Source of the DNA: a candidate division WWE3 bacterium UBA1401
GTDB lineage: Bacteria; Patescibacteriota; WWE3; UBA101185; UBA10185
DNA length: 64,000 nucleotides
Assembly (NCBI GenBank): GCA_002305115.1
Contig: DBQF01000001.1
Location: 10,286-74,285 of the forward strand
Reading direction: 5' to 3'
Shown piece after piece: positions 1 through 64,000 of the stretch. The translations under genes were made by a program, and so were the position numbers. The notes under the pieces were generated by a model. That model saw nothing but the letters and a program-made list of their open reading frames with translations. It made no database searches and was not told where the DNA came from. Each line of letters begins with the position of its first letter. Within the stretch, counting starts at the first letter, position 1.

Positions 1-1
1 G

Positions 2-466
2 TTAAGACATTTCCATAACATTTTAACAGCCACGGGAAAACTTAAAGGATTTCACGTTCAACCTTTTGCAGATTTACAAAAAAAAGTAGAACTATTTAGG
101 GATGAAGCATATTTACTTGTAGCAAAGACTTCAAAGGGAGAAACAGCAGGAGCTAATTTTTATCTAGGCTTTAACAAAAACATCTGGTTTATTCACGGGG
201 GCACAACAGAAGTAGGGCGAAAAGGTAAAGAAGGCTACCAGCTAGTATGGCAATCGTTTGATTTCTTTAAAAAGCGGGGGTATGAAATATTAGATCTGGA
301 AGGTAAAGATGACCCCAGATACCCTAACTTCACGGGAACTTGGGGCGGCTTTGCCCATTTCAAAGAAAAATTTGGCGGAGTAAGTGTGCAGTATCCAGCC
401 CCTAAAGCAAGAGTGTTTAACCCGCTGTTGAAAAAGGTACTGCAGTTTAACAAAATGGCTATTTAG
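2..466 (+). CDS. FemAB-family peptidoglycan bridge-forming transferase, C-terminal fragment (5' end outside window)
   Basis: Frame 2 is open from the window edge to TAG at 464-466; it is absent from the ORF track because it has no start. The translation ...NIWFIHGGTTEVGRKGKEGYQLVWQSFDFFKKRGYEILDLEG...GGFAHFKEKFGG resembles the C-terminal region of FemA/FemB/FemX-type enzymes. Confidence 0.5.
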   Translation, partial: LRHFHNILTATGKLKGFHVQPFADLQKKVELFRDEAYLLVAKTSKGETAGANFYLGFNKNIWFIHGGTTEVGRKGKEGYQLVWQSFDFFKKRGYEILDLEGKDDPRYPNFTGTWGGFAHFKEKFGGVSVQYPAPKARVFNPLLKKVLQFNKMAI

Positions 467-3315
467 CCTTCCCAAGCAAAGGGGCAAATACCTTTGTAGT
501 CACACCAACTACATTGCCACCCCGGATTAGCTTCGAATTTACCCAATTTAATGTCTTCCAAAATGCTTGCTACTTCTTCTTTAGTATCTTCCAGCTTATC
601 GGGTGTACGCACTGTACTAACTTTTTGATTTTCTTCCAAAAAGTAAAACGTTAGTTTTTTTGGCTTATACTTAAGTGCTTCCAATACTCCAATAGCATAA
701 AAGTCCATCTGGTCATCATTATCTACATCTTTTTGCGATTTGGCACTACCTGTTTTGTAATCTATTATTTCCACACCATCTTCAAAAGGTACAATACGGT
801 CTATTCGACCATAAAACTTACTTCCTCCAATACGAATGTTAAAAGATTTTTCCAGCCCCAGCGATTTCTGAGATTTATCAACACTGTTAAAATAGTTGCG
901 GAGCATTTCTTTTCCACTTTCAAACCTGTGTTGCCTATGCTCTTCATTTAGGTATCCTAATGGTTGCCAATTCTTTGCATAAATTTCATAAAGGGCTTCT
1001 AAAGAAACGTCTTCAAACATAAGCCTGGAGTGAAAATCTTTGAGTGTTTCGTGGATAGTAATACCAAAGCTTAGTGCGTGATTTGGCGGTGTAGGAATAT
1101 TTAAAATGTATGCATATTTGTACTGCAACGGACAGCCTTTATACATAGAAATCTGTGTGTAGCTAAGGAAACTTGGAAAAAAGTTGTCTGTTTTTTGTAC
1201 TGTTGTTTCTCTAAATTTAGTTGAAACACCAAACAACCCTTGCTGGCTGGTACCTTTTCTGACATCATCAATATTAACTTCTTCAATTTTTAAGCCTGTT
1301 TCAGTTAGAAAGCCGCTTGGTGTACTATCTCGGAAGCCACCATAGTTATTAGCAAAAGTTAAGTATAAATATTTTTTAGCGCGGGTTAAACCTACATAAA
1401 AAAGCCTGCGTTCTTCTTGAATATGCGCATCGCCACTGGGCAGGGCTTCTTTAATCAGCTCTTCCGGAATCTCAATAGGATCACTTCTGTTTCTTGTTGG
1501 GAATCTGCTGGAAATTAAATCAACCATAAAAACTACCGGAAATTCCAACCCCTTAGAAGCATGTACTGTCAGAAGTTTTACAGTATCAACATCTTCAATT
1601 TCCGCCTGGGCAGGGTTATCACCTGCTTCAAGCATGAGTTCTAAGTAGTCCAGCAGTTCTACAAGAGTAGGAAGTTCATTAGTATCTTTTCTAAATTTGA
1701 CCTCGAATTGTTTAATACCGTTTAGGAATAAATCCATGTTTCTTACACTGAGTTCGTTTTCAATGGTGTCTGTTTTGAGAAACTGGTCAAGATAATTAAT
1801 AGAATTAACTAATTCATAAACTATTTCTACCGGAGTTGCTTTGGCTATTTTCTCAGAGAATTTCCCAATTAGCTGGCAGAATTCTTGAATTTTCTCATCA
1901 CGGGAAGCCTTTGTAACAGCCCACAAGCTTTCTTTTTGAACTCTTGCCATAGCAAGAAGGTGACCTACAGACTCTGCAGGAACACCCAAGCAGTCGATAC
2001 TTAGAGCACGGTATAAACTAATAGCATCTTGCGGATTAACCAATACTTTTAGTAGCGCTAAAACATCCCTAACTTCGTCTCTATCATATAAACCTCTATT
2101 TCCAACAAGCTGATATGGCACACCGTATTTGCGCAGGGCCAGGATAAATGGATCTAAATGGTTGTTGGCACGGGCTAGAATAGCGATGTCTTTGTATGTA
2201 AAACCGGGCTCTTTGGCTAAGATATTCAACAAGGTTAATACTACAAACTCTACTTCAGCTTCAGCATCAGCAAGCTTAATGATTTTTGGTGGTACATCTG
2301 CATCGATCACTTGGCTTTCAAGTTGTTTGGAAATACCAAGCTTAGATTCTAAGCTATCAGGATTATTGTTCTTAACAACTTTATAGCTGGCGTCTAGAAT
2401 TTTCTGGCCGGAGCGGTAGTTTTTCAGCAAAGTTACCATCGCAAAATCTGGATAGTCTTTCTGGAATTCTAAAATATTGGAAACTGCGGCACCTCTGAAC
2501 TTGTAAATAGACTGAGAATCATCACCTACAACAACCAAACTGCGGTCACCCATATCTTGCGGACATAACAGCTTAATAAGTTCATATTGCGCATAGTTAG
2601 TGTCTTGAAATTCGTCAACTAAAACATGCTTAAACTGGGTTTGGTACTTTTTCGAAATAGCCGGGCGGGTCTTGAAAAGTTGAATCGCCCAAACTATTAA
2701 GTCACCAAAATCCATTTTGGAATTTTTTATTTTGAGTTCTGTATATCTTTCATAAGTATCAGCAAGTTCCTGCCATCTGTCCATATCTTCAAGAGTAGTG
2801 TTTTCCACAAAACCCTTAAGTTCTTCCGGAGAAATATTTTCATCTTGCAATCTTGAGATAAATTTCAAAATAGCCGAAATAAACTTTGTGGGGTTACCTA
2901 ACGGACGGTAATAATCCAGGTTAAACTCAAACAAATTTTGTCTGAATAACAACCATTGCTGAGGATAGCTTAAGATTTCGTAGGAGGTGTCTAGCCCAAT
3001 TTCCAAACCCTCTTCTCTAAGTAACCTATCTGCAAAGGAGTGGAAGGTATAAACCCAAGGCTCTTCGTAACCCAAGGGCAAGGCAGTATCAATACGGGAA
3101 AGCATTTCTTCCGAAGCTTTTTCTGTGAACGTAAGGGCAAGTAGCTCGCTTGGGGCTACTTTTCGCTTTTCTACAAGGTATTTAATTCTTTCGGTTATTA
3201 CTCTAGTTTTACCGGTGCCTGCGCCTGCAACTACGAGAAGAGGGCCACTTTCGTGTTGTATTGCCTTTTTCTGATCATCGTTGATAAGGATTTTCTCTGC
3301 CATAGGCCAGGACAT
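463..3315 (-). CDS. UvrD/PcrA-family superfamily-1 helicase fused to a C-terminal PD-(D/E)XK (Cas4/AddB-like) nuclease with a 4-Cys cluster
   Basis: 950 aa. Walker A is AGAGTGKT, with helicase motifs DEFQDTN, VGDDSQSIYKFRGA, TVHASKGLEF and YVGLTRAK. The C-terminus has GRIDRI...IIDYKTG plus Cys in YKGCPLQY and CSWCDYKGIC. Confidence 0.85.
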   Translation of the reverse strand: MSWPMAEKILINDDQKKAIQHESGPLLVVAGAGTGKTRVITERIKYLVEKRKVAPSELLALTFTEKASEEMLSRIDTALPLGYEEPWVYTFHSFADRLLREEGLEIGLDTSYEILSYPQQWLLFRQNLFEFNLDYYRPLGNPTKFISAILKFISRLQDENISPEELKGFVENTTLEDMDRWQELADTYERYTELKIKNSKMDFGDLIVWAIQLFKTRPAISKKYQTQFKHVLVDEFQDTNYAQYELIKLLCPQDMGDRSLVVVGDDSQSIYKFRGAAVSNILEFQKDYPDFAMVTLLKNYRSGQKILDASYKVVKNNNPDSLESKLGISKQLESQVIDADVPPKIIKLADAEAEVEFVVLTLLNILAKEPGFTYKDIAILARANNHLDPFILALRKYGVPYQLVGNRGLYDRDEVRDVLALLKVLVNPQDAISLYRALSIDCLGVPAESVGHLLAMARVQKESLWAVTKASRDEKIQEFCQLIGKFSEKIAKATPVEIVYELVNSINYLDQFLKTDTIENELSVRNMDLFLNGIKQFEVKFRKDTNELPTLVELLDYLELMLEAGDNPAQAEIEDVDTVKLLTVHASKGLEFPVVFMVDLISSRFPTRNRSDPIEIPEELIKEALPSGDAHIQEERRLFYVGLTRAKKYLYLTFANNYGGFRDSTPSGFLTETGLKIEEVNIDDVRKGTSQQGLFGVSTKFRETTVQKTDNFFPSFLSYTQISMYKGCPLQYKYAYILNIPTPPNHALSFGITIHETLKDFHSRLMFEDVSLEALYEIYAKNWQPLGYLNEEHRQHRFESGKEMLRNYFNSVDKSQKSLGLEKSFNIRIGGSKFYGRIDRIVPFEDGVEIIDYKTGSAKSQKDVDNDDQMDFYAIGVLEALKYKPKKLTFYFLEENQKVSTVRTPDKLEDTKEEVASILEDIKLGKFEANPGWQCSWCDYKGICPFAWEG

Positions 3316-3323
3316 TATAACAA

Positions 3324-3352
3324 CTAACTGCCAACCCTCCTACGTTGCAGTT
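3324..3352. repeat. 29-nt repeat copy A (CTAACTGCCAACCCTCCTACGTTGCAGTT)
   Basis: Identical to 5441-5469 in the same orientation. It has internal inverted arms AACTGC/GCAGTT around a 15-nt loop containing CCCTCC. Confidence 0.9.
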
Positions 3353-3353
3353 A

Positions 3354-3541
3354 CCCAGGACCGTCCTCAAGAAATTCATGTTTGTTGTTGCAGTATGGGC
3401 ATCTGGAGGGAAGTTATCGAGGACCGTCCTCAAAATTTGCTCCAAACACTAGCATAATTAGTCTTTACGGCAACAAAAAGCACAGTTGGCATAGTGGGAC
3501 GGTCCCGGGTTTGACCTGGGTTTGAAGAATTAGTGTATTAT
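3354..3541 (+). promoter_or_regulatory. Intergenic module R1: three GGAC-N-GTCC palindromes plus a -10-like TGTATTAT box just upstream of the 3549 ATG
   Basis: Palindromes are centred at 3361, 3425 and 3501. The module aligns by eye with 14168-14400 and shares the 17-mer GAGGACCGTCCTCAAAA. TTGACC lies at 3511-3516 and TATTAT at 3536-3541, 7 nt before the ATG. Confidence 0.55.
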
Positions 3542-3548
3542 TTAAGTT

Positions 3549-4211
3549 ATGAATGAGATTGGCGAGCAGCCAGAACACCTAACATTCAAGACTCCCAACT
3601 TGAAGACTATTTGGATAACTTTAGGGGGCTTGTGTGTTGTAGCAATGGGCTTAGGTAGCTATATGTTACTTACAGTTGAAAAAGAACCAACAAGTAATGT
3701 AACACAAACAGTAGCACCAACTACAGAACCCGCCGCCAACTTTATGCGAGAACCCGAAAACCATGTCTCTATTACAAAGACTAGTGACACTTTTGATACC
3801 TATACAAATGAAGGATTTAAAATAGCAATTTCCTATCCAAATACCTGGCAAGCAGAGCTTTATCACGATCAGGGTATTTTCCTGACACCAAAAGAGGAGC
3901 ATGAAATCGGAATCACTATATATAGGGTTACGGGATTTGGTTACTGTTATAAATATGCAGAACCAGTAGAATTCACCATACAAGACAGAGTGGCAAAAAT
4001 GGCAGACGGTATTGGTGGTACAACGTTTTGCGAGAATCAAGATGTAGATATGACTAACAAAGGTAATACCTATGTATTAGTTCCCGTAGAAAAAGACAGC
4101 AAGTTACATCCTCCCTACAAAGTACATATAATGGCTTATTACCCACTAGACGAAATCGATGAAGCAAAGGAATATTTATCGCAGGTTCTTGATAATTTAG
4201 TATTTTATTAA
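3549..4211 (+). CDS. hypothetical N-terminally membrane-anchored protein
   Basis: 220-aa ORF with one N-terminal TM helix (IWITLGGLCVVAMGLGSYMLL). I recognise no family. The antisense ORF 3666..4040 looks non-coding. Confidence 0.6.
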   Translation: MNEIGEQPEHLTFKTPNLKTIWITLGGLCVVAMGLGSYMLLTVEKEPTSNVTQTVAPTTEPAANFMREPENHVSITKTSDTFDTYTNEGFKIAISYPNTWQAELYHDQGIFLTPKEEHEIGITIYRVTGFGYCYKYAEPVEFTIQDRVAKMADGIGGTTFCENQDVDMTNKGNTYVLVPVEKDSKLHPPYKVHIMAYYPLDEIDEAKEYLSQVLDNLVFY

Positions 4212-4241
4212 ATGCTAAGGGAAGTCTATATAATTTAACTA

Positions 4242-5438
4242 ATGAAATTCTTACCACTCATAAAAGTTTACTGGCAGCACATACTTGTAACTTTCACCAT
4301 AACTACAGGAATCTTTTGGGCAATATACTTCACTTTCTACCTACCAAAAGCTAATCTTCCAACAAACACTACAACACAAACTGCGCAAAACGCAGAAAGT
4401 GAAGGGAAACAAGAAGAACCAATAGTAATACCACCCACACCGGAAACTTATTCAAAAACAAAAGTGCTGACTTTGAAATATGGGGATGGGGAAAAAGAAA
4501 TTGCCACTAAAACCAGACAGTACACCAATATTATAGGCACATATAAGGAAGAAGTTGTCGAGGTATACGATGGGCTCTCCTATAGCATAAGCTCTGACGG
4601 AAACATATATCTGCTCGATGGGCTTACAGGAACTGTCTATATATATGATAAAAACGGCATCTACAAAAATAGCTTTGTTATAGATGAGGGAAATGAAAAA
4701 GAAATAGACCAAGGGCTTCCTTACGGGCATAGTGAAAAAAAGTATGCACTACGAAGCATTCTAGTTGATAAAGATGATATATATATTTACAAGCTCGTTA
4801 ATATACAAAATGTCGAAGATTATAAGCAGACTCAGGGAATTATTCTGCACTATACAACAGCAGGAAAATATATTGAAACCATAGACATACCTGATGAAAT
4901 AGAATTTGGATCAATAGCTGGAGGCCCTAGAACTTATTTTGTAGCGGGGGCGCCATTAAAGATGAGCAAAAAGGGGAACCTTATGATAACGGGCTGTACT
5001 CAAGCATATACTTCTTACAATGTGTCTGTTAACAATGTAGAAGAGCCGCAAGGTTTTTTCGAGAACAGAGAAGAAGAATATTACGAATTTTTCATGATGG
5101 GATGCAGTGCATTTTGGGAATTTTCTAATGTCTGCCCCAATGGGTTGAGTACACAGTGGTGTAATTGTATGGGTATGGTAAATGGATTCGAAGATAGTAA
5201 AGGTAATTTTTATAATTGGACTATTAAGGAAACCTCTTCAGAACCGCATATTCTGATACAAAGCGGTGTAGTAAAGATAAATAAGGAACAAGAGGTATTG
5301 GCTTATATTGATTTACTGGAGCTAAGTGACACAACTGGTAATATCGATAATCCAAGAGCAACTGAAAATGGAGAGGTGTATGTGATGGTAAAGGAAGATG
5401 ATGGAAAGAGTTTGTATAGGTATACGGTTAACAACTGA
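4242..5438 (+). CDS. hypothetical N-terminally membrane-anchored protein
   Basis: 398-aa ORF with an N-terminal TM helix followed by a Thr/Gln-rich linker. TATAAT at 4229-4234 lies 7 nt before the ATG. I recognise no family. Confidence 0.6.
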   Translation: MKFLPLIKVYWQHILVTFTITTGIFWAIYFTFYLPKANLPTNTTTQTAQNAESEGKQEEPIVIPPTPETYSKTKVLTLKYGDGEKEIATKTRQYTNIIGTYKEEVVEVYDGLSYSISSDGNIYLLDGLTGTVYIYDKNGIYKNSFVIDEGNEKEIDQGLPYGHSEKKYALRSILVDKDDIYIYKLVNIQNVEDYKQTQGIILHYTTAGKYIETIDIPDEIEFGSIAGGPRTYFVAGAPLKMSKKGNLMITGCTQAYTSYNVSVNNVEEPQGFFENREEEYYEFFMMGCSAFWEFSNVCPNGLSTQWCNCMGMVNGFEDSKGNFYNWTIKETSSEPHILIQSGVVKINKEQEVLAYIDLLELSDTTGNIDNPRATENGEVYVMVKEDDGKSLYRYTVNN

Positions 5439-5440
5439 CT

Positions 5441-5469
5441 CCTAACTGCCAACCCTCCTACGTTGCAGT
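5441..5469. repeat. 29-nt repeat copy B (identical to 3324-3352)
   Basis: Perfect 29/29 match in direct orientation, starting 3 nt after the stop of 4242..5438. Confidence 0.9.
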
Positions 5470-5495
5470 TTCTCATAACACCTCTCCCCCTTAAT

Positions 5496-5527
5496 CCCCC
5501 TCTCCATGAATGCCCATGGAGAGGGGG
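5496..5527. other. Perfect 13-bp GC-rich hairpin (CCCCCTCTCCATG-aatgcc-CATGGAGAGGGGG)
   Basis: The inverted repeat is read directly from the sequence. No U-tract follows on either strand, so it is REP-like rather than a classical terminator. Confidence 0.7.
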
Positions 5528-5580
5528 AAAGGCTGCCGCAGGAAGACAGGGGGTGAGGTCAAACCCCCTCTTTACTCACC

Positions 5581-5609
5581 TGCCGCTATAGGGTATAATC
5601 CCACCAACA
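5581..5609 (+). promoter_or_regulatory. Candidate sigma70-type promoter (TTTACT-N17-TATAAT)
   Basis: The -35-like box is at 5581-5586 and a perfect TATAAT at 5604-5609 with a 17-nt spacer. It lies upstream of the SD-preceded ORF at 5639. Confidence 0.4.
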
Positions 5610-5638
5610 TCACAATAACACCTAGAGGAGTCAAAATC

Positions 5639-5836
5639 ATGGATCATTCAAGTAAGGTTACGCTTAACGTCCTCGTCATAGTAGGAACCATAGGGTTCCT
5701 GGCAATAGTTCCCACTAAGTTGCTCTTTAGCGGACGGGAATTCCTCGTACCGCTATGCGTATGGCTTGCGTGCCATGCGATCGCCGCTGTTGGCTACTAC
5801 ATAGCCACGGCTCCGGAAGCACCAAATCACAACTGA
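5639..5836 (+). CDS. small hypothetical membrane protein
   Basis: This is an internal start of track ORF 5510..5836. GAGGAG lies 8 nt upstream of the ATG at 5639. Two predicted TM segments. The upstream part of the ORF runs through the hairpin repeat. Confidence 0.4.
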   Translation: MDHSSKVTLNVLVIVGTIGFLAIVPTKLLFSGREFLVPLCVWLACHAIAAVGYYIATAPEAPNHN

Positions 5837-5846
5837 AGGAGGAGAC

Positions 5847-6227
5847 ATGAAAAAGTACAGGTCAGTATTCTGGGTCTTCGTGGCGGTACTTCTGGCCGGT
5901 GGATCACTTTCCCTATTCTCTGGAAAAAATGAAGGTCTTTTCGGAATAGGGGTTGTAACTAGCTTGTTCGGGCTGGGCTTCACTCCACTCTTCTGGGGCC
6001 TCACCTATAACCCGAAACTGCTGGAAAAAGTGATCGGAAGCCTCATCAAAGGCGGCTACATCGCCCGCCCAGGGGTACTTCTGGCATTTGTCGGAACAGT
6101 CACATACCGGCTAGCACAATACGTGACTAGCTCGCTGCCAGAATTCCACCAGAAGCTGGTGACCCTCATAGTAACGTTATGCGTACTGATTGTGGGGGTT
6201 TACTACCTGGGCAGAAAGAAAGAGTGA
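5847..6227 (+). CDS. hypothetical membrane protein
   Basis: 126 aa with about 4 hydrophobic helices. A strong SD (GAAGGAGGAG) sits directly upstream. Visibly G+C-richer than its neighbours. Confidence 0.5.
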   Translation: MKKYRSVFWVFVAVLLAGGSLSLFSGKNEGLFGIGVVTSLFGLGFTPLFWGLTYNPKLLEKVIGSLIKGGYIARPGVLLAFVGTVTYRLAQYVTSSLPEFHQKLVTLIVTLCVLIVGVYYLGRKKE

Positions 6228-6257
6228 CGGCAAACAGGCTCCATGTTGAGTGAAAAA

Positions 6258-7295
6258 CTACTCAATAAGGGGCCTGTCTTCTTTTTGGCCCAAAGCCGAA
6301 ACCCCCTCAATCTTCCCAAAAAGCTTGCCAAACTTCGAAGTAACATTATCCATAGACTTATACGAATTCGAAATATGCCTTCCCAACACACCTAATTCTT
6401 CTTCAAACTTACTCGCTTCCATCTTGATTCCAGATAAAGACTGTAAAATCTCCTTCGCGTGCTTTTCCAGTTCATGCTGCTGATACGCCACCATAATCAC
6501 CTTCAAAAAATAACACAATGTATTTGGCGAAGTGACAACAATATTTTTCTGCTTGGCATACTCTTCCACCTGTGGAGCATTTACAATAAGCTCATAGAAC
6601 ACATTCTCAGACGGAATATACATAACCGCCTGACCGGTAGTGCCTTCTTCCGGCAAAATATACTTCCCGGAAATCTCATCAATGCGCTTTTTCACATCAG
6701 ACAAAAATACCTTTCTGGCTTTTTCCCTAGTAACTTCGTCAGCCGAATCTAACATAGCCTTAAAATTTTCCATGGGAAATTTTGAATCTATTGGAATAAT
6801 ACCCTTATCGGTATACACTATGGCGTCACACGTTTCACCATTCTTAAATTTAAATTGAGTTTTATATAAATGGTTTGGCAAAAAATTAGCTAAAATCTCA
6901 TATAAGAATTGTTCGCCCAACCCGCCCCGCAATTTTGGAGACTTTAGAATATTACTCAAATCCTTCATGTCATTACCAAATTCCTGTAAACCTCCCAATT
7001 GCTTTTGCACCTGCCTAACCACATCCATAGAATTATCAAGCCTTTCCCAAATAAGTTTGGTCTGCTGGTTCATGGCCTGGCGCTGGGTAGCAAGCTGCCT
7101 TTCCAAAGTATCTGTGTTTTTATCCATAGAAGATTTCATATCCTTAAGCCATTCCATCAAGACATTCTGGCCCTCACTTTCTTTAGATAGGTCTTGTTTA
7201 AATTTTGATAACTGTCTGGAAAAAAAATAAGCGGCTAATCCAAGGGGTACAACAACTGCAAGCGCAACAATAAGAAAAGTTTCTATAGAAATCAT
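6258..7295 (-). CDS. rmuC: DNA recombination protein RmuC
   Basis: 345 aa with an N-terminal TM helix, a coiled-coil region, and a C-terminal nuclease-like region (DAIVYTDKGIIPIDSKFP...YIPSE) typical of the RmuC family. Confidence 0.8.
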   Translation of the reverse strand: MISIETFLIVALAVVVPLGLAAYFFSRQLSKFKQDLSKESEGQNVLMEWLKDMKSSMDKNTDTLERQLATQRQAMNQQTKLIWERLDNSMDVVRQVQKQLGGLQEFGNDMKDLSNILKSPKLRGGLGEQFLYEILANFLPNHLYKTQFKFKNGETCDAIVYTDKGIIPIDSKFPMENFKAMLDSADEVTREKARKVFLSDVKKRIDEISGKYILPEEGTTGQAVMYIPSENVFYELIVNAPQVEEYAKQKNIVVTSPNTLCYFLKVIMVAYQQHELEKHAKEILQSLSGIKMEASKFEEELGVLGRHISNSYKSMDNVTSKFGKLFGKIEGVSALGQKEDRPLIE

Positions 7296-7301
7296 ATGGG
7301 T

Positions 7302-7330
7302 ATTCTAACAAATAAATAGAATGATAAAAT
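7302..7330. promoter_or_regulatory. Back-to-back divergent extended -10 boxes (rmuC: TGtTAGAAT; 7339 gene: TGaTAAAAT)
   Basis: On the minus strand TAGAAT (7302-7307) lies 6 nt from the rmuC ATG. On the plus strand TAAAAT (7325-7330) lies 8 nt from the ATG at 7339. Neither gene has an SD. Confidence 0.45.
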
Positions 7331-7338
7331 TTTAACAG

Positions 7339-7698
7339 ATGCCACCATTCATTTATACACTTATACTGATCAATACGTTTTTTTGGTGGTTGTGGTCTAG
7401 AATTCTCTTACATAACCAACCGGATAATGCACTAACTATCGTGCTGTTTTTAGGGCTTTTTCTTGTTGCTATGTCACTAACCATATCCTTACCCCTTTTC
7501 TTCTTCAGAAAAAAAAGCTTCAAGGTCTTTACTAACGAAAAAAAGGCGTACAGGCAAAGTTTGAAAACAGCCTTCTTACTTATATCGGGAATTGTGGGCT
7601 TAATGGCTTTACGGGCGTTTGAAATCATGACCACACTAAACCTAACTCTGTTTATGCTGTTGTACAGCCTTAGCCTGTGGCAAAGCTTTAAAAAGTAA
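7339..7698 (+). CDS. hypothetical membrane protein
   Basis: 119 aa with 3-4 TM helices. An antisense ORF (7353..7718) competes for the locus. I prefer the plus strand because of the promoter geometry and hydrophobic periodicity. Confidence 0.4.
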   Translation: MPPFIYTLILINTFFWWLWSRILLHNQPDNALTIVLFLGLFLVAMSLTISLPLFFFRKKSFKVFTNEKKAYRQSLKTAFLLISGIVGLMALRAFEIMTTLNLTLFMLLYSLSLWQSFKK

Positions 7699-7749
7699 AG
7701 CCATGTATATGCTATCATTAGAGGGTAAAAATTTTATAGGAGGTGTTGT

Positions 7750-8013
7750 ATGTTACAAGTGATAGACTTTTATGCAGATTGGTGTGGACCGTGCCAAATG
7801 ATGAAACCAATCTTCGAGGAAGTGGAACAGGAGTATGAGGGGAAGGTTGAATTCAAAAAGGTTGACGTAGAAACCGAAGGCGCATTGGCAGAGGAATATC
7901 AAGTTAAAGGTATTCCAACATTTGTGATCTTAAGAGACGGCAAAGAAGTTGACCGAAGAAGCGGCGCTATGCCAAAAGAGCTTCTGAAGCAATGGATAGA
8001 TGCTAATTTATAA
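7750..8013 (+). CDS. trxA: thioredoxin (short form)
   Basis: WCGPC active site (FYADWCGPCQMMKP) and the cis-Pro region GIPTF. AGGAGG SD upstream. Only 87 aa. Confidence 0.85.
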   Translation: MLQVIDFYADWCGPCQMMKPIFEEVEQEYEGKVEFKKVDVETEGALAEEYQVKGIPTFVILRDGKEVDRRSGAMPKELLKQWIDANL

Positions 8014-8030
8014 GTTTTAAGGAGATATCT

Positions 8031-9044
8031 ATGCCTGCCCGCATTGCAATAAACGGATTTGGAAGAATCGGACGCGCTTCGTTTAAAATTTTAATGGAAA
8101 GAAACGACGCCGAAGTTATAGCTATTAATGATTTATGTGACCCCAAAGTTTTAGCCCATTTATTAAAATACGATACCGCCTATGGCATTTATAACCGGGA
8201 AGTTACGGTAGAAGATAATGCTCTGATTGTTGATGGTAAAAAAGTAGTAGTAACAAACGAAAAAGAGCCGGCAAAACTCCCGTGGAAAGATTTAGGTATT
8301 GATGTAGTACTTGAATGTACCGGCTTTTTCACAAAAGACGGCACGGCAAAAGCACATATTGAAGCGGGAGCCAATAAGGTTGTGGTATCTGCCCCTACAA
8401 AAGGCGAAGGCAATGTGCAGATGTTCTTAAAAGGGATAAATGACAGCCAGTACCTAGGACAGAATATAATTTCCAACGCGTCGTGCACCACTAACTGTAT
8501 ATCGCCTGTTGTGTCGGTGATGCACTCTAACTTTAAAATCATCAAGTCTATTATGACTACTGTTCATGCTTTAACTGCCGGCCAAAATATTGTGGATGGG
8601 CCTCCTGAAAGAGGCAGTAGCGACTTGCGACGGGCTAGAGCGGGCGGATATAACATGGTGCCTACTACTACGGGGGCGGCCATTGCCACCACCGAAATTA
8701 TTCCAGACTTAAAAGGCAAATTTGACGGCTTAGCAATTAGAGTACCAATCATTACCGGCTCTATTGCAGATGTTACTATGCTGGTGGAAAAAAAGACTTC
8801 GGTAGAGGAAGTGAACGATGCGTTTAAAGAAGCAATTAAGCAACCGCAGTACAGAAATATTTTGGCTATAACAGAAGAGCCAGTTGTGTCTTCGGATATT
8901 ATCGGAAGCCCGTACTCGGCTATTGTGGATTTGGAAATGACTAAAGTGGTAGATGGCGACTTAGTGAAAGTTTTGGCTTGGTACGATAATGAGTGGGGTT
9001 ATTCGCATAGGCTGGTAGAAGTCGCGCTGATGATGGCGGAGTGA
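8031..9044 (+). CDS. gap: type I glyceraldehyde-3-phosphate dehydrogenase
   Basis: INGFGRIGR NAD-binding motif, catalytic SNASCTTNC, and C-terminal WYDNEWGYS. AAGGAG SD upstream. Confidence 0.95.
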   Translation: MPARIAINGFGRIGRASFKILMERNDAEVIAINDLCDPKVLAHLLKYDTAYGIYNREVTVEDNALIVDGKKVVVTNEKEPAKLPWKDLGIDVVLECTGFFTKDGTAKAHIEAGANKVVVSAPTKGEGNVQMFLKGINDSQYLGQNIISNASCTTNCISPVVSVMHSNFKIIKSIMTTVHALTAGQNIVDGPPERGSSDLRRARAGGYNMVPTTTGAAIATTEIIPDLKGKFDGLAIRVPIITGSIADVTMLVEKKTSVEEVNDAFKEAIKQPQYRNILAITEEPVVSSDIIGSPYSAIVDLEMTKVVDGDLVKVLAWYDNEWGYSHRLVEVALMMAE

Positions 9045-9046
9045 GA

Positions 9047-9077
9047 TAACGACTAACGACTGACTGCTGACTTCTAA
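9047..9077 (+). repeat. Period-7 stop-codon array following gap
   Basis: TAA at 9047, TAA at 9054, TGA at 9061, TGA at 9068 and TAA at 9075 are spaced exactly 7 nt apart. Together with the gap stop they cover all three plus-strand frames. Confidence 0.8.
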
Positions 9078-9108
9078 CAACTTACAGGAAACTCCTTATA
9101 AGGGCTAT

Positions 9109-9125
9109 GTTAGTAGTTAGTAGTC
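9109..9125 (-). repeat. GTTAGTA heptamer array abutting the stop of the J-domain gene
   Basis: The sequence is gttagta gttagta gtc. In minus sense it reads TGA-CTACTAA-CTACTAA, placing stops at +7 and +14. Confidence 0.75.
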
Positions 9126-10035
9126 ACAACTCCCTATACTCCTCCAACAACCTCTTCTGTTGCTTTGAGAGCTTCTTAGGAATCTTCACAAAAACCTGCA
9201 CAATAACATCACCCCTACTATTACTATTAAACTTGGGCATACCCTTACCTTTAATTAAAAGCTGAGTGCCCGGCTGAGTACCGGCAGGAATCTTAAGCTT
9301 AGCTTTCCCAACACCGTTAGTTTTACCCGGGTCTACTACCGGGATTTCTACCACGTCCCCCAAGCTAGCCTGTACAAAATCTATTTCTACGCCTACGCCA
9401 AGATGGTCACCAATGCGTTGAAAAGGTTCCGGGATAGTTACCCTAAAAGTGATAAACAAATCGCCTGGAGGCATACCAGTGGCTCCTGGCATACCTTTGC
9501 CGGGGAAGCGCATCTCAGTGCCGTTACGTACTCCCGCGGGTATTTTTACAGTAAGCTTGCCGCTTTCCACATTTACAGTGCGCTCACCGCCTTTGACAGC
9601 TTCTGCAAATTCCACGCGCATTTCGTAGTGTAAGTTTTTGCCTTTTTTCTGTCTTTGGGAATTAAAGCCCCTAAAGCCAAAGAATTCTTCGAATATATCA
9701 AAGGGGTCAATATCACCAAAAGGTGTACCCCCGGAGGTGTTGTAAGTGTAGGTAAATGGTCCATAGCGGCTGCTTTGGGCACCGGCGTTACCAAAACCAA
9801 AGCCAGGGTCGGCTGTGCCGTATTGGTCGTACATTTTGCGTTTTTGAGGATCTGAAAGTACTTGGTAGGCTTCGTTTATTTCTTTAAAGCGTTTTTCTGC
9901 CGTGGTTTTGTCTGCGTCGGCAACCATGTCTGGGTGGTGCTCCCGCGCGAGCTTTCTGTAGGCTTTTTTTATGTCTTCGTCGCTGGCGTTTTTGGGTACA
10001 CCGAGTATGTTGTAGTAGTCTTTGTTGTTAGGCAT
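9124..10035 (-). CDS. J-domain co-chaperone (DnaJ/CbpA type, no zinc-finger region)
   Basis: The J domain reads [31 protein letters not shown], followed by a G/F-rich region and DnaJ C-terminal domains. No CxxCxGxG repeats. Confidence 0.85.
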
Positions 10036-10047
10036 TTGTGCTGTATT

Positions 10048-10074
10048 TTAGCACTGGATAACCCAGATTGCTAG
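10048..10074. promoter_or_regulatory. CIRCE-like inverted repeat (TTAGCACTG-N9-GATTGCTAG) overlapping an extended -10 (TGcTAAAAT) upstream of the J-domain gene
   Basis: Compared with the consensus TTAGCACTC-N9-GAGTGCTAA, the halves match 8/9 and 7/9. hrcA is encoded in the same cluster. The -10 lies 9 nt from the ATG. Confidence 0.5.
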
Positions 10075-10085
10075 GCTAGAGTTGT

Positions 10086-10160
10086 TTTTAAAAAACGAAA
10101 AACCGCCGCGAGAAATACGAACCTGTTGCAACATGCCAACAAGCTGAACCCTCACGGCGG
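10086..10160 (-). terminator. Intrinsic terminator after the pentapeptide-repeat gene
   Basis: On the minus-strand RNA, CCGCCGUGAG pairs with CUCGCGGCGG (10 bp, one G-U) and is followed by UUUUUCGUUUUUU. Confidence 0.6.
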
Positions 10161-10175
10161 CCACTGTCACTTCGC

Positions 10176-10844
10176 TTAGCTGGCGAAAAGCGACTGCAGG
10201 GTCATCTGCAACATACTTGCGGCCTGGGCACGATCAGTTCCCAGTTGCTTCAGAAAGCTACAGAACTGGGCCGCGGTCATAGGATTCTGATCTCCCATGA
10301 ATATCATAACCTGGTCCGGCCGATGGCGGAACTCAGGAGAGGCCTTGTCCTCTGCAAGAACAGGCCAATACATTGAGTAGGCAGGCTGACCGTCTTCACC
10401 AAAAGAGCCAATCGGAATAATACCTGTTGCTTTAGTCAAAACGGCAAGTTTCAGTGAAGATCCCTGGACATCAGTGCGGCCAAAGCAGGCGTCAGTCAGA
10501 TTTGCTTCCACAAGGTTGGCGTTTCTCAAAGAAGCCAGCCATAGGTTAGCACCCTGCATACTGGCAGAGACTAAAATCGCATGATCTAAATGCGCACCTG
10601 TCAGATCGGCCCCTTTCAAAGAGGCAAGTTCGAGATAGGCCCCTGTCAGTATTGCCTTGGTTAAATCTGCCCCAACAAGTTGCACACCCGCTAACAGGGC
10701 GTTGCACAAATTAACACCCTGCAGCTCCGCGTAATACAAATGCATACCTGTAAGATTCGGGATGATATCAGGGTTGTCCTCCCGCCAAGCATTCCAAGCC
10801 TCAACACCCTGCCTCAAAATCGCCACGTGTTCCGCGTTAGCCAT
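10176..10844 (-). CDS. pentapeptide-repeat protein
   Basis: Long run of A(D/N)LxX pentads (GADLTKAILTGAYLELASLKGADLTGAHLDHAILVSASMQGANLWLASLRNANLVEANL). Strong SD (GAAGGAGGGG). Visibly G+C-richer than dnaK. Confidence 0.85.
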   Translation of the reverse strand: MANAEHVAILRQGVEAWNAWREDNPDIIPNLTGMHLYYAELQGVNLCNALLAGVQLVGADLTKAILTGAYLELASLKGADLTGAHLDHAILVSASMQGANLWLASLRNANLVEANLTDACFGRTDVQGSSLKLAVLTKATGIIPIGSFGEDGQPAYSMYWPVLAEDKASPEFRHRPDQVMIFMGDQNPMTAAQFCSFLKQLGTDRAQAASMLQMTLQSLFAS

Positions 10845-10896
10845 TTTGTCCCCTCCTTCAAGGGAAAACTAGAACGAACACCATAACAATAGTTGA

Positions 10897-10925
10897 TTTA
10901 TATAAGTTTTAGGGAAATTATGCAA
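10897..10925 (-). promoter_or_regulatory. Candidate promoter of the pentapeptide gene (TTGCAT-N17-TATAAA)
   Basis: Read on the minus strand: -35 at 10920-10925 and -10 at 10897-10902, leaving a ~45-nt leader that carries the SD. Confidence 0.4.
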
Positions 10926-10930
10926 CATGA

Positions 10931-10952
10931 GGGGGTACCGTGCGGTACCCCC
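10931..10952. other. Perfect 9-bp hairpin GGGGGTACC-gtgc-GGTACCCCC between dnaK and the pentapeptide gene
   Basis: Read directly from the sequence. In minus sense a U-tract precedes the stem rather than following it, so terminator function is uncertain. Confidence 0.6.
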
Positions 10953-10964
10953 CAAGAAAAACGC

Positions 10965-12869
10965 TTACTCTTCTACAACCTCACCCTCAACCGGGCCATC
11001 ATCATTGCCATTGGCACCATCACTTCCACCATCAGCACCCCCCTGTGGGCCTTCTGGGCCGGCTTGCGGGCCACCCTGATTCCCATACATAGCTTGGCCA
11101 ATCTTCTGCATACTGGCAGACAAATCCTGCGTCTTCTGCGTTAATTCCTCTTTGGTAGCCGTCTGCAACACCTCGCGCAAAACCTTAACCTTCTCTTCAA
11201 CCTCACTCTTCACATCTGCAGGCACCTTATCACCAGCATCCTTTAAAGCCTTCTCAGCCGCATGGCACATAGTATCTGCCATATTCCTGGCTTCCACTAA
11301 CTCCTTCTTCTTCGTATCCTCTGCCTTATGCGCTTCTGCATCCCGCACCATACGCTCCACTTCATCTTTAGCAAGCCCGGTACCGCCCTGAATCGTAATC
11401 TTCTGCTCCTTACCCGAAGCCTTATCCTTCGCCGACACATTCAAAATACCATTCGCATCAATATCAAACGTTACCTCAATCTGCGGCACACCACGGGGCG
11501 CCGGAGGAATACCATCTAAAATAAACCTTCCCAAAGACTTATTATCCGCAGCCATCTCACGCTCACCCTGCAACACGTTAATCTCCACACTTGTCTGGCT
11601 ATCAGCCGCCGTGCTAAACACCTGGCTCGCTGAAGTTGGAATAGTAGTATTGCGCTTGATCAACGGAGTACTCACACCACCTAAAGTTTCTATTCCCAAA
11701 GTAAGCGGTGTAACATCTAATAGCAACACATCTTTCACATCACCACCAAGCACACCACCTTGCACAGCTGCGCCCACACCAACCACTTCATCGGGGTTTA
11801 CACCCTGGTGGGGATCCTTCCCGAAAAATGCCTTAACCGTTTCAATAACTTTAGGCATTCTGGTCATACCGCCAACCATTACAATTTCCGAGATATCACT
11901 CTTAGAAACACCAGCGTCTTGTAAAGCCTTCTCCATTGGCGCAATAGTCTTTTCCACTAAATCTTCTGTTAGCTCTTCCAACTTGGCTCTGGTTAATCTT
12001 AATTCCAAGTGCTTAGGACCGGAAGCATCTGCAGTAATAAATGGAATATTAATCTCAGTCTCCATTACCGAAGACAGTTCTATCTTTGCGCGCTCAGCCG
12101 CATCCTTAAGTCTTTGCATCGCCTGCCGGTCTGAAGACAAATCAACACCTTGGTCTTTCTTGAATTCACTAATTAACCAGGTAATGATTCTTCTATCAAA
12201 GTCGTCACCACCCAAAAGCGTATCACCATTAGTAGATTTGACTTCAAATACGCCATCTCCAATTTCCAAAATGGAAATGTCGTAAGTACCACCACCTAAG
12301 TCATAAACAGCAATCTTTTCATTCTTTTTCTTGTCTAATCCATAAGCTAATGAAGCCGCTGTAGGTTCATTGATAATCCTACGCACATTAAAACCGGCAA
12401 TTTTCCCAGCTTCTTTTGTTGCGTTTCTTTGTGCATCGTTAAAATAGGCCGGAACTGTAATAACCGCATCGGTTATAGTTTGACCTAAAAACTTTTCTGC
12501 ATCCGCTTTAAGTTTGGCCAAAATCTTAGCGGAAATTTCTTGCGGGGTATAAACAGTACCTTCCACTTCCACACAAGCTAAGCCATTGGGTCCTTCAACA
12601 ATGTCGTATGGATAATCTTTTTTAAGTTCCTGAACTTCCGGGTCTGAATATTTTCTTCCCATTAACTTCTTAATACTAAAAATAGTATTTCTTGGGTTAA
12701 CCACCTGCTGTCTTTTGGCAGGAATTCCTACCAGATTAGCCGCAGGCGCTACTACCGAAGGTGTAGTATTGCTACCTTCAGCATTTGGAATAACTTTTGT
12801 TTGGCCGCTTTCCATCACAGCAACCACACTATTTGTTGTTCCTAAATCTATGCCTACAATTTTTGCCAT
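10965..12869 (-). CDS. dnaK: molecular chaperone DnaK (Hsp70)
   Basis: [18 protein letters not shown](F->Y)DISIL and VGGMTRMP motifs; 634 aa. AAGGAG SD upstream. Confidence 0.97.
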
Positions 12870-12913
12870 AGTAACTCCTTAATAAAACGTGCTTAATGCA
12901 CTAACTAAAATAA

Positions 12914-13372
12914 CTAATCAGTTCCAGGCTTGCCACCCACCTTCACACGTGCGGGCTTAAGCAGCTTGCCATTTAACAAATAACCATTTTGCACAACCTC
13001 CACTACCCTATTTTGCTCTCCTTCAATTACTTCCACTGCTTCCATAGTTTCAGGGTTAAAATCCTTCCCCAACACATCAAGTTTTTCCAACCCGAAATCT
13101 GTAAGTAGCTGTTTAAACTCTTTAACTATCATTTCCAAACCCTTGTCGGTAGTGTGCTTTTGTAAAATAAGCAAATTATCATAAATAGGCACTAGTCCGG
13201 ATAATAAACTCATATTCGCTAAGGTTACAACCTGCTCTTTTTCTTCCTCAAATCTCTTTTGCAAATTTTGATAATCTGCTAACGCCCGCTTCCAGTTATA
13301 ATCCAGCTCTTCAAGCTGCTGTCGCAGCACTTGTTGAGCGTCTTCAGTTGTATTTTTTGTGTCATCCGTCAT
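12914..13372 (-). CDS. grpE: nucleotide exchange factor GrpE
   Basis: 152 aa with WKRALADYQNLQKR, a typical GrpE coiled-coil motif. Sits between hrcA and dnaK. Confidence 0.9.
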   Translation of the reverse strand: MTDDTKNTTEDAQQVLRQQLEELDYNWKRALADYQNLQKRFEEEKEQVVTLANMSLLSGLVPIYDNLLILQKHTTDKGLEMIVKEFKQLLTDFGLEKLDVLGKDFNPETMEAVEVIEGEQNRVVEVVQNGYLLNGKLLKPARVKVGGKPGTD

Positions 13373-13389
13373 AGCTTTATGTGCCCTTA

Positions 13390-14112
13390 TTAAAATGAAC
13401 TAACTTCTTTGATAAGCCCCGCAGTATATCTTAAAGTGGGAATAATACTGGGGTAATACATACGAGCAGGCCCCAACACACAAACTGTACCAGCCTTTTT
13501 GTTTGTCTTAAAAGGTGAATACAATAAGCAGCACAGTGCTAAATTAGCATCACCGAGCTCTTCCCCAATTACGCAATACACGCTGCCGTCTTCCGTAGGG
13601 GTTTTATCAAAAACCTGCTCTAATAACTCATACCTATCAAGTAAATGAAGAGCCGCTCTAGCCACATCAATATCCCAGAATTCTCTGTTTTCAAGCATAT
13701 TAGACATACCAGCCGGGATAACTTCACCACTGTCTACGGTAGCAAAAGTGAGCTGTTTGGTCATATCCGCAAGTGTAACTACTGTTTCTCTTAATAATTT
13801 ATGGAATTCAAACCTATGAGGCCATAATCGCTGCCTTAAGGCAACTTCTTGTAGTACTGGAAAATCCTCTTCTTGCATTAATTCATTTAGAAAGTATTTG
13901 TAAGCAGCTGAAGTTGGAACTCTTCCCGAGGATGAATGCAACATTTCCAAGAAACCCTCACGTAAGAGAGCCGCCATCTCGTTTCGTACCGTGGCAGCGG
14001 AAAAATCCAACTCATATTTTTGAACTAGCGCAATGGAACCAACAGGCTCGGAAGAGGAAATATACTCTTTGATAATGTATTCTAAGAGCTGTATCTGACG
14101 TTCGGATAACAT
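13390..14112 (-). CDS. hrcA: heat-inducible transcriptional repressor HrcA (short form)
   Basis: N-terminal winged-helix region LSERQIQLLEYIIKEYISSSEPVGS...SAATVRNEMAALLREGFL. It heads the hrcA-grpE-dnaK order. 240 aa. Confidence 0.85.
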   Translation of the reverse strand: MLSERQIQLLEYIIKEYISSSEPVGSIALVQKYELDFSAATVRNEMAALLREGFLEMLHSSSGRVPTSAAYKYFLNELMQEEDFPVLQEVALRQRLWPHRFEFHKLLRETVVTLADMTKQLTFATVDSGEVIPAGMSNMLENREFWDIDVARAALHLLDRYELLEQVFDKTPTEDGSVYCVIGEELGDANLALCCLLYSPFKTNKKAGTVCVLGPARMYYPSIIPTLRYTAGLIKEVSSF

Positions 14113-14113
14113 G

Positions 14114-14149
14114 TTATCAGTAATATACCATGAGTGCTAATAGAGTCAA
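14114..14149 (-). promoter_or_regulatory. hrcA promoter (TTGACT-N16-TGgTATATT) overlapping a half-degenerate CIRCE (TTAGCACTC-N9-TACTGATAA)
   Basis: In minus sense the -35 is at 14144-14149 and the -10 at 14122-14127, 9 nt from the ATG. The CIRCE left half is perfect and the right half matches 6/9. Confidence 0.4.
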
Positions 14150-14167
14150 GAAGGATAGCGGGTGGTT

Positions 14168-14400
14168 TCAGGACGGTCCTGGTGAAAATTCCCGAAAACA
14201 CTGTTAGTAAGAGGAATGGAGGGTTGGTACTGAGGACCGTCCTCAAAAATCGTCACCAAAAACAATAGAATTCAGCAACCTAGCAACAGAATATGCAATT
14301 GACATATTGGGACGAGCCCCAAGGTTATAGGTCATGGTTGATTGCTTCCCGCCAAAGGCCAGTAGCTGGGAGCTAGAAGCTAAATTCTGTATACTATACT
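14168..14400 (+). promoter_or_regulatory. Intergenic module R2, a paralogue of R1: GGAC-N-GTCC palindromes plus a TGTATACT box upstream of the 14405 ATG
   Basis: Palindromes are centred at 14175, 14238 (a perfect 7-1-7, TGAGGAC-C-GTCCTCA) and a degenerate one at 14314. The spacings of 63 and 76 nt mirror R1. Confidence 0.55.
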
Positions 14401-14404
14401 TACC

Positions 14405-15304
14405 ATGAAAGAGGCTGCCCTGAAAAACATCATCACTTCCGCACTAAAAAAACCCCGCCTGCTTTTCTGGTTCATCATGATCATCGTCAGCACTGCAGGT
14501 CCCTTAATTACCACTTATATTTTTTCCAGAGGTATCTCGGCGCTGGAAACTCATCAGGAATTTATTGTGGTGATAGAATTTTTCATGATTTTTGCCATTA
14601 TTCTCATTTGCGAGAATACGCTGAGACTGGTTGCTAAAGCAAAAATTGCAGTTTATGCAGAAGAAGCCATCATGAACATTCAAAAAACTTTAATAAGCTT
14701 TATTGACCCGATAGGAGAAGACAGAAAAGAAATAATTCAGGCCATTCGCAACTTAACAGACGCCATTGGAGGCTTTATAGTGTTTGCCAGAGACAGCGGC
14801 ATGGGTGCAGTAATAAATTTTATTTCGGTACCAACTATTTTATTCTTCATAGATAAAAAGATATTTTTGCTGGAACTTGCGCTGATCACTGTATATATCT
14901 TTACAACAAGAATCTTTGCCAAAATCTACGAAAAGCACTTTGAAAAATTAGACAAGGCCAAAGAACACTACTTTTCACAGATACTAATTTCAAACCATGT
15001 GGTACACCAGGCAGTGGAACTGCTTAAGATTCTGGCAAGAGTAGTTAGAGTTTGGGCGCTGGGGTGGATCTCTGCTCAAAACTTAATTGCAGTCTTTAAT
15101 TTCTTCGTAGTGTTCTTGGTAGTTAAAGATATTGTGCACGGCACTAAACAAATTTCGGACCTGGTACTTATTATTGGTTACACCAATCAGTCCCAAGGCT
15201 TTTTAAATAGCATTACAACCGCTATGGAAAGCTTGATGCAAATCAAAGCAGGGCTGGAAAGAGTACACGTGGTCACAAAATCTAAGTCTTTAATATCTGT
15301 CTAA
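14405..15304 (+). CDS. ABC-exporter-type transmembrane domain protein without an ATPase domain (possibly truncated)
   Basis: 299 aa with six-helix, ABC_membrane-like organisation. It ends in ...GTKQISDLVLIIGYTNQSQGFLNSITTAMESLMQIKAGLERV, which is where an NBD normally follows. Its 3' end overlaps convergent lepA by 23 nt. Confidence 0.45.
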   Translation: MKEAALKNIITSALKKPRLLFWFIMIIVSTAGPLITTYIFSRGISALETHQEFIVVIEFFMIFAIILICENTLRLVAKAKIAVYAEEAIMNIQKTLISFIDPIGEDRKEIIQAIRNLTDAIGGFIVFARDSGMGAVINFISVPTILFFIDKKIFLLELALITVYIFTTRIFAKIYEKHFEKLDKAKEHYFSQILISNHVVHQAVELLKILARVVRVWALGWISAQNLIAVFNFFVVFLVVKDIVHGTKQISDLVLIIGYTNQSQGFLNSITTAMESLMQIKAGLERVHVVTKSKSLISV

Positions 15305-17069
15305 AGGCTTCTTGAGGAATATCCACACTGCCAAGCCTCTTCATACGTTTCTTACCTTCTTTCTGGATTTCCAGCAACTTGTCTTTGCGTTCTCTGTGCC
15401 CGCCAGACATCTTTGCTAACACATTCTTACGCATCGCAGGAATATCTTCTCTGGCCAAAATCTTACCGCCAATAGCAGCTTGCAAAGATACTCTAAACTG
15501 TTGTCTTGGCAGAATATCTTTTAGTTTATGAATAAGTTCTTTACCAATTTCCTCTGCACTATCCTTAAGTACAATTTTAGAAAGCGGTTCAACAGCAGAA
15601 CCGTGCACCAAAATATCAAGCTTAACAGCTTTAACCGGGCGATAATCTAGGAATTCATAATCAAGGCTGGCATAACCGGAAGAAACAGTTTTCAAATCGT
15701 CAAAAAAGTTAAAAACCAGTTCACTTAATGGTAATTCATACTCAAACACCACGCGCTGTTCAGAAGGGTAGTCCATTTTGCGCAGCACTCCCCGCCTTTT
15801 TTCGCATAGAGTTATTACCCCGCCAACATATTCTGCAGGGGAAACAATGGTAAGTAAAATCCACGGCTCTTGTATTTCTTGAATGCGCGTGATTTCAGGC
15901 AGTTCTGCAGGGCGTTTTACAAACACTTCTTCGTTAGAAGTAGTAAGAACTTTGTATTCCACCATCGGTGTTGTGGAAATTAACGCAAGGTTGTATTCCC
16001 GCTCTAGTCTTTCTTGCACAATATCTGCATGCAAAAGCCCTAAAAAGCCGCACCTAAAACCAAAACCAAGGGCACTACTTGACTCGGGTTCAAAAGAAAA
16101 AGAAGCATCAGACAAAGAAAGTTTTTCCAAAGCATCTCTTAGCTGTGGAAACTTATCATTATCAATAGGAAAAATAGACACAAACACAAACGGTTTTACC
16201 GCTTTGTAACCAGGCAGAGGCTCTGCTGACTGCTCAGCAGCAATTGTGTCACCTACATGCACAGCTTTAATATCTTTCAGACCTGTGGCAATATAACCAA
16301 CCTCTCCGGCAACTAGTTTTTCTACTCTTTTCCTAGCAGGCGTATAAATGCCAACTTCCTGAAAATCTGAAGCCTTGCCAGCCGCCAAAAAGTGTACAGT
16401 GTGATTAAAAGCGCTAAATTCCCCATCCACCACTCTAATAGACGCAACCACACCTAAATACTCATCATAAAAAGTATCGAAAATTAGAGCGCGCGCAACA
16501 CCTGCTGTGTTACCACTTGGGTCTGGAACTTTCGCCACAATAGCTTCTAAGAGCTGTGCTACTCCTTCACCAGTTTTGGCAGAAACTTTTAAAATTTCGT
16601 CATTCTTAAAACCAAAAGTGTCACATAAGTCTTTAGCAATCCTATCCGCTTCGTTTTGCTTAACATCAATTTTGTTTAAAACCGGAAGTATCTTTAGACC
16701 CGCATCAATAGCTTTATATACATTAGAAACTGTTTGAGCTTGAATACCTTGAGTGGCATCTACAACCAATACAGCGCCCTCACACGCGGCAAGGGAACGC
16801 GATACTTCGTAAGAAAAATCTACATGGCCAGGAGTATCTATTAAGTTCAGTTGGTAAGTTTGACCGTTAGTTTCGTAAGCCATGCGGACAGACTTAAGCT
16901 TGATGGTAATACCTTTTTCCCGTTCAAGATCCATAGAATCTAAGGTCTGTTCTTTCAAGACCCTTTTTTCCACAGTACCCGTTAATTCCAGAAATCTATC
17001 TGCTAACGTGGATTTACCGTGATCTATATGCGCAATAATGCAAAAATTCCTAATGTGCTGCTGATTCAT
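15282..17069 (-). CDS. lepA: translation elongation factor 4 (LepA)
   Basis: NFCIIAHIDHGKSTLADR and DTPGHVDF GTPase motifs with a LepA-specific C-terminus. 595 aa. Confidence 0.95.
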   Translation of the reverse strand: MNQQHIRNFCIIAHIDHGKSTLADRFLELTGTVEKRVLKEQTLDSMDLEREKGITIKLKSVRMAYETNGQTYQLNLIDTPGHVDFSYEVSRSLAACEGAVLVVDATQGIQAQTVSNVYKAIDAGLKILPVLNKIDVKQNEADRIAKDLCDTFGFKNDEILKVSAKTGEGVAQLLEAIVAKVPDPSGNTAGVARALIFDTFYDEYLGVVASIRVVDGEFSAFNHTVHFLAAGKASDFQEVGIYTPARKRVEKLVAGEVGYIATGLKDIKAVHVGDTIAAEQSAEPLPGYKAVKPFVFVSIFPIDNDKFPQLRDALEKLSLSDASFSFEPESSSALGFGFRCGFLGLLHADIVQERLEREYNLALISTTPMVEYKVLTTSNEEVFVKRPAELPEITRIQEIQEPWILLTIVSPAEYVGGVITLCEKRRGVLRKMDYPSEQRVVFEYELPLSELVFNFFDDLKTVSSGYASLDYEFLDYRPVKAVKLDILVHGSAVEPLSKIVLKDSAEEIGKELIHKLKDILPRQQFRVSLQAAIGGKILAREDIPAMRKNVLAKMSGGHRERKDKLLEIQKEGKKRMKRLGSVDIPQEAFRQILKT

Positions 17070-17112
17070 GACAAAGGGATTGTAGCAGAATTTGGGAAAA
17101 GTTTTTTAGGAG

Positions 17113-17727
17113 CTAGTACAGCAAGCGTTGCGTCTCGGCTATAATAGCTGTCTGTACCTTTGCCCAATCAGTTGCAGTTAAATAGTCTGGCTCTGGGTCT
17201 GCCTGCGCATCATCAAAATAAACCAAAGATTTTAAGATACTTGACCTCTGATACGAAACGCCCGCAAACTTTTTTTCAAAAGCGCTTAAGATACTCTCAA
17301 GGGGATACTTCTTTAGAACATAGTACAAATCAACAAAATCCTTCTTAGTACCCCTAGAGGAAATTGCAGACAGTTTCATACATGCGATATCCAGCACAGA
17401 CGCAAGCTTAACATTATTAAACATAACCGGTTCATTCAGCAAAACGTATTTGTACTGCAAGAAACTTACTTTTACATCTGCAATATATGTATCGAGTGTA
17501 CCGGCAGCTTCCTGGATTATTTTGGGACCAAATGGCGCAAGTTCTTGCAATAGCAGTTCCCTTTTTGGAAAATCTACTGCAAAAAAATCCAGATCTATTG
17601 ATTTTCTATGCCCCACCTGTAAAGCAAGCGCAGTACCTCCGGCCAGATAAAAGGCATCTAGAACAGCAGCAGAGGCTAAACTCTCTAAAACCTGTTTTGT
17701 CTTTGGGTAAAGGGCTTCCGGATACAC
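17113..17727 (-). CDS. nucleotidyltransferase AbiEii/AbiGii-like toxin family protein
   Basis: The N-terminus ...FYLAGGTALALQVGHRKSIDLDFF is the characteristic motif of this nucleotidyltransferase family. GTG start overlaps the upstream small gene by 43 nt. Confidence 0.7.
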   Translation of the reverse strand: MYPEALYPKTKQVLESLASAAVLDAFYLAGGTALALQVGHRKSIDLDFFAVDFPKRELLLQELAPFGPKIIQEAAGTLDTYIADVKVSFLQYKYVLLNEPVMFNNVKLASVLDIACMKLSAISSRGTKKDFVDLYYVLKKYPLESILSAFEKKFAGVSYQRSSILKSLVYFDDAQADPEPDYLTATDWAKVQTAIIAETQRLLY

Positions 17728-17978
17728 AAAAGTTCTTCCTTAGGAACTTGATAATAAAGGGCAAAAAAGTTACCGGTTTTAGCAGATAGGCGCTTGGAAC
17801 ACTTTAACACATCTAATATTACTTCCTTAGGATATGTGGCATCTACCCATTTAATCGCATCCATATCACCAAATTCAAGAACGCGCTCAATAATAAAAGC
17901 TGAGTGCTGGGTTTGATCTAGCGAATTTAAGTCTGTGTCCCACAGATATTTTGTTATGTAGTCAGGCAGACTAGTCAT
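17685..17978 (-). CDS. small hypothetical protein, candidate cognate antitoxin/partner of the AbiEii-like gene
   Basis: 97 aa, directly upstream of and overlapping the toxin-like gene. I saw no HTH by eye. The assignment rests on position only. Confidence 0.4.
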   Translation of the reverse strand: MTSLPDYITKYLWDTDLNSLDQTQHSAFIIERVLEFGDMDAIKWVDATYPKEVILDVLKCSKRLSAKTGNFFALYYQVPKEELLCIRKPFTQRQNRF

Positions 17979-17983
17979 AAAGT

Positions 17984-18949
17984 TTAAACTGCTTCCCTAA
18001 CCACATATGTCCTGCGGCCAGAAGATTCAAAGTAAGTGCGAGCCATTAGTTCACCGATTAACCCAATCATCAAAGACTGCAAACCTACAATAACCATTAC
18101 TATTGATAAGCTCAACAAGGGTCTATTACCAATGCTTTCTCCCATAAGTTTTAGTAATAACAAATAAAGGGCTAGAATGCCGCCAATACCGGAAATAACA
18201 GCGCCCGTAAAACCAAACAACCTCCCCGGCATCGTATAGAAAGGCTTTCTAGCAAAGTACAACATAAATCCTAGCGTTAAAATATCCAATAATACCTTTA
18301 TTGTACGTTTATTCCCTTTGTAAGCAGACTCACCAAAATCTCTGTCTTTAAATTCAACTTCAAATTCCACCATCTTAGCCCGGTACATAGAAACATAGTC
18401 AGGAATAAATCTATGCATTTCACCATAAAGCCTAAGATTATCAATAATCGTACGAGTAAAGCCCTTCATACCAGAACCTCTATCTAGCATATGTACCCCA
18501 GATACTTTAGCAATAATCTTATTGGCCATACCGCTCTTTACAGCTCTGGAACTATCTTCACCATTCCATCTGCCAACTCTATGTGTGTTTACAAAATCAT
18601 AGCCATCACCCAAATACTCAAGTACTTTTACTACATTCTCCAAAGGAATTTCTAGATCTGCACTTACGGTAATAACATAATCCCCTGTAGTAGCATCAAA
18701 CCCCGCCATATAAGCAGCACTTTGGCCAAAATTCCCCATAAGATTTATACCTTTAACTCTTTGATCTTTTTGCGCCATCTGTGAAATTACCTTCCAAGTA
18801 TCATCTTTACTACCATCGTTAACGGCAATAATTTCCATGCGCAGCTTGTTAGCCTCTGCAATGGCCAATAGTCCATCAATAGTTCTATCAATGTTTTTTT
18901 CCTCGTTATAACAAGGAATAACTATGGAAATAAGTTTATCTTCCGGCAT
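17984..18949 (-). CDS. family 2 glycosyltransferase (polyprenol-phosphate glycosyltransferase, GtrB/ArnC-like) with C-terminal TM helices
   Basis: The sequence ISIVIPCYNEE...VNDGSKD...VSADLE is a GT-A signature, and two C-terminal TM helices are present. Confidence 0.85.
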   Translation of the reverse strand: MPEDKLISIVIPCYNEEKNIDRTIDGLLAIAEANKLRMEIIAVNDGSKDDTWKVISQMAQKDQRVKGINLMGNFGQSAAYMAGFDATTGDYVITVSADLEIPLENVVKVLEYLGDGYDFVNTHRVGRWNGEDSSRAVKSGMANKIIAKVSGVHMLDRGSGMKGFTRTIIDNLRLYGEMHRFIPDYVSMYRAKMVEFEVEFKDRDFGESAYKGNKRTIKVLLDILTLGFMLYFARKPFYTMPGRLFGFTGAVISGIGGILALYLLLLKLMGESIGNRPLLSLSIVMVIVGLQSLMIGLIGELMARTYFESSGRRTYVVREAV

Positions 18950-19883
18950 AGAATTTCTCCTTAAACCAGGCTACTTCCTTAGCCAAGCCCTCCTCAGGTA
19001 ATATTTTCGGGTCATAATTAAGCAAACTGCGTGCCTTGGCAATGTTGGCATGCGTTTTTAGTTGGTCGCCAGGGCGCTTGGGTTGCTTATCAATAATAGC
19101 TTTTTTACCCATAAGTCGCTCTACAATTGCGATGCCTTCTCCTGTAGTTATCGCAGTATCACAACCAATGTTAAATACCTCACCTAGACACTTTTCATAG
19201 TTATCAAACGCAGCAACAAAACCATCGATAATATCGCCTACATAGGTATAACTTCTTAAGTGCTGCTCACTGCCTTCGTACAATGGGAAAGGTTTGTCTT
19301 CAAACATGCTTCGAATGAGCTTAGGATAAAGTTTTTCCGGGCGCTCTCTTTCTCCATATACTGAAAATAATCTCAAGGAACTTACCGGTACACCTTTGTC
19401 TCGATAATAAGAGAGGGCTAATTGCTCGGCAGCGAGCTTAGTTACACCATAATAGGAAGTTGGCTGTGGCGGTTCGGTTTCGGGGCAAGTGGCATCTGCG
19501 CCATAAACCGAAGAAGTGGCAATGTTAAAAAAACACTTTAAGGTGGCACTGGGTTTAGATGCTTCTAGTAAGTTGTATGTCGCTATAAAATTATTTGTAA
19601 GATATACATCAAACGGAGTTTGAGCAGAAATACCGGGTTGCGCAGCCAAGTGGAAAATAAAGTCTGCATCGGACACAACTGCAGACAAGTTATCTCTGCT
19701 AAGGTCTAGCTCCAGCAGCTCAACACCTTTAGCCTTGATATCTTTAGCATTAAGCTCTTTAAGAGTTCTATCGTAGTATGGCGTAAAACAGTCAATTCCA
19801 ACAACCTGATGATCTAGAGAAACGAGTCTTTCGGCTAAATGGGAACCTATAAATCCGGCAGCGCCGGTGACAATTATTTTCAT
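18936..19883 (-). CDS. NAD-dependent sugar-nucleotide epimerase/dehydratase (SDR family)
   Basis: The Rossmann motif is TGAAGFIGSH and the catalytic motif is YGVTK (YxxxK). It overlaps the GT2 gene by 14 nt. Confidence 0.85.
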   Translation of the reverse strand: MKIIVTGAAGFIGSHLAERLVSLDHQVVGIDCFTPYYDRTLKELNAKDIKAKGVELLELDLSRDNLSAVVSDADFIFHLAAQPGISAQTPFDVYLTNNFIATYNLLEASKPSATLKCFFNIATSSVYGADATCPETEPPQPTSYYGVTKLAAEQLALSYYRDKGVPVSSLRLFSVYGERERPEKLYPKLIRSMFEDKPFPLYEGSEQHLRSYTYVGDIIDGFVAAFDNYEKCLGEVFNIGCDTAITTGEGIAIVERLMGKKAIIDKQPKRPGDQLKTHANIAKARSLLNYDPKILPEEGLAKEVAWFKEKFYAGR

Positions 19884-19912
19884 AATAAGGAAATTATACT
19901 ATAGATTGACTA

Positions 19913-19935
19913 TTAACGATTAACAATTAACTTAA
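19913..19935. repeat. Period-7 TTAAC array (ttaacga ttaacaa ttaactt)
   Basis: TAA falls at 19914, 19921 and 19928. Because TTAA is palindromic, stops are present on both strands. Confidence 0.7.
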
Positions 19936-20034
19936 GACCTTACTATGTCCATTGCACTATCAATGGGCAGATGACAACTAAAGCACCTCGCCTCCAAACG
20001 GAAACTAAAAATGTAATTCTAAACGTTTCAAACC

Positions 20035-20430
20035 TGTCATCCTGAACGAAGTGAAGGATCTGTTCTAGGAGAGACTCATATCTCGCCACAAAGGATTAAA
20101 ACACTCAATTAAGTCTACTTTCCTATATCGTTTCCACCCCTTCAGCTGCTTCTCCCTCTCCAATGCTTGTGCTATGTCAGCATATTCCTCCATATACACC
20201 AATTTGCGACATCTGTACTTTTTCGTAAAACCAGCCACTTTGCCTTCTTTATGTTCGAAAACTCTTCTTTCCAGGTTATTTGTAACTCCAATGTATATAA
20301 CTTTGGTAAAACTGGCCACTATATAAATATAATAGGACATAATCAAGGATAGGAATCCGATATTAAAGAGTCACTAAATGCTGTACTTATCCCAGATCCT
20401 TCGCTACGCGAAGGCTTCGCTCAGGATGAC
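20035..20430 (-). mobile_element. GIY-YIG gene flanked by inverted repeats (candidate small selfish element)
   Basis: The left arm GTCATCCTGAACGAAGTGAAGGATCTG (20035-20061) matches the reverse complement of 20393-20430 (GTCATCCTGAGCGAAG...GCGAAGGATCTG), which has a 12-nt internal hairpin insertion. Confidence 0.45.
20065..20346 (-). CDS. GIY-YIG nuclease family protein (UPF0213/YhbQ-like)
   Basis: The sequence YYIYIVASFTKVIYIGVTNNLERRVFEHK...EREKQLKGWKR matches the GIY-YIG core. The start is probably the third codon (MSYY). Confidence 0.85.
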   Translation of the reverse strand: MIMSYYIYIVASFTKVIYIGVTNNLERRVFEHKEGKVAGFTKKYRCRKLVYMEEYADIAQALEREKQLKGWKRYRKVDLIECFNPLWRDMSLS

Positions 20431-20463
20431 CCGCCCTACGGCGGGCAAACATATAAAGTGCAT

Positions 20464-20484
20464 GTTAGTTGTTAGTAGTAGTTA
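20464..20484 (-). repeat. Degenerate GTTAGTA heptamer array abutting the tsaB stop
   Basis: The sequence is gttagtt gttagta gtagtta. The last unit contains the tsaB stop codon (TAA on the minus strand). Confidence 0.65.
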
Positions 20485-20796
20485 CCTCTTCTTCCTCTCC
20501 GAAATATTCGGGGCTCTACCATACTCCGGTTCAATAACAGGGCAGTTCTTCTCAAGTGCCCAATTCAACACATTAGCTATCGTCACCCCAACCTTAATTC
20601 CAGTAAAAGACCCCGGCCCCGCGTTAGCCTCCAGACACTCAATATCCCCCAAAACCAACCTATGCTCTTCCAATAAATCCTTAATAACAGAAACTATATC
20701 TATATCACCAGCTTTGGCGTCTATTAGCTGATCATCTTTCAGCAAACTAACACTTTTATTAAATCTATCTGTAGCATCAATTACTATCTTGTACAT
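20482..20796 (-). CDS. tsaB: TsaB-like protein (shortened t6A-biosynthesis partner of TsaD)
   Basis: The ASKHA N-domain motif GPGSFTGIKVGVTIAN is present, and the gene lies next to tsaE. I chose the internal start at 20796, which is preceded by AGGAGG. About 104 aa. Confidence 0.6.
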   Translation of the reverse strand: MYKIVIDATDRFNKSVSLLKDDQLIDAKAGDIDIVSVIKDLLEEHRLVLGDIECLEANAGPGSFTGIKVGVTIANVLNWALEKNCPVIEPEYGRAPNISERKKR

Positions 20797-21238
20797 ATAT
20801 CCTCCTGGAGCACTCATCAACATATTCAAAACTAAGCCTAAGCGTAGATTCCGGCAAGTATTCCTCCAGCAATTCAGGCCACTCTATTACAGTAATACAA
20901 CCTTGCTCGGTAAAAACTTCGGTGAGTCCTAAATCACTTAATTCTTCTTTAGAAACTAATCTGTATAAATCCAAATGATTAACACACTTAATCGCCCCAT
21001 TACCACCCATATACTTCCTTAATAGTACAAACGTGGGGCTCTGCACTCGGCAACCAAACCCTAAAGCTTCCACTAAATACCGCACGAATGTTGTTTTCCC
21101 AGAACCCAGATCGCCATACAAGGCCAGCACATCGCCAGACTTTAACTTCTTAGCTAGTTCAAAAGCCAAATCTTTAGTTTCGTTGGTAGACTTTGTAAGT
21201 ACTTCCACAAAATCAAAACGGAAAGCAGGATTCCGCAA
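20777..21238 (-). CDS. tsaE: tRNA t6A37 biosynthesis ATPase TsaE
   Basis: P-loop LYGDLGSGKTTFVR plus SPTFVL. The track start is TTG; an in-frame GTG at 21208 is an equally plausible start. Confidence 0.85.
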   Translation of the reverse strand: MRNPAFRFDFVEVLTKSTNETKDLAFELAKKLKSGDVLALYGDLGSGKTTFVRYLVEALGFGCRVQSPTFVLLRKYMGGNGAIKCVNHLDLYRLVSKEELSDLGLTEVFTEQGCITVIEWPELLEEYLPESTLRLSFEYVDECSRRIYVQDSN

Positions 21239-21525
21239 CTATTTACACCTGCATCAAATAACCCGGAAGTTCTTCCAGGCACAAACCGTTGATACCATTC
21301 ATTAAGTAACCCATAACTAATACCAATTATTAATGTCTTGCCTAAACTCTTAGTGGCCTTATATAAAGCAAATCCAAGTACTATGAATACCAAGAAGTGA
21401 CCGTTAATATGGTAAGACTCTTTGCCAAGCCCCACTGCCTGAACAGTATCCCCAGGAATAGAGGCCAACCAAAACATAAATAGCATAACTAAAATAGCGG
21501 GCAGCCAGTTTTTCAGCTTAATCAT
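21154..21525 (-). CDS. VanZ-like membrane protein
   Basis: 123 aa with 4 TM helices and an NEWYQRFVPGR motif typical of the VanZ family. It overlaps the tsaE 5' region. Confidence 0.65.
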   Translation of the reverse strand: MIKLKNWLPAILVMLFMFWLASIPGDTVQAVGLGKESYHINGHFLVFIVLGFALYKATKSLGKTLIIGISYGLLNEWYQRFVPGRTSGLFDAGVNSCGILLSVLILWKYLQSLPTKLKIWLLN

Positions 21526-22133
21526 TGCTGTATTTTAGCATTGTCTTTAAACCGAAAGTATAGAAAGCTTGCTACAGATGTGGCTACAAAGGCACCTAAC
21601 CCTAACCATAAATAATCTCTAGCTACGTTCGGAGAAGGCAAGGGGTAAGAAATTGCCTGCTCATCCGCTGTGGATATGGTTACCTCTTCGTCTGTAGTAG
21701 CACCTGTAGTAATTCCCGCATTTAGCCGAGTAAAATAGTCGTGCTTGTAGGCAAATGGCCAGATATCCCGTTTGGGAGTTTCATACATAAACCCATTAGT
21801 ATCCAGCAGCTGAAAGTATAGCTGGGTTTTTTCTGTAACATTAGCTAGCTTTACTCTAGTATTTTCTGTAAGTGTAGGCAGCTTATTCCAGTTAGAGAAA
21901 CCATAAATCCAACTGTTAGTGGCATAATCCCAGATATAAATTTCCCCCACAGCTACTTTAGGTCTAACACGAAATTCTTCGGGGGCGTAATCTTTAAGAT
22001 TGTAGTTTAGCTTTACTTCGATAATGCCTTCAGAGGAGGCTAAGTTATTATCAACAGTGAAATCAAAATAAGTTTGAGCCCATACTTTGGGAATAAAGCA
22101 CAGCAACAAAAACAGAGGTAGTAGCTTTTGCAT
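21522..22133 (-). CDS. hypothetical secreted protein with a C-terminal TM anchor
   Basis: Signal peptide MQKLLPLFLLLCFIPKVWAQ and a C-terminal hydrophobic helix followed by a basic tail. Confidence 0.5.
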   Translation of the reverse strand: MQKLLPLFLLLCFIPKVWAQTYFDFTVDNNLASSEGIIEVKLNYNLKDYAPEEFRVRPKVAVGEIYIWDYATNSWIYGFSNWNKLPTLTENTRVKLANVTEKTQLYFQLLDTNGFMYETPKRDIWPFAYKHDYFTRLNAGITTGATTDEEVTISTADEQAISYPLPSPNVARDYLWLGLGAFVATSVASFLYFRFKDNAKIQQ

Positions 22134-22135
22134 AC

Positions 22136-22199
22136 AAACTAATGTACATTAGTTTATTGGAAGTTTCAAGCCGGTATATTCTAGTTAAACTAGAATATA
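22136..22199. promoter_or_regulatory. Two perfect AT-rich palindromes in the 66-nt spacer (20-mer AAACTAATGTACATTAGTTT; 12-1-12 TATATTCTAGTT-a-AACTAGAATATA)
   Basis: Read directly from the sequence. The first (22136-22155) ends 2 nt before the ATG of 21522..22133 and contains TGTACATT. The second (22175-22199) directly follows the M23 gene stop. Confidence 0.6.
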
Positions 22200-23411
22200 T
22201 TATTGCACATGCAAATAATAGCTGATAAGTCCATCACCATGGTCAATAGCGGCATACTTTATAACCGAGCCTCCACAGCCCATGTTACCCTGTACCAGAA
22301 TACCTTCAGCAGGAGCCCTAATAGTTATATCAGTGGAAACCATATCAATACCTGCGTGAACACCCCCAGCATACCACCAAGACCAAGGGGTTTGCCCAAA
22401 CCGCTGAGTTATTTGCATATTCTTCATGGGCCAATCCCAATCACCTGTACCTATGGTCTTTGTTCCGGAAGAATAATCACTAACATAAAGGCTCTTTGGC
22501 TTAAGGTAATTCTCAGCATTCACTACCACACCATTTTTTCGTACCTCAAAGTGTAAATGGGCTCCAGTGGAACAATCTGGAGCACCCGTATTGCCCATTA
22601 ATGCAATGGGGTCACCTTTTTCCACCCAATCACCATCCTCAAACGTAATGGTTCTTACAATATTTTCTATAGCGTCAAGCTCCGCCCGGGCTCTGCGAAG
22701 TAATTCCTGATACTTTACTTCATTATTCTGGGTTTCACTAAGCAAATGCTCTTTTTCTATCTTGCGTTTATCAAGTTCGGCTTTATAAGTCTCTAAATTC
22801 GCCTTCTCCTGCTCTAGCCTTTGTTTCAAGCTTTCTTCTTTCTTTTTTGCTTCTTCAAATAGCTCACGCTGTCTGTTATAAGCGTTTTTAGTGACTTTCA
22901 TTTCACTAATTAGTTTACTGTCACGTTCTTGCAAGATTCTGGAATAGGTGTTTTTCTTTAGTTTGGTATTTAAGTCATCCGGACTTATTAAAAATAAGAG
23001 AAGTTCCACATCAGGCGGGGTACTCTCTTCCACTTTGTAATAAATTCGTTTTCGCTTGCCTAAAACTTCTTCCTGAACATCAATAGAATTCTCCAGCTTT
23101 ATAATGCGATCTTCCAAACTTACAATATCCTGAGCAAGCTCTTCTATTTCTTTTGTAGTTGCGGCAATAGCATAAATCGCATTCTGTACCTTATATTCGG
23201 TAAGTGTTACCTGGCTATCAAGGGAGTTGATTTCTTTTTGCAAAGAAGACTCCTCATCACGCAGGTTATCGATTTTTTCTTCCAGCTCTTCAATTTTTTC
23301 CCTTAATTCTTCTGCTCGTTTGTCATCTTCCGTTGTGGCAAATGCGCCAATGTCAAAGACACAAAAGAACAATGCTGTAAATAGAACAAAAAGGGCCAGT
23401 TTTAATCTCAT
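22200..23411 (-). CDS. M23 family peptidoglycan endopeptidase with an N-terminal coiled coil (EnvC/PcsB-like FtsEX partner)
   Basis: Signal peptide and a long coiled coil, with C-terminal M23 motifs GAHLHFEV and [12 protein letters not shown]. Located directly downstream of ftsE-ftsX. Confidence 0.85.
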
Positions 23412-23414
23412 GAT

Positions 23415-24305
23415 TTAGTACTTTAAATATTTTCTAACCGCAGTGGCACTGCCAAGGTATCCTAGAACAATCCCGGAAACTATGATTAGCACACTTATTA
23501 CTGCTGAAAACAGGCTAAAGGGTATTGCAGTATTTGGTAAAAACGGCACTAATAGGCCATTACCAAAAAGACCCGACCCGGATAAAACTATACCTAAACT
23601 TACTAGAACAACTGAAGCAAGCACACCGGAAATAACTCCATAAAACAGTGCCTGTAAGATAATGGGTGTCTTGATATAAGCGTCAGAAGCACCAACTAAG
23701 CGCTGAATTTCAAGTTCAGTACCCTTAGATGTTATGGTTGTTCGCAGTGTGGCTAAAACTACAGAATAGGAAATAATCAGAAACATAACAACTAGGGCAA
23801 TGCCAATTATGTAAGCAACCGTGCTAACGGACTTAAATTTTTCCACCACATCTTCAAAAAACTTTACATCTTCAACCCCATCAACTGCAGCAAGCTCGGA
23901 AGCAAGAGTAGCTAAGTCATCAACATCTTTAGTCTTTATTTCCAAACTAGCCGGCAAGATATCAGCTGAAATAGATTCTATTAAAACAGGTTCATCTTTA
24001 TTAAGCTCCGTAAAGAGTTTAAATGCGGCCTCTTTGGAAATATAGTCTATCTGCAACACCCGCTCATCTTGTTCTAAACCCTCCTTCACGTTTAATATGT
24101 TTTCTTCTGTAAAATCATCTTTGAAAAAGGCAGTAACCTGAGCTTGGTTTTCCAGATACTTAAGCGTAGATTGAGAAACAAAGACAATACTCAAAAAAAC
24201 ACCCAACAACAGAAAACTTACTGTAATAACAATTATATTCGTAACAGCTAATAGCTTTTCTCTTTTTAAGTTTGCCCAGAAATTTTTTATAGCATTATTC
24301 GTCAT
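23415..24305 (-). CDS. ftsX: cell division permease-like protein FtsX
   Basis: 4-TM topology with a large first extracellular loop. It follows ftsE. I chose the ATG at 24305 (MTNNAIKNFW). Confidence 0.85.
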   Translation of the reverse strand: MTNNAIKNFWANLKREKLLAVTNIIVITVSFLLLGVFLSIVFVSQSTLKYLENQAQVTAFFKDDFTEENILNVKEGLEQDERVLQIDYISKEAAFKLFTELNKDEPVLIESISADILPASLEIKTKDVDDLATLASELAAVDGVEDVKFFEDVVEKFKSVSTVAYIIGIALVVMFLIISYSVVLATLRTTITSKGTELEIQRLVGASDAYIKTPIILQALFYGVISGVLASVVLVSLGIVLSGSGLFGNGLLVPFLPNTAIPFSLFSAVISVLIIVSGIVLGYLGSATAVRKYLKY

Positions 24306-24978
24306 AAGTAGCTCCTCTTTTATCAGACTTAATAGCACCTTTATCCATTTTTACTACGCGTTTCTTTAATTTGTTCACAATGGCATCATTGTGTGTGGCC
24401 ATTAAAACAGTAGTGCCAAGCAAATTAATGCGTTCCAGAATTTCCATAATTTCACTGGAAGATTGAGGATCAATCATACCTGTAGCTTCATCTGCAATTA
24501 ATACATCCGGCTCGTGTGCCAAGGCGCGCGCAATAGACACACGTTGTTTTTCTCCACCGGATAACTGATAGGGAAATCTATCCTTTTTACCAAGTAACCC
24601 CACCATATTTAAAACATTAGGAACCAGCTCGCACTTAACATCATCAGGACAACCAACAACTTCTGTCGCAATAGCTACATTCTCAAATACAGTTTTCGAA
24701 TCTAGTAATTTAAAGTCTTGGAAAACTACCCCAATTCGTCTACGTAACTCGGGTATAGCTTTTTTTTCCACTAAAGAGACATTTATGTTGTCAAATAACA
24801 CTTCGCCTGAGGTAGGCACATCCTCACGAATAAGTAGTTTAATAAGGGTAGATTTGCCCGCGCCGGAAGGACCTATCAGGAATACAAATTCCCCTCGATC
24901 TATCTGAAAAGTTACCTTGTCCAAGGCTACAACATCTTCGTATTTCTTTGTTACTTCTTTAAATTCAATCTGTGACAT
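24295..24978 (-). CDS. ftsE: cell division ATP-binding protein FtsE
   Basis: Walker A is GPSGAGKST, the ABC signature is LSGGEKQR, and Walker B is VLIADE. Confidence 0.93.
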   Translation of the reverse strand: MSQIEFKEVTKKYEDVVALDKVTFQIDRGEFVFLIGPSGAGKSTLIKLLIREDVPTSGEVLFDNINVSLVEKKAIPELRRRIGVVFQDFKLLDSKTVFENVAIATEVVGCPDDVKCELVPNVLNMVGLLGKKDRFPYQLSGGEKQRVSIARALAHEPDVLIADEATGMIDPQSSSEIMEILERINLLGTTVLMATHNDAIVNKLKKRVVKMDKGAIKSDKRGATYDE

Positions 24979-25354
24979 TATTTATGACTACCTCACTAAC
25001 TATCAATACATCTTCTTTGTTGTCTAAGGTTCTTGATAATGTACCATAAACTTTCACGTTTAGCCCCTCGACTACTGTAAGCTTGTCATCATCAGCTTTT
25101 AGTAGTATCACTCTATCCCCCCTTGATGAAGTCAGAGCATAGGTTATTTCGTCCTCAGGATAAAAGTTTGGGTTTATATAGGTAATTCGGCCTTCGTAAG
25201 CATCCTTAACAATATCAACCGGCGCATCCAGCACAATAGAATCATTGGAAGTGTCTACAAAAAGTTTATCAAGAATAAATAAAATAAGAGACAACCCTGC
25301 AAAAAAAGAAACCAGAATTGTTAGTGCACGCTTTTTATCGGGCAGATTAAACAT
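24965..25354 (-). CDS. hypothetical membrane-anchored protein
   Basis: Starting at the internal ATG 25354 (MFNLPDKKRALTILVSFFAGLSLILFIL) avoids overlap with murJ. One TM helix. Confidence 0.45.
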   Translation of the reverse strand: MFNLPDKKRALTILVSFFAGLSLILFILDKLFVDTSNDSIVLDAPVDIVKDAYEGRITYINPNFYPEDEITYALTSSRGDRVILLKADDDKLTVVEGLNVKVYGTLSRTLDNKEDVLIVSEVVINNVTD

Positions 25355-25379
25355 ATCTAAGCTGATTATACATTTTTTC

Positions 25380-26981
25380 TTACTCTTCAGACAAACTGGT
25401 AACAACACCAGGCCTATTAGACAATTTCCACCTAATTCTACCCAAAGCCGAATAAAAAAGCCGTATCTCTTCTACCCTAAATAACTTCGTGAAAAATAGG
25501 TATGAAGCAAGACCTGCAATAGACACAATACCCGTTAGTAAGAGTAGATTGACTGTTTTAGTAGTATCAAAAACCAATTCGTCTAGAAGTTTTAAGGGAA
25601 TGTACAGTAAAATTCCCATAAATAATGCGCTGTAGCTAATTTTCGTAAAGGGAATTAGCAAGTCTGAAAGGGTAAAGCCACCTAATTTTTTTGCCAACAA
25701 ATAAAGCATGGCCATAAAGTCTATAAAAGACATGATGGAAAAGGAAAGTGCAATAGCCCAAACTCCCCACTTTAACACACCTATAAAAAACAGAGATAAC
25801 AAAACGTTAACACCTAGAGTAACAATACTTACTTTAACTGGGGTAGCCGTGTCTTTAAGCGCATAAAAAGCGCGAGTTAATAAATAAACACTACCTTGAG
25901 CAAGAGCAGACAAAGCAAAAAACGCCAGAACATAAGACGTTTTTACAGTAGCCTCCCAGGGAAAGTTGGAAACACCATATATAAGCCTAACTATGGGAAC
26001 TCTTAAAATAATCAACATCACACTGGCGGGAATAATCAAGAAAAACATCTGGTGCAAGGAAGTTAAAAAAATGCGCTTAAATTCCTTTTTATTAGAAGCC
26101 TTGCTTGAAAGTGCAGGTAGTAACGCTGCAGATAATGAGACAGCAAAAAAGCTAATGGGAAAAAACTGTAAGGTATTAGCGTATTTTAGGAAAACTACTG
26201 AAGATGTTGAAATCCAAATAGCCAAAGTGTTTTCTATTACAGAAATGACATTAGCGATTAACACGCTTAATAGTCTAAAAGGAGCCAACACTAAAATGCT
26301 GCGCATACCATCTTTTAGAGTAAAGGTGGGTACCCATTTAAAAGACAGAGACTTAAGTAACGGTAGCTGAATTAGTAAGTGGAAAAGTGCACCTAACAAT
26401 ACCCCCAGAGCAGGGCCATAGATTCCAAATCTGTCAGAAAGGAAAATGGTCCCCAGGAGCATACCCAGGTTATAGACAACAGGAGCTATAGCAGGGACTA
26501 CAAAATACTTTAAAGACTGCAGCATACTGGTAAAAATGCTGCTTACAACTAACAGCAGCTGAGCGCCAAGCATCAGCCGCATTAAATTGGCACCCAAAGC
26601 AATCCCTGAAGGTGTAAATTTGTCTAGAGACAAGAGTCTTATAACTAAAGGAGCTAAAATAAAAAGAGTGCCACCTAATAACATGAAAAAAGCAACACTA
26701 ACATTAATGCATTGAGAAGCAAACTGCCAAGAGGCTTCCTTGCTGGAAAGTACTTTTTCGGTAAATAGCGGTATAAATACTGTAGAAAATATACCCACCA
26801 CCAAAAGTGAATAAACCATATTCGGCACTTTATCTGCAGTATAAAAAATACTAAGCTCTTCAGACACACCAAAATAGCTAACTAGAAGTCTACCTTTTAT
26901 CAAACCAAGTACCGCAGTAACCGCCCCGGAAAAGGCTAGGACAACGGCAGCTGATAGTATGGTATTTTGCGTTTTGAACAT
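25380..26981 (-). CDS. murJ: lipid II flippase MurJ
   Basis: 533 aa, about 14 TM helices, with a MOP/MVF-family N-terminus (SAAVVLAFSGAVTAVLGLIKGRLLVSYFG). Confidence 0.85.
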   Translation of the reverse strand: MFKTQNTILSAAVVLAFSGAVTAVLGLIKGRLLVSYFGVSEELSIFYTADKVPNMVYSLLVVGIFSTVFIPLFTEKVLSSKEASWQFASQCINVSVAFFMLLGGTLFILAPLVIRLLSLDKFTPSGIALGANLMRLMLGAQLLLVVSSIFTSMLQSLKYFVVPAIAPVVYNLGMLLGTIFLSDRFGIYGPALGVLLGALFHLLIQLPLLKSLSFKWVPTFTLKDGMRSILVLAPFRLLSVLIANVISVIENTLAIWISTSSVVFLKYANTLQFFPISFFAVSLSAALLPALSSKASNKKEFKRIFLTSLHQMFFLIIPASVMLIILRVPIVRLIYGVSNFPWEATVKTSYVLAFFALSALAQGSVYLLTRAFYALKDTATPVKVSIVTLGVNVLLSLFFIGVLKWGVWAIALSFSIMSFIDFMAMLYLLAKKLGGFTLSDLLIPFTKISYSALFMGILLYIPLKLLDELVFDTTKTVNLLLLTGIVSIAGLASYLFFTKLFRVEEIRLFYSALGRIRWKLSNRPGVVTSLSEE

Positions 26982-27013
26982 TTCGGATTATATGTTATCA
27001 TTGCAAGCGTTTT

Positions 27014-27325
27014 ATGCCTAATACAAAATCTGCTGAAAAAGCAGTTAGACAAGCCTTAAGAAAAAGACAACATAACCTCTCCTGGAAGAGAAAAGTTGCT
27101 GATGCCAAAAAACAGCTTAAAAAAGACCTTGAGACCAAAGGGCAAGATATTGCTATACTAAAGAAGCAAGAGTCTGTTTTTCAAAAGCTGTTAGACAAAG
27201 CTGCCAAAGTAAAGGCTATTCATAAAAACGAAGCTAACAGACTAAAGTCTAGATATGCTAAAAAAATTACTGCCTACGAACAACCTGCCAAAAAAGCCGC
27301 AAAAAAAGGTAACTCAAAGTCCTAA
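27014..27325 (+). CDS. rpsT: 30S ribosomal protein S20
   Basis: The N-terminus PNTKSAEKAVRQALRKRQHN is typical of S20. The C-terminus is Lys-rich. Confidence 0.9.
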   Translation: MPNTKSAEKAVRQALRKRQHNLSWKRKVADAKKQLKKDLETKGQDIAILKKQESVFQKLLDKAAKVKAIHKNEANRLKSRYAKKITAYEQPAKKAAKKGNSKS

Positions 27326-27854
27326 CCTTCTAGATCAGAATTTACTCACTAAATCAGATAATCAGCAGAATCCATTTCTTGGTAACTCAAATAAACTATT
27401 ACCTAATTTCAAGTTTGTAATAATAGCAATACAGGCATTAACTCTGTTAATTCTTGGTATTAACTATGTCCTTTATTTGCATATAAAAACCATTGAAACC
27501 AAAAGCTGGGATCTTAAGAAAACAGTAACTTTTAACAAGACATTGGCAGCAGACGCACAGAACTTGATCTACAAGATTGATCTATTTAAACAGGTTGCCG
27601 GTCAAACCAAACCTATGGCTGATACTGTCAGGACAGTAATAACAAATATACCTTCGGAAGCCAACCTAATACAAACCAGTTTTAGCGGAAAGGGGGCATC
27701 AACAGTAGTTGAGGCACCATCCCCATTAAGTTTCGCTTTACTTATTTCGAATTATTTTAAGGAGGACACCGTGAGTTCCATTACGCTTAGATCTGCAGAG
27801 TTTGTCAAAGGCCGGAACGTTTTTAAAATGGTTATAGATGTAACATTCAGATGA
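27255..27854 (+). CDS. PilN-like type IV pilus assembly protein
   Basis: Single TM helix, then a coiled coil and a C-terminal alpha/beta domain, as in PilN. It is followed by a PilO-like gene with a 4-nt overlap. The only in-frame start overlaps rpsT by 71 nt. Confidence 0.45.
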   Translation: MLKKLLPTNNLPKKPQKKVTQSPNLLDQNLLTKSDNQQNPFLGNSNKLLPNFKFVIIAIQALTLLILGINYVLYLHIKTIETKSWDLKKTVTFNKTLAADAQNLIYKIDLFKQVAGQTKPMADTVRTVITNIPSEANLIQTSFSGKGASTVVEAPSPLSFALLISNYFKEDTVSSITLRSAEFVKGRNVFKMVIDVTFR

Positions 27855-28375
27855 TCAAATTAAGTTACGTAAATTACTTAAAATTATTCACATTACTACT
27901 TGTTTTTAACATACTTTTCTTCGGCTACTTTGGAATTGTGCAAGGCGTTAAGGGAATAAATCAAAAGATAACCCACCTTAGAAAACATAAGGAAATATAT
28001 GCAATCTTGCAAAATGAAGATGAAAACATTGCCACACTTAAAAATCTAATTGCAGAAAGCCACACCTATAAAGCAGCGCTGGATAAATCTATTCCCTATA
28101 GTGCAGAAGTAGATGATTACCTCGTCGATTTCCTTGTAACCGCAGCACGTCATGGATATGCAGTAGAAAAGTTTAGTGTTTCCAAGCAAAGCGATCAGAA
28201 CGCACTAGGCATTGAAACTATAATAAGCGGTAATCTGACCGAGTTACATGATTTCATACAAGACGTGGAGTCTTTGGATAGATTAACTACTGTAAACAAA
28301 GTAGATGCTAACTTTGAAGAAGGCATGAGAGCAAACATAAATTTAACAATTTATCAGACAGCCAGAAATCTATGA
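27851..28375 (+). CDS. PilO-like type IV pilus assembly protein
   Basis: N-terminal TM helix, coiled coil, and a C-terminal ferredoxin-like region (...LVDFLVTAARHGYAVEKFSV...). Start and stop overlaps suggest translational coupling to both neighbours. Confidence 0.45.
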   Translation: MIKLSYVNYLKLFTLLLVFNILFFGYFGIVQGVKGINQKITHLRKHKEIYAILQNEDENIATLKNLIAESHTYKAALDKSIPYSAEVDDYLVDFLVTAARHGYAVEKFSVSKQSDQNALGIETIISGNLTELHDFIQDVESLDRLTTVNKVDANFEEGMRANINLTIYQTARNL

Positions 28376-28554
28376 AATACTTATTAACTTTAACTATAAC
28401 AACGCTGCTGGCAGTTATATTCTTAGTGAAAACAATTAATGCCACTATTACAGCCAATACCGAAGTACCAAAACAACTACTTGAAAATACCACCCGTATT
28501 AATGGTAGAATTGATATAGAATTTTTGGAGAAAACTTTTGCTCAGCCAAAATAG
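28372..28554 (+). CDS. small secreted/membrane protein
   Basis: 60 aa with an N-terminal hydrophobic signal-like segment. 4-nt overlap with the PilO-like gene. Confidence 0.35.
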   Translation: MKYLLTLTITTLLAVIFLVKTINATITANTEVPKQLLENTTRINGRIDIEFLEKTFAQPK

Positions 28555-28574
28555 CTAAGCAAAACCTGCCTAAC

Positions 28575-29012
28575 ATGAACACCAGTCAAGCAAAAAACGG
28601 ATTTAAAACATTCACTTTCTTATTTATTACGGCTCTAGGCATTTTCATGGCCTTTTACTACCTCACATCATATTCAGCTGAATCAGTGGAGGTAGAAAAC
28701 TATCACGAAGTAGCTCCGCAAGAACAAGATGTATTAGGAGAGCAAACTCAAGTAGATACCTTAGCAGTAACTACAGGAGCAGAAAAGTTCGAACAACTGG
28801 CTAATGAAAAAGTTGATACAGCCAAAAAAGTAGTATTGGGCGGAGCTGCTACAACGGAGACTACATCGAGCGTACCAGCTACAGGCGCAACTACTATAAC
28901 TCTTGCTCTGGGGGCTTCTGCTGTAATATTAAGCTGGGGCGTATATGTAATCTGGGCAAACCCACGAAAACTCGCGTTAAATCACTTTGAAAAAAAGGCT
29001 CAACAAGACTAA
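28575..29012 (+). CDS. small surface protein with a candidate sortase sorting signal (VPATG + hydrophobic helix + basic tail)
   Basis: The C-terminus reads ...TTSSVPATGATTITLALGASAVILSWGVYVIWANPRK.... A convergent sortase gene ends 4 nt away. Confidence 0.45.
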   Translation: MNTSQAKNGFKTFTFLFITALGIFMAFYYLTSYSAESVEVENYHEVAPQEQDVLGEQTQVDTLAVTTGAEKFEQLANEKVDTAKKVVLGGAATTETTSSVPATGATTITLALGASAVILSWGVYVIWANPRKLALNHFEKKAQQD

Positions 29013-29015
29013 GTA

Positions 29016-29729
29016 TTAGTTATCCAGTACTCCCACTACTAATAACCTCTTTAGTTTGGTTCCAGGCGGAACACAAGTCATTAATGTTACTGTGGAATCA
29101 TTCAGAAAGGCAGGTCTTACGTCGGCAAGAGGATTAACTTGATCAGGCAGTAAAACTTCCATACTCTCAACTTTGTATTTTAAAATCCTGTCAGCAATAT
29201 TTATGTAAAACAGATCACCTATATCAAGCTCATCCAGAGTAGAGAAGATTGTTTTGTAATTTGCGGGATTATAGAACCATTTTAAGGCGGAATGACCGTA
29301 AATAAAGGCATTGCCAACCTCTCCGGGAAGGTCAGATCCTTTATAGTGCCCCAGGCTTTCATCCGGATCCAGACTAGAAGAATTTATTTCTACAACTGCA
29401 TTATCTATACCAAGTTTAGGAATAGTGAGATAAAAAAAGGTAAGGTCATGTGTATCAGCTTGAGCAGTCTGAGGAGTACTAAGTTCCGCAAACTCGAAAT
29501 CTCTAAACCCGCTAGCAATACCTAAAATACTTGAAGATACAGGTTTAGTAATAGTGTCTTGAGTCTTAAACTGTATTAAAGGCAAAATTACCTGGGAGCC
29601 TAGTAACACAACGCCAATAAGCGTTAACCCCAGAGGATAGATTTTTGTTCTTAACAAAAATTTGGCATCTACAGTTTTATAAATAGGGTCAAAAGATGTA
29701 TCTTTTATGTAGACTTTTGGCTTAAACAT
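29016..29729 (-). CDS. sortase family transpeptidase
   Basis: N-terminal TM anchor, a catalytic His region (FIYGHS), and the TLMTC active-site Cys motif followed by a conserved Arg (KLKRLLV). Confidence 0.8.
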   Translation of the reverse strand: MFKPKVYIKDTSFDPIYKTVDAKFLLRTKIYPLGLTLIGVVLLGSQVILPLIQFKTQDTITKPVSSSILGIASGFRDFEFAELSTPQTAQADTHDLTFFYLTIPKLGIDNAVVEINSSSLDPDESLGHYKGSDLPGEVGNAFIYGHSALKWFYNPANYKTIFSTLDELDIGDLFYINIADRILKYKVESMEVLLPDQVNPLADVRPAFLNDSTVTLMTCVPPGTKLKRLLVVGVLDN

Positions 29730-30421
29730 AATATTTTTTCCATACTTACCGGCACCGCCAGAGAAGAAGGAACTCGGCCAGTCTTCATAGCTACATCCAT
29801 CTTATACAAATTCTCATATATTTCCAAAAGAGAATTTTCAGAGAAATTTGCTGCTTGCTTTACCAGCTTGCCTTTCATAAAAGGCGCAAACTTGCCAAAT
29901 CGTGCCGAATCGAATTTGGCATAAGCAATATTCCGTAGACCATAACATAGCATGGAAAAGAGCTTGAACGGATCCTCCCTGGCTAACAACAACTGCTCCA
30001 ACTCTTTATAACTTGCTGCCCTATTACCACTAAAAACTGCATCCAGAAATTTGAAAACATTGGAATTGGGCGCTTCTGCGGAACAAACTATTTTAGCCTT
30101 AAGGCTCTTTGCCTGTTTGATAAACACGTTAGCGTTGCTTAGCTTTTCCGATGAAAAAATAACTATCGCGGCATCCTTCGGGCCAGCTTGCAGCACTGCA
30201 AAATAATCATCTAGCTTCCTTTTTCTTGTAGTTGAAACATCAAGAATAATTAGAGGAGGGTTGCCAAACATATCAAAAGAATAAAGCTCAGTTTTTAGAA
30301 AATTGGGGGAGATATCATCAATAGAGAATTCTTTCCGGGAATCTATGCCCAGTTTTTGCTGTAACTGAAGCACAATATCCCGAGACTTTATTGCGTTCTC
30401 GCCATGCAGGATAAAAAGCAT
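29705..30421 (-). CDS. holA: DNA polymerase III delta subunit-like (HolA, short)
   Basis: The N-terminus LFILHGENAIKSRD, then FGNPPLIIL and the pattern ...VFKFLDAVFSGNRAASYKELEQLL...PFKLFSMLCYGLRN... resemble clamp-loader delta. 238 aa. Confidence 0.55.
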   Translation of the reverse strand: MLFILHGENAIKSRDIVLQLQQKLGIDSRKEFSIDDISPNFLKTELYSFDMFGNPPLIILDVSTTRKRKLDDYFAVLQAGPKDAAIVIFSSEKLSNANVFIKQAKSLKAKIVCSAEAPNSNVFKFLDAVFSGNRAASYKELEQLLLAREDPFKLFSMLCYGLRNIAYAKFDSARFGKFAPFMKGKLVKQAANFSENSLLEIYENLYKMDVAMKTGRVPSSLAVPVSMEKILCLSQKST

Positions 30422-30430
30422 TAATAAAAC

Positions 30431-32455
30431 TTACCTCAAATCTGAAGGTTTAGTTAGGTCTATTACGCCCTCTTTTTGCGCCTGATTAGAACCCAGAGGC
30501 ATCTGGGGCGGGGCAGGCTGCATACTACCTAAGCTGGTAACAAATTTTTTGTCCGGTTGTTCGTCCAACTGCTCAACAGGTTTGTACACAGGTCCTTGAG
30601 CAGGGGCATTTGCTACTTTTTGTTGCGCGGCCTTTTCTTCTCTGAGTTGGAGCAGTTCTTGAGGATTGGTAGTAATAAGTTTATGTTCCTCAGCCGAAGC
30701 CATAACTTTGATAGCCACATGACTAGTCCCGGCAAAAAACAAACCCTCACCTATGTCAGCACCTAACAGCAACCTTTTTTCTCCTTCAGACAAGTAGAAA
30801 GTCTCGGCCACTCTGTCTATTGCAGCAGGATGTTGCTTTAACAGAAACTGCATAGAGGAGTTAGTTACAATAGCCTTACCATAATCAGACTGCAGAAAGT
30901 CATCAACATCTTGCGAAACGGTAGTTAACCCAAGGTAGTATTTTCTAGCTCTTTTTGCCACCCCATATAAAAACCTTGCACTATCTTCATTTTGTAGCAG
31001 GTGCCAAGCCTCTTCTACAATTAAGATCCTCTTTTTCAAATCCTTCTTAATAGTAGTCCAGACATAATCTAGAATCATAAAGAATGCCAGTGGTCTTAAA
31101 ATGTCCTCAAGGTTCTTGGTTGAAAACACTGTCATTCTGCTATTTAGATTAATAGTAGACTGGGAATCAAAAATGCCCGCCATAGAACCTCTTATGTATT
31201 TTTCCAAGCGGGCAGCCATATCTCTAGATTCCTGCTCGGCACCACCTAACAACACCTTGTACAAATCTTCCATGACCGGAGGTTCATTAGAAAGCTGAGT
31301 GTCAGGATCTGTGGTAACACCTTTAAGCCTATACGTTTCTATAAGCGCTTTATCCAAAATTGCTTCTTCCGTAGGTGAAATATTGCCCAACATCAGTTTA
31401 AGTAACGTGTGCAAAGACAAAATCTTTTGGCCTAATTCATTTTCTCCTTCAACAGCAATACCCGATAAATCAAAAGGATTAATCTTAGATGGTGAACTTA
31501 CAGAGAAATCAATGTAATTACCACCCACAGCTTCACATAAATTCCTATATTCTTCTTCAGGATCTATAATCAAAACCTCTGCACCAAAAATCATTAGTCT
31601 TAAAGCCTCAAGCTTCACAAAATAAGACTTACCAGAGCCAGACTTAGCAAAAACCACGGTGTTGGCGTTTTCCAGTGAAAACCTGTCAAAAATCACTAGG
31701 GAACCATTATGCCTGTTAATCCCGTACATAATACCTTCTTCCATTGTAAGATTAGAAGAAGTGAAGGGAAATGTTGTAGCCAGGCTCGTAGTATCCATGT
31801 TTCTCGTTACGAGAAGTTTGTCTAAGCCGGCGGGAACTGTTGATTGAAAAGCTTCTTCCATTTGTAAAGTGGAAGTTTTGGAAATAAGTAAAAGTGAGCC
31901 AAGTGTAGATTCCAGTTTAGCTGTTATGTTATCAAGCTCATCCAAATTGTCTGCTGGAATAGTAATGTAAAAAGAAAACTGGAAGTACTTTTCAATACCC
32001 TTAACCAGTTGTTCTTGCAGGTCTTTCGCGTCTTCCAGTGCAGCTTCCACAGCGGGATCTGTAATTTTGCCTTCCTTCTGATTAGACATTGTCGTGGCTT
32101 CCAGTTCTGTAATTTTGCGCCTAAGATCATCTAAAATAACTTTAGATTTCACCGGATAATAAAACATGGAAATATCAAGTGTGTTTTCAAAGTTAATAAC
32201 CGGAGAAAGCCAGTTTGCACCTACAAATCTGGGGTAACCGGAAATAAAGAGCGTGCGGTAATACCTGTTGCCAATCTTGATATGATTAAAGTCCACCTCA
32301 ATAGCAGAAGGAGCAATGATATCCCTAACATTCATCATACCCTGAGCCAGAATTTCGGCAGGCTGCTTGCCTTCAGCAGGAGTGGCTGCTGTGTGGGTTT
32401 CCTCTTCTTTTTTCTTACCTATAAAAGGTATTGGCAAATTCATTTTATTCCTCAA
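30431..32455 (-). CDS. VirB4/TrsE-family type IV secretion ATPase
   Basis: Walker A is FAKSGSGKSY and Walker B is ILIVEEAWHLL. The N-terminal region (...YYRTLFISGYPRFVGANWLSPV...) is typical of VirB4-like proteins. Confidence 0.8.
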   Translation of the reverse strand: MRNKMNLPIPFIGKKKEEETHTAATPAEGKQPAEILAQGMMNVRDIIAPSAIEVDFNHIKIGNRYYRTLFISGYPRFVGANWLSPVINFENTLDISMFYYPVKSKVILDDLRRKITELEATTMSNQKEGKITDPAVEAALEDAKDLQEQLVKGIEKYFQFSFYITIPADNLDELDNITAKLESTLGSLLLISKTSTLQMEEAFQSTVPAGLDKLLVTRNMDTTSLATTFPFTSSNLTMEEGIMYGINRHNGSLVIFDRFSLENANTVVFAKSGSGKSYFVKLEALRLMIFGAEVLIIDPEEEYRNLCEAVGGNYIDFSVSSPSKINPFDLSGIAVEGENELGQKILSLHTLLKLMLGNISPTEEAILDKALIETYRLKGVTTDPDTQLSNEPPVMEDLYKVLLGGAEQESRDMAARLEKYIRGSMAGIFDSQSTINLNSRMTVFSTKNLEDILRPLAFFMILDYVWTTIKKDLKKRILIVEEAWHLLQNEDSARFLYGVAKRARKYYLGLTTVSQDVDDFLQSDYGKAIVTNSSMQFLLKQHPAAIDRVAETFYLSEGEKRLLLGADIGEGLFFAGTSHVAIKVMASAEEHKLITTNPQELLQLREEKAAQQKVANAPAQGPVYKPVEQLDEQPDKKFVTSLGSMQPAPPQMPLGSNQAQKEGVIDLTKPSDLR

Positions 32456-33143
32456 CTATAGCCGGATTAACTATAGCAGTTTTATAATCATCAATATTTG
32501 TTCTAATACGCTGGCCGTGCACGGTGCTTGGGTTATAAATGTCAAAATAAAGCTCCACTAACTCTTGGGTAGTCAACTGTTTTGCCTTAATGCCGATTCT
32601 GTTAAATTCTTTAATAACATGATCGATTTTTGGCACGAGATCCCTTACTGCAGCCTTTAGGGTAGTATCAACATTTACATGGAATCTTCTACTATGGCCT
32701 CCAAAAAGCTTTAGCAAGAAGTCAAACGGCCCAGAGCCCGTTGAAGTAGGTGTAAAAGGGTTAGATGGGATAATTACGTAAAATCTTTTATCCAATACCT
32801 CATTTTCACTAATGATATCCTGAACAAACTTTCTATAAGCAGTAGCTTGATGTTTTAGTAAGGGGTCTGAAATCTTGTTTTCTGTCCTTTTTACTTTTTC
32901 AATATATTTGGAAATATCCAACCTTTTTGACCTTATTGAAACTTGAACCGGAAATGTTATGGAGTTAAGTAACATGGAAAAAGCCGCAATAATCGCATCC
33001 TGCTCTATTTCTGATAACAGATTAAAGTTTACCGCGGTGGTTTGAATAACCGCCGATACAGTGCCGTTTTTTAAGATTACAAAGTCATTTTTTATTTCTT
33101 CGACATCTAGATGATCTTGTGTGCTTGCAGTTATTTGAGCCAT
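32445..33143 (-). CDS. hypothetical protein resembling the N-terminal non-ATPase domain of Gram-positive VirB4-type proteins
   Basis: The pattern VEEIKNDFVILKNGTVSAVIQTTAVNFNLLSEIEQDAIIAAFSMLLNSITFPVQV resembles, from memory, the N-termini of conjugative TrsE/TcpF-type proteins. No P-loop. Confidence 0.4.
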   Translation of the reverse strand: MAQITASTQDHLDVEEIKNDFVILKNGTVSAVIQTTAVNFNLLSEIEQDAIIAAFSMLLNSITFPVQVSIRSKRLDISKYIEKVKRTENKISDPLLKHQATAYRKFVQDIISENEVLDKRFYVIIPSNPFTPTSTGSGPFDFLLKLFGGHSRRFHVNVDTTLKAAVRDLVPKIDHVIKEFNRIGIKAKQLTTQELVELYFDIYNPSTVHGQRIRTNIDDYKTAIVNPAIVEE

Positions 33144-33146
33144 AAG

Positions 33147-34646
33147 CTACCTTCCAACAAACTCCATGGGAGATAAAATTTTGCCATTAACATTTAGAGA
33201 AATTATATCAAACGCCAGCTCTGTCTTTTTGGTGCTATCAATCTCAATAGTATAGGAACCATCTGCCAAAGGGGTGCTTATTGAAAACTGACCCAGCGAA
33301 TTAGTTTTAAGAGCTCTGACCGGATCGCCATCAGAGTTTTTAATGATAAGGACCAAATCTGTTAAGGGTCTGCCTTTGGTATCTTTAACAATACCAGAAA
33401 TGATATTGGGCACTTTATTTGGAGGGAGCTGTGTTACTACCATACCCGGTGCCTTGTGCTCTGGCTTGTGTTCTTCTTTTCGCGGCACCTGCTCAGTTTT
33501 AGCTTCCACCGAGGCTGCGGGGGCGGGATTACGTTCAGTTTCAGGTATGTGTTCAACAGGCGCTGATACAGGTTGGGGTACGTCTTCCGCAGACTGGGCA
33601 ATTTCCTTACGTAACTCCTTAACCTGTTTATATACTTCCTCTTTACGCTTAGCAGGCACATGCCTGCCGGTGGCCACGCTTTCTTCTTTCTTTAGTTGTG
33701 TAAGTAGTTTTACCAATTGTTCGGTCTTATCTTTTATATCTTCCTCCACATTAACTTCTTCCCGGGTTTTAAGTATCTTTTCATTCCTTATCGGTAAAAC
33801 TATTTGGCCCTTGCCAGGTGCCAAGTTAACAAACCTTCTACCGGCATGTCTATCCGGAGTTATAGGTGACAAAGGTATTTCATCAACAAATCGTTTCCTG
33901 GGAAGTGTCAGTTTAGGCTGTTTTTTGGGTTCGGGTTGACTGGGGGGAACAGGCTTAACGAAAACAGTAGCAGCCTGTGGCTTCATGTCAACAGGCTGTT
34001 TAGGTGCTTCTTGCGCGGAAACTTTAGGCGTCTCTACAGGTTTGGAAGCTTCGGATGGTACGGGCTGTGGTACAGGTTCACTTTTAGCCTGTGGTTGTGC
34101 AGGGGCAGCTACCGGAACTGAGACTGCAGGAACAGGCTCAACTGCGGCAAAGGCTTTCCTAACCTTATCAACATAATCAATCTCAGGAATATCCAAAATA
34201 TCAACCTTTTGTTCTACGTCTCTAGTTTGCAAATATTCTTCTAGTTTTCTACGGCTGGAAGTAGGAGCTAGCGTGATAAGTTCCTGATTTACCATGGCTA
34301 CGCTCTGCTGAATAAAAGCTGCGGGCAAGTAAGCTTTTTTCTTCCAAACCCGCTGACTTGGTGAATAAACAGATTTCAAAAAGTTAGCTATCCACTCATC
34401 TAGACCCCTATCCTGTAAGGGCAGAAATGCAAAAGCAACACCAAACAAAGAAAAGGATACAACCATGAAAAACTTAAAAGGATGGGGAACTACACGGAAA
34501 AAAATATACGCAGGCACACAAAACACCAAGAGATACATAAATTGCCGCATCGTTAAACTACCTATCAACTTGAACTCTACGTCCATGATGTTTTGAGGTA
34601 CAGCGTGTTGTTCGTTAGTTTTTTGAGCCTGTTCCCTAATGGGCAT
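33147..34646 (-). CDS. PrgI/VirB3-like membrane protein with a Pro-rich linker and a C-terminal carboxypeptidase-regulatory-like beta domain
   Basis: The N-terminus has a 2-TM hairpin (...FKLIGSLTMRQFMYLLVFCVPAYIFF...FSLFGVAFAFLPLQDRGLDEWI), as in PrgI-family proteins. The C-terminus reads ISGIVKDTKGRPL...GSYTIEID. Confidence 0.5.
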   Translation of the reverse strand: MPIREQAQKTNEQHAVPQNIMDVEFKLIGSLTMRQFMYLLVFCVPAYIFFRVVPHPFKFFMVVSFSLFGVAFAFLPLQDRGLDEWIANFLKSVYSPSQRVWKKKAYLPAAFIQQSVAMVNQELITLAPTSSRRKLEEYLQTRDVEQKVDILDIPEIDYVDKVRKAFAAVEPVPAVSVPVAAPAQPQAKSEPVPQPVPSEASKPVETPKVSAQEAPKQPVDMKPQAATVFVKPVPPSQPEPKKQPKLTLPRKRFVDEIPLSPITPDRHAGRRFVNLAPGKGQIVLPIRNEKILKTREEVNVEEDIKDKTEQLVKLLTQLKKEESVATGRHVPAKRKEEVYKQVKELRKEIAQSAEDVPQPVSAPVEHIPETERNPAPAASVEAKTEQVPRKEEHKPEHKAPGMVVTQLPPNKVPNIISGIVKDTKGRPLTDLVLIIKNSDGDPVRALKTNSLGQFSISTPLADGSYTIEIDSTKKTELAFDIISLNVNGKILSPMEFVGR

Positions 34647-34678
34647 AGCAGATGATTATATCTGATTAGGAGCTCCTA

Positions 34679-35923
34679 TTACAAATTAGTTATTAAGTTA
34701 TCAAAAGTTGTAAAAACGCTTTCGGAACTATTGCGTCTCTTCCATTCTAACTTATCCTCTGTTTTCGCAGAAACAATAATTCGGTGCGGAATACCAATCA
34801 AATCTGCGTCAGATAATTTTTCGCCGTTAGAAACATCGTCTCTATCATCAAACAGTACTTCTATATCGGCTGAAAGCAACTGATCATAAACTGCAAACGC
34901 TTTGGTTCTCACCACATCATTATCCATACCAAGCCCAACTAAGTGGACTTTAAAGGGTGCTATGGCTTCCGGCCACATAATACCTTTATCATCGTGAAAA
35001 AGTTCTACTGCCGTTCCCATCGAACGTGAAGGCGCTATACCATAGCTTCCCATAATAACCGGCTGCACACTACCATCAACATCTGTATAGCTAAGTCCAA
35101 GCGGGCTGGAAAACTTAGTACCCAGCCTAAAAATGTTGCCGACTTCAATAGCACGTACTTCTTCCAAAGAGGTTTTATCAACTCCCAAATCTGCCAAAAC
35201 CTCATCGGTATAAACTTCCTTGTTAACCGCAATACCTTTCGCCCTATCAAGATAAATAGTGTCTTCGCCATTTGGGCAAAGGGTCTGAAACTCATGGCTA
35301 TATTTGCTGAAAGCACCCCCGCTGGCAAAAGTTAAGAAGGTATAGTCACCAAAGCCTAATCTGTTGAAAATAGTGTGATAAGCCTGTTTAGCTTGTTCAT
35401 AAAAGGTGTCCAGGTCTTCCTGTGTTTTACTAAAGGAATATAAATCCTTCATAATAAATTCTCTGGTACGGAGTAAGCCACTTTTCGCACGCGTTTCATT
35501 CCTGAATTTCAACTGGAATTGATAAACATACACGGGTAAATCTTTGTAAGAAGCGATATGCTGAGTCATTAAAGCTGTTAACGGCTCTTCGTGAGTAGGT
35601 GCAAGCCCCACTTCAGAACCAGCTTGCAGATTAGTTTTAAACCAAACATCTATAGAACCATCGGCCCAACGGTTCGTAGCCTCCCAAACTGCAGGGTTTT
35701 GCAGCGAGCCCAACAGTACTTCCTGACCACCAATAGCATTCATTTCTTCCCGAATAATATCAATTATCTTATCTAAGACACGCTTGCCTAAGGGCAAAAA
35801 GGCATAAACTCCCGCCATCTCCTTGTGAATAAACCCCGCTTTGATTAAAAGCTGGGCATTAAGACTTACCTCATCTTTAGGTGCCTCTTTTTTAGTTTTA
35901 GTAAAAAGTTGTGAATAAAGCAT
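34679..35923 (-). CDS. proS: prolyl-tRNA synthetase (short form without insertion/editing domain)
   Basis: Class II motifs are present. The N-terminus reads LYSQLFTKTKKEAPKDEVSLNAQLLIKAGFI, and ...FRNETRAKSGLLRTREFIMKDLYSF is also present. 414 aa. Confidence 0.9.
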   Translation of the reverse strand: MLYSQLFTKTKKEAPKDEVSLNAQLLIKAGFIHKEMAGVYAFLPLGKRVLDKIIDIIREEMNAIGGQEVLLGSLQNPAVWEATNRWADGSIDVWFKTNLQAGSEVGLAPTHEEPLTALMTQHIASYKDLPVYVYQFQLKFRNETRAKSGLLRTREFIMKDLYSFSKTQEDLDTFYEQAKQAYHTIFNRLGFGDYTFLTFASGGAFSKYSHEFQTLCPNGEDTIYLDRAKGIAVNKEVYTDEVLADLGVDKTSLEEVRAIEVGNIFRLGTKFSSPLGLSYTDVDGSVQPVIMGSYGIAPSRSMGTAVELFHDDKGIMWPEAIAPFKVHLVGLGMDNDVVRTKAFAVYDQLLSADIEVLFDDRDDVSNGEKLSDADLIGIPHRIIVSAKTEDKLEWKRRNSSESVFTTFDNLITNL

Positions 35924-35957
35924 TTAAACTAGTATATACCATAAATTCACATAAATC

Positions 35958-35966
35958 TGCTATAAT
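35958..35966 (+). promoter_or_regulatory. Perfect extended -10 (TGcTATAAT)
   Basis: Read directly from the proS/DUF1232 divergent spacer. It would drive the plus-strand DUF1232-valS unit. Confidence 0.4.
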
Positions 35967-36039
35967 CAGGCAAATTAACGGCGGTTTGGTAACCACCAAG
36001 TTTATGGAGCCTCTCAGCTACTGGGAGGTATTTTTGATC

Positions 36040-36291
36040 ATGACTGCAAAAAAAGACTTTACAACATTCATTAAAAGAAATTGGCGGATCCTTTTGGCTA
36101 TTGTTTACCTGCTATCTCCCATAGATATCTTGCCAGATTTTATTGCAGGACTGGGCATTAGCGACGATATCCTGGTCCTTTTGGCAACTTTATTTATAGA
36201 ATATAGAAGATATACCAAAGAAAAAAAGGAACACGCAATTCAGGAAGGCGAGCTGATAGGAGACGAGGAAGATAATAAAGATGCTAGATAA
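36040..36291 (+). CDS. YkvA/DUF1232 family membrane protein
   Basis: The motif LLSPIDILPDFIAGLGISDDILV is the DUF1232 signature. The start is uncertain (36004 or 36040); the track start at 35911 lies inside the proS promoter region. Confidence 0.6.
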   Translation: MTAKKDFTTFIKRNWRILLAIVYLLSPIDILPDFIAGLGISDDILVLLATLFIEYRRYTKEKKEHAIQEGELIGDEEDNKDAR

Positions 36292-38554
36292 AAGATACGA
36301 CCATAATCAAACCGAACAAGAGATATATCAACTGTGGTTGGATTTGGGAGTATTTAGCCCGGAACGCCAGATAGCGCTACTAGAAAAGCACGGTATAAAA
36401 CCGAAAAATAAAACTTTCTCTGTTCTAATGCCACCGCCAAACGCCAATGCGCCGTTACACATGGGGCACGCCACATACACTATTCAGGATCTTATGACAC
36501 GCTATAAACGTATGCAAGGGTTTAAAACAGTGTATGTGCCGGGAACAGATCACGCAGGGTTTGAGACGCAGGTGGTGTATGAACGACTACTAAAGAAACA
36601 GCAAAAATCAAGGTTCGATTTTGACAGAAAAACATTGTTTGAAGACATTCTGGCCTTTGTTAAAGAGAATTCCGGAGTAGCAATTCAACAACTAAAAAGA
36701 TTAGGCATGAGTGCAGACTGGAGCAGGTTAACTTTTATGCTGGACAAACAGGTAATTAAAACTGTGTATGATACATTCAAAAAACTGCACGAAGACGGGC
36801 TTGTGTATAGAGACTTTTATTTAGTCAATTATTCGCCACATCACGGCACAACCTTCAGTAATTTGGAAACTGAACATATAGAAAAAACTACTTGTCTCTA
36901 CTTTGTTAATTACAAGGTAAAAAACAGTGAAGAAGTGATAACTGTAGCAACCGTTAGACCAGAAACCATATTTGCAGACACTGCTATTGCAGTAAATCCC
37001 CAAGATAAGAGGTACAAGAAACTAGTAGATAAAACTGTTATTAACCCATTAACTGGCAAAGAAATGCCTGTTATTGCAGATGATGCCGTTGACATGGAAT
37101 TTGGTACAGGTGCTCTAAAAATTACCCCAGGCCACGACTTTACAGATTATGAAATAGGAAAAAAACATAACCTGGAAATAATTTCTATTATTAATCTGGA
37201 AGGCAAACTGCAAGGCACTGGCACAGAAGTTGATGGATTAAGAGTAAAACAGGCTAGAGAAAAAACTGTAGAAATTTTGAAAGAAAAAGGAGCGTTAGCA
37301 AGAATTAATGAGAATTACGTACATAACTTACTGGTAGATTACAAAGACAAATTGCCCATAGAGCCAATGCTACTACCAAACTGGTTTGTAAGAGTAGATG
37401 GTATGGCACAACAAACTATTAGGGCCGTGGAAGAAAATAAAGTTAAGTTCAATAAACCAGTATGGAAAAAAGAAATGCTAAGGTGGTTAAAAGATATTAG
37501 AGATTGGCCAATTAGCAGGCAAATTGTTTTTGGTATAAGAATCCCTGTCTGGTACAACGTGGAGGAGACTAAAAATGTTTTTGTTACTTTTCTGGATAAC
37601 CAGGGTAATTCACATGAACTGTTATTGGAAAATGCCCTGACAGAAGGCTTTACTATCGAAGAAATAAGAGAGGGTTTACAAAAATTAATTGCACCCACCA
37701 ATGCAAAATACGTGATTGCGGAAGAACTTCCGGGGGACAGCTACTTACCTGAAACAGATACTTTTGATACTTGGTTTAGCTCAGGCCAGTGGCCATTAAC
37801 TACATTAAAATACCCCGACGGAGAAGACTTTAAAGAATTTTTCCCAACCTCCTTTATGGATACAATGTGGGATATTTTGTTCTTCTGGATTGCCCGAATG
37901 CTTATGTTTAGCCTGTATCTTACAGAGCAGGTGCCATTTAGACAGGTGTATATACATGGAATGGTCACAGACGAACATGGTCAGAAAATGAGCAAAAGTA
38001 AGGGCAATGTAATTAACCCAATGGATTTTATCGAAAAGTATGGCGCAGACGCCCTAAGAATGGGCATTTTGGTAGGAGGGAACACAGCAGCTAGAGAGTT
38101 TAGCCTAAGCGAAGATAAGGTCAGGGGGTATAGAAATTTTGCCAATAAAATTTGGAATATGGCTAGATTTATTTTAGGCATGGTAGAGCAGAGTGATAAA
38201 TCAATACCCAATTTTAATGAAGCTGTAAGGGAAAAGTGTACCGCAGAAGACACAAAAATATTAGAGGAACTTGCTATTTTGATAACAGATGTTAATAACA
38301 GTTTTAAGAGACTAAGGTTTACAGACGCGGGTAATGCTATTTATCATTTTATGTGGCATAGGCTAGCTGACGAATATATTGAGCACGTGAAAAATAGGGA
38401 AGATAAGGACGTGGCACTTTCGGTGTTGACTTATTGTTACAACACTTGTTTGAAGTTATTACACCCATTTATGCCTTTTGTAACGGAAAAGATTTGGGAA
38501 AATATGCCTAAAGAAAAATCTATACCCCTTATTATCGCCCCCTGGCCGAAATAA
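36281..38554 (+). CDS. valS: valyl-tRNA synthetase (lacks the C-terminal coiled-coil extension)
   Basis: The class I HIGH-type motif is PPPNANAPLHMGHA and the KMSKS motif is KMSKSKGN. The editing-domain region is present. 757 aa. Confidence 0.95.
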   Translation: MLDKRYDHNQTEQEIYQLWLDLGVFSPERQIALLEKHGIKPKNKTFSVLMPPPNANAPLHMGHATYTIQDLMTRYKRMQGFKTVYVPGTDHAGFETQVVYERLLKKQQKSRFDFDRKTLFEDILAFVKENSGVAIQQLKRLGMSADWSRLTFMLDKQVIKTVYDTFKKLHEDGLVYRDFYLVNYSPHHGTTFSNLETEHIEKTTCLYFVNYKVKNSEEVITVATVRPETIFADTAIAVNPQDKRYKKLVDKTVINPLTGKEMPVIADDAVDMEFGTGALKITPGHDFTDYEIGKKHNLEIISIINLEGKLQGTGTEVDGLRVKQAREKTVEILKEKGALARINENYVHNLLVDYKDKLPIEPMLLPNWFVRVDGMAQQTIRAVEENKVKFNKPVWKKEMLRWLKDIRDWPISRQIVFGIRIPVWYNVEETKNVFVTFLDNQGNSHELLLENALTEGFTIEEIREGLQKLIAPTNAKYVIAEELPGDSYLPETDTFDTWFSSGQWPLTTLKYPDGEDFKEFFPTSFMDTMWDILFFWIARMLMFSLYLTEQVPFRQVYIHGMVTDEHGQKMSKSKGNVINPMDFIEKYGADALRMGILVGGNTAAREFSLSEDKVRGYRNFANKIWNMARFILGMVEQSDKSIPNFNEAVREKCTAEDTKILEELAILITDVNNSFKRLRFTDAGNAIYHFMWHRLADEYIEHVKNREDKDVALSVLTYCYNTCLKLLHPFMPFVTEKIWENMPKEKSIPLIIAPWPK

Positions 38555-38560
38555 CGGCTA

Positions 38561-38587
38561 ACCCGCCTATGTTCCACTACGGCGGGT
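38561..38587. other. GC-rich hairpin ACCCGCC-N13-GGCGGGT, related to the hairpin at 20430-20445
   Basis: 7-bp stem directly after the valS stop. It shares CCCGCC...CTACGGCGGG with the GIY-YIG flank. No U-tract. Confidence 0.55.
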
Positions 38588-38620
38588 AAGCTACTTACAA
38601 GGGAATCCATATAAAATGTA

Positions 38621-38648
38621 AGTTAGTAGTTAGTAGTTAGTAGTTACT
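38621..38648. repeat. Four tandem copies of the heptamer AGTTAGT (last copy with one mismatch) overlapping the rplY stop
   Basis: The sequence is agttagt agttagt agttagt agttact. This gives TAG in all 3 plus frames and TAA in all 3 minus frames. Confidence 0.9.
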
Positions 38649-39318
38649 CCGTGGCTTCTGCAGCTCCTTCACCTTCTGCTTCTTCAGCAGTCTCCTCAGT
38701 AGCGGTAACACCCTCAATAAGCTCTTCTTCAGTCACTTCTTCTTCCTCAACCTCTTCTTCATAAACAGCAGAGTCTAGTTTCACAACAGGTTCATCATCT
38801 TCCTGCCCAACAATCTCTACCTTTTCCCTATCGTACTCAAGCTGAGCAACAGTAATAACATCACCAATTTCTTTTAAGTTAGAAACGTCAACTACAAAAG
38901 CCTGGGGTAAATCTGTTGGTAAAGCCTCTACCGTAATTTCACCAAGAACAGTTAAGACCAAGGCATCACCGCTTTTAACCAGCGCATTTTCTTCTTCACC
39001 TATTACTTCCACAGGAATTTGAGCCTCAATTTTCTCAGTAAGATCAACCTTGATAAACCCAACGTGAATAATATTGCCAGAAACAGGATCTCTTTGAATA
39101 TCTTTTACTAAAACACTTTCTTTTCTGTCACCAATAGCAAGATCTATAACGGAAGTTTCTCCGGCTTCGGCAAAAACGTGATTAAAGTTTACAAAATCAA
39201 CAACAATAGGAAAGGATTCAATATCACCCCCGTACATTACTGCCGGGATTTTACGGTCTTGTCTAAGCTTTTTTGTTTTTTTGCCAAGTAAAGTTCTTGG
39301 CTGTGCAATAATTTCCAT
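38644..39318 (-). CDS. rplY: 50S ribosomal protein L25/general stress protein Ctc
   Basis: The N-terminus RTLLGKKTKKLRQDRKIPAVMYGG is typical of L25. Two-domain Ctc form with an acidic tail. Confidence 0.9.
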   Translation of the reverse strand: MEIIAQPRTLLGKKTKKLRQDRKIPAVMYGGDIESFPIVVDFVNFNHVFAEAGETSVIDLAIGDRKESVLVKDIQRDPVSGNIIHVGFIKVDLTEKIEAQIPVEVIGEEENALVKSGDALVLTVLGEITVEALPTDLPQAFVVDVSNLKEIGDVITVAQLEYDREKVEIVGQEDDEPVVKLDSAVYEEEVEEEEVTEEELIEGVTATEETAEEAEGEGAAEATE

Positions 39319-39617
39319 ATATTTTTCCTTTTTAAGGCTTTATGTAGCTCTAGTATTTCACTATAGCTTATCATTCCCCTTGTCATAAAATGCTTTAGTT
39401 CCATCGCCGTCAGATCTGTTAACAAAGGTACGGTGCCAATGCCGGCAGGGGTTAGCGTTACAATACTCTGAGCGTGACACTTGGGGCAAACTACGTGCGC
39501 AACAAGTGCAACCGATGCTTGAGTTAAGGGAGCCAGATTAGATTTATCCAACGGGGCGCCACACTTATAGCAAGTAATCTTGCTTAAATTATCTTGTAAA
39601 CTTAACGTGCTTAACAT
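39237..39617 (-). CDS. hypothetical zinc-ribbon protein
   Basis: 126 aa with a CxxC...CxxC pattern (CYKCGAPL ... CPKCHA). The last 27 codons overlap the rplY 5' end in another frame. Confidence 0.4.
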   Translation of the reverse strand: MLSTLSLQDNLSKITCYKCGAPLDKSNLAPLTQASVALVAHVVCPKCHAQSIVTLTPAGIGTVPLLTDLTAMELKHFMTRGMISYSEILELHKALKRKNIWKLLHSQELYLAKKQKSLDKTVKSRQ

Positions 39618-39641
39618 AACTCAAGTTTATCAGAACGTGGG

Positions 39642-42278
39642 TCATTCTACTGCATCTACGGCCTCGCAGTCAAGCTGACGCTGACAACGTCGCTTAAGCT
39701 CCCACAACAAATTCAGAGCTTCCAAAGAAGTCAGATTTTCCAGATCAAGTGTCACTATAATATCTCTAAGATCATCCGACAAGGATTTGTCTGAATTATT
39801 ACTATCACTAGGCTTCTTGTCAATATCCCTGATTTCAAGTTCGTTTAGAACTTGCAAGGCGCGCGTGGTTACAGCTTCTGGCACACCTGCAAGTTTGGCT
39901 ACAGCAATACCATAACTATGATCCGCGGCACCTCTTACAACTTTATGCAAAAACACAGGTCCACCATCTTGTTCATGCGCAAGAACCTGATAATTCTTTA
40001 TTTTGGTAGGATACTGCTCCTCTAAGGCTTGCAGTTCATGATAGTGTGTAGCAAATAGCGTTTTTGGAGATATATGTTTATTGGTGACAAGATATTCAGC
40101 GGTAGCTTGGGCTATACTTATACCATCAAAGGTACTTGTTCCCCTGCCAATCTCATCCATAATAATTAAACTCCGGTCTGTGGCGTTATTTAGAATATAA
40201 GCTGTCTCTACCATTTCTGTCATAAAGGTAGATAGCCCGGAAGCAATTACATCGCTGGCACCACTCCTAACAAATAACTTATCTACTAAGCTAATACTGG
40301 CACTTATGGCTGGCACAAAGCTACCCATCTGAGCCATCAAAACTATAAGGGCAACCTGCCGGATAAATACAGATTTTCCTGCCATATTAGGCCCTGTAAT
40401 AATCAATAACTGATGATCCTGCTGATTTAGCAATATGTCGTTTGGAACAAACTGGCTATCCTCTAAACACTGCTCTACTACAGGATGTCTGCTTTCCTTG
40501 AGCTCAATATACCCAGTAGTTGTTATATGTGGCTTTACATAGTTATTGCGCTGAGCAAGGTACGCAAAACAAGCGAGACAGTCAAGCAATGCTACGTTTT
40601 CTGCCATCTGCTGTATCTGTGATGTATATTCCAATACTTTATCTACTACATCCAGGAAAATGGCGTATTCAAGTTCCTCTATTTTTTCTTTGGCAGTCAA
40701 AATAATCTCTTCGTGCTTTTTTAGTTCTGGCGTAATAAAGCGCTCGGCATTAACTAAGGTCTGTTTACGAATATAATGTTCAGGAACTAAATGGAGGTTA
40801 GCTTTCGTAACCTCAATATAATAGCCAAAAACCTGATTATATTTCACTTTCAGTGAAGGAATGCCGGTGTTTTCTCTTTCCAAGGTTTCCATAGTAATTA
40901 CCCAATGCTGACTTCCGCTTACGGTAGAACGAAGTTCATCAAGGTCTGCGTTGATTCCACCTTTGACCAGACCACCTTTTTTCGGGTCAAGCGGAGGCTC
41001 TTCCACTATAAAAGTATCAATCAGCTTGGTAACAGCAGATAACTCTTTAGCAATAGCCTTGCGAATTTTGGTTAGCAATTCTGTAGATTCCGGAAGGTGA
41101 GTTCTTATGGCTAGGGTGGTTTCAAGGGCATATCTAAGACTGACCAAGTCCCTCGCAGTTCCTACGCCAACAGACAGCCGGGAAAGTAATCGTTCTACAT
41201 CGGTTAACTTTCTAAGCTCTTCTCTCAATGTTTCCCGTAACGGTAAATTATGTACTAGTATGTCAACGGCCTCGTGTCTTTGAGCAATAAGTGCTTTATC
41301 CGTCAAGGGATGAAGCAGCATATTTTTAAGCATTCTCGCGCCCATAGCAGTACATGTCTCATCCAAAGTTGTAAGCAAAGAACCTCTTCTTTCTCCAGTA
41401 CGCAATGTAGTAAAAAGTTCTAAATTCATTATGGTAGAACGATCTAATTCCAGATACGCAACTTTCTTGAAAGACCTGATACTAGTAATATGGCCTGCCT
41501 TACTCTTTTGCGTCTGCTTTAAGTAACCCAATAATGCTGAAGCGGCTTCTTGAGCCTGTGATTTATTCTCAAGATCAAAAGTAGTTAAGGTAGCAAGCTT
41601 GAAGTGCTCTTTTAGATGCTTATGCGGAGAGGCACTAAATACTTCCCAATCGGCATAAGGAAAAATGTTAAGGGTCTTGTGCTCGGACAACTGCTTTAAA
41701 AATGAAACATTCTCATAAAGGGAACGGGGCAAAATGCACTCGGCAGGGCTGAATTTTGCTAGCTCATTAGCAAGAGCTTCCTTAATACAAGTTACAGGAA
41801 ATTCGTCTGCATAAAAAACTCCGGTAGAAATATCCGCAAAAGCCATACCAAAATAAGCGGTTCCTAGCGAGATACTTACAATAAAGTTGTTAGCTCTTTT
41901 CTCAAGTGAAGACTCATCAAGCAAGGTACCAGGAGTAACCACTCTGATAACTTCTCTGTCTACCAATCCTTTAGCAGAAGGTTCACTAACCTGTTCGCAA
42001 ATAGCTACCTTATATCCTGCTTTTACTAGTCTGGGTAAATAAGAATTTACAGCATGGAAAGGCACACCTGCCATAGGTATTCGACCATCCTGACCCCGAT
42101 CTCTGCTTGTTAGGGCAATATCCAGCACTTCGGCAGCTATTTTGGCGTCGTCTAAAAACATCTCATAAAAATCACCTAACCTGAAAAACAGCAAGCAGTC
42201 GGCATACTGCTTTTTTATCTCGGCATATTGCTGCATCATAGGGGTAGAGAATTCGGGCATATCATTCATATGGTACAA
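39642..42278 (-). CDS. mutS: DNA mismatch repair protein MutS
   Basis: The N-terminus is TPMMQQYAEIKKQY, Walker A is GPNMAGKS, followed by DEIGRGTST and an HTH-like C-terminal region. 878 aa. Confidence 0.95.
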   Translation of the reverse strand: MYHMNDMPEFSTPMMQQYAEIKKQYADCLLFFRLGDFYEMFLDDAKIAAEVLDIALTSRDRGQDGRIPMAGVPFHAVNSYLPRLVKAGYKVAICEQVSEPSAKGLVDREVIRVVTPGTLLDESSLEKRANNFIVSISLGTAYFGMAFADISTGVFYADEFPVTCIKEALANELAKFSPAECILPRSLYENVSFLKQLSEHKTLNIFPYADWEVFSASPHKHLKEHFKLATLTTFDLENKSQAQEAASALLGYLKQTQKSKAGHITSIRSFKKVAYLELDRSTIMNLELFTTLRTGERRGSLLTTLDETCTAMGARMLKNMLLHPLTDKALIAQRHEAVDILVHNLPLRETLREELRKLTDVERLLSRLSVGVGTARDLVSLRYALETTLAIRTHLPESTELLTKIRKAIAKELSAVTKLIDTFIVEEPPLDPKKGGLVKGGINADLDELRSTVSGSQHWVITMETLERENTGIPSLKVKYNQVFGYYIEVTKANLHLVPEHYIRKQTLVNAERFITPELKKHEEIILTAKEKIEELEYAIFLDVVDKVLEYTSQIQQMAENVALLDCLACFAYLAQRNNYVKPHITTTGYIELKESRHPVVEQCLEDSQFVPNDILLNQQDHQLLIITGPNMAGKSVFIRQVALIVLMAQMGSFVPAISASISLVDKLFVRSGASDVIASGLSTFMTEMVETAYILNNATDRSLIIMDEIGRGTSTFDGISIAQATAEYLVTNKHISPKTLFATHYHELQALEEQYPTKIKNYQVLAHEQDGGPVFLHKVVRGAADHSYGIAVAKLAGVPEAVTTRALQVLNELEIRDIDKKPSDSNNSDKSLSDDLRDIIVTLDLENLTSLEALNLLWELKRRCQRQLDCEAVDAVE

Positions 42279-42283
42279 CTATT

Positions 42284-42784
42284 CTAGCAAACAAATCGCC
42301 AAAGCTTATTCTTCCAGATACCCGCGTAATCCACACCTATCCGCTGATAAGCCGTATAAGTACACTGATAACCAATGTCTTCAACCCAAAGTCGATGGCT
42401 TGTAGCTAAATTCTCCCCGTAAAAACTTTTGTCCAACTGGAGTTGTTTACCCACCCTACCCGGACCTTGTACCTTATCTAGACTTCTTATTAGAACCCCC
42501 TGAGGAAAATCTTTCGGCCCGGTTACAATATTTAACAGCCAATACATGCCGTAGATTAAATAAACATACACTTTACCACCAGCAGCATATAAAACTTCAG
42601 TCCGTGGTGTTTTACCCTTAGACGCGTGGCAGGCTAAATCTTCTTCACCCCTATAAGCCTCGGTTTCCGTGATAACTGCCCTAAATTCACTACCATCTGA
42701 GAATGTGCGTACAAGTGTTTTACCTAAAAGCATAGGAGCCACCTGCAAAACATCGGTTTCAAAAAATTTGTTGTCTAGTCGCAT
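42284..42784 (-). CDS. DNA-3-methyladenine glycosylase (Mpg/AAG family)
   Basis: ITETEAYRGEEDLACHASKGKTPRTEVLY...YVYLIYGMYWLLNIV matches the AAG/Mpg family signature. Confidence 0.85.
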   Translation of the reverse strand: MRLDNKFFETDVLQVAPMLLGKTLVRTFSDGSEFRAVITETEAYRGEEDLACHASKGKTPRTEVLYAAGGKVYVYLIYGMYWLLNIVTGPKDFPQGVLIRSLDKVQGPGRVGKQLQLDKSFYGENLATSHRLWVEDIGYQCTYTAYQRIGVDYAGIWKNKLWRFVC

Positions 42785-42853
42785 ATCGATATAGTACTAC
42801 ACACAGGTATATAAACTTCAAAAATACGAAAAAAAGCATTAAGATAAACACAA

Positions 42854-44125
42854 ATGGAAATCAGATTTAGAAACACAGCCCAAGTTCCCGAAGCCGCCAT
42901 TCAAACAATAGGTAACAAACTTATGCCCTATCTAGGTTATCTGCAGCAGATTGCGCAAGATGATGAGTACTCTGTGGCAGAGAGCTCTATCAACCTGCCC
43001 TTTGACCATACTCATCTTGAAAAGTCACTAAGGTTAAAGGCAGAACTGGGTACGGAGAAGCTTAAGTACTTTATCTTAATAGGCATTGGAGGCTCTAATC
43101 TTGGAGCAAAAGCAATATATGATGCGCTGTTAGGCTATTTTGATCCTGTAGAACCCTCCAGGTATCCAAAATTAATCTTTCTTGATACTACTGATACGAA
43201 ATTTCAGAATAAACTCACACAACTCCTACAAACAGTAACAGCAGAAGAAGTGATTATTGATGTTGTATGTAAATCGGGCAAAACTTTAGAAACAATAGTT
43301 AACACAGAGATAGCATTGGCAAATAACACCAATCTGCTGGACAGGGTAGTTATAACTTCAGATCCGTCAACCGCTTTATATAAAAAAGCGCAAACTCTAA
43401 ATATCAAATGTCTTGACATACCACCTAAAGTGGGGGGCAGATATTCTGTTTTAACCACTGTGGGATTATTTCCTCTGGTTTGTATAGGTGTGGATACGGT
43501 AGCCTTGTTAGCAGGTGCGATGGAAGCAAGGAAAAGCTGCTTATCCACAGACATATTAGCAAATCCGGCGATCATATCAGCGGCTATTTTGTATGAAAAC
43601 TATCAAACAGGAAAACCAATAAATGATAATTTTTTCTTTCATTCCGAATTGGAAAGTCTGGGCAAATGGTATAGGCAGTTGACGGGAGAAAGTTTAGGCA
43701 AAAACAAGACCGGTATAACACCCACCGTATCTATTGGCTCAACCGATTTACATTCTGTAGTGCAACTATATCTGGGCGGCAAGAGTGATAAGTACTTTAC
43801 GTTCATTTGGGCAGAAAAAGAAGAAAGTAGTGTATCAGTGCCACAACATCCAGTTTTTAAAGGCATCTTGCCGGAAATTGAAGGTAAAAGCGTTAAGGCG
43901 GTGAGACAAGCTATCATCTCGGGGGTTAAATCAGCTTACATAAATAAAAACATACCTTTCTGTGAAATCGTACTGCCTGCTATTACAGAAAACGCTTTGG
44001 GCAGTTTTATGCAATTCAAGATGATCGAAACAATGTTACTGGCAAAGCTTTTTGAAGTAGACGCTTTTACTCAACCTAATGTGGAAGAATACAAAACGGT
44101 TACACACGAACTGCTTAGCAACTAA
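42854..44125 (+). CDS. pgi: glucose-6-phosphate isomerase (short type)
   Basis: SIS-domain motifs GIGGSNLGAKA and GGRYSVLT. TAAGAT lies 8 nt before the ATG and there is no SD. Confidence 0.85.
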   Translation: MEIRFRNTAQVPEAAIQTIGNKLMPYLGYLQQIAQDDEYSVAESSINLPFDHTHLEKSLRLKAELGTEKLKYFILIGIGGSNLGAKAIYDALLGYFDPVEPSRYPKLIFLDTTDTKFQNKLTQLLQTVTAEEVIIDVVCKSGKTLETIVNTEIALANNTNLLDRVVITSDPSTALYKKAQTLNIKCLDIPPKVGGRYSVLTTVGLFPLVCIGVDTVALLAGAMEARKSCLSTDILANPAIISAAILYENYQTGKPINDNFFFHSELESLGKWYRQLTGESLGKNKTGITPTVSIGSTDLHSVVQLYLGGKSDKYFTFIWAEKEESSVSVPQHPVFKGILPEIEGKSVKAVRQAIISGVKSAYINKNIPFCEIVLPAITENALGSFMQFKMIETMLLAKLFEVDAFTQPNVEEYKTVTHELLSN

Positions 44126-44126
44126 T

Positions 44127-45683
44127 ATGAAAAAACACTTTCACTTAATACTTTTAGGAATAGTCTTGATTGGAGCTTTCTTTAGGCTATATCATATAGA
44201 ATTTGGGCTTCCTCACAGTTTTCACGCGGATGAGCCGGAAATTGCGGAACTTGCCATAAAGTACACCTACGAACTTAGAGATGTAGTTAAAAACAACAAT
44301 TATTACAAGGTCATTCCTATCTCCTATGTTTATGGCATGTTTCCTACCTATTTACTTACCTTAGTCGTCATGGCTTTTAGCAAAGGAGCAAATATTTTAG
44401 GTATTGCTTTTGACAAAGCAGACCTGTATATAGCAATGCGTAGTGTTACTGCAGCATTTTCTCTAATAATCATTCCGGCGGGTGCCGCAATCTACTATAA
44501 AATGTTTAAAGACAAACCGGGTAGTCTACTAACAGCATCATTACTGGCATTAAACTGGAAACTGATTGTGCATTCACACTACGTTAATGCAGACACATTT
44601 TTAGCTGTACTAATAACCCTTACGGTACTGGCAGGCATCTTGTATTTTCAGCACGAACCAGATAATTTGCATACCATATTGTTTGGCTTAATATATGGGC
44701 TTGCCGTAGGTACCAAAGTCACGGCGCTACTTTCACTTCCAATGTTTCTATATTTATTTATAGTCAAAAAAGATTATCGTGCCATGTTTGCGTTCCTGTT
44801 TTTAATACTCATTGGGTTTGCAGTTACTAATCCCTTCTCACTCATATTCGCTAATGATTTTGCTTTTAGGGTATATATGATGAAAATTAAAGAAGCGGGT
44901 CTTGTGTTTGACTCCATTAATAAAGATCCGTTTAAGTACATTATTGGCCTAGGATATATTGCTACACCAGGCATACTGCTCACTTCCCTTTACGGAAAAG
45001 TACGATCTATAAAGATTCCGACAAGAGAAAATTTGCCGCTACATATTCTCTTAATGGGAACTGTCCTCATTTATTTATTGTTTTATTCAGTAGGCATAAG
45101 AAGAGTAGACAGATGGCTGCTTCCTATCCTGCCAATCGTTTTGGTATATGCGGCGTACGGCACAACCCAACTAGTAAAGGTGCTACCTACCAAATTGTAT
45201 GCAATAGGAGCTATTGCGCTCACTATTAGCTACTGCTATTTTTTAGGGCTACTGTTACTACAGTTTCAGAGAGACACACCAAAGTCAGCAGCATACATTT
45301 GGCTAAGAGATAATATTCCTGCTAGCACAAACAAGCTTGCGGTAACTAAAGAAGGATTAGATCCGTTAAATAAGTTGCAAGGCATAATGGTCAAGCGCTA
45401 TGAAGTGTATGAACGGGAAGCAGCCCAGTTTTTTATGCCTGAGAGCCCCCTGGGCTACGACTACGTAATTTTGTCTTCTAAACCCATGAGTTATCATAAA
45501 AATGAGGAACTTGCCAGGAAATATCCCTTTTATACAGAAAAATGGCAAGCATTTGAAACTATGGTACTAGACCCGGCTAACTTTAGATTAGTAAAAAAGT
45601 TTGAACTACCTAAACCAAACCTCGTGGAATTATCAGACGTATATATCTATGAAAGTACAGCGACAACACCCATTGAGAATTAA
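44127..45683 (+). CDS. GT-C fold glycosyltransferase (family 39 / ArnT-PMT-like)
   Basis: About 12 TM helices, with an acidic motif (HADEPE) in the first extracytoplasmic loop. I chose the internal start MKKHF at 44127, just after the pgi stop. Confidence 0.7.
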   Translation: MKKHFHLILLGIVLIGAFFRLYHIEFGLPHSFHADEPEIAELAIKYTYELRDVVKNNNYYKVIPISYVYGMFPTYLLTLVVMAFSKGANILGIAFDKADLYIAMRSVTAAFSLIIIPAGAAIYYKMFKDKPGSLLTASLLALNWKLIVHSHYVNADTFLAVLITLTVLAGILYFQHEPDNLHTILFGLIYGLAVGTKVTALLSLPMFLYLFIVKKDYRAMFAFLFLILIGFAVTNPFSLIFANDFAFRVYMMKIKEAGLVFDSINKDPFKYIIGLGYIATPGILLTSLYGKVRSIKIPTRENLPLHILLMGTVLIYLLFYSVGIRRVDRWLLPILPIVLVYAAYGTTQLVKVLPTKLYAIGAIALTISYCYFLGLLLLQFQRDTPKSAAYIWLRDNIPASTNKLAVTKEGLDPLNKLQGIMVKRYEVYEREAAQFFMPESPLGYDYVILSSKPMSYHKNEELARKYPFYTEKWQAFETMVLDPANFRLVKKFELPKPNLVELSDVYIYESTATTPIEN

Positions 45684-45687
45684 CAGG

Positions 45688-46527
45688 TTAACGAAATAAA
45701 AACACACGCATAAATAAGGCTATTACAAATAGCCCCACAAATACTAGCAGACTAACTGGAAGGGATATCCCCGCATTCGAACTATTTATGGCTTGCGTAC
45801 CCGCTATTTCAGGGGTGGGGGTACTTACAAGAGGCCGTACAAGCTTAGATTTAGGCAATAGCTGCGCTATACTACCAGGCAGGTTGGTTTCCTGAGGAGT
45901 GGACTTCTTGGCTTGAGCTAAAACCGTGGAACCAGGCTTACTATCTTTGACTTCGGCAGGATCATCAGAGATACTATCATCAGTAGGCATGTTTAGTTTA
46001 GGCTCCGGTGCAGAAACCTGGTCTGCAGTAACCACTAAGGTGTTAACTACAGGTGCGTCTAATAATAAATCCTGAGCCTGAGGAGATACCACGTTAGTGT
46101 CATTAGTAGCACCAGGTGTCCACTTAATTTCAAGGCCGGCGTCACCTGCAGTCAAACCCCTAAAGGTAATAGTAGCTAGCATACCAGTACCTTGGAAATA
46201 CTGGTTATAGTTGCTAGAACCAGATAATTTTAAGGTGCCTTCAACGTTATCATACGAAGCAACAGGATAGACAGGGAAAAGTGGCCCCTTCGCAAGAGCT
46301 GTTATTTCAACAACAGCCGGATCGAAAGTAAGAATAACATCTGTGCCAACTAGTTCATTACCCTGCGCATCCAGATTGATAGTAGAACTAGCAGAGTTAC
46401 CTATACTAATTTGCTCTGCAGAGTGGCTTAACTGCAGCATGGGAGCAGCAGATACCAACCCGGGCACAAATCCTAGCCAGGTTACAAATATAAATATGGC
46501 GGATAACACTTTATTAGTAGCAGCCAT
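45688..46527 (-). CDS. secreted cohesin-domain protein with a C-terminal TM anchor
   Basis: Signal peptide, then a cohesin-like block (DVILTFDPAVVEITALAKGPLFP...GTLKLSGSS...ATITFRGLTAGDAGL), a linker, and a C-terminal hydrophobic helix. Confidence 0.6.
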   Translation of the reverse strand: MAATNKVLSAIFIFVTWLGFVPGLVSAAPMLQLSHSAEQISIGNSASSTINLDAQGNELVGTDVILTFDPAVVEITALAKGPLFPVYPVASYDNVEGTLKLSGSSNYNQYFQGTGMLATITFRGLTAGDAGLEIKWTPGATNDTNVVSPQAQDLLLDAPVVNTLVVTADQVSAPEPKLNMPTDDSISDDPAEVKDSKPGSTVLAQAKKSTPQETNLPGSIAQLLPKSKLVRPLVSTPTPEIAGTQAINSSNAGISLPVSLLVFVGLFVIALFMRVFLFR

Positions 46528-46543
46528 ATACTAACAGTACAAA

Positions 46544-48322
46544 TTAGTTATCGCCTTCTTCCAGATAGTTACTGAACATAATCCAGACATCAAAGTTGTT
46601 TACAGTGCCATCGCCATTAAAGTCTCCTGTACCCTCCTGACGCCAACTTTGATATAGCAAGGCTAAGTCAAAGCTATTTACGCTATTATCATCATTTATG
46701 TCACCCGCTAGCAAATCACCGAAGTCTAGGTAACCATTTGCAGGATTAACACCACCACTAACAGTAAGAGGTTGTGTAGCTCTCTTATCCAAAAAGCCAG
46801 GAATAGAAAGCAAGAAATCGTAAGATTGGCCAAAAGATAAGGCAGACATTGATAACCCATTGTACTGACCAGTAATATCTACGTTGGCAGTAGCTTCAAA
46901 GGTATTGTCCAGCACTCTAAGTGTAACAACGGCACCATTGCCCACAGAAGCTAAGCGGGAGGGGAGGTTGTAAACAAACCTTAGTGTTGGATTATAAGCA
47001 AGTGTATAAGTGCCATTTACCGGTGATAGCATTAACAATTCCTCACCTGTTAAAGCTGAAACTATGTTCGAATCAGTAGTAGAACCCTCAGTGTAATCAA
47101 ATACAAGATCGGTTACGCCTGCCCGTTTCGCCCTAAACGTGATTAGCGCGAATGTACTGTTGCCGGTATAGCTCTGCCCAAAGTTTGCATTACCAGAAAT
47201 GGTAATAGTACCAAGGTTATTATCGTACTGTGACCAGGCATAGCTGGGGAAAATGGTACCATTTGTAATTGCAACCACCTCTAGCATTGCTGGATCAAAG
47301 TGCAGGATTAAATCAGCACCACTTACTGCGTTGCCATTACTTTCTAGAATTACTTCTACACCAAGGTCTTCCCCAAGCTGAAAAGTTTGCTGTACAGGGG
47401 ATAACCTGAAGGAGGAGGTTGGATTGCTTGAAGCAGATTCGGAAGGATCCCATCCGGCTAATTTTGCCATCATTACCCAGTAAGCTTGGGCTTTCATTTT
47501 ACAGTTTAAAGGATGAGAGTGGGAACAACTTGAAGGCATACCCATACAATCTTCCGGATGGGCTGTACACCAATCAGCACACCAGGAACAGGCATCTGTA
47601 GTATTTACATGGTAGTTTCCGGCGGGATCATAACTTTCTATATCGGCAAAATCAAAAACTATCTTATTGTTAGCAAGAGCATACTCTCGAACTATCTGAT
47701 TGTTACGCTTTAGAGTTGAAACTGCATTATCCTGAGTGCCGTCTGTATGACCTGTAATTAAAATAAAGTTCATGTTCGGATTGGCAACATCAAAGGCATT
47801 CATTTGGGTAAGGTAACCGGTGTCACCAGTAAGCGTGGGTTCTGAATTAGATGACTGCTCACCGCACCAAGACCACATGGAGTAATCAAAGAGATTAGTA
47901 TCTGCAACCGCTTGTGTCCTGGTAATACCATCGCCACTCCAATAGTCGCCACCGGAAATATATGTTTCAGGAGGGTTACCATCATAGATTCTTAAATCAT
48001 TGGCAGTACCGTGCAGGCTCGTGGGAAGAGTATCTCCGGCATATGTAACTGCCACACTATATTTTGGATCATAAGAACTTAGCCCATTTAGCCCGGAAAT
48101 AATCTGGGAACCATGTGAAGTATGCGCATAGTGAACAACAAGTTCTTTAGCTTTTTGAATCCAATCATCATTCAGTTGGTCAAATTCGCTAACAGCCGTA
48201 TGGTCAATAATCAGGGGCTCTGTTCTTGTACCAGCATATACGGGGGAATGAGCCCATACAACTAACAATAGAGGTATAACTATGGGTAGGAATTTCTTGA
48301 GAGCATTCATAAGCCTGTCCAC
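46544..48322 (-). CDS. secreted multidomain protein: Cys-rich N-terminal domain of unknown function + cohesin-like domain + C-terminal dockerin
   Basis: Signal peptide and a cohesin-like block (ADLILHFDPAMLEVVAITNGTIFP...GTITISGNA...ALITFRAKRAGVTDL). Duplicated dockerin Ca-binding repeats GDINDDNSVNSFDLALL and GDFNGDGTVNNFDVWIMF. Confidence 0.65.
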   Translation of the reverse strand: MDRLMNALKKFLPIVIPLLLVVWAHSPVYAGTRTEPLIIDHTAVSEFDQLNDDWIQKAKELVVHYAHTSHGSQIISGLNGLSSYDPKYSVAVTYAGDTLPTSLHGTANDLRIYDGNPPETYISGGDYWSGDGITRTQAVADTNLFDYSMWSWCGEQSSNSEPTLTGDTGYLTQMNAFDVANPNMNFILITGHTDGTQDNAVSTLKRNNQIVREYALANNKIVFDFADIESYDPAGNYHVNTTDACSWCADWCTAHPEDCMGMPSSCSHSHPLNCKMKAQAYWVMMAKLAGWDPSESASSNPTSSFRLSPVQQTFQLGEDLGVEVILESNGNAVSGADLILHFDPAMLEVVAITNGTIFPSYAWSQYDNNLGTITISGNANFGQSYTGNSTFALITFRAKRAGVTDLVFDYTEGSTTDSNIVSALTGEELLMLSPVNGTYTLAYNPTLRFVYNLPSRLASVGNGAVVTLRVLDNTFEATANVDITGQYNGLSMSALSFGQSYDFLLSIPGFLDKRATQPLTVSGGVNPANGYLDFGDLLAGDINDDNSVNSFDLALLYQSWRQEGTGDFNGDGTVNNFDVWIMFSNYLEEGDN

Positions 48323-48347
48323 TTTCTACCCTAAGTAAAGGGTACAT

Positions 48348-48381
48348 CTATATAAAATATGGGCTAATATAGCAAGCCCAT
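48348..48381 (-). terminator. Candidate intrinsic terminator after rpoD
   Basis: On the minus-strand RNA the hairpin AUGGGC-N11-GCCCAU is followed by AUUUUAUAUA. The stem is weak. Confidence 0.35.
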
Positions 48382-48410
48382 GAGGAGAATGCAACTATAG
48401 GGCTCGGATA

Positions 48411-49667
48411 TTACAGGTAGTCTTTAAGACGCTTGCTGCGAGATGGGTGTCTTAGCTTTCTTAAAGCCTTCGCTTCAATTTGCCTAATTCTTTCTCTAGT
48501 AACACCAAACTCTTTTCCTACTTCTTCCAAAGTTCTACTCCTACCATCCTTAAGCCCAAATCTAAGCTCCAGTACACGCATCTCTCTGGGGCTTAGAGTA
48601 TCAAGCACTTCTTGAATGTGTTCCTTTAATAATTGCTGGCTGGCTGACTCAAACGGCGAAGGGCTTACTTCGTCGGGAATAAACTCCTTTAGCCGGGTAT
48701 CTTCTTCTTTACCCACCGGTGTTTCGATAGATGTAGTTTTTTGGGAAATTTTCTCTATGTGTAAGGCTTTCTCTACTTCTATACCCATCTCCTTGGCTAC
48801 TTCTTCCGGAGTAACCGGCCTTTCCAGCTTCTGTTCAAGCCCCCGCTGTATTTTTTTGTATTTATTGATAGTTTCAACCATGTGTACCGGAATACGAATA
48901 GTCCTAGCCTGATCTGCTAAAGCTCTTGTAATGGCCTGGCGTATCCACCAAGTGGCATAAGTAGAAAACTTAAAACCTCTGCGCCAATCAAACTTTTCTA
49001 CTGCGCGCATCAACCCAATGTTGCCCTCCTGAATCAAATCCAAGAAAGACAATCCTCTACCCAGATATTTTTTAGCAATAGAAACCACTAATCTAAGGTT
49101 AGACTGGGTTAAATGCTCAAACGCCTTAATAGCTTCTTTTTTGGATATGGCCTTAACATTCATCTTAATTTCCTTGTACACCTTCTCAGTAACATCCATC
49201 TCCTGCATTACCTGCTTGTCTGTAAACTTTTTACCGTGTTCTTCTTCAAGCGCTGCAACAGCTTCGTGATAACGGTATACCTCAACTTTTTTAGCTAGAT
49301 CCACTTCTTCTTCTGCGGTAAGTAGGTCCACTTTGCCAATTTCGCGTAAATACATTCTGACAGGATCCGTAGACACACTCCTGTCCATGGTTTTTTTGGC
49401 AAGGGCTGCTACTTCCGTAATTTCAGTGAGCCTGGCTGCTTCTTTTTCAGATTCTACATCAAAAACATCTATACCTGCCTCCAAAAGCTTTTCATAAAGC
49501 GCATCAAGCTCTTCAACATTCTCTTCGGCTTCCGGGAACACTGCCAATACTTCTTCTAAAGTCAGATAACCTTGCTTCTTACCCTTGGTAATAAGCTTCT
49601 TAATATTTCTTTCCCTGTTATCAACAATTAGTTTGCTGCTCTTTTTATCTTGTGTTGGTTTTTTCAT
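48411..49667 (-). CDS. rpoD: RNA polymerase primary sigma factor (sigma-70 family)
   Basis: Region 2 (...[36 protein letters not shown]) and region 4 ([20 protein letters not shown]) are both present. Confidence 0.95.
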
Positions 49668-51433
49668 AATAATTTTTCTGAAAGCTCCTTTATTCCTTCA
49701 GACAATTTTTTAATGGCTTCTACATTATTTTCTGCTTCCGCTAGTTTTAACTTTTTAGCCAATGCTGTTATTTTATCGCGTGCTGCTTTCTTTTCAATTC
49801 GGCTACTTAATAAAGTAAGCTCTTTGACAATGTTTTGGGAATTTTCTGAAATGCTGCCAACATCCCACAGATAAACATCACGTACAAAATTTTTAAAATC
49901 AACATTCATTGTATCAATAAATGCTTCAACATTGTAGGTTTCTGCATTGTGCAGATAGGTTTTTAAAGCAGCAAGAGTTTCCCGAACAGCCACATTAGCA
50001 AAGTCTTCTTGATGATGCTTATACAAAAAACTACGAATAATGTCAACATTACTTTGTAGTAACAGCGCCAAAAAGTACTCTTCGTAAGAACTTTTGGAAA
50101 AAACAGCTTTGTCAGAGGTACTTGTGTGCGGAGCTTCTTTAAACTCCTCATAGTCTGCCACTTGGGCTCTATTTGTAAGCAAAGATCTTATAATATCAGC
50201 CTTTACATTGAGTTCCTGGGAAAGTTTTTCTACATAATGATCCCTCACAATAGGGCTGGTTATCTGGGAAAACACAGGCAACAACTCCTCTACGATATTT
50301 TTCTTGCCAAGAGGGTCAGTTTTCTGATGCCGTTTTAATGCAGCAACCAGAAAAAAGTCATAAATTACTACAGCGTTGGCAAAAAGCTGTTTAGCAAGTT
50401 CTGTATCTTCATGCACCAACTCATCCAAATCTTTATATTTCTCAGGCACCATAGCAACTTTAATGTCAAAGTGTTGTTTTTCTGCCAAGCTAATTGCACG
50501 TTTAATAGCAGAAATGCCTGCAAAATCTGAGTCGAAACAAAAGGTGATATTTTTTGTGTACCTTGAAATCAAACGTAGCTGATCCTCGGTCAAAGAGGTA
50601 CCAGAAGAGGCTACAACATTTTTGATCCCCGCCTGATAAGCACTAATAACATCCATAGGGCCTTCCACAAAAACAGCTCCTTCTTGTTTTATAGCAATTT
50701 TTCCTTTGTCTAAACCATACAAAAAGTTACTTTTGTGAAATACCAACGTTTCTGGAGAGTTTAGATACTTAGGTTTCCGATCCGAGATAGTTCTTCCAGA
50801 AAATCCTACAATTCTGCCACTTACATCACTAAAAGGAAACATTACTCGTCCTCTAAATTTATCGATATACCCAGTACCTGAACTTTTTGTAACTATAACA
50901 CCCGCAGCCTCCAAATCAGTCGCTTTATACCCTTTTTTGGTCAGAAATTTAAGTAAGGTATCCCAAGTATCAGGGGAATAGCCCAACTGAAAGACTTTTA
51001 TAGTATCAAGGGTAAGTTTGCGCTTATCCCTAAGATATGCCAGAGCAGGCTTACCTGCTTTAGTGGCAGTTAAAACTTTGTGATAAAACAATGCAGTTAA
51101 CTCGTTTATTTCATAAATCAGCTTTTCTTTGGAAGTGTCTTTTGCAGGTGCACTTTTTACAAGCTTTATACCAGCGCGATCTGCTAATACTTCTAAAGCA
51201 TGGGAAAAGTCGTAGCCTTCAATTTTCTCTAAAAAGGTGAATACATCACCGCCTTCACCACAACCAAAGCATTTATACAGCTGAAGCTCTTGAGAAACCA
51301 TAAAGGAAGGCGTTTTTTCTGAGTGAAAGGGGCATAAGCCTTTGTAATTACGCCCCGATTTTTTAAGATCAACATAACCGCTTATTATATCAACAATGTC
51401 TGTTTTTTGTTTCACTTCGGCTATTTGATCCAT
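49664..51433 (-). CDS. dnaG: DNA primase DnaG
   Basis: The zinc finger is [11 protein letters not shown]...CFGCGEGGD and the Toprim region is EGPMDVI...DSDFAG. 4-nt overlap with rpoD. Confidence 0.93.
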
Positions 51434-51461
51434 TAAGTTTTGTATATCACACTAAGAGGCG

Positions 51462-51490
51462 TCTGGCTACTGGCTGCTGACTAATAACTA
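51462..51490. repeat. Degenerate period-7 array between dnaN and dnaG (tctggct actggct gctgact aataact)
   Basis: In minus sense after the dnaN TAG stop, TAG recurs at +7 and +21. The heptamer periodicity is visible by eye. Confidence 0.55.
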
Positions 51491-52603
51491 ACCCTCAACT
51501 CGAATGGGCATGATAAGATGCAAAAAACCTTCTTCGCCACGCGGCTTGATTAAACAAGGCGCATTATTTCCTGTAGTTTCCATTACTAACTGCTCAGTCT
51601 TCACATTGTTCAAAAAATCCAACAAATACTTAGAATTAAAAATTACCTCTAGCCCCTCACCTTCAATAACCGCCTCAAACTGGGACTGATGATCTCCTGT
51701 TTCCTGCGCGGAAGAAGATATAGTTATAGAACCCTCCGGATTAAACACCAGCTTTACCGAATTGGTCTGATCGGCAGCAAAAATACTAGCTAATTTTACA
51801 GCCTCCAAAAGAGGTGTTGCCAGCACCTGAGCCTTTAATGTAGTTTCAGTCGGAATTATTCTCTTATAATCCGGAAACTGACCTTCCAAAACTCCGGTGG
51901 AAATTGTGGTATCTTCACTGGCAAACAATGCTCGATTAGAGTCCTCGTTAAAACTAAACCTTACCGATTCACCGGAGGATGCAAAAATGCGGGCTATTTC
52001 CATTAGTACTCTGGAAGGTAAAACTATAGAAAAGTCAGGCATAGCACTTTCTTCCAGAGTTAAAACCTTCTCAGATAATCTAAACCCGTCACTGGCAGCC
52101 ACCGTCAATACACCATCAGCATACTGAAGTAATACACCGGAAAAAATCGGACGAGTGCTATCAAGCGCAGCAGCAAAAGCCACATAGCTGACAGCCTGCT
52201 CAAAGGTTTTGGGATCAATATGCAAACATGAGACAGCATCATCAAAAGCGGGAACTTCCGGAAAATCTGCAGGGTCAACGCTATTAAATTTTACTTTGGT
52301 TTTTTGGGAAACAACATGTAAAACCTCATCTTTAAACACTGCTTCAATCGGAGCGGGAGCAAGCGTAGATACAAATTCTCTAAGCAACTTGGCAGGAACA
52401 GCAGCCTTGCCTTCAGCTTCCACAGAACCACCTACATAAGTGGTAATAAATGTTTCATAATCCGTTGCAGCAAGCCTAATACGACCATCGACAGCAGAAA
52501 TCAACACATTACTAAGAAGCGGAAAGGTACTTTTAGTGGGAACTGCCTTTGAAACAATCCCAAGCCCTTTAGCAAAATTTTCTTGCAGGCAGATAAATTT
52601 CAT
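51488..52603 (-). CDS. dnaN: DNA polymerase III beta sliding clamp
   Basis: 371 aa with three-domain clamp architecture and a typical N-terminus (MKFICLQENFAKGLGIVSKAV..KSTFPLLSNVLI). Confidence 0.93.
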   Translation of the reverse strand: MKFICLQENFAKGLGIVSKAVPTKSTFPLLSNVLISAVDGRIRLAATDYETFITTYVGGSVEAEGKAAVPAKLLREFVSTLAPAPIEAVFKDEVLHVVSQKTKVKFNSVDPADFPEVPAFDDAVSCLHIDPKTFEQAVSYVAFAAALDSTRPIFSGVLLQYADGVLTVAASDGFRLSEKVLTLEESAMPDFSIVLPSRVLMEIARIFASSGESVRFSFNEDSNRALFASEDTTISTGVLEGQFPDYKRIIPTETTLKAQVLATPLLEAVKLASIFAADQTNSVKLVFNPEGSITISSSAQETGDHQSQFEAVIEGEGLEVIFNSKYLLDFLNNVKTEQLVMETTGNNAPCLIKPRGEEGFLHLIMPIRVEG

Positions 52604-52616
52604 AAGTTAAATTACT

Positions 52617-53075
52617 TTACAACTTGGGAGAAGCGGGCTTAAGCACTACATGCCTATCAGCCTTATCTCCCACACTTTCAGATTCTACATCAGCATAGTC
52701 GGAAACAAAGGTATGAACAAAGTATCTCTCAGACGAATTCATGGGAAACAATGCAACCTCTTTGTTGAAAAAACGTACTTTGTCTATAAAAGACCTCACA
52801 GTATCTTCAAGCTTGGCAAACCGCTCTTTTTTATAACCATTGATATCTACATCAACCCTTACCCAGTCGGCTGAGTCTTTATTAACAAGTAATCCTAAAA
52901 AGGTCTGCAGCGCGTGTAAAGACTCGCCACGATAGCCGATAAGAAAACTAAGATTATCTCCATCAATATCAACTTTAATAGAGTCTCCTAAATCTTCAAT
53001 AAAAAATTCAGGCTTTATATCTAAAAAAGTATTTAGCTTTTCTAAAGCTTCTTTTATAACAGTTACTTTTTCCAT
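52617..53075 (-). CDS. jag: Jag/KhpB-like RNA-binding protein (KH + R3H)
   Basis: It sits downstream of yidC and has a GYRGESLHALQ KH-like motif and a C-terminal R3H-like region (ERYFVHTFV). Confidence 0.75.
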   Translation of the reverse strand: MEKVTVIKEALEKLNTFLDIKPEFFIEDLGDSIKVDIDGDNLSFLIGYRGESLHALQTFLGLLVNKDSADWVRVDVDINGYKKERFAKLEDTVRSFIDKVRFFNKEVALFPMNSSERYFVHTFVSDYADVESESVGDKADRHVVLKPASPKL

Positions 53076-53845
53076 ATAGCTATCTTGCTAATTAATGGCT
53101 TCAGGCCACCCCACCCACTTACGAAATATGTCTGCAACAATGAGAAGAGGGTGGTTGTAACTAAATACAAAGTTACACCGGCGGGCAGTCTTGTACCTAT
53201 AATAAAGTTAATTATAGGCATCGTGTACAACATCTGATTTTGCACATTATACGCCACGTCATCTTTTTTGTCAGGGGTTTTTGCTGCGGCTTTTTCACCG
53301 GCTTCACTATAAGGAACAGTCATCTTAGATACTGCGAACTGCAGTAACCCAGACAGAGCGGCTAAAATAAAGAAAGGGTCCGGTTGAGCCAAGTTTAGAT
53401 ATAGAAATTGCGTTTTTATTTCCTCAATAGATACAAACTTTAAGGATTCAAAATAAATCAAGTCATTTATTTGGGCTAAATCAACTCCAGTAGAAATCTG
53501 CCTAATAACACTATATAGAGCAATAAGTACAATAATCATAACTAACTGCGTAACACACCCAGACGCGGGGTTAATACCATGTTTCTGAAATAATTCCATT
53601 TGTTTCTGCGCCTGCACTTTTTTATCGTGCTTATACTTTTGCTTTATTTTATCTAGTTCAGGCTGCAAGTCTCTTTGTTTCTTCACATTTTTTAGGGAGG
53701 GTAATACAACTGGAATTAACAAAGACCGAATTACAAGAGTAAGCAGGATAATAGCAACACCAAGGTTACCTACTATTTGATAGAGTAAAACTAAAATATT
53801 AAAGATAGGACCTACAAGCAATGTCTGATAAATCGTTGATAGCAT
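53063..53845 (-). CDS. yidC: membrane protein insertase YidC (short Gram-positive type)
   Basis: 260 aa with 5 TM helices and conserved ...MQELQPE-like (DLQPELDKIKQKYKHD) and GINP motifs. Confidence 0.9.
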   Translation of the reverse strand: MLSTIYQTLLVGPIFNILVLLYQIVGNLGVAIILLTLVIRSLLIPVVLPSLKNVKKQRDLQPELDKIKQKYKHDKKVQAQKQMELFQKHGINPASGCVTQLVMIIVLIALYSVIRQISTGVDLAQINDLIYFESLKFVSIEEIKTQFLYLNLAQPDPFFILAALSGLLQFAVSKMTVPYSEAGEKAAAKTPDKKDDVAYNVQNQMLYTMPIINFIIGTRLPAGVTLYLVTTTLFSLLQTYFVSGWGGLKPLISKIAIWKK

Positions 53846-53848
53846 ACT

Positions 53849-54064
53849 TTATTTTACCGGATCATGGCCTCCTTTAGAGAACGGATTACACCTGAGAATC
53901 CTCCAAAAACCCATGATTCCGCCTTTCACTACACCATATTTTACAATGGCCTGGTAAGTATATATAGAACAACTAGGCTCAAATCTACAAATTTTCAAAC
54001 CAAATCTACCTGGAGATAGGTATTTTCTGTAAAAGCTTATTAAACTCAGCATTAAGTTCTTCAT
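53849..54064 (-). CDS. yidD: membrane protein insertion efficiency factor YidD
   Basis: The sequence ISFYRKYLSP....CRFEPSCSIYTYQAI is the YidD signature. Confidence 0.85.
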   Translation of the reverse strand: MKNLMLSLISFYRKYLSPGRFGLKICRFEPSCSIYTYQAIVKYGVVKGGIMGFWRILRCNPFSKGGHDPVK

Positions 54065-54353
54065 AATTTTTTGTTAAGCATCCTCTGCGTGGTGTTATTA
54101 CAACCCAATAACCGCTTTTTATTTTAGCAAAGTTCTGCCGTACTAGCTCTCTAAATATTCTTTTTACCCTGTTTCTCATAACAGCGCGTTTATCGAATCT
54201 ATTTGATACAACAAAACCCACTTTCGTAGGGCCGTTATGATTCATAGGGCGTAAATATGTAAGATGGAAACTGGCCGAAGAACTACTAGTACCGTATTTT
54301 CTAACCAAATTAAATTCAAACTTAGAAGTTAAACGGTTTTCTTTTTTTAGCAT
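54006..54353 (-). CDS. rnpA: ribonuclease P protein component
   Basis: A basic 115-aa protein with RNRVKRIFRE (RNR motif), directly downstream of rpmH. Confidence 0.85.
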   Translation of the reverse strand: MLKKENRLTSKFEFNLVRKYGTSSSSASFHLTYLRPMNHNGPTKVGFVVSNRFDKRAVMRNRVKRIFRELVRQNFAKIKSGYWVVITPRRGCLTKNYEELNAEFNKLLQKIPISR

Positions 54354-54360
54354 TACTTAG

Positions 54361-54513
54361 TTATTTACGGTGCAATGAGACAGTTAACACTTTTCTCTTC
54401 TTGAGTCTTCTGCTCTTCAACACATTTATACCACCTTTTGATGCCATACGTTTTAGAAACCCGTGCTTCTTTACTCTTTTTCTTTTTTTTGGTTGCCAAA
54501 CTCTCTTAGGCAT
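54361..54513 (-). CDS. rpmH: 50S ribosomal protein L34
   Basis: The internal start gives [23 protein letters not shown], the canonical L34 N-terminus. The 14-codon upstream extension was rejected. Confidence 0.9.
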
Positions 54514-54579
54514 AACGTTGGAATAGTACCTAAACAATGCTGAATAGTCAACCATATTACAACTACCCTTGCTTGATAG

Positions 54580-54588
54580 TGTGGATAA
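54580..54588 (-). promoter_or_regulatory. Perfect DnaA box (TTATCCACA on the minus strand) in the rpmH-dnaA spacer
   Basis: tgtggataa is read directly from the sequence, 51 nt upstream of the dnaA ATG. Confidence 0.6.
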
Positions 54589-54638
54589 CCTTCCGTAAAG
54601 TTATAAACATAACTTAAAACTCTGCCCCTAGTTAACTT

Positions 54639-56063
54639 ATGCCCGATACAGTTCAAAACAAAAAAATTGAAGTTAACGCTTTATGGAGAGCTGTTCTTGC
54701 GGAACTACAACTAACCCTTTCTGCATACACCTACAACACTTGGATGGCTAACACAAAGGCCCGAAACTTAACCGAAGATGCACTGGAAATAATATGCCCC
54801 TCAGACTACTCTAAGAAAATTCTCGAAAAAAACTGCTACTCACTAATTCAACAGAGTGTAAATAAAATAGGTAAAGGTGAATATAAACTTTCATTTGTTA
54901 TAGGCGAGATAGAGAAGGGAAGTACTACGTCTAACCTTAAAAAAAGTGTCCCCCCAGCAGCCCCCCTGTTTGAACAGTCCACGCAAACATTCAGTACTAA
55001 AGAACTATACAAAGACAGTGGACTTTCAGGCCACTACACTTTCGATAATTACATCATGGGACCAAATAACAGGCTTGCGTATTCAATTGCATGGGCAGTT
55101 GCCACAGAACCGGGCAAAAATTACAACCCGGTGTTTTTCTATTCGGGAGTAGGATTAGGTAAAACTCATCTAATACAAGCCATAGGTAATAAGATTGCGC
55201 AGGAAAAACCTAACTTAAAAGTAGTATATACAACAGGCGAATCTTTCACTAACGAACTTATCGAATCAATTCAAAAAGGTAAACGGGGTAAAGGCTATGT
55301 ATCAGATCAGTTCAGAAAAAAATTCCGCAACGCAGATGTGCTGCTGGTGGATGATATTCAATTTATTGTAGGCAGACAATCTACCCAGGAAGAATTTTTC
55401 CATACATTTAACGCTTTATATATGGCCCAAAAACAAATAGTACTCACTTCCGACAGACCTCCCAAAGATTTCACAGATCTGGAAGAACGCATAACCTCAA
55501 GGTTCGGCAGCGGAATTTCTGCAGACATGCAACCGCCCGATGTAGATACAAGAGTAGCAATTTTAAGAAGCAAAAGAGACAGGGAAAACGAAGCAGTCCC
55601 AAACGATGTTATTGAGTATATTGCCCAGAAAGTAAATACAAATATTAGAGAACTGGAAGGGGCATACTTGCAGGTAGTAACTTACTCAAAAGCTACAGGT
55701 ATATCAATTACAACAGACTTGGCTATAAGAGCATTAGGTCAAACTATCAGGGAGGAAAAAAAAGCGCCCATTAACTTAAACCAGGTCTTAAAGGCAGTGT
55801 GCAACTACTACAGCGTTACCGGCAAAGAGCTAAAAGGTAAAAGGCGCACGAAAGACCTTGTGATTCCCAGACAAGTAGCTATGTACTTAATAAAAGAACT
55901 TACAGACACACCATACATGACTATTGGAGAATTCTTAGGCGGCAGAGACCATTCAACCATAATTCATGGCATCAAAAAAGTGGAGGAAGAACTAGAGGAA
56001 CTGCCAAAGACGAGGCAGGATATTGCTAACGTAAAGCAAATCATTTACCAGAACACCTTATAG
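54639..56063 (+). CDS. dnaA: chromosomal replication initiator protein DnaA
   Basis: The AAA+ Walker A is SGVGLGKTHL, followed by LLVDDIQF and the domain IV DNA-binding region (RQVAMYLIKELTDTPYMTIGEFLGGRDHSTIIHG). Confidence 0.97.
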   Translation: MPDTVQNKKIEVNALWRAVLAELQLTLSAYTYNTWMANTKARNLTEDALEIICPSDYSKKILEKNCYSLIQQSVNKIGKGEYKLSFVIGEIEKGSTTSNLKKSVPPAAPLFEQSTQTFSTKELYKDSGLSGHYTFDNYIMGPNNRLAYSIAWAVATEPGKNYNPVFFYSGVGLGKTHLIQAIGNKIAQEKPNLKVVYTTGESFTNELIESIQKGKRGKGYVSDQFRKKFRNADVLLVDDIQFIVGRQSTQEEFFHTFNALYMAQKQIVLTSDRPPKDFTDLEERITSRFGSGISADMQPPDVDTRVAILRSKRDRENEAVPNDVIEYIAQKVNTNIRELEGAYLQVVTYSKATGISITTDLAIRALGQTIREEKKAPINLNQVLKAVCNYYSVTGKELKGKRRTKDLVIPRQVAMYLIKELTDTPYMTIGEFLGGRDHSTIIHGIKKVEEELEELPKTRQDIANVKQIIYQNTL

Positions 56064-56352
56064 CTTAAATTGTGGATAATATAATATTAGGCTATAAGGC
56101 ATGTGCACAAAAGCTGTAAGTTATTAACATAAAAATCTACAAAAAAAACGATTTATACACAGCTGGAAAACTGATAACTAGAACAAGTAGCTTTACAAGA
56201 GAGGGCTAGAATCAACTGCGAAATTATGCACAAAGGAAGATTACTGGAGAAGCTGTAAGGGGGCGCAAGAAAGGAATAATCAACATATCCACAGTGCCTA
56301 TTACTACTGCTACGTATTATATATATACTTACAAACGATCTATAATGTTGAT
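56064..56352. other. Candidate oriC: DnaA-box cluster plus AT-rich unwinding tract
   Basis: The boxes are tgtggataa (56071-56079, perfect), ttatacaca (56153-56161), ttatgcaca (56224-56232) and atatccaca (56285-56293). An AT-rich tract (tattatatatatactt) lies at ~56314-56331. Gene orientation switches here. Confidence 0.6.
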
Positions 56353-57483
56353 ATGTATTGGGCATTAGCTACATTTGCAAAACTAACCAAATTTATACTA
56401 AACACTCTAAAGATAGGATATGGATATACTTTCCCTGGATTCTTGATTCTAAAACTTTTTCCAAATAGTTTAGGCTATTACAAAAATTTATTTCCTAAAG
56501 GAGTGATTTTAATCTCTGGGACAAATGGTAAAACTACTACTGCCAAACTTATTACTCATTTGTTAAAAGAATCAGGGTTTACTGTTACTCACAATACCTC
56601 GGGAGCTAATCTGCCAAGTGGTATTCTAACGCATCTCTTACTTTCCACTAATGTGTGGGGTCGCGTACAAAGTGATGTTGCTGTATTTGAAGTAGACGAA
56701 TTTCATTTACCTGCTTTGGTAAAGGCACTATCTCCAGAGGTCCTGGTCTTGCTTAATTTATCTCGTGATCAGCTAGATAGATATGGCGAAGTAGATACTA
56801 TTTTATCTAAATGGCAAAAGTGTTTAGCAGGTTTACCTGCTACCAGCCATGCAGTTATTGACGCTACCCAGAACTATTTGCATAGTGTTACTGCCAACTT
56901 CGCGGGTACCGTAACCTATTTTGAAGCTGCAACCTTTAAACCTCGCTCTTTTTTCGAGCAGTTTAGCGCCTCAAATATAGCAGCTGCTCTTACCTGCGGT
57001 GCACTATTCGGGTTAGCTGAAGATGTTATGCTTGATTCTCTGTTAACTATTAAGCCAGCTTTTGGTCGTGGTGAAACTATTACTTATCAAGGTAAGTCTT
57101 ATCACATTTTATTAGCAAAAAACCCCGCAAGTTTTAACTACAATTTATCTTTTTTATTAAGTACCAAATCTACTTTTGATCAGGTTATATTTGCCCTAAA
57201 TGACAATATTCCGGATGGCCGCGACGTGTCTTGGATTTATGATATTGATGCAAAAGCTTTACGCCAGTTTTGTGAAGGCAAGCATATTGTTGTTAGCGGT
57301 ATCCGTTATTTGGATATGGCATTACGGTTGGATTATGCGGGGGTTGATATGACAAACCTTTCTTTAATTTCAGATATTCAGAAGGCAGTTGCTGGTGTGC
57401 GTGCTGATAACTGTTTAGTTTTACCTAATTATTCCGCTATGCTGGAGGTTCGTAAAATTTTACAAGGGAGAAAAATATTGTGA
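56353..57483 (+). CDS. murT: lipid II isoglutaminyl synthase subunit MurT (Mur ligase family)
   Basis: Mur-ligase P-loop ISGTNGKTTT. Followed, and translationally coupled, by a GatD-like amidotransferase. Confidence 0.8.
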   Translation: MYWALATFAKLTKFILNTLKIGYGYTFPGFLILKLFPNSLGYYKNLFPKGVILISGTNGKTTTAKLITHLLKESGFTVTHNTSGANLPSGILTHLLLSTNVWGRVQSDVAVFEVDEFHLPALVKALSPEVLVLLNLSRDQLDRYGEVDTILSKWQKCLAGLPATSHAVIDATQNYLHSVTANFAGTVTYFEAATFKPRSFFEQFSASNIAAALTCGALFGLAEDVMLDSLLTIKPAFGRGETITYQGKSYHILLAKNPASFNYNLSFLLSTKSTFDQVIFALNDNIPDGRDVSWIYDIDAKALRQFCEGKHIVVSGIRYLDMALRLDYAGVDMTNLSLISDIQKAVAGVRADNCLVLPNYSAMLEVRKILQGRKIL

Positions 57484-58247
57484 AGTTAACAATTGGTTAC
57501 TTTTACCCGGAACTTCTTAATTTATATGGTGATAACGGTAATGTGGAAATACTGTGTGCCCGATCTGCCAGAAGAAATATCGACATAGAGCTTATACCTA
57601 TTAGTTTGATTACTAAATTAACTTCTGAGCTGATGCATAAGTTTAATTTTGTTTTCATGGGTGGTGGACCCGACGCTGCTCAGAAGGATGTATACCATGA
57701 TTTAGTTACCGCTAAGGGTGATTACCTTAGAGATTATATTGATAATGGTGGTGTGGGGCTTTTTATTTGTGGCTCTTTCCAGTTATTGGGTAAGTATTAC
57801 AAGGCTGCGGATGGTAGTGTGTTGGAAGGTTTAAGTATATTTGATGCCTATACAGAACATCCCGGAGATAACGCCAGAAGGTGTATTGGCAACGTTGTTT
57901 GTTATCTTAATGAGCATTTGTTGGCTGATCCGGTATTTCAAGCTGTTAACCATGTGGGTGATACATTAGCGGGTTTTGAGAATCATGGCGGTAGAACATT
58001 TTTAGAAAGTTCCGCTCACAGTTTCGCGCGGGTTGCAAAGGGTTATGGTAACAATCACGCGGATGCCTCCGAAGGGATTTGGTACAAGAATGCTATTGGA
58101 ACCTATTTGCATGGGCCTGTTTTAGCACGAAACCCCCACTTGGCAGATTATTTTATTTGCAAAAGCCTCAATGTCTCTGAGTTGGCACCGTTGGATGATG
58201 AGTTAAGTACTAAGGCTCATTTTATGAGTCTGCGGTTAAAGCAATGA
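57480..58247 (+). CDS. gatD: lipid II isoglutaminyl synthase glutaminase subunit GatD (CobB/CobQ-like GATase)
   Basis: The N-terminus LTIGYFYPELLNLYGDNGN and the nucleophile Cys context (LFICGSFQLLG) plus YLHGP are typical of GatD. GTG start overlaps the murT stop. Confidence 0.8.
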   Translation: MKLTIGYFYPELLNLYGDNGNVEILCARSARRNIDIELIPISLITKLTSELMHKFNFVFMGGGPDAAQKDVYHDLVTAKGDYLRDYIDNGGVGLFICGSFQLLGKYYKAADGSVLEGLSIFDAYTEHPGDNARRCIGNVVCYLNEHLLADPVFQAVNHVGDTLAGFENHGGRTFLESSAHSFARVAKGYGNNHADASEGIWYKNAIGTYLHGPVLARNPHLADYFICKSLNVSELAPLDDELSTKAHFMSLRLKQ

Positions 58248-59479
58248 GTGTGCATAAAAAAATATTCTTTTTGATTGTGCTCCTGTTTCCCGTAAATTTG
58301 GGAAAGCATTTTATTATTAGTTCCTCTTATATACACGGAAAGCTCCTAGATTATTTAGTTCCCACAGTGTATTTGCTAGATGTTTTAATAGTAATGCTCT
58401 TATTGGCATGGCTGCCTTTTATAAAGGCAACTTGTTCTAGGCGCAAAGCAATTTTTAAAGAGCCCGCCGTCTTATTTTTGGGAAGTTTTATTGTTGCACA
58501 ACTTTGTGCCTCTTTTGTTTCTACCAATGCTTTTTTAAGTTTTTACAGTGTTTTACGTACTGTCTTGTACGCTTTGTTTTTTATTTATTGTTTAGTTAAT
58601 TTAGAGTTTCCCAAGGATTTTATTGTTATAACTCGGCTGCTGAGCGTTTCGGTACTGTTGCTTGCTTTACTGGGTTTCGGCCAGTGGTTTAAGCAGAGGT
58701 CAGTGTTTGATAATTATCTTGTATTAGGCGAGCAACCTTATGGCAGTGCCACTGAAAATGTAGCTGTGGAAAATGTTTTTGATGTTGCTAAGATCCCGCC
58801 CTATGGTTTGTTCAGGCACCCAAATGTGTTTGGAGCTTTTTTAAGTATTGTCTTGGTGTGGCTTGTGGCGTCTTTAAAATGGGAAGGTAGTGCTTGGAAA
58901 TTCTTCAAGTTGGGAGTTGTAGGGCTTGGAAGTATAGTGTTGGTGCTTACTATAAGTAAGTTGGCCTGGCTCAGTTTTGTCTTGGGCATTCTGTTAGTGT
59001 GGTTGTTGCTTCGCAGGGGGTTTGCCAGGTTTATTATTGTATTAGTACTTTTTGGAGTGATTGGTGGTCATTTATTGCCTCTATTTTCGCTAAAAGGCGC
59101 TTCTATTGAACGCAGATCTGATCTGCTTAAAGCCTCCTACAGCATGGTTTTAAAAAGTCCCCTATTTGGAATAGGTCCTGGTCTAAATACAGCATATATA
59201 GAAACCTATTCAGTAGATTTAGGCTTATCCAGATATGCCCAGCCTGTTCATAACATTTTTGTACTACTCACTTCCGAATCCGGTATTCTTGCTCTCAGTG
59301 CCTTTGTATTACTGCTAATTGCATTACTTAGGAAAGCTTTCCGTGGTCACCCCGTTTTTATCATTGCGCTGGTTCAGATAATCCTATTAGGTCTATTTGA
59401 TCACTATTTCTTAACCATACATCAGACATCTTTAGTTATGTGGTTGACGTTTGCCCTCACCCTGCTACAATTTTACTAA
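58244..59479 (+). CDS. O-antigen ligase/Wzy_C family membrane protein
   Basis: About 10-12 TM helices, with an extracytoplasmic loop followed by ...AQPVHNIFVLLTSESGILAL, which is typical of the Wzy_C family. Confidence 0.7.
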   Translation: MSVHKKIFFLIVLLFPVNLGKHFIISSSYIHGKLLDYLVPTVYLLDVLIVMLLLAWLPFIKATCSRRKAIFKEPAVLFLGSFIVAQLCASFVSTNAFLSFYSVLRTVLYALFFIYCLVNLEFPKDFIVITRLLSVSVLLLALLGFGQWFKQRSVFDNYLVLGEQPYGSATENVAVENVFDVAKIPPYGLFRHPNVFGAFLSIVLVWLVASLKWEGSAWKFFKLGVVGLGSIVLVLTISKLAWLSFVLGILLVWLLLRRGFARFIIVLVLFGVIGGHLLPLFSLKGASIERRSDLLKASYSMVLKSPLFGIGPGLNTAYIETYSVDLGLSRYAQPVHNIFVLLTSESGILALSAFVLLLIALLRKAFRGHPVFIIALVQIILLGLFDHYFLTIHQTSLVMWLTFALTLLQFY

Positions 59480-60765
59480 TGAAAAGTAGATTGCCTGCCC
59501 TAATACTTTTATTTTTTCTAGCTTTTGTACTTTCTGCCTGTTCTATACAGGATTTACCTCTTATTAGTGATTATATAGATGGTGGTACTTCTACAGGTTC
59601 CACACCTGTCACTTTGACCATGTGGGGGTTATGGGAAGATCCCCAAGTTATGGCTGCCTTGATCCAAAAGTATCAGGTCGAACATCCTAATGTGACCATA
59701 AACTATGAAGATCGCTCGGTTATGAAGCCTTTGGTGGATTACAAGGAGCGAGTTTATACCAGGTTAGGTGCCAGTGATGGTCCTGACATTATTCGAGTGC
59801 ACAATACTTGGGTAAAATCTATGGCTTCAAAACTTGTTCCCGCACCAAATAATGTAATGACAGCTGATGCTTACAAGACTGCATTTTATCCGGTCGCGGT
59901 TGATAGCGCGGTTATTAATGACAATGTATATGCTATGCCAACTTATTATGATGGCTTAGTACTCCTTTATAACAAAGACCATTTTAGAAGTGTTGGTCAG
60001 GAAGCTCCCCCTACTGCCTGGGAAGAGTTCAGGAGGCTTGCGCTTGATTTATCTATTTGGTCTGGTGATAACGAGTTGGTTCGAGCAGGTGCGGCTATGG
60101 GTAATGCCTCTAATATTGAACATTTTTCTGATATTTTAGGTATGATGTTTTCTCAGGCGGGTGTACGCATTCCCGCTGATTTAGATAAAGAAGCTGCCCA
60201 ACATGCACTTATGTTCTATACCAACTTTATTAAGGAAGACAAAATTTGGTCCACTTCTTTTCCGGAAGCAACCGACGCTTTTGCTAATGGCCAGGTTTCT
60301 ATGATTTTTGCTCCGGTTTGGCGCATTATCGATATCAAGAAGGCTTCGCCTCAATTGAATTTTGGGGTGGCTTCTGTGCCACAGGCTGTATCTGCGCAGC
60401 CTGCTTCCTGGGCTAGCTTTTGGATGGATGCTGTGTCTACCAGTTGTGAGCACCCCAAAGTTGCTTGGGATTTCATTAACTTCCTGGCTTCTGATGAACA
60501 GCAACTTTATATGTATAACGAATATGCCAGAGCGCGCGGTGTTACTGTTCCTTATAGCAAAGCCTCTCTAAATGCGGATTTGCAACTAGATACTATTTTA
60601 AAGCCTGTTATTACAGATGCACCTTATGCGAAATCTGCAGAGATAGCAGCACGTGCCGGTAACAGACGCCAAGAAACTGCTCTTAAGGATGCTGTTGAAG
60701 CAGTGCTCCGTGGTGATGACCCTTCCTTAGCTTTAACCACAGCTAAGGGTATAATCTCCCAATGA
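59479..60765 (+). CDS. ABC transporter solute-binding lipoprotein (family 1, sugar-type), orphan
   Basis: The internal start MKSRLPALILLFFLAFVLSAC gives a lipobox (LSAC). Periplasmic-binding-protein features are present. No permease or ATPase genes are adjacent. Confidence 0.75.
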   Translation: MKSRLPALILLFFLAFVLSACSIQDLPLISDYIDGGTSTGSTPVTLTMWGLWEDPQVMAALIQKYQVEHPNVTINYEDRSVMKPLVDYKERVYTRLGASDGPDIIRVHNTWVKSMASKLVPAPNNVMTADAYKTAFYPVAVDSAVINDNVYAMPTYYDGLVLLYNKDHFRSVGQEAPPTAWEEFRRLALDLSIWSGDNELVRAGAAMGNASNIEHFSDILGMMFSQAGVRIPADLDKEAAQHALMFYTNFIKEDKIWSTSFPEATDAFANGQVSMIFAPVWRIIDIKKASPQLNFGVASVPQAVSAQPASWASFWMDAVSTSCEHPKVAWDFINFLASDEQQLYMYNEYARARGVTVPYSKASLNADLQLDTILKPVITDAPYAKSAEIAARAGNRRQETALKDAVEAVLRGDDPSLALTTAKGIISQ

Positions 60766-61670
60766 AGAAGATTTTAATAATCGATACTTTCAACTTTTTG
60801 CATCGGGCGTATCATGCTCTGCCCAAAACATTAACAAATAAGGCGGGGGAGCCTACCAATGCCATCTATGGTGTGACATCTATGCTTATTAGTGTGTTCG
60901 ATCAACTTAAACCCGATTGTGTTATGGCCGCTTTAGATGGTGGCAAACCTACCTTCAGGCTAGAGCAATTTACTGGCTACAAAGCGCATAGAAGGCCTAT
61001 GGAAGATGGTCTTTCTTCTCAAATACCTAAAGTATTAGCTGTCCTAGACGCTTTTGGTTTAAAAAGACTTCAGGTAGACGGCTATGAGGCTGATGATATT
61101 ATTGCTACGTTTGTGGAAAAGTATAAAGCTGATACTTCCCTGGAAATTGTAATTGTATCTAACGACAGGGATTTATGGCAGCTTGTGGAAGATAACGTAC
61201 TTATTATGGTACCAATTAACAAGAAGGGAGTGCCTGTAGAATGGATAGGCCCCAAGGAGGTTGTTGCCCGTATGAGTTTTACTCCTGAACTTATTGTTGA
61301 TTATAAGGCCTTGCGGGGTGACCCAAGTGACAATATTCCTGGGGTATATGGAATTGGTGATAAAACAGCTAAAAGCCTAATAAGTCAGTTTGGTACCGTG
61401 GAAGAGATCTATCAGCATCTTGCCGAAGTGGAACCCGCGTCTGTAAGAAAGAAGTTGGCCGAAGGTGCGGAGCAGGTAGTTATGAGCAAGAATTTGGCGC
61501 AACTTATTAGAGATGTTCCTCTTGAAGTTGATCTGGAAGAATGTGTATATACAGGGTTTGATAAGCAAGCTCTTGTAAAACTTTTAGCTGATTTAGGGTT
61601 TAGGTCTTTAATTAAACGGCTTGGACTAACCGAACCCCCCGAAGAAACGGATCAACTTTCTTTATTTTAA
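60762..61670 (+). CDS. 5'-3' exonuclease (stand-alone Pol I N-terminal/FEN domain)
   Basis: ILIIDTFNFLHRAYHAL, EADDIIAT, SNDRDLWQL and the H3TH motif LRGDPSDNIPGVYGIGDKTA are all present. Confidence 0.85.
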   Translation: MKKILIIDTFNFLHRAYHALPKTLTNKAGEPTNAIYGVTSMLISVFDQLKPDCVMAALDGGKPTFRLEQFTGYKAHRRPMEDGLSSQIPKVLAVLDAFGLKRLQVDGYEADDIIATFVEKYKADTSLEIVIVSNDRDLWQLVEDNVLIMVPINKKGVPVEWIGPKEVVARMSFTPELIVDYKALRGDPSDNIPGVYGIGDKTAKSLISQFGTVEEIYQHLAEVEPASVRKKLAEGAEQVVMSKNLAQLIRDVPLEVDLEECVYTGFDKQALVKLLADLGFRSLIKRLGLTEPPEETDQLSLF

Positions 61671-61691
61671 TTATTGTATAATTTGGCCGCT

Positions 61692-62702
61692 ATGAACATA
61701 CTTGCTATAGAAACCTCTTGTGATGAAACTGCTGCTGCTGTTGTAGAAAATGGTGTAAAGGAAATTGCTTCGGTTGTTGCTTCTTCAAAAGATTTTCATG
61801 AGCAAACCGGTGGTATTGTCCCTGAAGTTGCTGCCCGTAAGCAAGTAGAATTTTTGTTGCCTGTATTGGAGCAAACACTACTTAAGGCGTTTGGTACTAA
61901 ATCTGCGCAAGATCAACTTGATGCGTTAGCCGTTACGGTTGGGCCGGGGCTTGTAGGTTCACTTATTGTAGGGGTGGAAGCTGCTAAGGCATTAGCTTTT
62001 GCCTGGCATAAACCTTTAATTCCTGTTAATCACTTGGTTGGGCACATCTATGCTAATTTTATTAATGATCCTGGTATAAAGTTTCCTGCGTTGGTGTTGG
62101 TTGTAAGCGGTGGCCACACAGATCTGGTTCTGATGAAATCCCACGGAGAATTTGAGTTTATTGGCGGCACACTAGATGATGCGGCAGGTGAGGCTTTTGA
62201 CAAGACAGCCCGCATTTTAGGTATTGCTAATTATTTAGGAGGCGCAAAATTATCAAAGGTTGCTGCTGCTTGTAGGGTGAATACTATTACGGGTACCTTG
62301 CCCCGGCCGCTTGTGGATTCGGAAGGTTACGATTTCTCTTTTTCAGGGCTGAAAACTGCTGTTAAGAGGCTTTGGGAAAATGAAAATTTGCCTGTAGAAG
62401 TTGTAGCCAGAGAGTTTGAAGACGCAGTCGTTGATGTACTGGTAGCAAAGGCTAGTAAGGCGGCGCAAGACTTTAAAGTAGTGTCAATTTTGTTGGGTGG
62501 TGGTGTTTCGGCTAATGGGATGCTTAGGGCTAGGATGCAGAAGGAAGCGGATGCTCTAGGGGTGTCTTTGTATGTGCCGCCTGTGAGGTTATGTACGGAT
62601 AATGCGGTGTATATTGCATCTGCGGCGTTTTTTAATCAAAATTATCCGGATTTATCTACTATTTCCCCCAACCCCTCCCTGGAAATAACTTCTAACTTCT
62701 AA
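61692..62702 (+). CDS. tsaD: tRNA N6-adenosine threonylcarbamoyltransferase TsaD
   Basis: ILAIETSCDETAAAV, the metal-binding His pair HLVGH, and SGGHT are present. I prefer the ATG at 61692 to the TTG track start. Confidence 0.93.
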   Translation: MNILAIETSCDETAAAVVENGVKEIASVVASSKDFHEQTGGIVPEVAARKQVEFLLPVLEQTLLKAFGTKSAQDQLDALAVTVGPGLVGSLIVGVEAAKALAFAWHKPLIPVNHLVGHIYANFINDPGIKFPALVLVVSGGHTDLVLMKSHGEFEFIGGTLDDAAGEAFDKTARILGIANYLGGAKLSKVAAACRVNTITGTLPRPLVDSEGYDFSFSGLKTAVKRLWENENLPVEVVAREFEDAVVDVLVAKASKAAQDFKVVSILLGGGVSANGMLRARMQKEADALGVSLYVPPVRLCTDNAVYIASAAFFNQNYPDLSTISPNPSLEITSNF

Positions 62703-62729
62703 CATACTCCCTAAAAGTATCTTTCTCCT

Positions 62730-62760
62730 GTTAGTAGTCAGTTGTTAGCAGTTAGTAGTC
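62730..62760 (+). repeat. Degenerate GTTAGTA heptamer array after tsaD (gttagta gtcagtt gttagca gttagta gtc)
   Basis: Read directly from the sequence, about 28 nt after the tsaD stop. It has the same unit as the arrays at 9109, 20464 and 38621. Confidence 0.75.
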
Positions 62761-62829
62761 AAATGTCTACTTAGACTAGAAAATACCCCCTTGAATTGGG
62801 TGACACCAGGTAATAAACTATAGGTACGA

Positions 62830-62872
62830 ATGTGCCCAGCACTACAGGATGCGGGGGCACATCTCCCTTTTG
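62830..62872 (+). terminator. Candidate terminator hairpin (ATGTGCCC-N17-GGGCACAT followed by CTCCCTTTTG)
   Basis: 8-bp stem with a short T-run, downstream of tsaD. Confidence 0.3.
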
Positions 62873-62890
62873 ATACAGCGTATTATCTAT

Positions 62891-62899
62891 TGTGGATAA
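62891..62899 (-). promoter_or_regulatory. Perfect DnaA-box sequence (tgtggataa) 4 nt upstream of the comF-like ATG
   Basis: Read directly from the sequence. Identical to the boxes at 54580 and 56071. Confidence 0.4.
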
Positions 62900-62902
62900 C
62901 TT

Positions 62903-63517
62903 ATGGAAAACTTACTTGCTATCATTTTTCCACCCAAATGCTTTATATGTAACAATAGCTATGGTGTTATCTGCCCACGCTGCTTAAGCCAAGTCACAAT
63001 ACTGAATCGCGCCTATACTCTAGTTGGGGGCTTAAAGGTGTTAAGTATTTACGAGTATGAAGGCATAGTTAGGAAATGCATAAAAATCTCTAAATATTCT
63101 TCCCGGCAATTTGCAGCGCTAAAAAAGCTTTCAGCAGAAGCAGTAGCTTTAGTAGCTGGTAACTACACAGGATTTATCGTTATACCGATTCCCCTAAGTC
63201 GTGCAAAAGAAAGATGGCGTGGGTTTAACCATGCAGATCTAATTGCCAAAGAACTTGCTTTGCATTTTCAGTTGCCGGTTAATACTCGCATCTTAAAAAG
63301 AACCAAAGAAACAACCTCCCAATACAAGCTAGATAAGTTTGCACGAAAGCAAAACATAAAAGGCGCGTTTACAGTTGTTGGTGATGTTAAGAGCAAAAAG
63401 GTGCTACTGGTAGATGATGTGTGTACTTCGGGAAGTACATTAGCTGAGGCAGCCCGGGCGCTTTATGCCAGTGGTGCTGCGTATGTAGCAGCGTTTACTT
63501 TAAGTAGAAAGTCATAA
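62903..63517 (+). CDS. comF: ComF family protein (phosphoribosyltransferase domain with N-terminal zinc ribbon)
   Basis: The N-terminus has CFIC...CPRC. The C-terminal PRT motif is VLLVDDVCTSGSTL. Confidence 0.8.
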   Translation: MENLLAIIFPPKCFICNNSYGVICPRCLSQVTILNRAYTLVGGLKVLSIYEYEGIVRKCIKISKYSSRQFAALKKLSAEAVALVAGNYTGFIVIPIPLSRAKERWRGFNHADLIAKELALHFQLPVNTRILKRTKETTSQYKLDKFARKQNIKGAFTVVGDVKSKKVLLVDDVCTSGSTLAEAARALYASGAAYVAAFTLSRKS

Positions 63518-64000
63518 CTCAGCTTCAAGTATTTTTGTACCACTTAAAATATAAGCCTTAGTTTCGTCTGGAGAAATACCCATTGCTTCTATAGTTAGCC
63601 ATTCGCCTGTAACTCTTTTTACAAATTTCCCTTCTTTATTTAGTACTACAATGCTGTTATTTCCTTTATCCAACACATACAAGTAATCTAGATCTGGTGT
63701 GGTGTGGATTTTTGTGGGATTTGACAATGGTTTATCCAGATTGGTAAGTTCAAATGCTTCTTCCTTTCCCCCCGTATATTTATCTATAGACCCGTCTTTA
63801 TTTAGCACATAAATACTAAAGTCTATAGTCATCGAAACAGCTTCGCTAAATTTCTCGTTTTGTGCCCATACGGATTTTATTAGGGTTTCTTCTTTCGGCG
63901 TGTATTTATACAAAGTGTCTTTGGTTAGTTCGTAGAAAAAGCTCAGATACCTGCTCATAATAGCTGGGTTCTCCAATGCATGTGTTTCCTCCGCCGTGGT
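63512..64000 (-). CDS. hypothetical protein, C-terminal part (frame stays open to the window edge)
   Basis: The track start at 63976 is a TTG and the frame remains open upstream to position 64000. Repetitive beta-strand-like segments (YVLNKDGSI..., YVLDKGNNSIVVLNKEGKF) suggest a beta-propeller-type repeat. Confidence 0.4.
   Translation of the reverse strand, partial: TTAEETHALENPAIMSRYLSFFYELTKDTLYKYTPKEETLIKSVWAQNEKFSEAVSMTIDFSIYVLNKDGSIDKYTGGKEEAFELTNLDKPLSNPTKIHTTPDLDYLYVLDKGNNSIVVLNKEGKFVKRVTGEWLTIEAMGISPDETKAYILSGTKILEAEL

Follow-up and report, generated by a model that had tools for sequence, protein, structure and literature searches.

Two intergenic spacers of the window, the 64-kb stretch of DNA analysed here from a CPR bacterium close to candidate division WWE3, each carry three short palindromes with the core GGAC-N-GTCC, and the question that they raise is what kind of element such triplets represent. 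A sequence-only reading had found them to fit an operator of a dimeric DNA-binding protein better than an RNA stem. The present analysis suggests instead, with a probability that we put at about 0.72, that the palindromes are REP/REPIN-like repeats of the REPtron/TIRtron type, cognate to a clade of TnpA-Y1 transposases that extends across the CPR bacteria.

The motif stands far above background in the window. Exact matches to GGACNGTCC occur at 3358-3366, 3421-3429 and 3497-3505 (locus 1) and at 14171-14179 and 14234-14242 (locus 2) and nowhere else in the 64 kb, giving five observed GGAC-N-GTCC copies versus 0.20 expected, a number reached by none of 100 shuffles. Together with the degenerate copy GGGACGAGCCC at 14309-14319, they make up two clusters only, all extragenic, and the palindromes described by the sequence-only reading are present at both loci. 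A search allowing up to two mismatches (16 observed versus 15.5 expected) shows no enrichment beyond these sites. For locus 1 the earlier spacings were 64 and 76 nt; the second stands, but the first centre lies at 3362 and not at 3361, so that the centre spacings are 63 and 76 nt at both loci alike. The same three sites, with spacings of 63 and 76, recur in an independent Logan assembly (L001), although it may derive from the same reads. The loci also share, as had been reported, the identical 17-mer GAGGACCGTCCTCAAAA, which is exact at 3419 and 14232. All six sites are palindromes of 11-15 nt, and their hairpins on single-stranded DNA are weak (-1.2 to -4.1 kcal/mol). The centre bases read CCG in copy 1, site 3 being flipped against the other two, and GCG in copy 2. 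The palindromes are probably DNA that a protein recognises.

Table 1. Palindromes, repeat units and neighbouring elements in the 64-kb window.
Feature	Position	Centre	Strand	Remarks
Repeat unit, copy 1	3357..3506		.	150 nt, palindrome-bounded, three sites (63, 76); in-register comparison with 14170-14319
Site 1, AGGACCGTCCT	3357..3367	3362	.	ssDNA hairpin weak, -1.2 kcal/mol
Site 2, GAGGACCGTCCTC	3419..3431	3425	.	ssDNA hairpin -3.1 kcal/mol
Site 3, GGGACGGTCCC	3496..3506	3501	.	ssDNA hairpin -2.5 kcal/mol, not better than shuffles
Repeat unit, copy 2	14170..14319		.	Three sites (63, 76), third degenerate; in-register comparison with copy 1
Site 1', CAGGACGGTCCTG	14169..14181	14175	.	Centre base opposite to copy 1
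Site 2', TGAGGACCGTCCTCA	14231..14245	14238	.	Perfect 7-1-7 palindrome; ssDNA hairpin -4.1 kcal/mol, z = -3.4
Site 3', GGGACGAGCCC	14309..14319	14314	.	Degenerate; 9/11 identical to site 3
Direct repeat, left copy (TAACAAC..TAACTGCCAACCCTCCTACGTTGCAGTT)	3318..3353		+	34-44 nt; abuts site 1; repeat family D1
Direct repeat, right copy	5429..5471		+	Directly after stop codon of 398-aa ORFan gene (g398)
-10-like box, TGTATTAT	3534..3541		+	7 nt before ATG at 3549; from sequence; outside homologous unit
hrcA promoter, TTGACT-16-TATATT with TG	14114..14149		-	Promoter scan; overlaps CIRCE-like element; outside repeat unit
CIRCE-like element, GAGTGCTAA half	14132-14140			Inside hrcA promoter region, outside repeat unit
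-10 of 299-aa membrane gene (g299), TGTATACT	14388..14395		+	ATG at 14405; outside repeat unit

Sequence comparison identifies the two loci as true paralogues, diverged copies of a single composite unit that share one orientation, and shows that they did not arise by a recent segmental duplication; on both points the sequence-only reading was right. Homology between the loci starts at the first palindrome and stops exactly at the third, while the flanks are identical at only the random level (23% on the left, 21% on the right) and the proposed -10 boxes are likewise unrelated. Within the unit, the sites match at 10/11, 11/11 and 9/11 positions (82-100%), and ungapped in-register identity is 37% (p=0.08) in the interval between sites 1 and 2 and 55% (p<0.0005) in that between sites 2 and 3. 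The two-thirds identity that had been estimated for these intervals was therefore too high, and the 71% of a gapped MAFFT alignment (A1) is inflated by the sites. Because homology stops at site 1 and site 3, the TGTAnnnT -10-like box, which had been regarded as the end of the module, lies outside the repeated unit. BLAST of both modules against all fetched loci gave no match beyond the palindromes, leaving the modules without homologs outside this genome.

The neighbouring genes are those named before: a UvrD/PD-(D/E)XK helicase-nuclease at locus 1 and hrcA at locus 2, both on the minus strand, with downstream genes that lack a Pfam match. A foreign origin of the adjacent genes was rejected, as they do not depart from the genome in GC or GC3. 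The -10 boxes are a property of these resident genes, not of the module. At the two downstream genes they lie 7-9 nt from the ATG, and both genes look leaderless; the 299-aa membrane gene (g299) has no Shine-Dalgarno sequence and is probably leaderless. In the relatives L254, L255 and L256 a TATACT is equally far from the start codon; the palindromes are missing from L255 and L256, and a single degenerate site is all that L254 has. Sigma-70 scans recovered the hrcA promoter alone and detected none inside the repeat units; no terminators were found at the two loci.

The operator reading posits that the three palindromes, with their 63-bp phasing (six helical turns), bind a dimeric regulator of the downstream membrane-protein genes and perhaps of the divergent genes as well. 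Several features are in keeping with this: the short arms of 5-7 bp around one free centre base are typical of operators, both units occupy divergent promoter spacers and face the downstream gene in the same way, the core sites are 82-100% identical while the spacers between them drop to 37-55%, and the weakness of the hairpins favours recognition of double-stranded DNA. The relatives, however, argue otherwise. Three of them (L255, L256/L257 and L258) have the same dnaK-grpE-hrcA<>g299 arrangement, followed in L258 by a convergent lepA, with hrcA<>g299 spacers of 68-107 nt, versus 292 nt in the window. The orthologous spacers of L255, L256 and L258 contain no GGAC-N-GTCC and lack the ~226 nt of extra spacer DNA within which copy 2 lies, whereas CIRCE is present in every relative's hrcA spacer examined, the GTCAAG and GAGTGCTAA blocks being kept in L122, L125, L255, L256 and L258. 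Since these relatives share the arrangement without the palindromes, the comparison marks the unit at locus 2 as a lineage-specific insertion into a pre-existing divergent promoter spacer, not a conserved operator. The sequence-only reading had named lack of conservation in relatives as evidence against a regulatory motif, and footprinting at locus 2 found the sites unconserved in all three. The fourth relative, L254, has one degenerate related site, GAGGACGGTTCTGGTG, ~35 nt upstream of the -10 of its g299 homolog (52% identical), which favours an operator and could be read as conservation. In a tblastx search for links between RAYT-bearing contigs and the window's lineage, L254 alone had genes in common with the window. 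A proposal, suggested by L122, L123 and L125, that the module and g299 were inserted jointly between lepA and hrcA was dropped, because g299 keeps its syntenic place in L255, L256 and L258, which leaves the spacer DNA as the sole new part. At locus 1 there is no orthologous spacer to compare, since the 398-aa protein of g398 has no homolog but itself in a set of 5.8 billion proteins.

The architecture of the two loci and the distribution of the motif in other genomes also weigh against an operator. The proteins downstream of the two units are mutually unrelated, g398 is an ORFan, the start codon does not follow the last site at a constant distance (48 nt at locus 1 versus 91 nt at locus 2), and homology ends at the palindromes, as in a discrete inserted element. 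In other genomes, the genes downstream of the motif have unrelated functions (release factor, NusB, TrmD, PCMT, ThrRS), several of them housekeeping genes, and the motif flanks 3' ends of genes as well. With the window included, the downstream genes also comprise DUF4956, Y1_Tnp and ORFans, and no coherent target set emerges. Nor is there a recurrent regulator gene near the sites, where a Y1 transposase gene is the sole recurrent neighbour. Together with the palindrome-free orthologous spacers, these observations leave control of the membrane-protein genes by a dimeric regulator unsupported, and we consider it unlikely.

The copies found in metagenomes and in other CPR genomes have the characteristics of dispersed extragenic repeats. 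In related metagenome contigs, 95 of 118 sites (81%) are extragenic, in DNA of which non-coding sequence makes up 18% (p = 5e-50), and one contig, L169, contains 10 sites in 13.5 kb, with nearly every spacer occupied and with dispersed doublets that have conserved spacers, as in the window's two units. The metagenome loci were chosen by the motif itself, and the spacing statistics are biased for that reason. Many matches were coding repeats of period 15-23 and were set aside; the window sites are not of that type, which rules out a coding tandem-repeat explanation for them. Copies of the palindrome do occasionally occur inside coding sequence. A scan of a genome collection with GAGGACNGTCCTCAAA yielded, among at least 120 matches, nearly all chance singles in unrelated phyla, L066 and L121 being the informative ones. 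The core of the palindrome is fixed, and the outer arms vary between genomes yet remain complementary; in half of the sites the complementarity continues for 3 bp or more past the core, versus 1.6% expected, and the centre base is consistently S or W within any one locus. An inter-site motif, TGTTGTTG, which by eye seemed to be shared by locus 1 (W1), L128, L129, L148 and L190, was dropped when a 6-mer test on 136 inter-site segments gave no enrichment.

The motif is associated with Y1 transposases whichever of the two is used as the starting point. An HMM built from RAYT-like ORFs found the gene in 12 of 124 motif-selected loci (~10 distinct) and in L066, and each gene so found has GGACNGTCC sites at both borders; among loci chosen by protein alone, four of four genes have palindromes of the form GCAAG[G/A]AC-S-GT[C/T]CTTGC on either side. 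The profile A4 retrieves 5,234 proteins (protein clusters), and every named one among them is CPR. The columns of NH[FY]H (HUH) and Y[IV]HxNP are near- or fully invariant in alignments A2 and A4, the consensus includes NHFHLL, LFQGRF and YIHLNP, and lengths range from 175 to 247 aa. For four of the proteins the best NCBIfam match is REP_Tyr_transpos (NF047646), at 30-58 bits and hence below the 80-bit equivalog cut-off; it is the sole NCBIfam match for three of them, the fourth having in addition a negligible match (E = 0.003). Pfam (E<=0.01) reported Y1_Tnp alone for the four proteins scanned, with no C-terminal HTH or DnaA_C-like domain, and the sole PDB match of the A4 profile is 4ER8, TnpA-REP (E = 6e-5). 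Upstream of the transposase gene lie arrays of 2-4 sites, ~57-68 nt apart, in which the distal sites have one orientation and the gene-proximal site is flipped, the orientation being readable from the centre base alone. Such arrays also precede unrelated host genes, and unit 1 of the window (C-C-G) has the same layout. At the RAYT loci the -35 element overlaps with the palindrome closest to the gene, whose right arm TTGCTA is the -35 hexamer of a leaderless promoter; that sites can sit in promoters is a point in favor of the operator reading. The palindromes that flank RAYT genes fold at -9 to -17 kcal/mol versus -1.2 to -4.1 kcal/mol in the window.

Because the same palindrome flanks Y1 transposase genes in related ultra-small CPR bacteria, the window units, which belong with the repeat elements that build up between bacterial genes, are most likely repeat DNA, either selfish or domesticated, rather than an operator that regulates genes. 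For this genome the link to a transposase is made by analogy, as the 64-kb window contains no RAYT-like, integrase or transposase gene. In a mechanism modelled on E. coli TnpA-REP and IS200/IS605 TnpA, palindromes exposed on single-stranded DNA at the replication fork would fold into hairpins with the conserved apex GRAC-N-GTYC; the Y1 enzyme would bind these hairpins, cut and rejoin the adjacent DNA, and REP-bounded units would thereby be copied or moved, in at least the case of locus 2 into an existing divergent promoter spacer. Binding, cleavage and mobility are what we infer from those enzymes. The missing transposase gene and the weak hairpins suggest that the window copies may be relics, old and decaying, that now merely lengthen two promoter spacers.

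Certain observations weigh against the REP reading. Two clusters per 64 kb is a low density for an active REP family, and degenerate copies are not in excess; both units occupy divergent promoter spacers, not the 3' gene ends that classical REPs favour. Moreover, the GT[AG]G foot is absent, with no GTAG or GTGG next to the palindromes in the window, L066, L200 and L250, the transposases score below the NCBIfam cut-off, and the window palindromes are short and fold weakly.

A variant of the transposase link assigns the repeats a function. GRAC-N-GTYC and the Y1 enzyme would form an ancient system, vertically kept in Patescibacteria, in which the repeats double as promoter and operator parts and the "transposase", a domesticated protein that binds DNA, spreads and controls portable modules located upstream of promoters. 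We regard this as quite unlikely; if true, the operator idea would be right in function, with an unexpected regulator.

A further alternative views the palindrome cluster as an att-like site or cassette end, the terminus of a segment that includes the adjacent genes. It draws on a direct repeat at locus 1 whose left copy (3318-3353) is abutted by site 1 and is 94% identical to 5442-5475; the pair brackets unit 1 plus two genes (g220 and g398), one of them without any homolog; the 8-nt sequence GTTGCAGT occurs on either side of site 1. At locus 2, however, g299 is ancestral, in an arrangement common to L255, L256 and L258 in which only the spacer DNA is new, neither block has a palindrome at its far end, and the GC content of the blocks equals the genome's. 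The window contains no integrase or transposase gene, and a weaker third copy of the direct repeat at 38551, in an unrelated convergent spacer, suggests that it may be a separate dispersed motif. A cassette end is thus markedly improbable. A structured ncRNA or 5' leader transcribed from the spacer is highly improbable, in agreement with the earlier judgement that an RNA stem fits less well: the palindromes are able to pair with each other and the minus-strand fold of locus 1 reaches z = -3.8, but z lies at just -1.7 to -2.0 for the three remaining folds, and the two copies differ in topology (the partner of site 1 is site 3 at locus 1 but site 2 at locus 2) and in their centre bases, hence also in the inter-site pairings that are possible. 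Rfam gave no match at the gathering threshold and, at E<=1, only a chance match to ssnA below the threshold (16.7 versus 37.3 bits), and the leaderless appearance of the downstream genes and the lack of terminators likewise speak against a transcribed leader. A CRISPR array is ruled out by the presence of only three short repeats, by "spacers" that are homologous between the loci and by the unequal spacing (63, 76).

For the window, the REP-like reading means that an apparent signal of an unknown regulon is explained by repeat DNA, and that the two spacers should be annotated as REP-like repeat rather than as operator. More broadly, the data point to RAYT-like Y1 transposases that form a very large clade in the CPR (5,234 protein clusters), to a palindrome core conserved across orders of CPR bacteria, and to palindrome copies that overlap the transposase promoter. 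To our knowledge, CPR/Patescibacteria, with their tiny streamlined genomes, are not usually thought of as REP-type hosts, and we found no description of REP-type repeats in CPR in the papers searched. If confirmed, these results would bring a new part of the tree into REP-RAYT biology and would give TnpA-Y1 subclass 2.1, reported to have no such sites, its cognate DNA sequences; they would also offer a simple sequence marker with which the dynamics of repeats within genomes could be followed in uncultured bacteria.

Among known systems, the operators of dimeric repressors, exemplified by CIRCE/HrcA in the same spacer, are likewise short dyad-symmetric DNA in promoter regions, but CIRCE is a constant of the relatives' hrcA spacers where GGAC-N-GTCC is not, and the latter has no coherent regulon. 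The BIMEs of enterobacteria offer a closer parallel, with several REPs that are regularly spaced, have conserved linkers and are copied as composite units. In BIMEs the REPs alternate strictly in orientation and have defined linker motifs such as IHF sites; among the present repeats most sites are in direct orientation and the one nearest the gene is flipped, and a search for a shared linker motif found none. Classical REPs prefer the 3' ends of genes, and their sequences are genome-specific, whereas the CPR apex or core GRAC-N-GTYC is common to very distant CPR lineages. The REP/REPIN-RAYT systems (E. coli TnpA-REP, 4ER8; Pseudomonas REPINs) resemble the present one in having short extragenic palindromes dispersed in spacers, often in doublets or clusters with conserved linkers (PMC3116915, PMC3479197, PMC6006769), and, as in other CPR genomes, a Y1 HUH transposase gene with copies of the palindrome on its two sides; the HUH and Y..NP motifs are shared, and the A4 profile matches 4ER8. 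They differ in that a canonical REP bears the guide tetranucleotide GT[AG]G at the 5' foot of the hairpin (PMC6006769, PMC3733652), which the palindromes examined here lack, while the CPR transposases fall under the NCBIfam equivalog cut-off and have arrays of 2-4 sites upstream of their gene, and in the window the arms are very short and the vicinity contains no transposase gene. The TIRtrons/TIRYTs (Di Nocera 2013, PMC3733652) correspond to TnpA-Y1 subclass 2.1 (Quentin 2018, PMC6006769; Bertels group 1), for which REP-like sequences were reported to be absent nearby (PMC6006769), in a survey whose text names none of six CPR lineages (PMC6006769). The repeats that flank the CPR genes are GRAC-N-GTYC palindromes and not TIRs of the TIRYT consensus GGGGWSAS (PMC3733652), and the CPR proteins have no Pfam-detected HTH or DnaA_C-like tail. 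Nevertheless, subclass 2.1 is defined by the motifs NH[YF]H, FQ and Y[IV]HLNP and a median length of ~238 aa (Table 1, PMC6006769), and the CPR proteins share all three motifs and a length of ~220-240 aa; in both, inverted or self-complementary repeats border the genes and can also be scattered as dimers or clusters.

A discrete, palindrome-bounded unit of 150 nt is present in the window in two diverged copies, unit 1 at locus 1 and unit 2 at locus 2. The palindrome GGACNGTCC occurs five times in these 64 kb against 0.20 occurrences expected from shuffles, none of which contained five, and a degenerate sixth copy lies at locus 2; with two mismatches allowed, the window holds no excess over chance (16 versus 15.5 expected). 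The sequence-only reading had reported GGAC-N-GTCC palindromes at conserved spacing, an identical 17-mer in both spacers and the genes on either side, and all of these stand, including an exact copy of GAGGACCGTCCTCAAAA at each locus, although its first centre (3361) and first spacing (64 nt) were each off by one. Centre spacing is 63 and 76 nt at both loci, and since these spacings are identical, the loci could be compared ungapped and in register. The same three sites are found in an independent Logan assembly, which may derive from the same reads. Homology is confined to the stretch from site 1 to site 3, with both flanks random, which defines the 150-nt element with a palindrome at each end. 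The TGTAnnnT boxes previously taken as the ends of the modules therefore fall outside it. A perfect palindrome shows its orientation through its centre base alone, and the centre bases (C-C-G at locus 1, G-C-(G) at locus 2) indicate that site 1 is flipped between the copies. The 8-mer GTTGCAGT lies on either side of site 1 at locus 1, as if a short stretch had been duplicated around this first palindrome.

Features of the window and of palindrome-bearing contigs from other genomes or metagenomes (L-numbers); identities are between locus 1 and locus 2 unless stated
Feature	Position	Strand	Remark
UvrD/PD-(D/E)XK helicase-nuclease	463-3315	minus	flanks locus 1
g220 (220-aa gene)	3549-4211	plus	no Pfam match
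g398 (398-aa gene)	4242-5438	plus	no Pfam match
hrcA	13390-14112	minus	flanks locus 2
hrcA promoter and CIRCE	14114-14149		resident, conserved
g299 (299-aa gene)	14405-15304	plus	no Pfam match
Unit 1; unit 2	3357-3506; 14170-14319		
Site centres, locus 1	3362, 3425, 3501		
Site centres, locus 2	14175, 14238, 14314		
GGACNGTCC, starts	3358, 3421, 3497, 14171, 14234		
Degenerate sixth copy GGGACGAGCCC	14309-14319		locus 2
Site 1			10/11 identical
Site 2			11/11 identical
Site 3			9/11 identical
Sites 1-2 interval			37%, ungapped, not significant; TGGAGGG block matches with a 1-nt shift
Sites 2-3 interval			55%, p<0.0005
Left flank (35 nt next to site 1)			23%, random
Right flank (42 nt next to site 3)			21%, random
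8-mer GTTGCAGT	3345-3352, 3389-3396		
Direct repeat TAACAAC..TAACTGCCAACCCTCCTACGTTGCAGTT	3318-3353, 5429-5471		34-44 nt, copies 94% identical
Weaker copy of direct repeat	38551-38584		65% identity; local CCCGCC/GGCGGG hairpin
GGAGGGTTGG	14218-14227		inside unit 2
Perfect 13-bp hairpin CCCCCTCTCCATG / CATGGAGAGGGGG	5478-5528		overlaps start of ORF 5510-5836
Two ORFs	5510-6227		no Pfam match
Stop-codon-rich repeats	9045-9125, 38590-38647		78% similar over 45 nt
Doublet CAAGGACGGTCCTTGCGG ... CAAGGACCGTCCTTG	L146 10088-10152; L160 3776-3840; L181 91-155; L188 2418-2482, 4653-4717		64 nt apart
Double palindrome in ORF, L121	6995-7052		58 nt
Promoter-overlapping proximal palindromes	L200 128-170; L250 9960-10003; L251 and L253 upstream of 10001		

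Comparison with relatives identifies the unit at locus 2 as an insertion. Four homologs of g299 were placed on contigs. In the closest (L254, 52% identity) the upstream gene differs, and there is one degenerate site, GAGGACGGTTCTGGTG, similar to site 1' of the window. In the other three (L255, L256/L257 and L258) the homolog is divergent from hrcA, as in the window, but the spacer measures 68, 107 and 90 nt, respectively, versus 292 nt; the window's additional ~226 nt (about 14154-14379) includes the unit. Each of the three spacers holds a CIRCE-like element, a GTCAAG block (the hrcA -35) and a TATACT or TAAAAT -10, and GGAC-N-GTCC is absent from all three, an absence that the sequence-only reading had named as counting against its own proposal. 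Thus, the sites are variably present in orthologous spacers, whereas CIRCE, present in every case, is the true operator of this spacer and, like the hrcA promoter and the g299 -10, a resident, conserved element. Joint arrival of g299 and the module, considered from L122, L123 and L125, was rejected: g299 was already present in the ancestor of a subclade, and at locus 2 the spacer DNA alone is new. This comparison covers locus 2; for g398, at locus 1, no homologs were found. The L258 arrangement is dnaK-grpE-hrcA<>g299><lepA, with lepA convergent; in other WWE3-like relatives lepA lies directly upstream of hrcA. Typical HrcA proteins are longer than the ~240 aa of this lineage (homologs P0002-P0120), in which Pfam matches the C-terminal domain alone (E = 1e-16); the gene's own promoter nevertheless has a conserved CIRCE-like element. 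By its HrcA homologs the window falls within Patescibacteria, near candidate division WWE3, and the closest non-identical homolog of the window's HrcA is only 67% identical. The g299 family is small (37 clusters at 50% identity in a full-library HMMER search), and a 594-aa member (P0268) aligned over residues 29-331 suggests that g299 may be a stand-alone membrane domain of ABC-exporter type.

The palindromes are members of a family of extragenic repeats, found on both sides of a Y1 HUH transposase gene in many genomes of the Patescibacteria (CPR). Metagenomes yielded at least 120 loci in which two AGGACNGTCCT sites lie 56-71 nt from each other, and a viral scan yielded four more; many of the matches listed are coding tandem repeats and were left out of account. 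A large subset of those listed has two to four sites in non-coding DNA at a spacing of about 57-68 nt, although the apparent 63-nt preference is not independent, because the loci were selected for spacing. A count of intergenic against coding occurrences, as had been proposed, placed 95 of 118 sites outside genes in 26 array loci among the matches listed, with mechanical ORF calls and 18% non-coding DNA (p = 5e-50). The centre base is consistently S or W within a locus (mixed in 7 of 203 pairs), a sign of a repeat family that is homogeneous within each genome. Three dispersed doublets of L169 have conserved spacer sequence in common and so repeat what is seen in the two units of the window. 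In L121 (Ca. Saccharibacteria, CAZPQT010000002.1) a double palindrome with two GGACWGTCC cores lies inside an apparently continuous membrane-protein ORF and resembles in-frame REP/RPE insertions into coding sequence. A doublet conserved in four contigs contains three DnaA-box-like motifs (TTATCCACA once, TGTGGATAA twice) and in L181 adjoins a tRNA gene; DnaA_C-like tails are reported for subclass 2.1 Y1 proteins (PMC6006769).

An HMM built from the Y1 transposases seen next to the palindromes found homologs in 12 of 124 loci listed (about 10 distinct), besides fragments in L198, and every such gene has GGACNGTCC at both borders, typically two to four palindromes 5' and one 3' in these motif-selected loci. 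In L066, from the genome scan, an IS200-like Y1 transposase lies between inverted TTTGAGGACnGTCCTCAAA copies. Because these loci had been selected by motif, the converse, protein-first test was run with a profile, A4, built from 10 proteins. It matched 5,234 protein clusters at E<=1e-10, and the named top matches are all CPR (Paceibacterota, Zambryskibacteria, Colwellbacteria, Nomurabacteria, Parcubacteria and Minisyncoccia). All four genes chosen by protein identity alone have GCAAG[G/A]AC-S-GT[C/T]CTTGC palindromes on both sides: GGACCGTCC in L250, a GAAC-S-GTTC variant in L251 and L252, and, in L253, at least six GAAC copies upstream (9650-9970) with a GGAC copy downstream. This transposase clade is therefore associated with the palindrome family independently of motif selection. 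L253 combines both core variants in one locus, and a hairpin and T-run resembling a terminator come after at least two of its upstream palindromes.

Across 136 sites the core is fixed (C/G, A/T, G/C or A/T, G/C, then A/T), and the next 3-10 positions vary between genomes but stay complementary, as in GATAGCAA and TTGCTATC, ATATCCA and TGGATAT, CTGTTTGA and TCAAACAG, or TTCGAAAA and TTTTCGAA; half of the sites pair at least 3 bp past the core, versus 1.6% expected. Such covariation around a fixed core fits a stem with a conserved, protein-read apex. As single-stranded DNA, copies flanking the REP-associated tyrosine transposase (RAYT) gene fold strongly (-9 to -17 kcal/mol) versus -1.2 to -4.1 for the window's short copies, and similarly short-armed copies occur in RAYT-bearing contigs too (for example L169 and L144). 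The short arms, the position of both units in promoter spacers, a core more conserved than the spacer background and the single degenerate site in L254 would all suit the operator array of a dimeric DNA-binding protein that the sequence-only reading had favored. We nevertheless regard an operator as unlikely: the sites are not conserved in orthologous spacers, no regulator gene recurs near them, and the genes downstream of arrays form no coherent regulon, being unrelated in function (release factor, NusB, TrmD, PCMT, ThrRS, DUF4956), with 3 of 10 tested encoding IS200-like Y1 transposases.

A regulatory role at the transposase gene itself is possible. L200, L251 and L253 have TTGCTA, 17 nt, TATAAT or TATACT, 6 nt and ATG, and L250 is similar except for TTGCTT and an 18-nt spacer to its -10-type box. 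In each, the hexamer is the proximal palindrome's right arm, so a palindrome provides the leaderless promoter with its -35, and the transposase might regulate its own gene. This leaves room for the repeats to be portable promoter/operator modules of a domesticated enzyme, which we consider quite improbable.

Very unlikely, in turn, is a cassette-end or att-like element. A direct repeat does enclose unit 1, g220 and the ORFan g398, but g299 at locus 2 is ancestral and a third, weaker copy of the repeat lies elsewhere in the window. This repeat may represent an att-like site or else a further repeat family; GGAGGGTTGG, in unit 2, is the reverse complement of its segment CCAACCCTCC. Beyond the repeat lie a perfect hairpin and two ORFs of GC 0.50-0.52 and GC3 0.54-0.58, versus 0.40 for the window. 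Two convergent gene ends carry stop-codon-rich repeats, TAACGACTAACGACTGA... and GTTAGTAGTTAGTAGT, which may serve the UBA1401 genome as a bidirectional terminator or as a spacer motif. A structured RNA is scarcely credible: Rfam is empty at gathering threshold and gives one sub-threshold chance match at E<=1 (ssnA, 16.7 versus 37.3 bits), MFE topologies differ (the partner of site 1 is site 3 at locus 1 but site 2 at locus 2), z-scores are just -1.7 to -2.0 in three of four folds, and no terminators are predicted.

Collectively, these analyses favor, with a probability of about 0.72, a model in which the window units are copies from a REP-like, palindrome-bounded repeat family spread by a Y1 transposase. 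By analogy with E. coli TnpA-REP and IS200/IS605 TnpA (PMC3479197, PMC6006769), the enzyme would recognize the palindrome once it has folded in single-stranded DNA and would cut and rejoin DNA beside it, so spreading REP-bounded units. Because the window's copies are few and weakly folding, with no RAYT-like gene within the 64 kb, we consider them old and possibly inactive; the unit's effect on its neighbors is probably limited to wider separation of divergent promoters.

REP-RAYT and TIRtron systems are already well known, and the feature in the window is ordinary repeat DNA. In the searchable literature, however, we found no description of a CPR-wide, subclass-2.1-like Y1 clade with cognate palindromes, of a palindrome core conserved across distant lineages, of the missing GTAG foot, of the arrays upstream of the transposase gene or of a palindrome arm used as the -35 of a leaderless promoter. 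The transposases match Pfam Y1_Tnp and have three motifs in common: HUH in the form NH[FY]H, the block LFQGRF, and YIHxNP, which contains the catalytic tyrosine. Their best NCBIfam model is 'REP-associated tyrosine transposase' (30-58 bits, under its 80-bit cut-off), and among solved structures the profile matches one alone, 4ER8, the complex of E. coli TnpA-REP with a REP (E = 6e-5). Canonical REPs have a GT[AG]G foot (PMC6006769), which these palindromes lack. In motifs and in their length of ~220-240 aa the CPR proteins are like subclass 2.1 (PMC6006769; Bertels group 1), the TIRYTs of Di Nocera 2013 (PMC3733652), whose TIRs, with the consensus GGGGWSAS (PMC3733652), are unlike the palindromes here. 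Subclass 2.1 was reported to have no REPs nearby (PMC6006769), whereas the CPR genes described here are flanked by palindromes.
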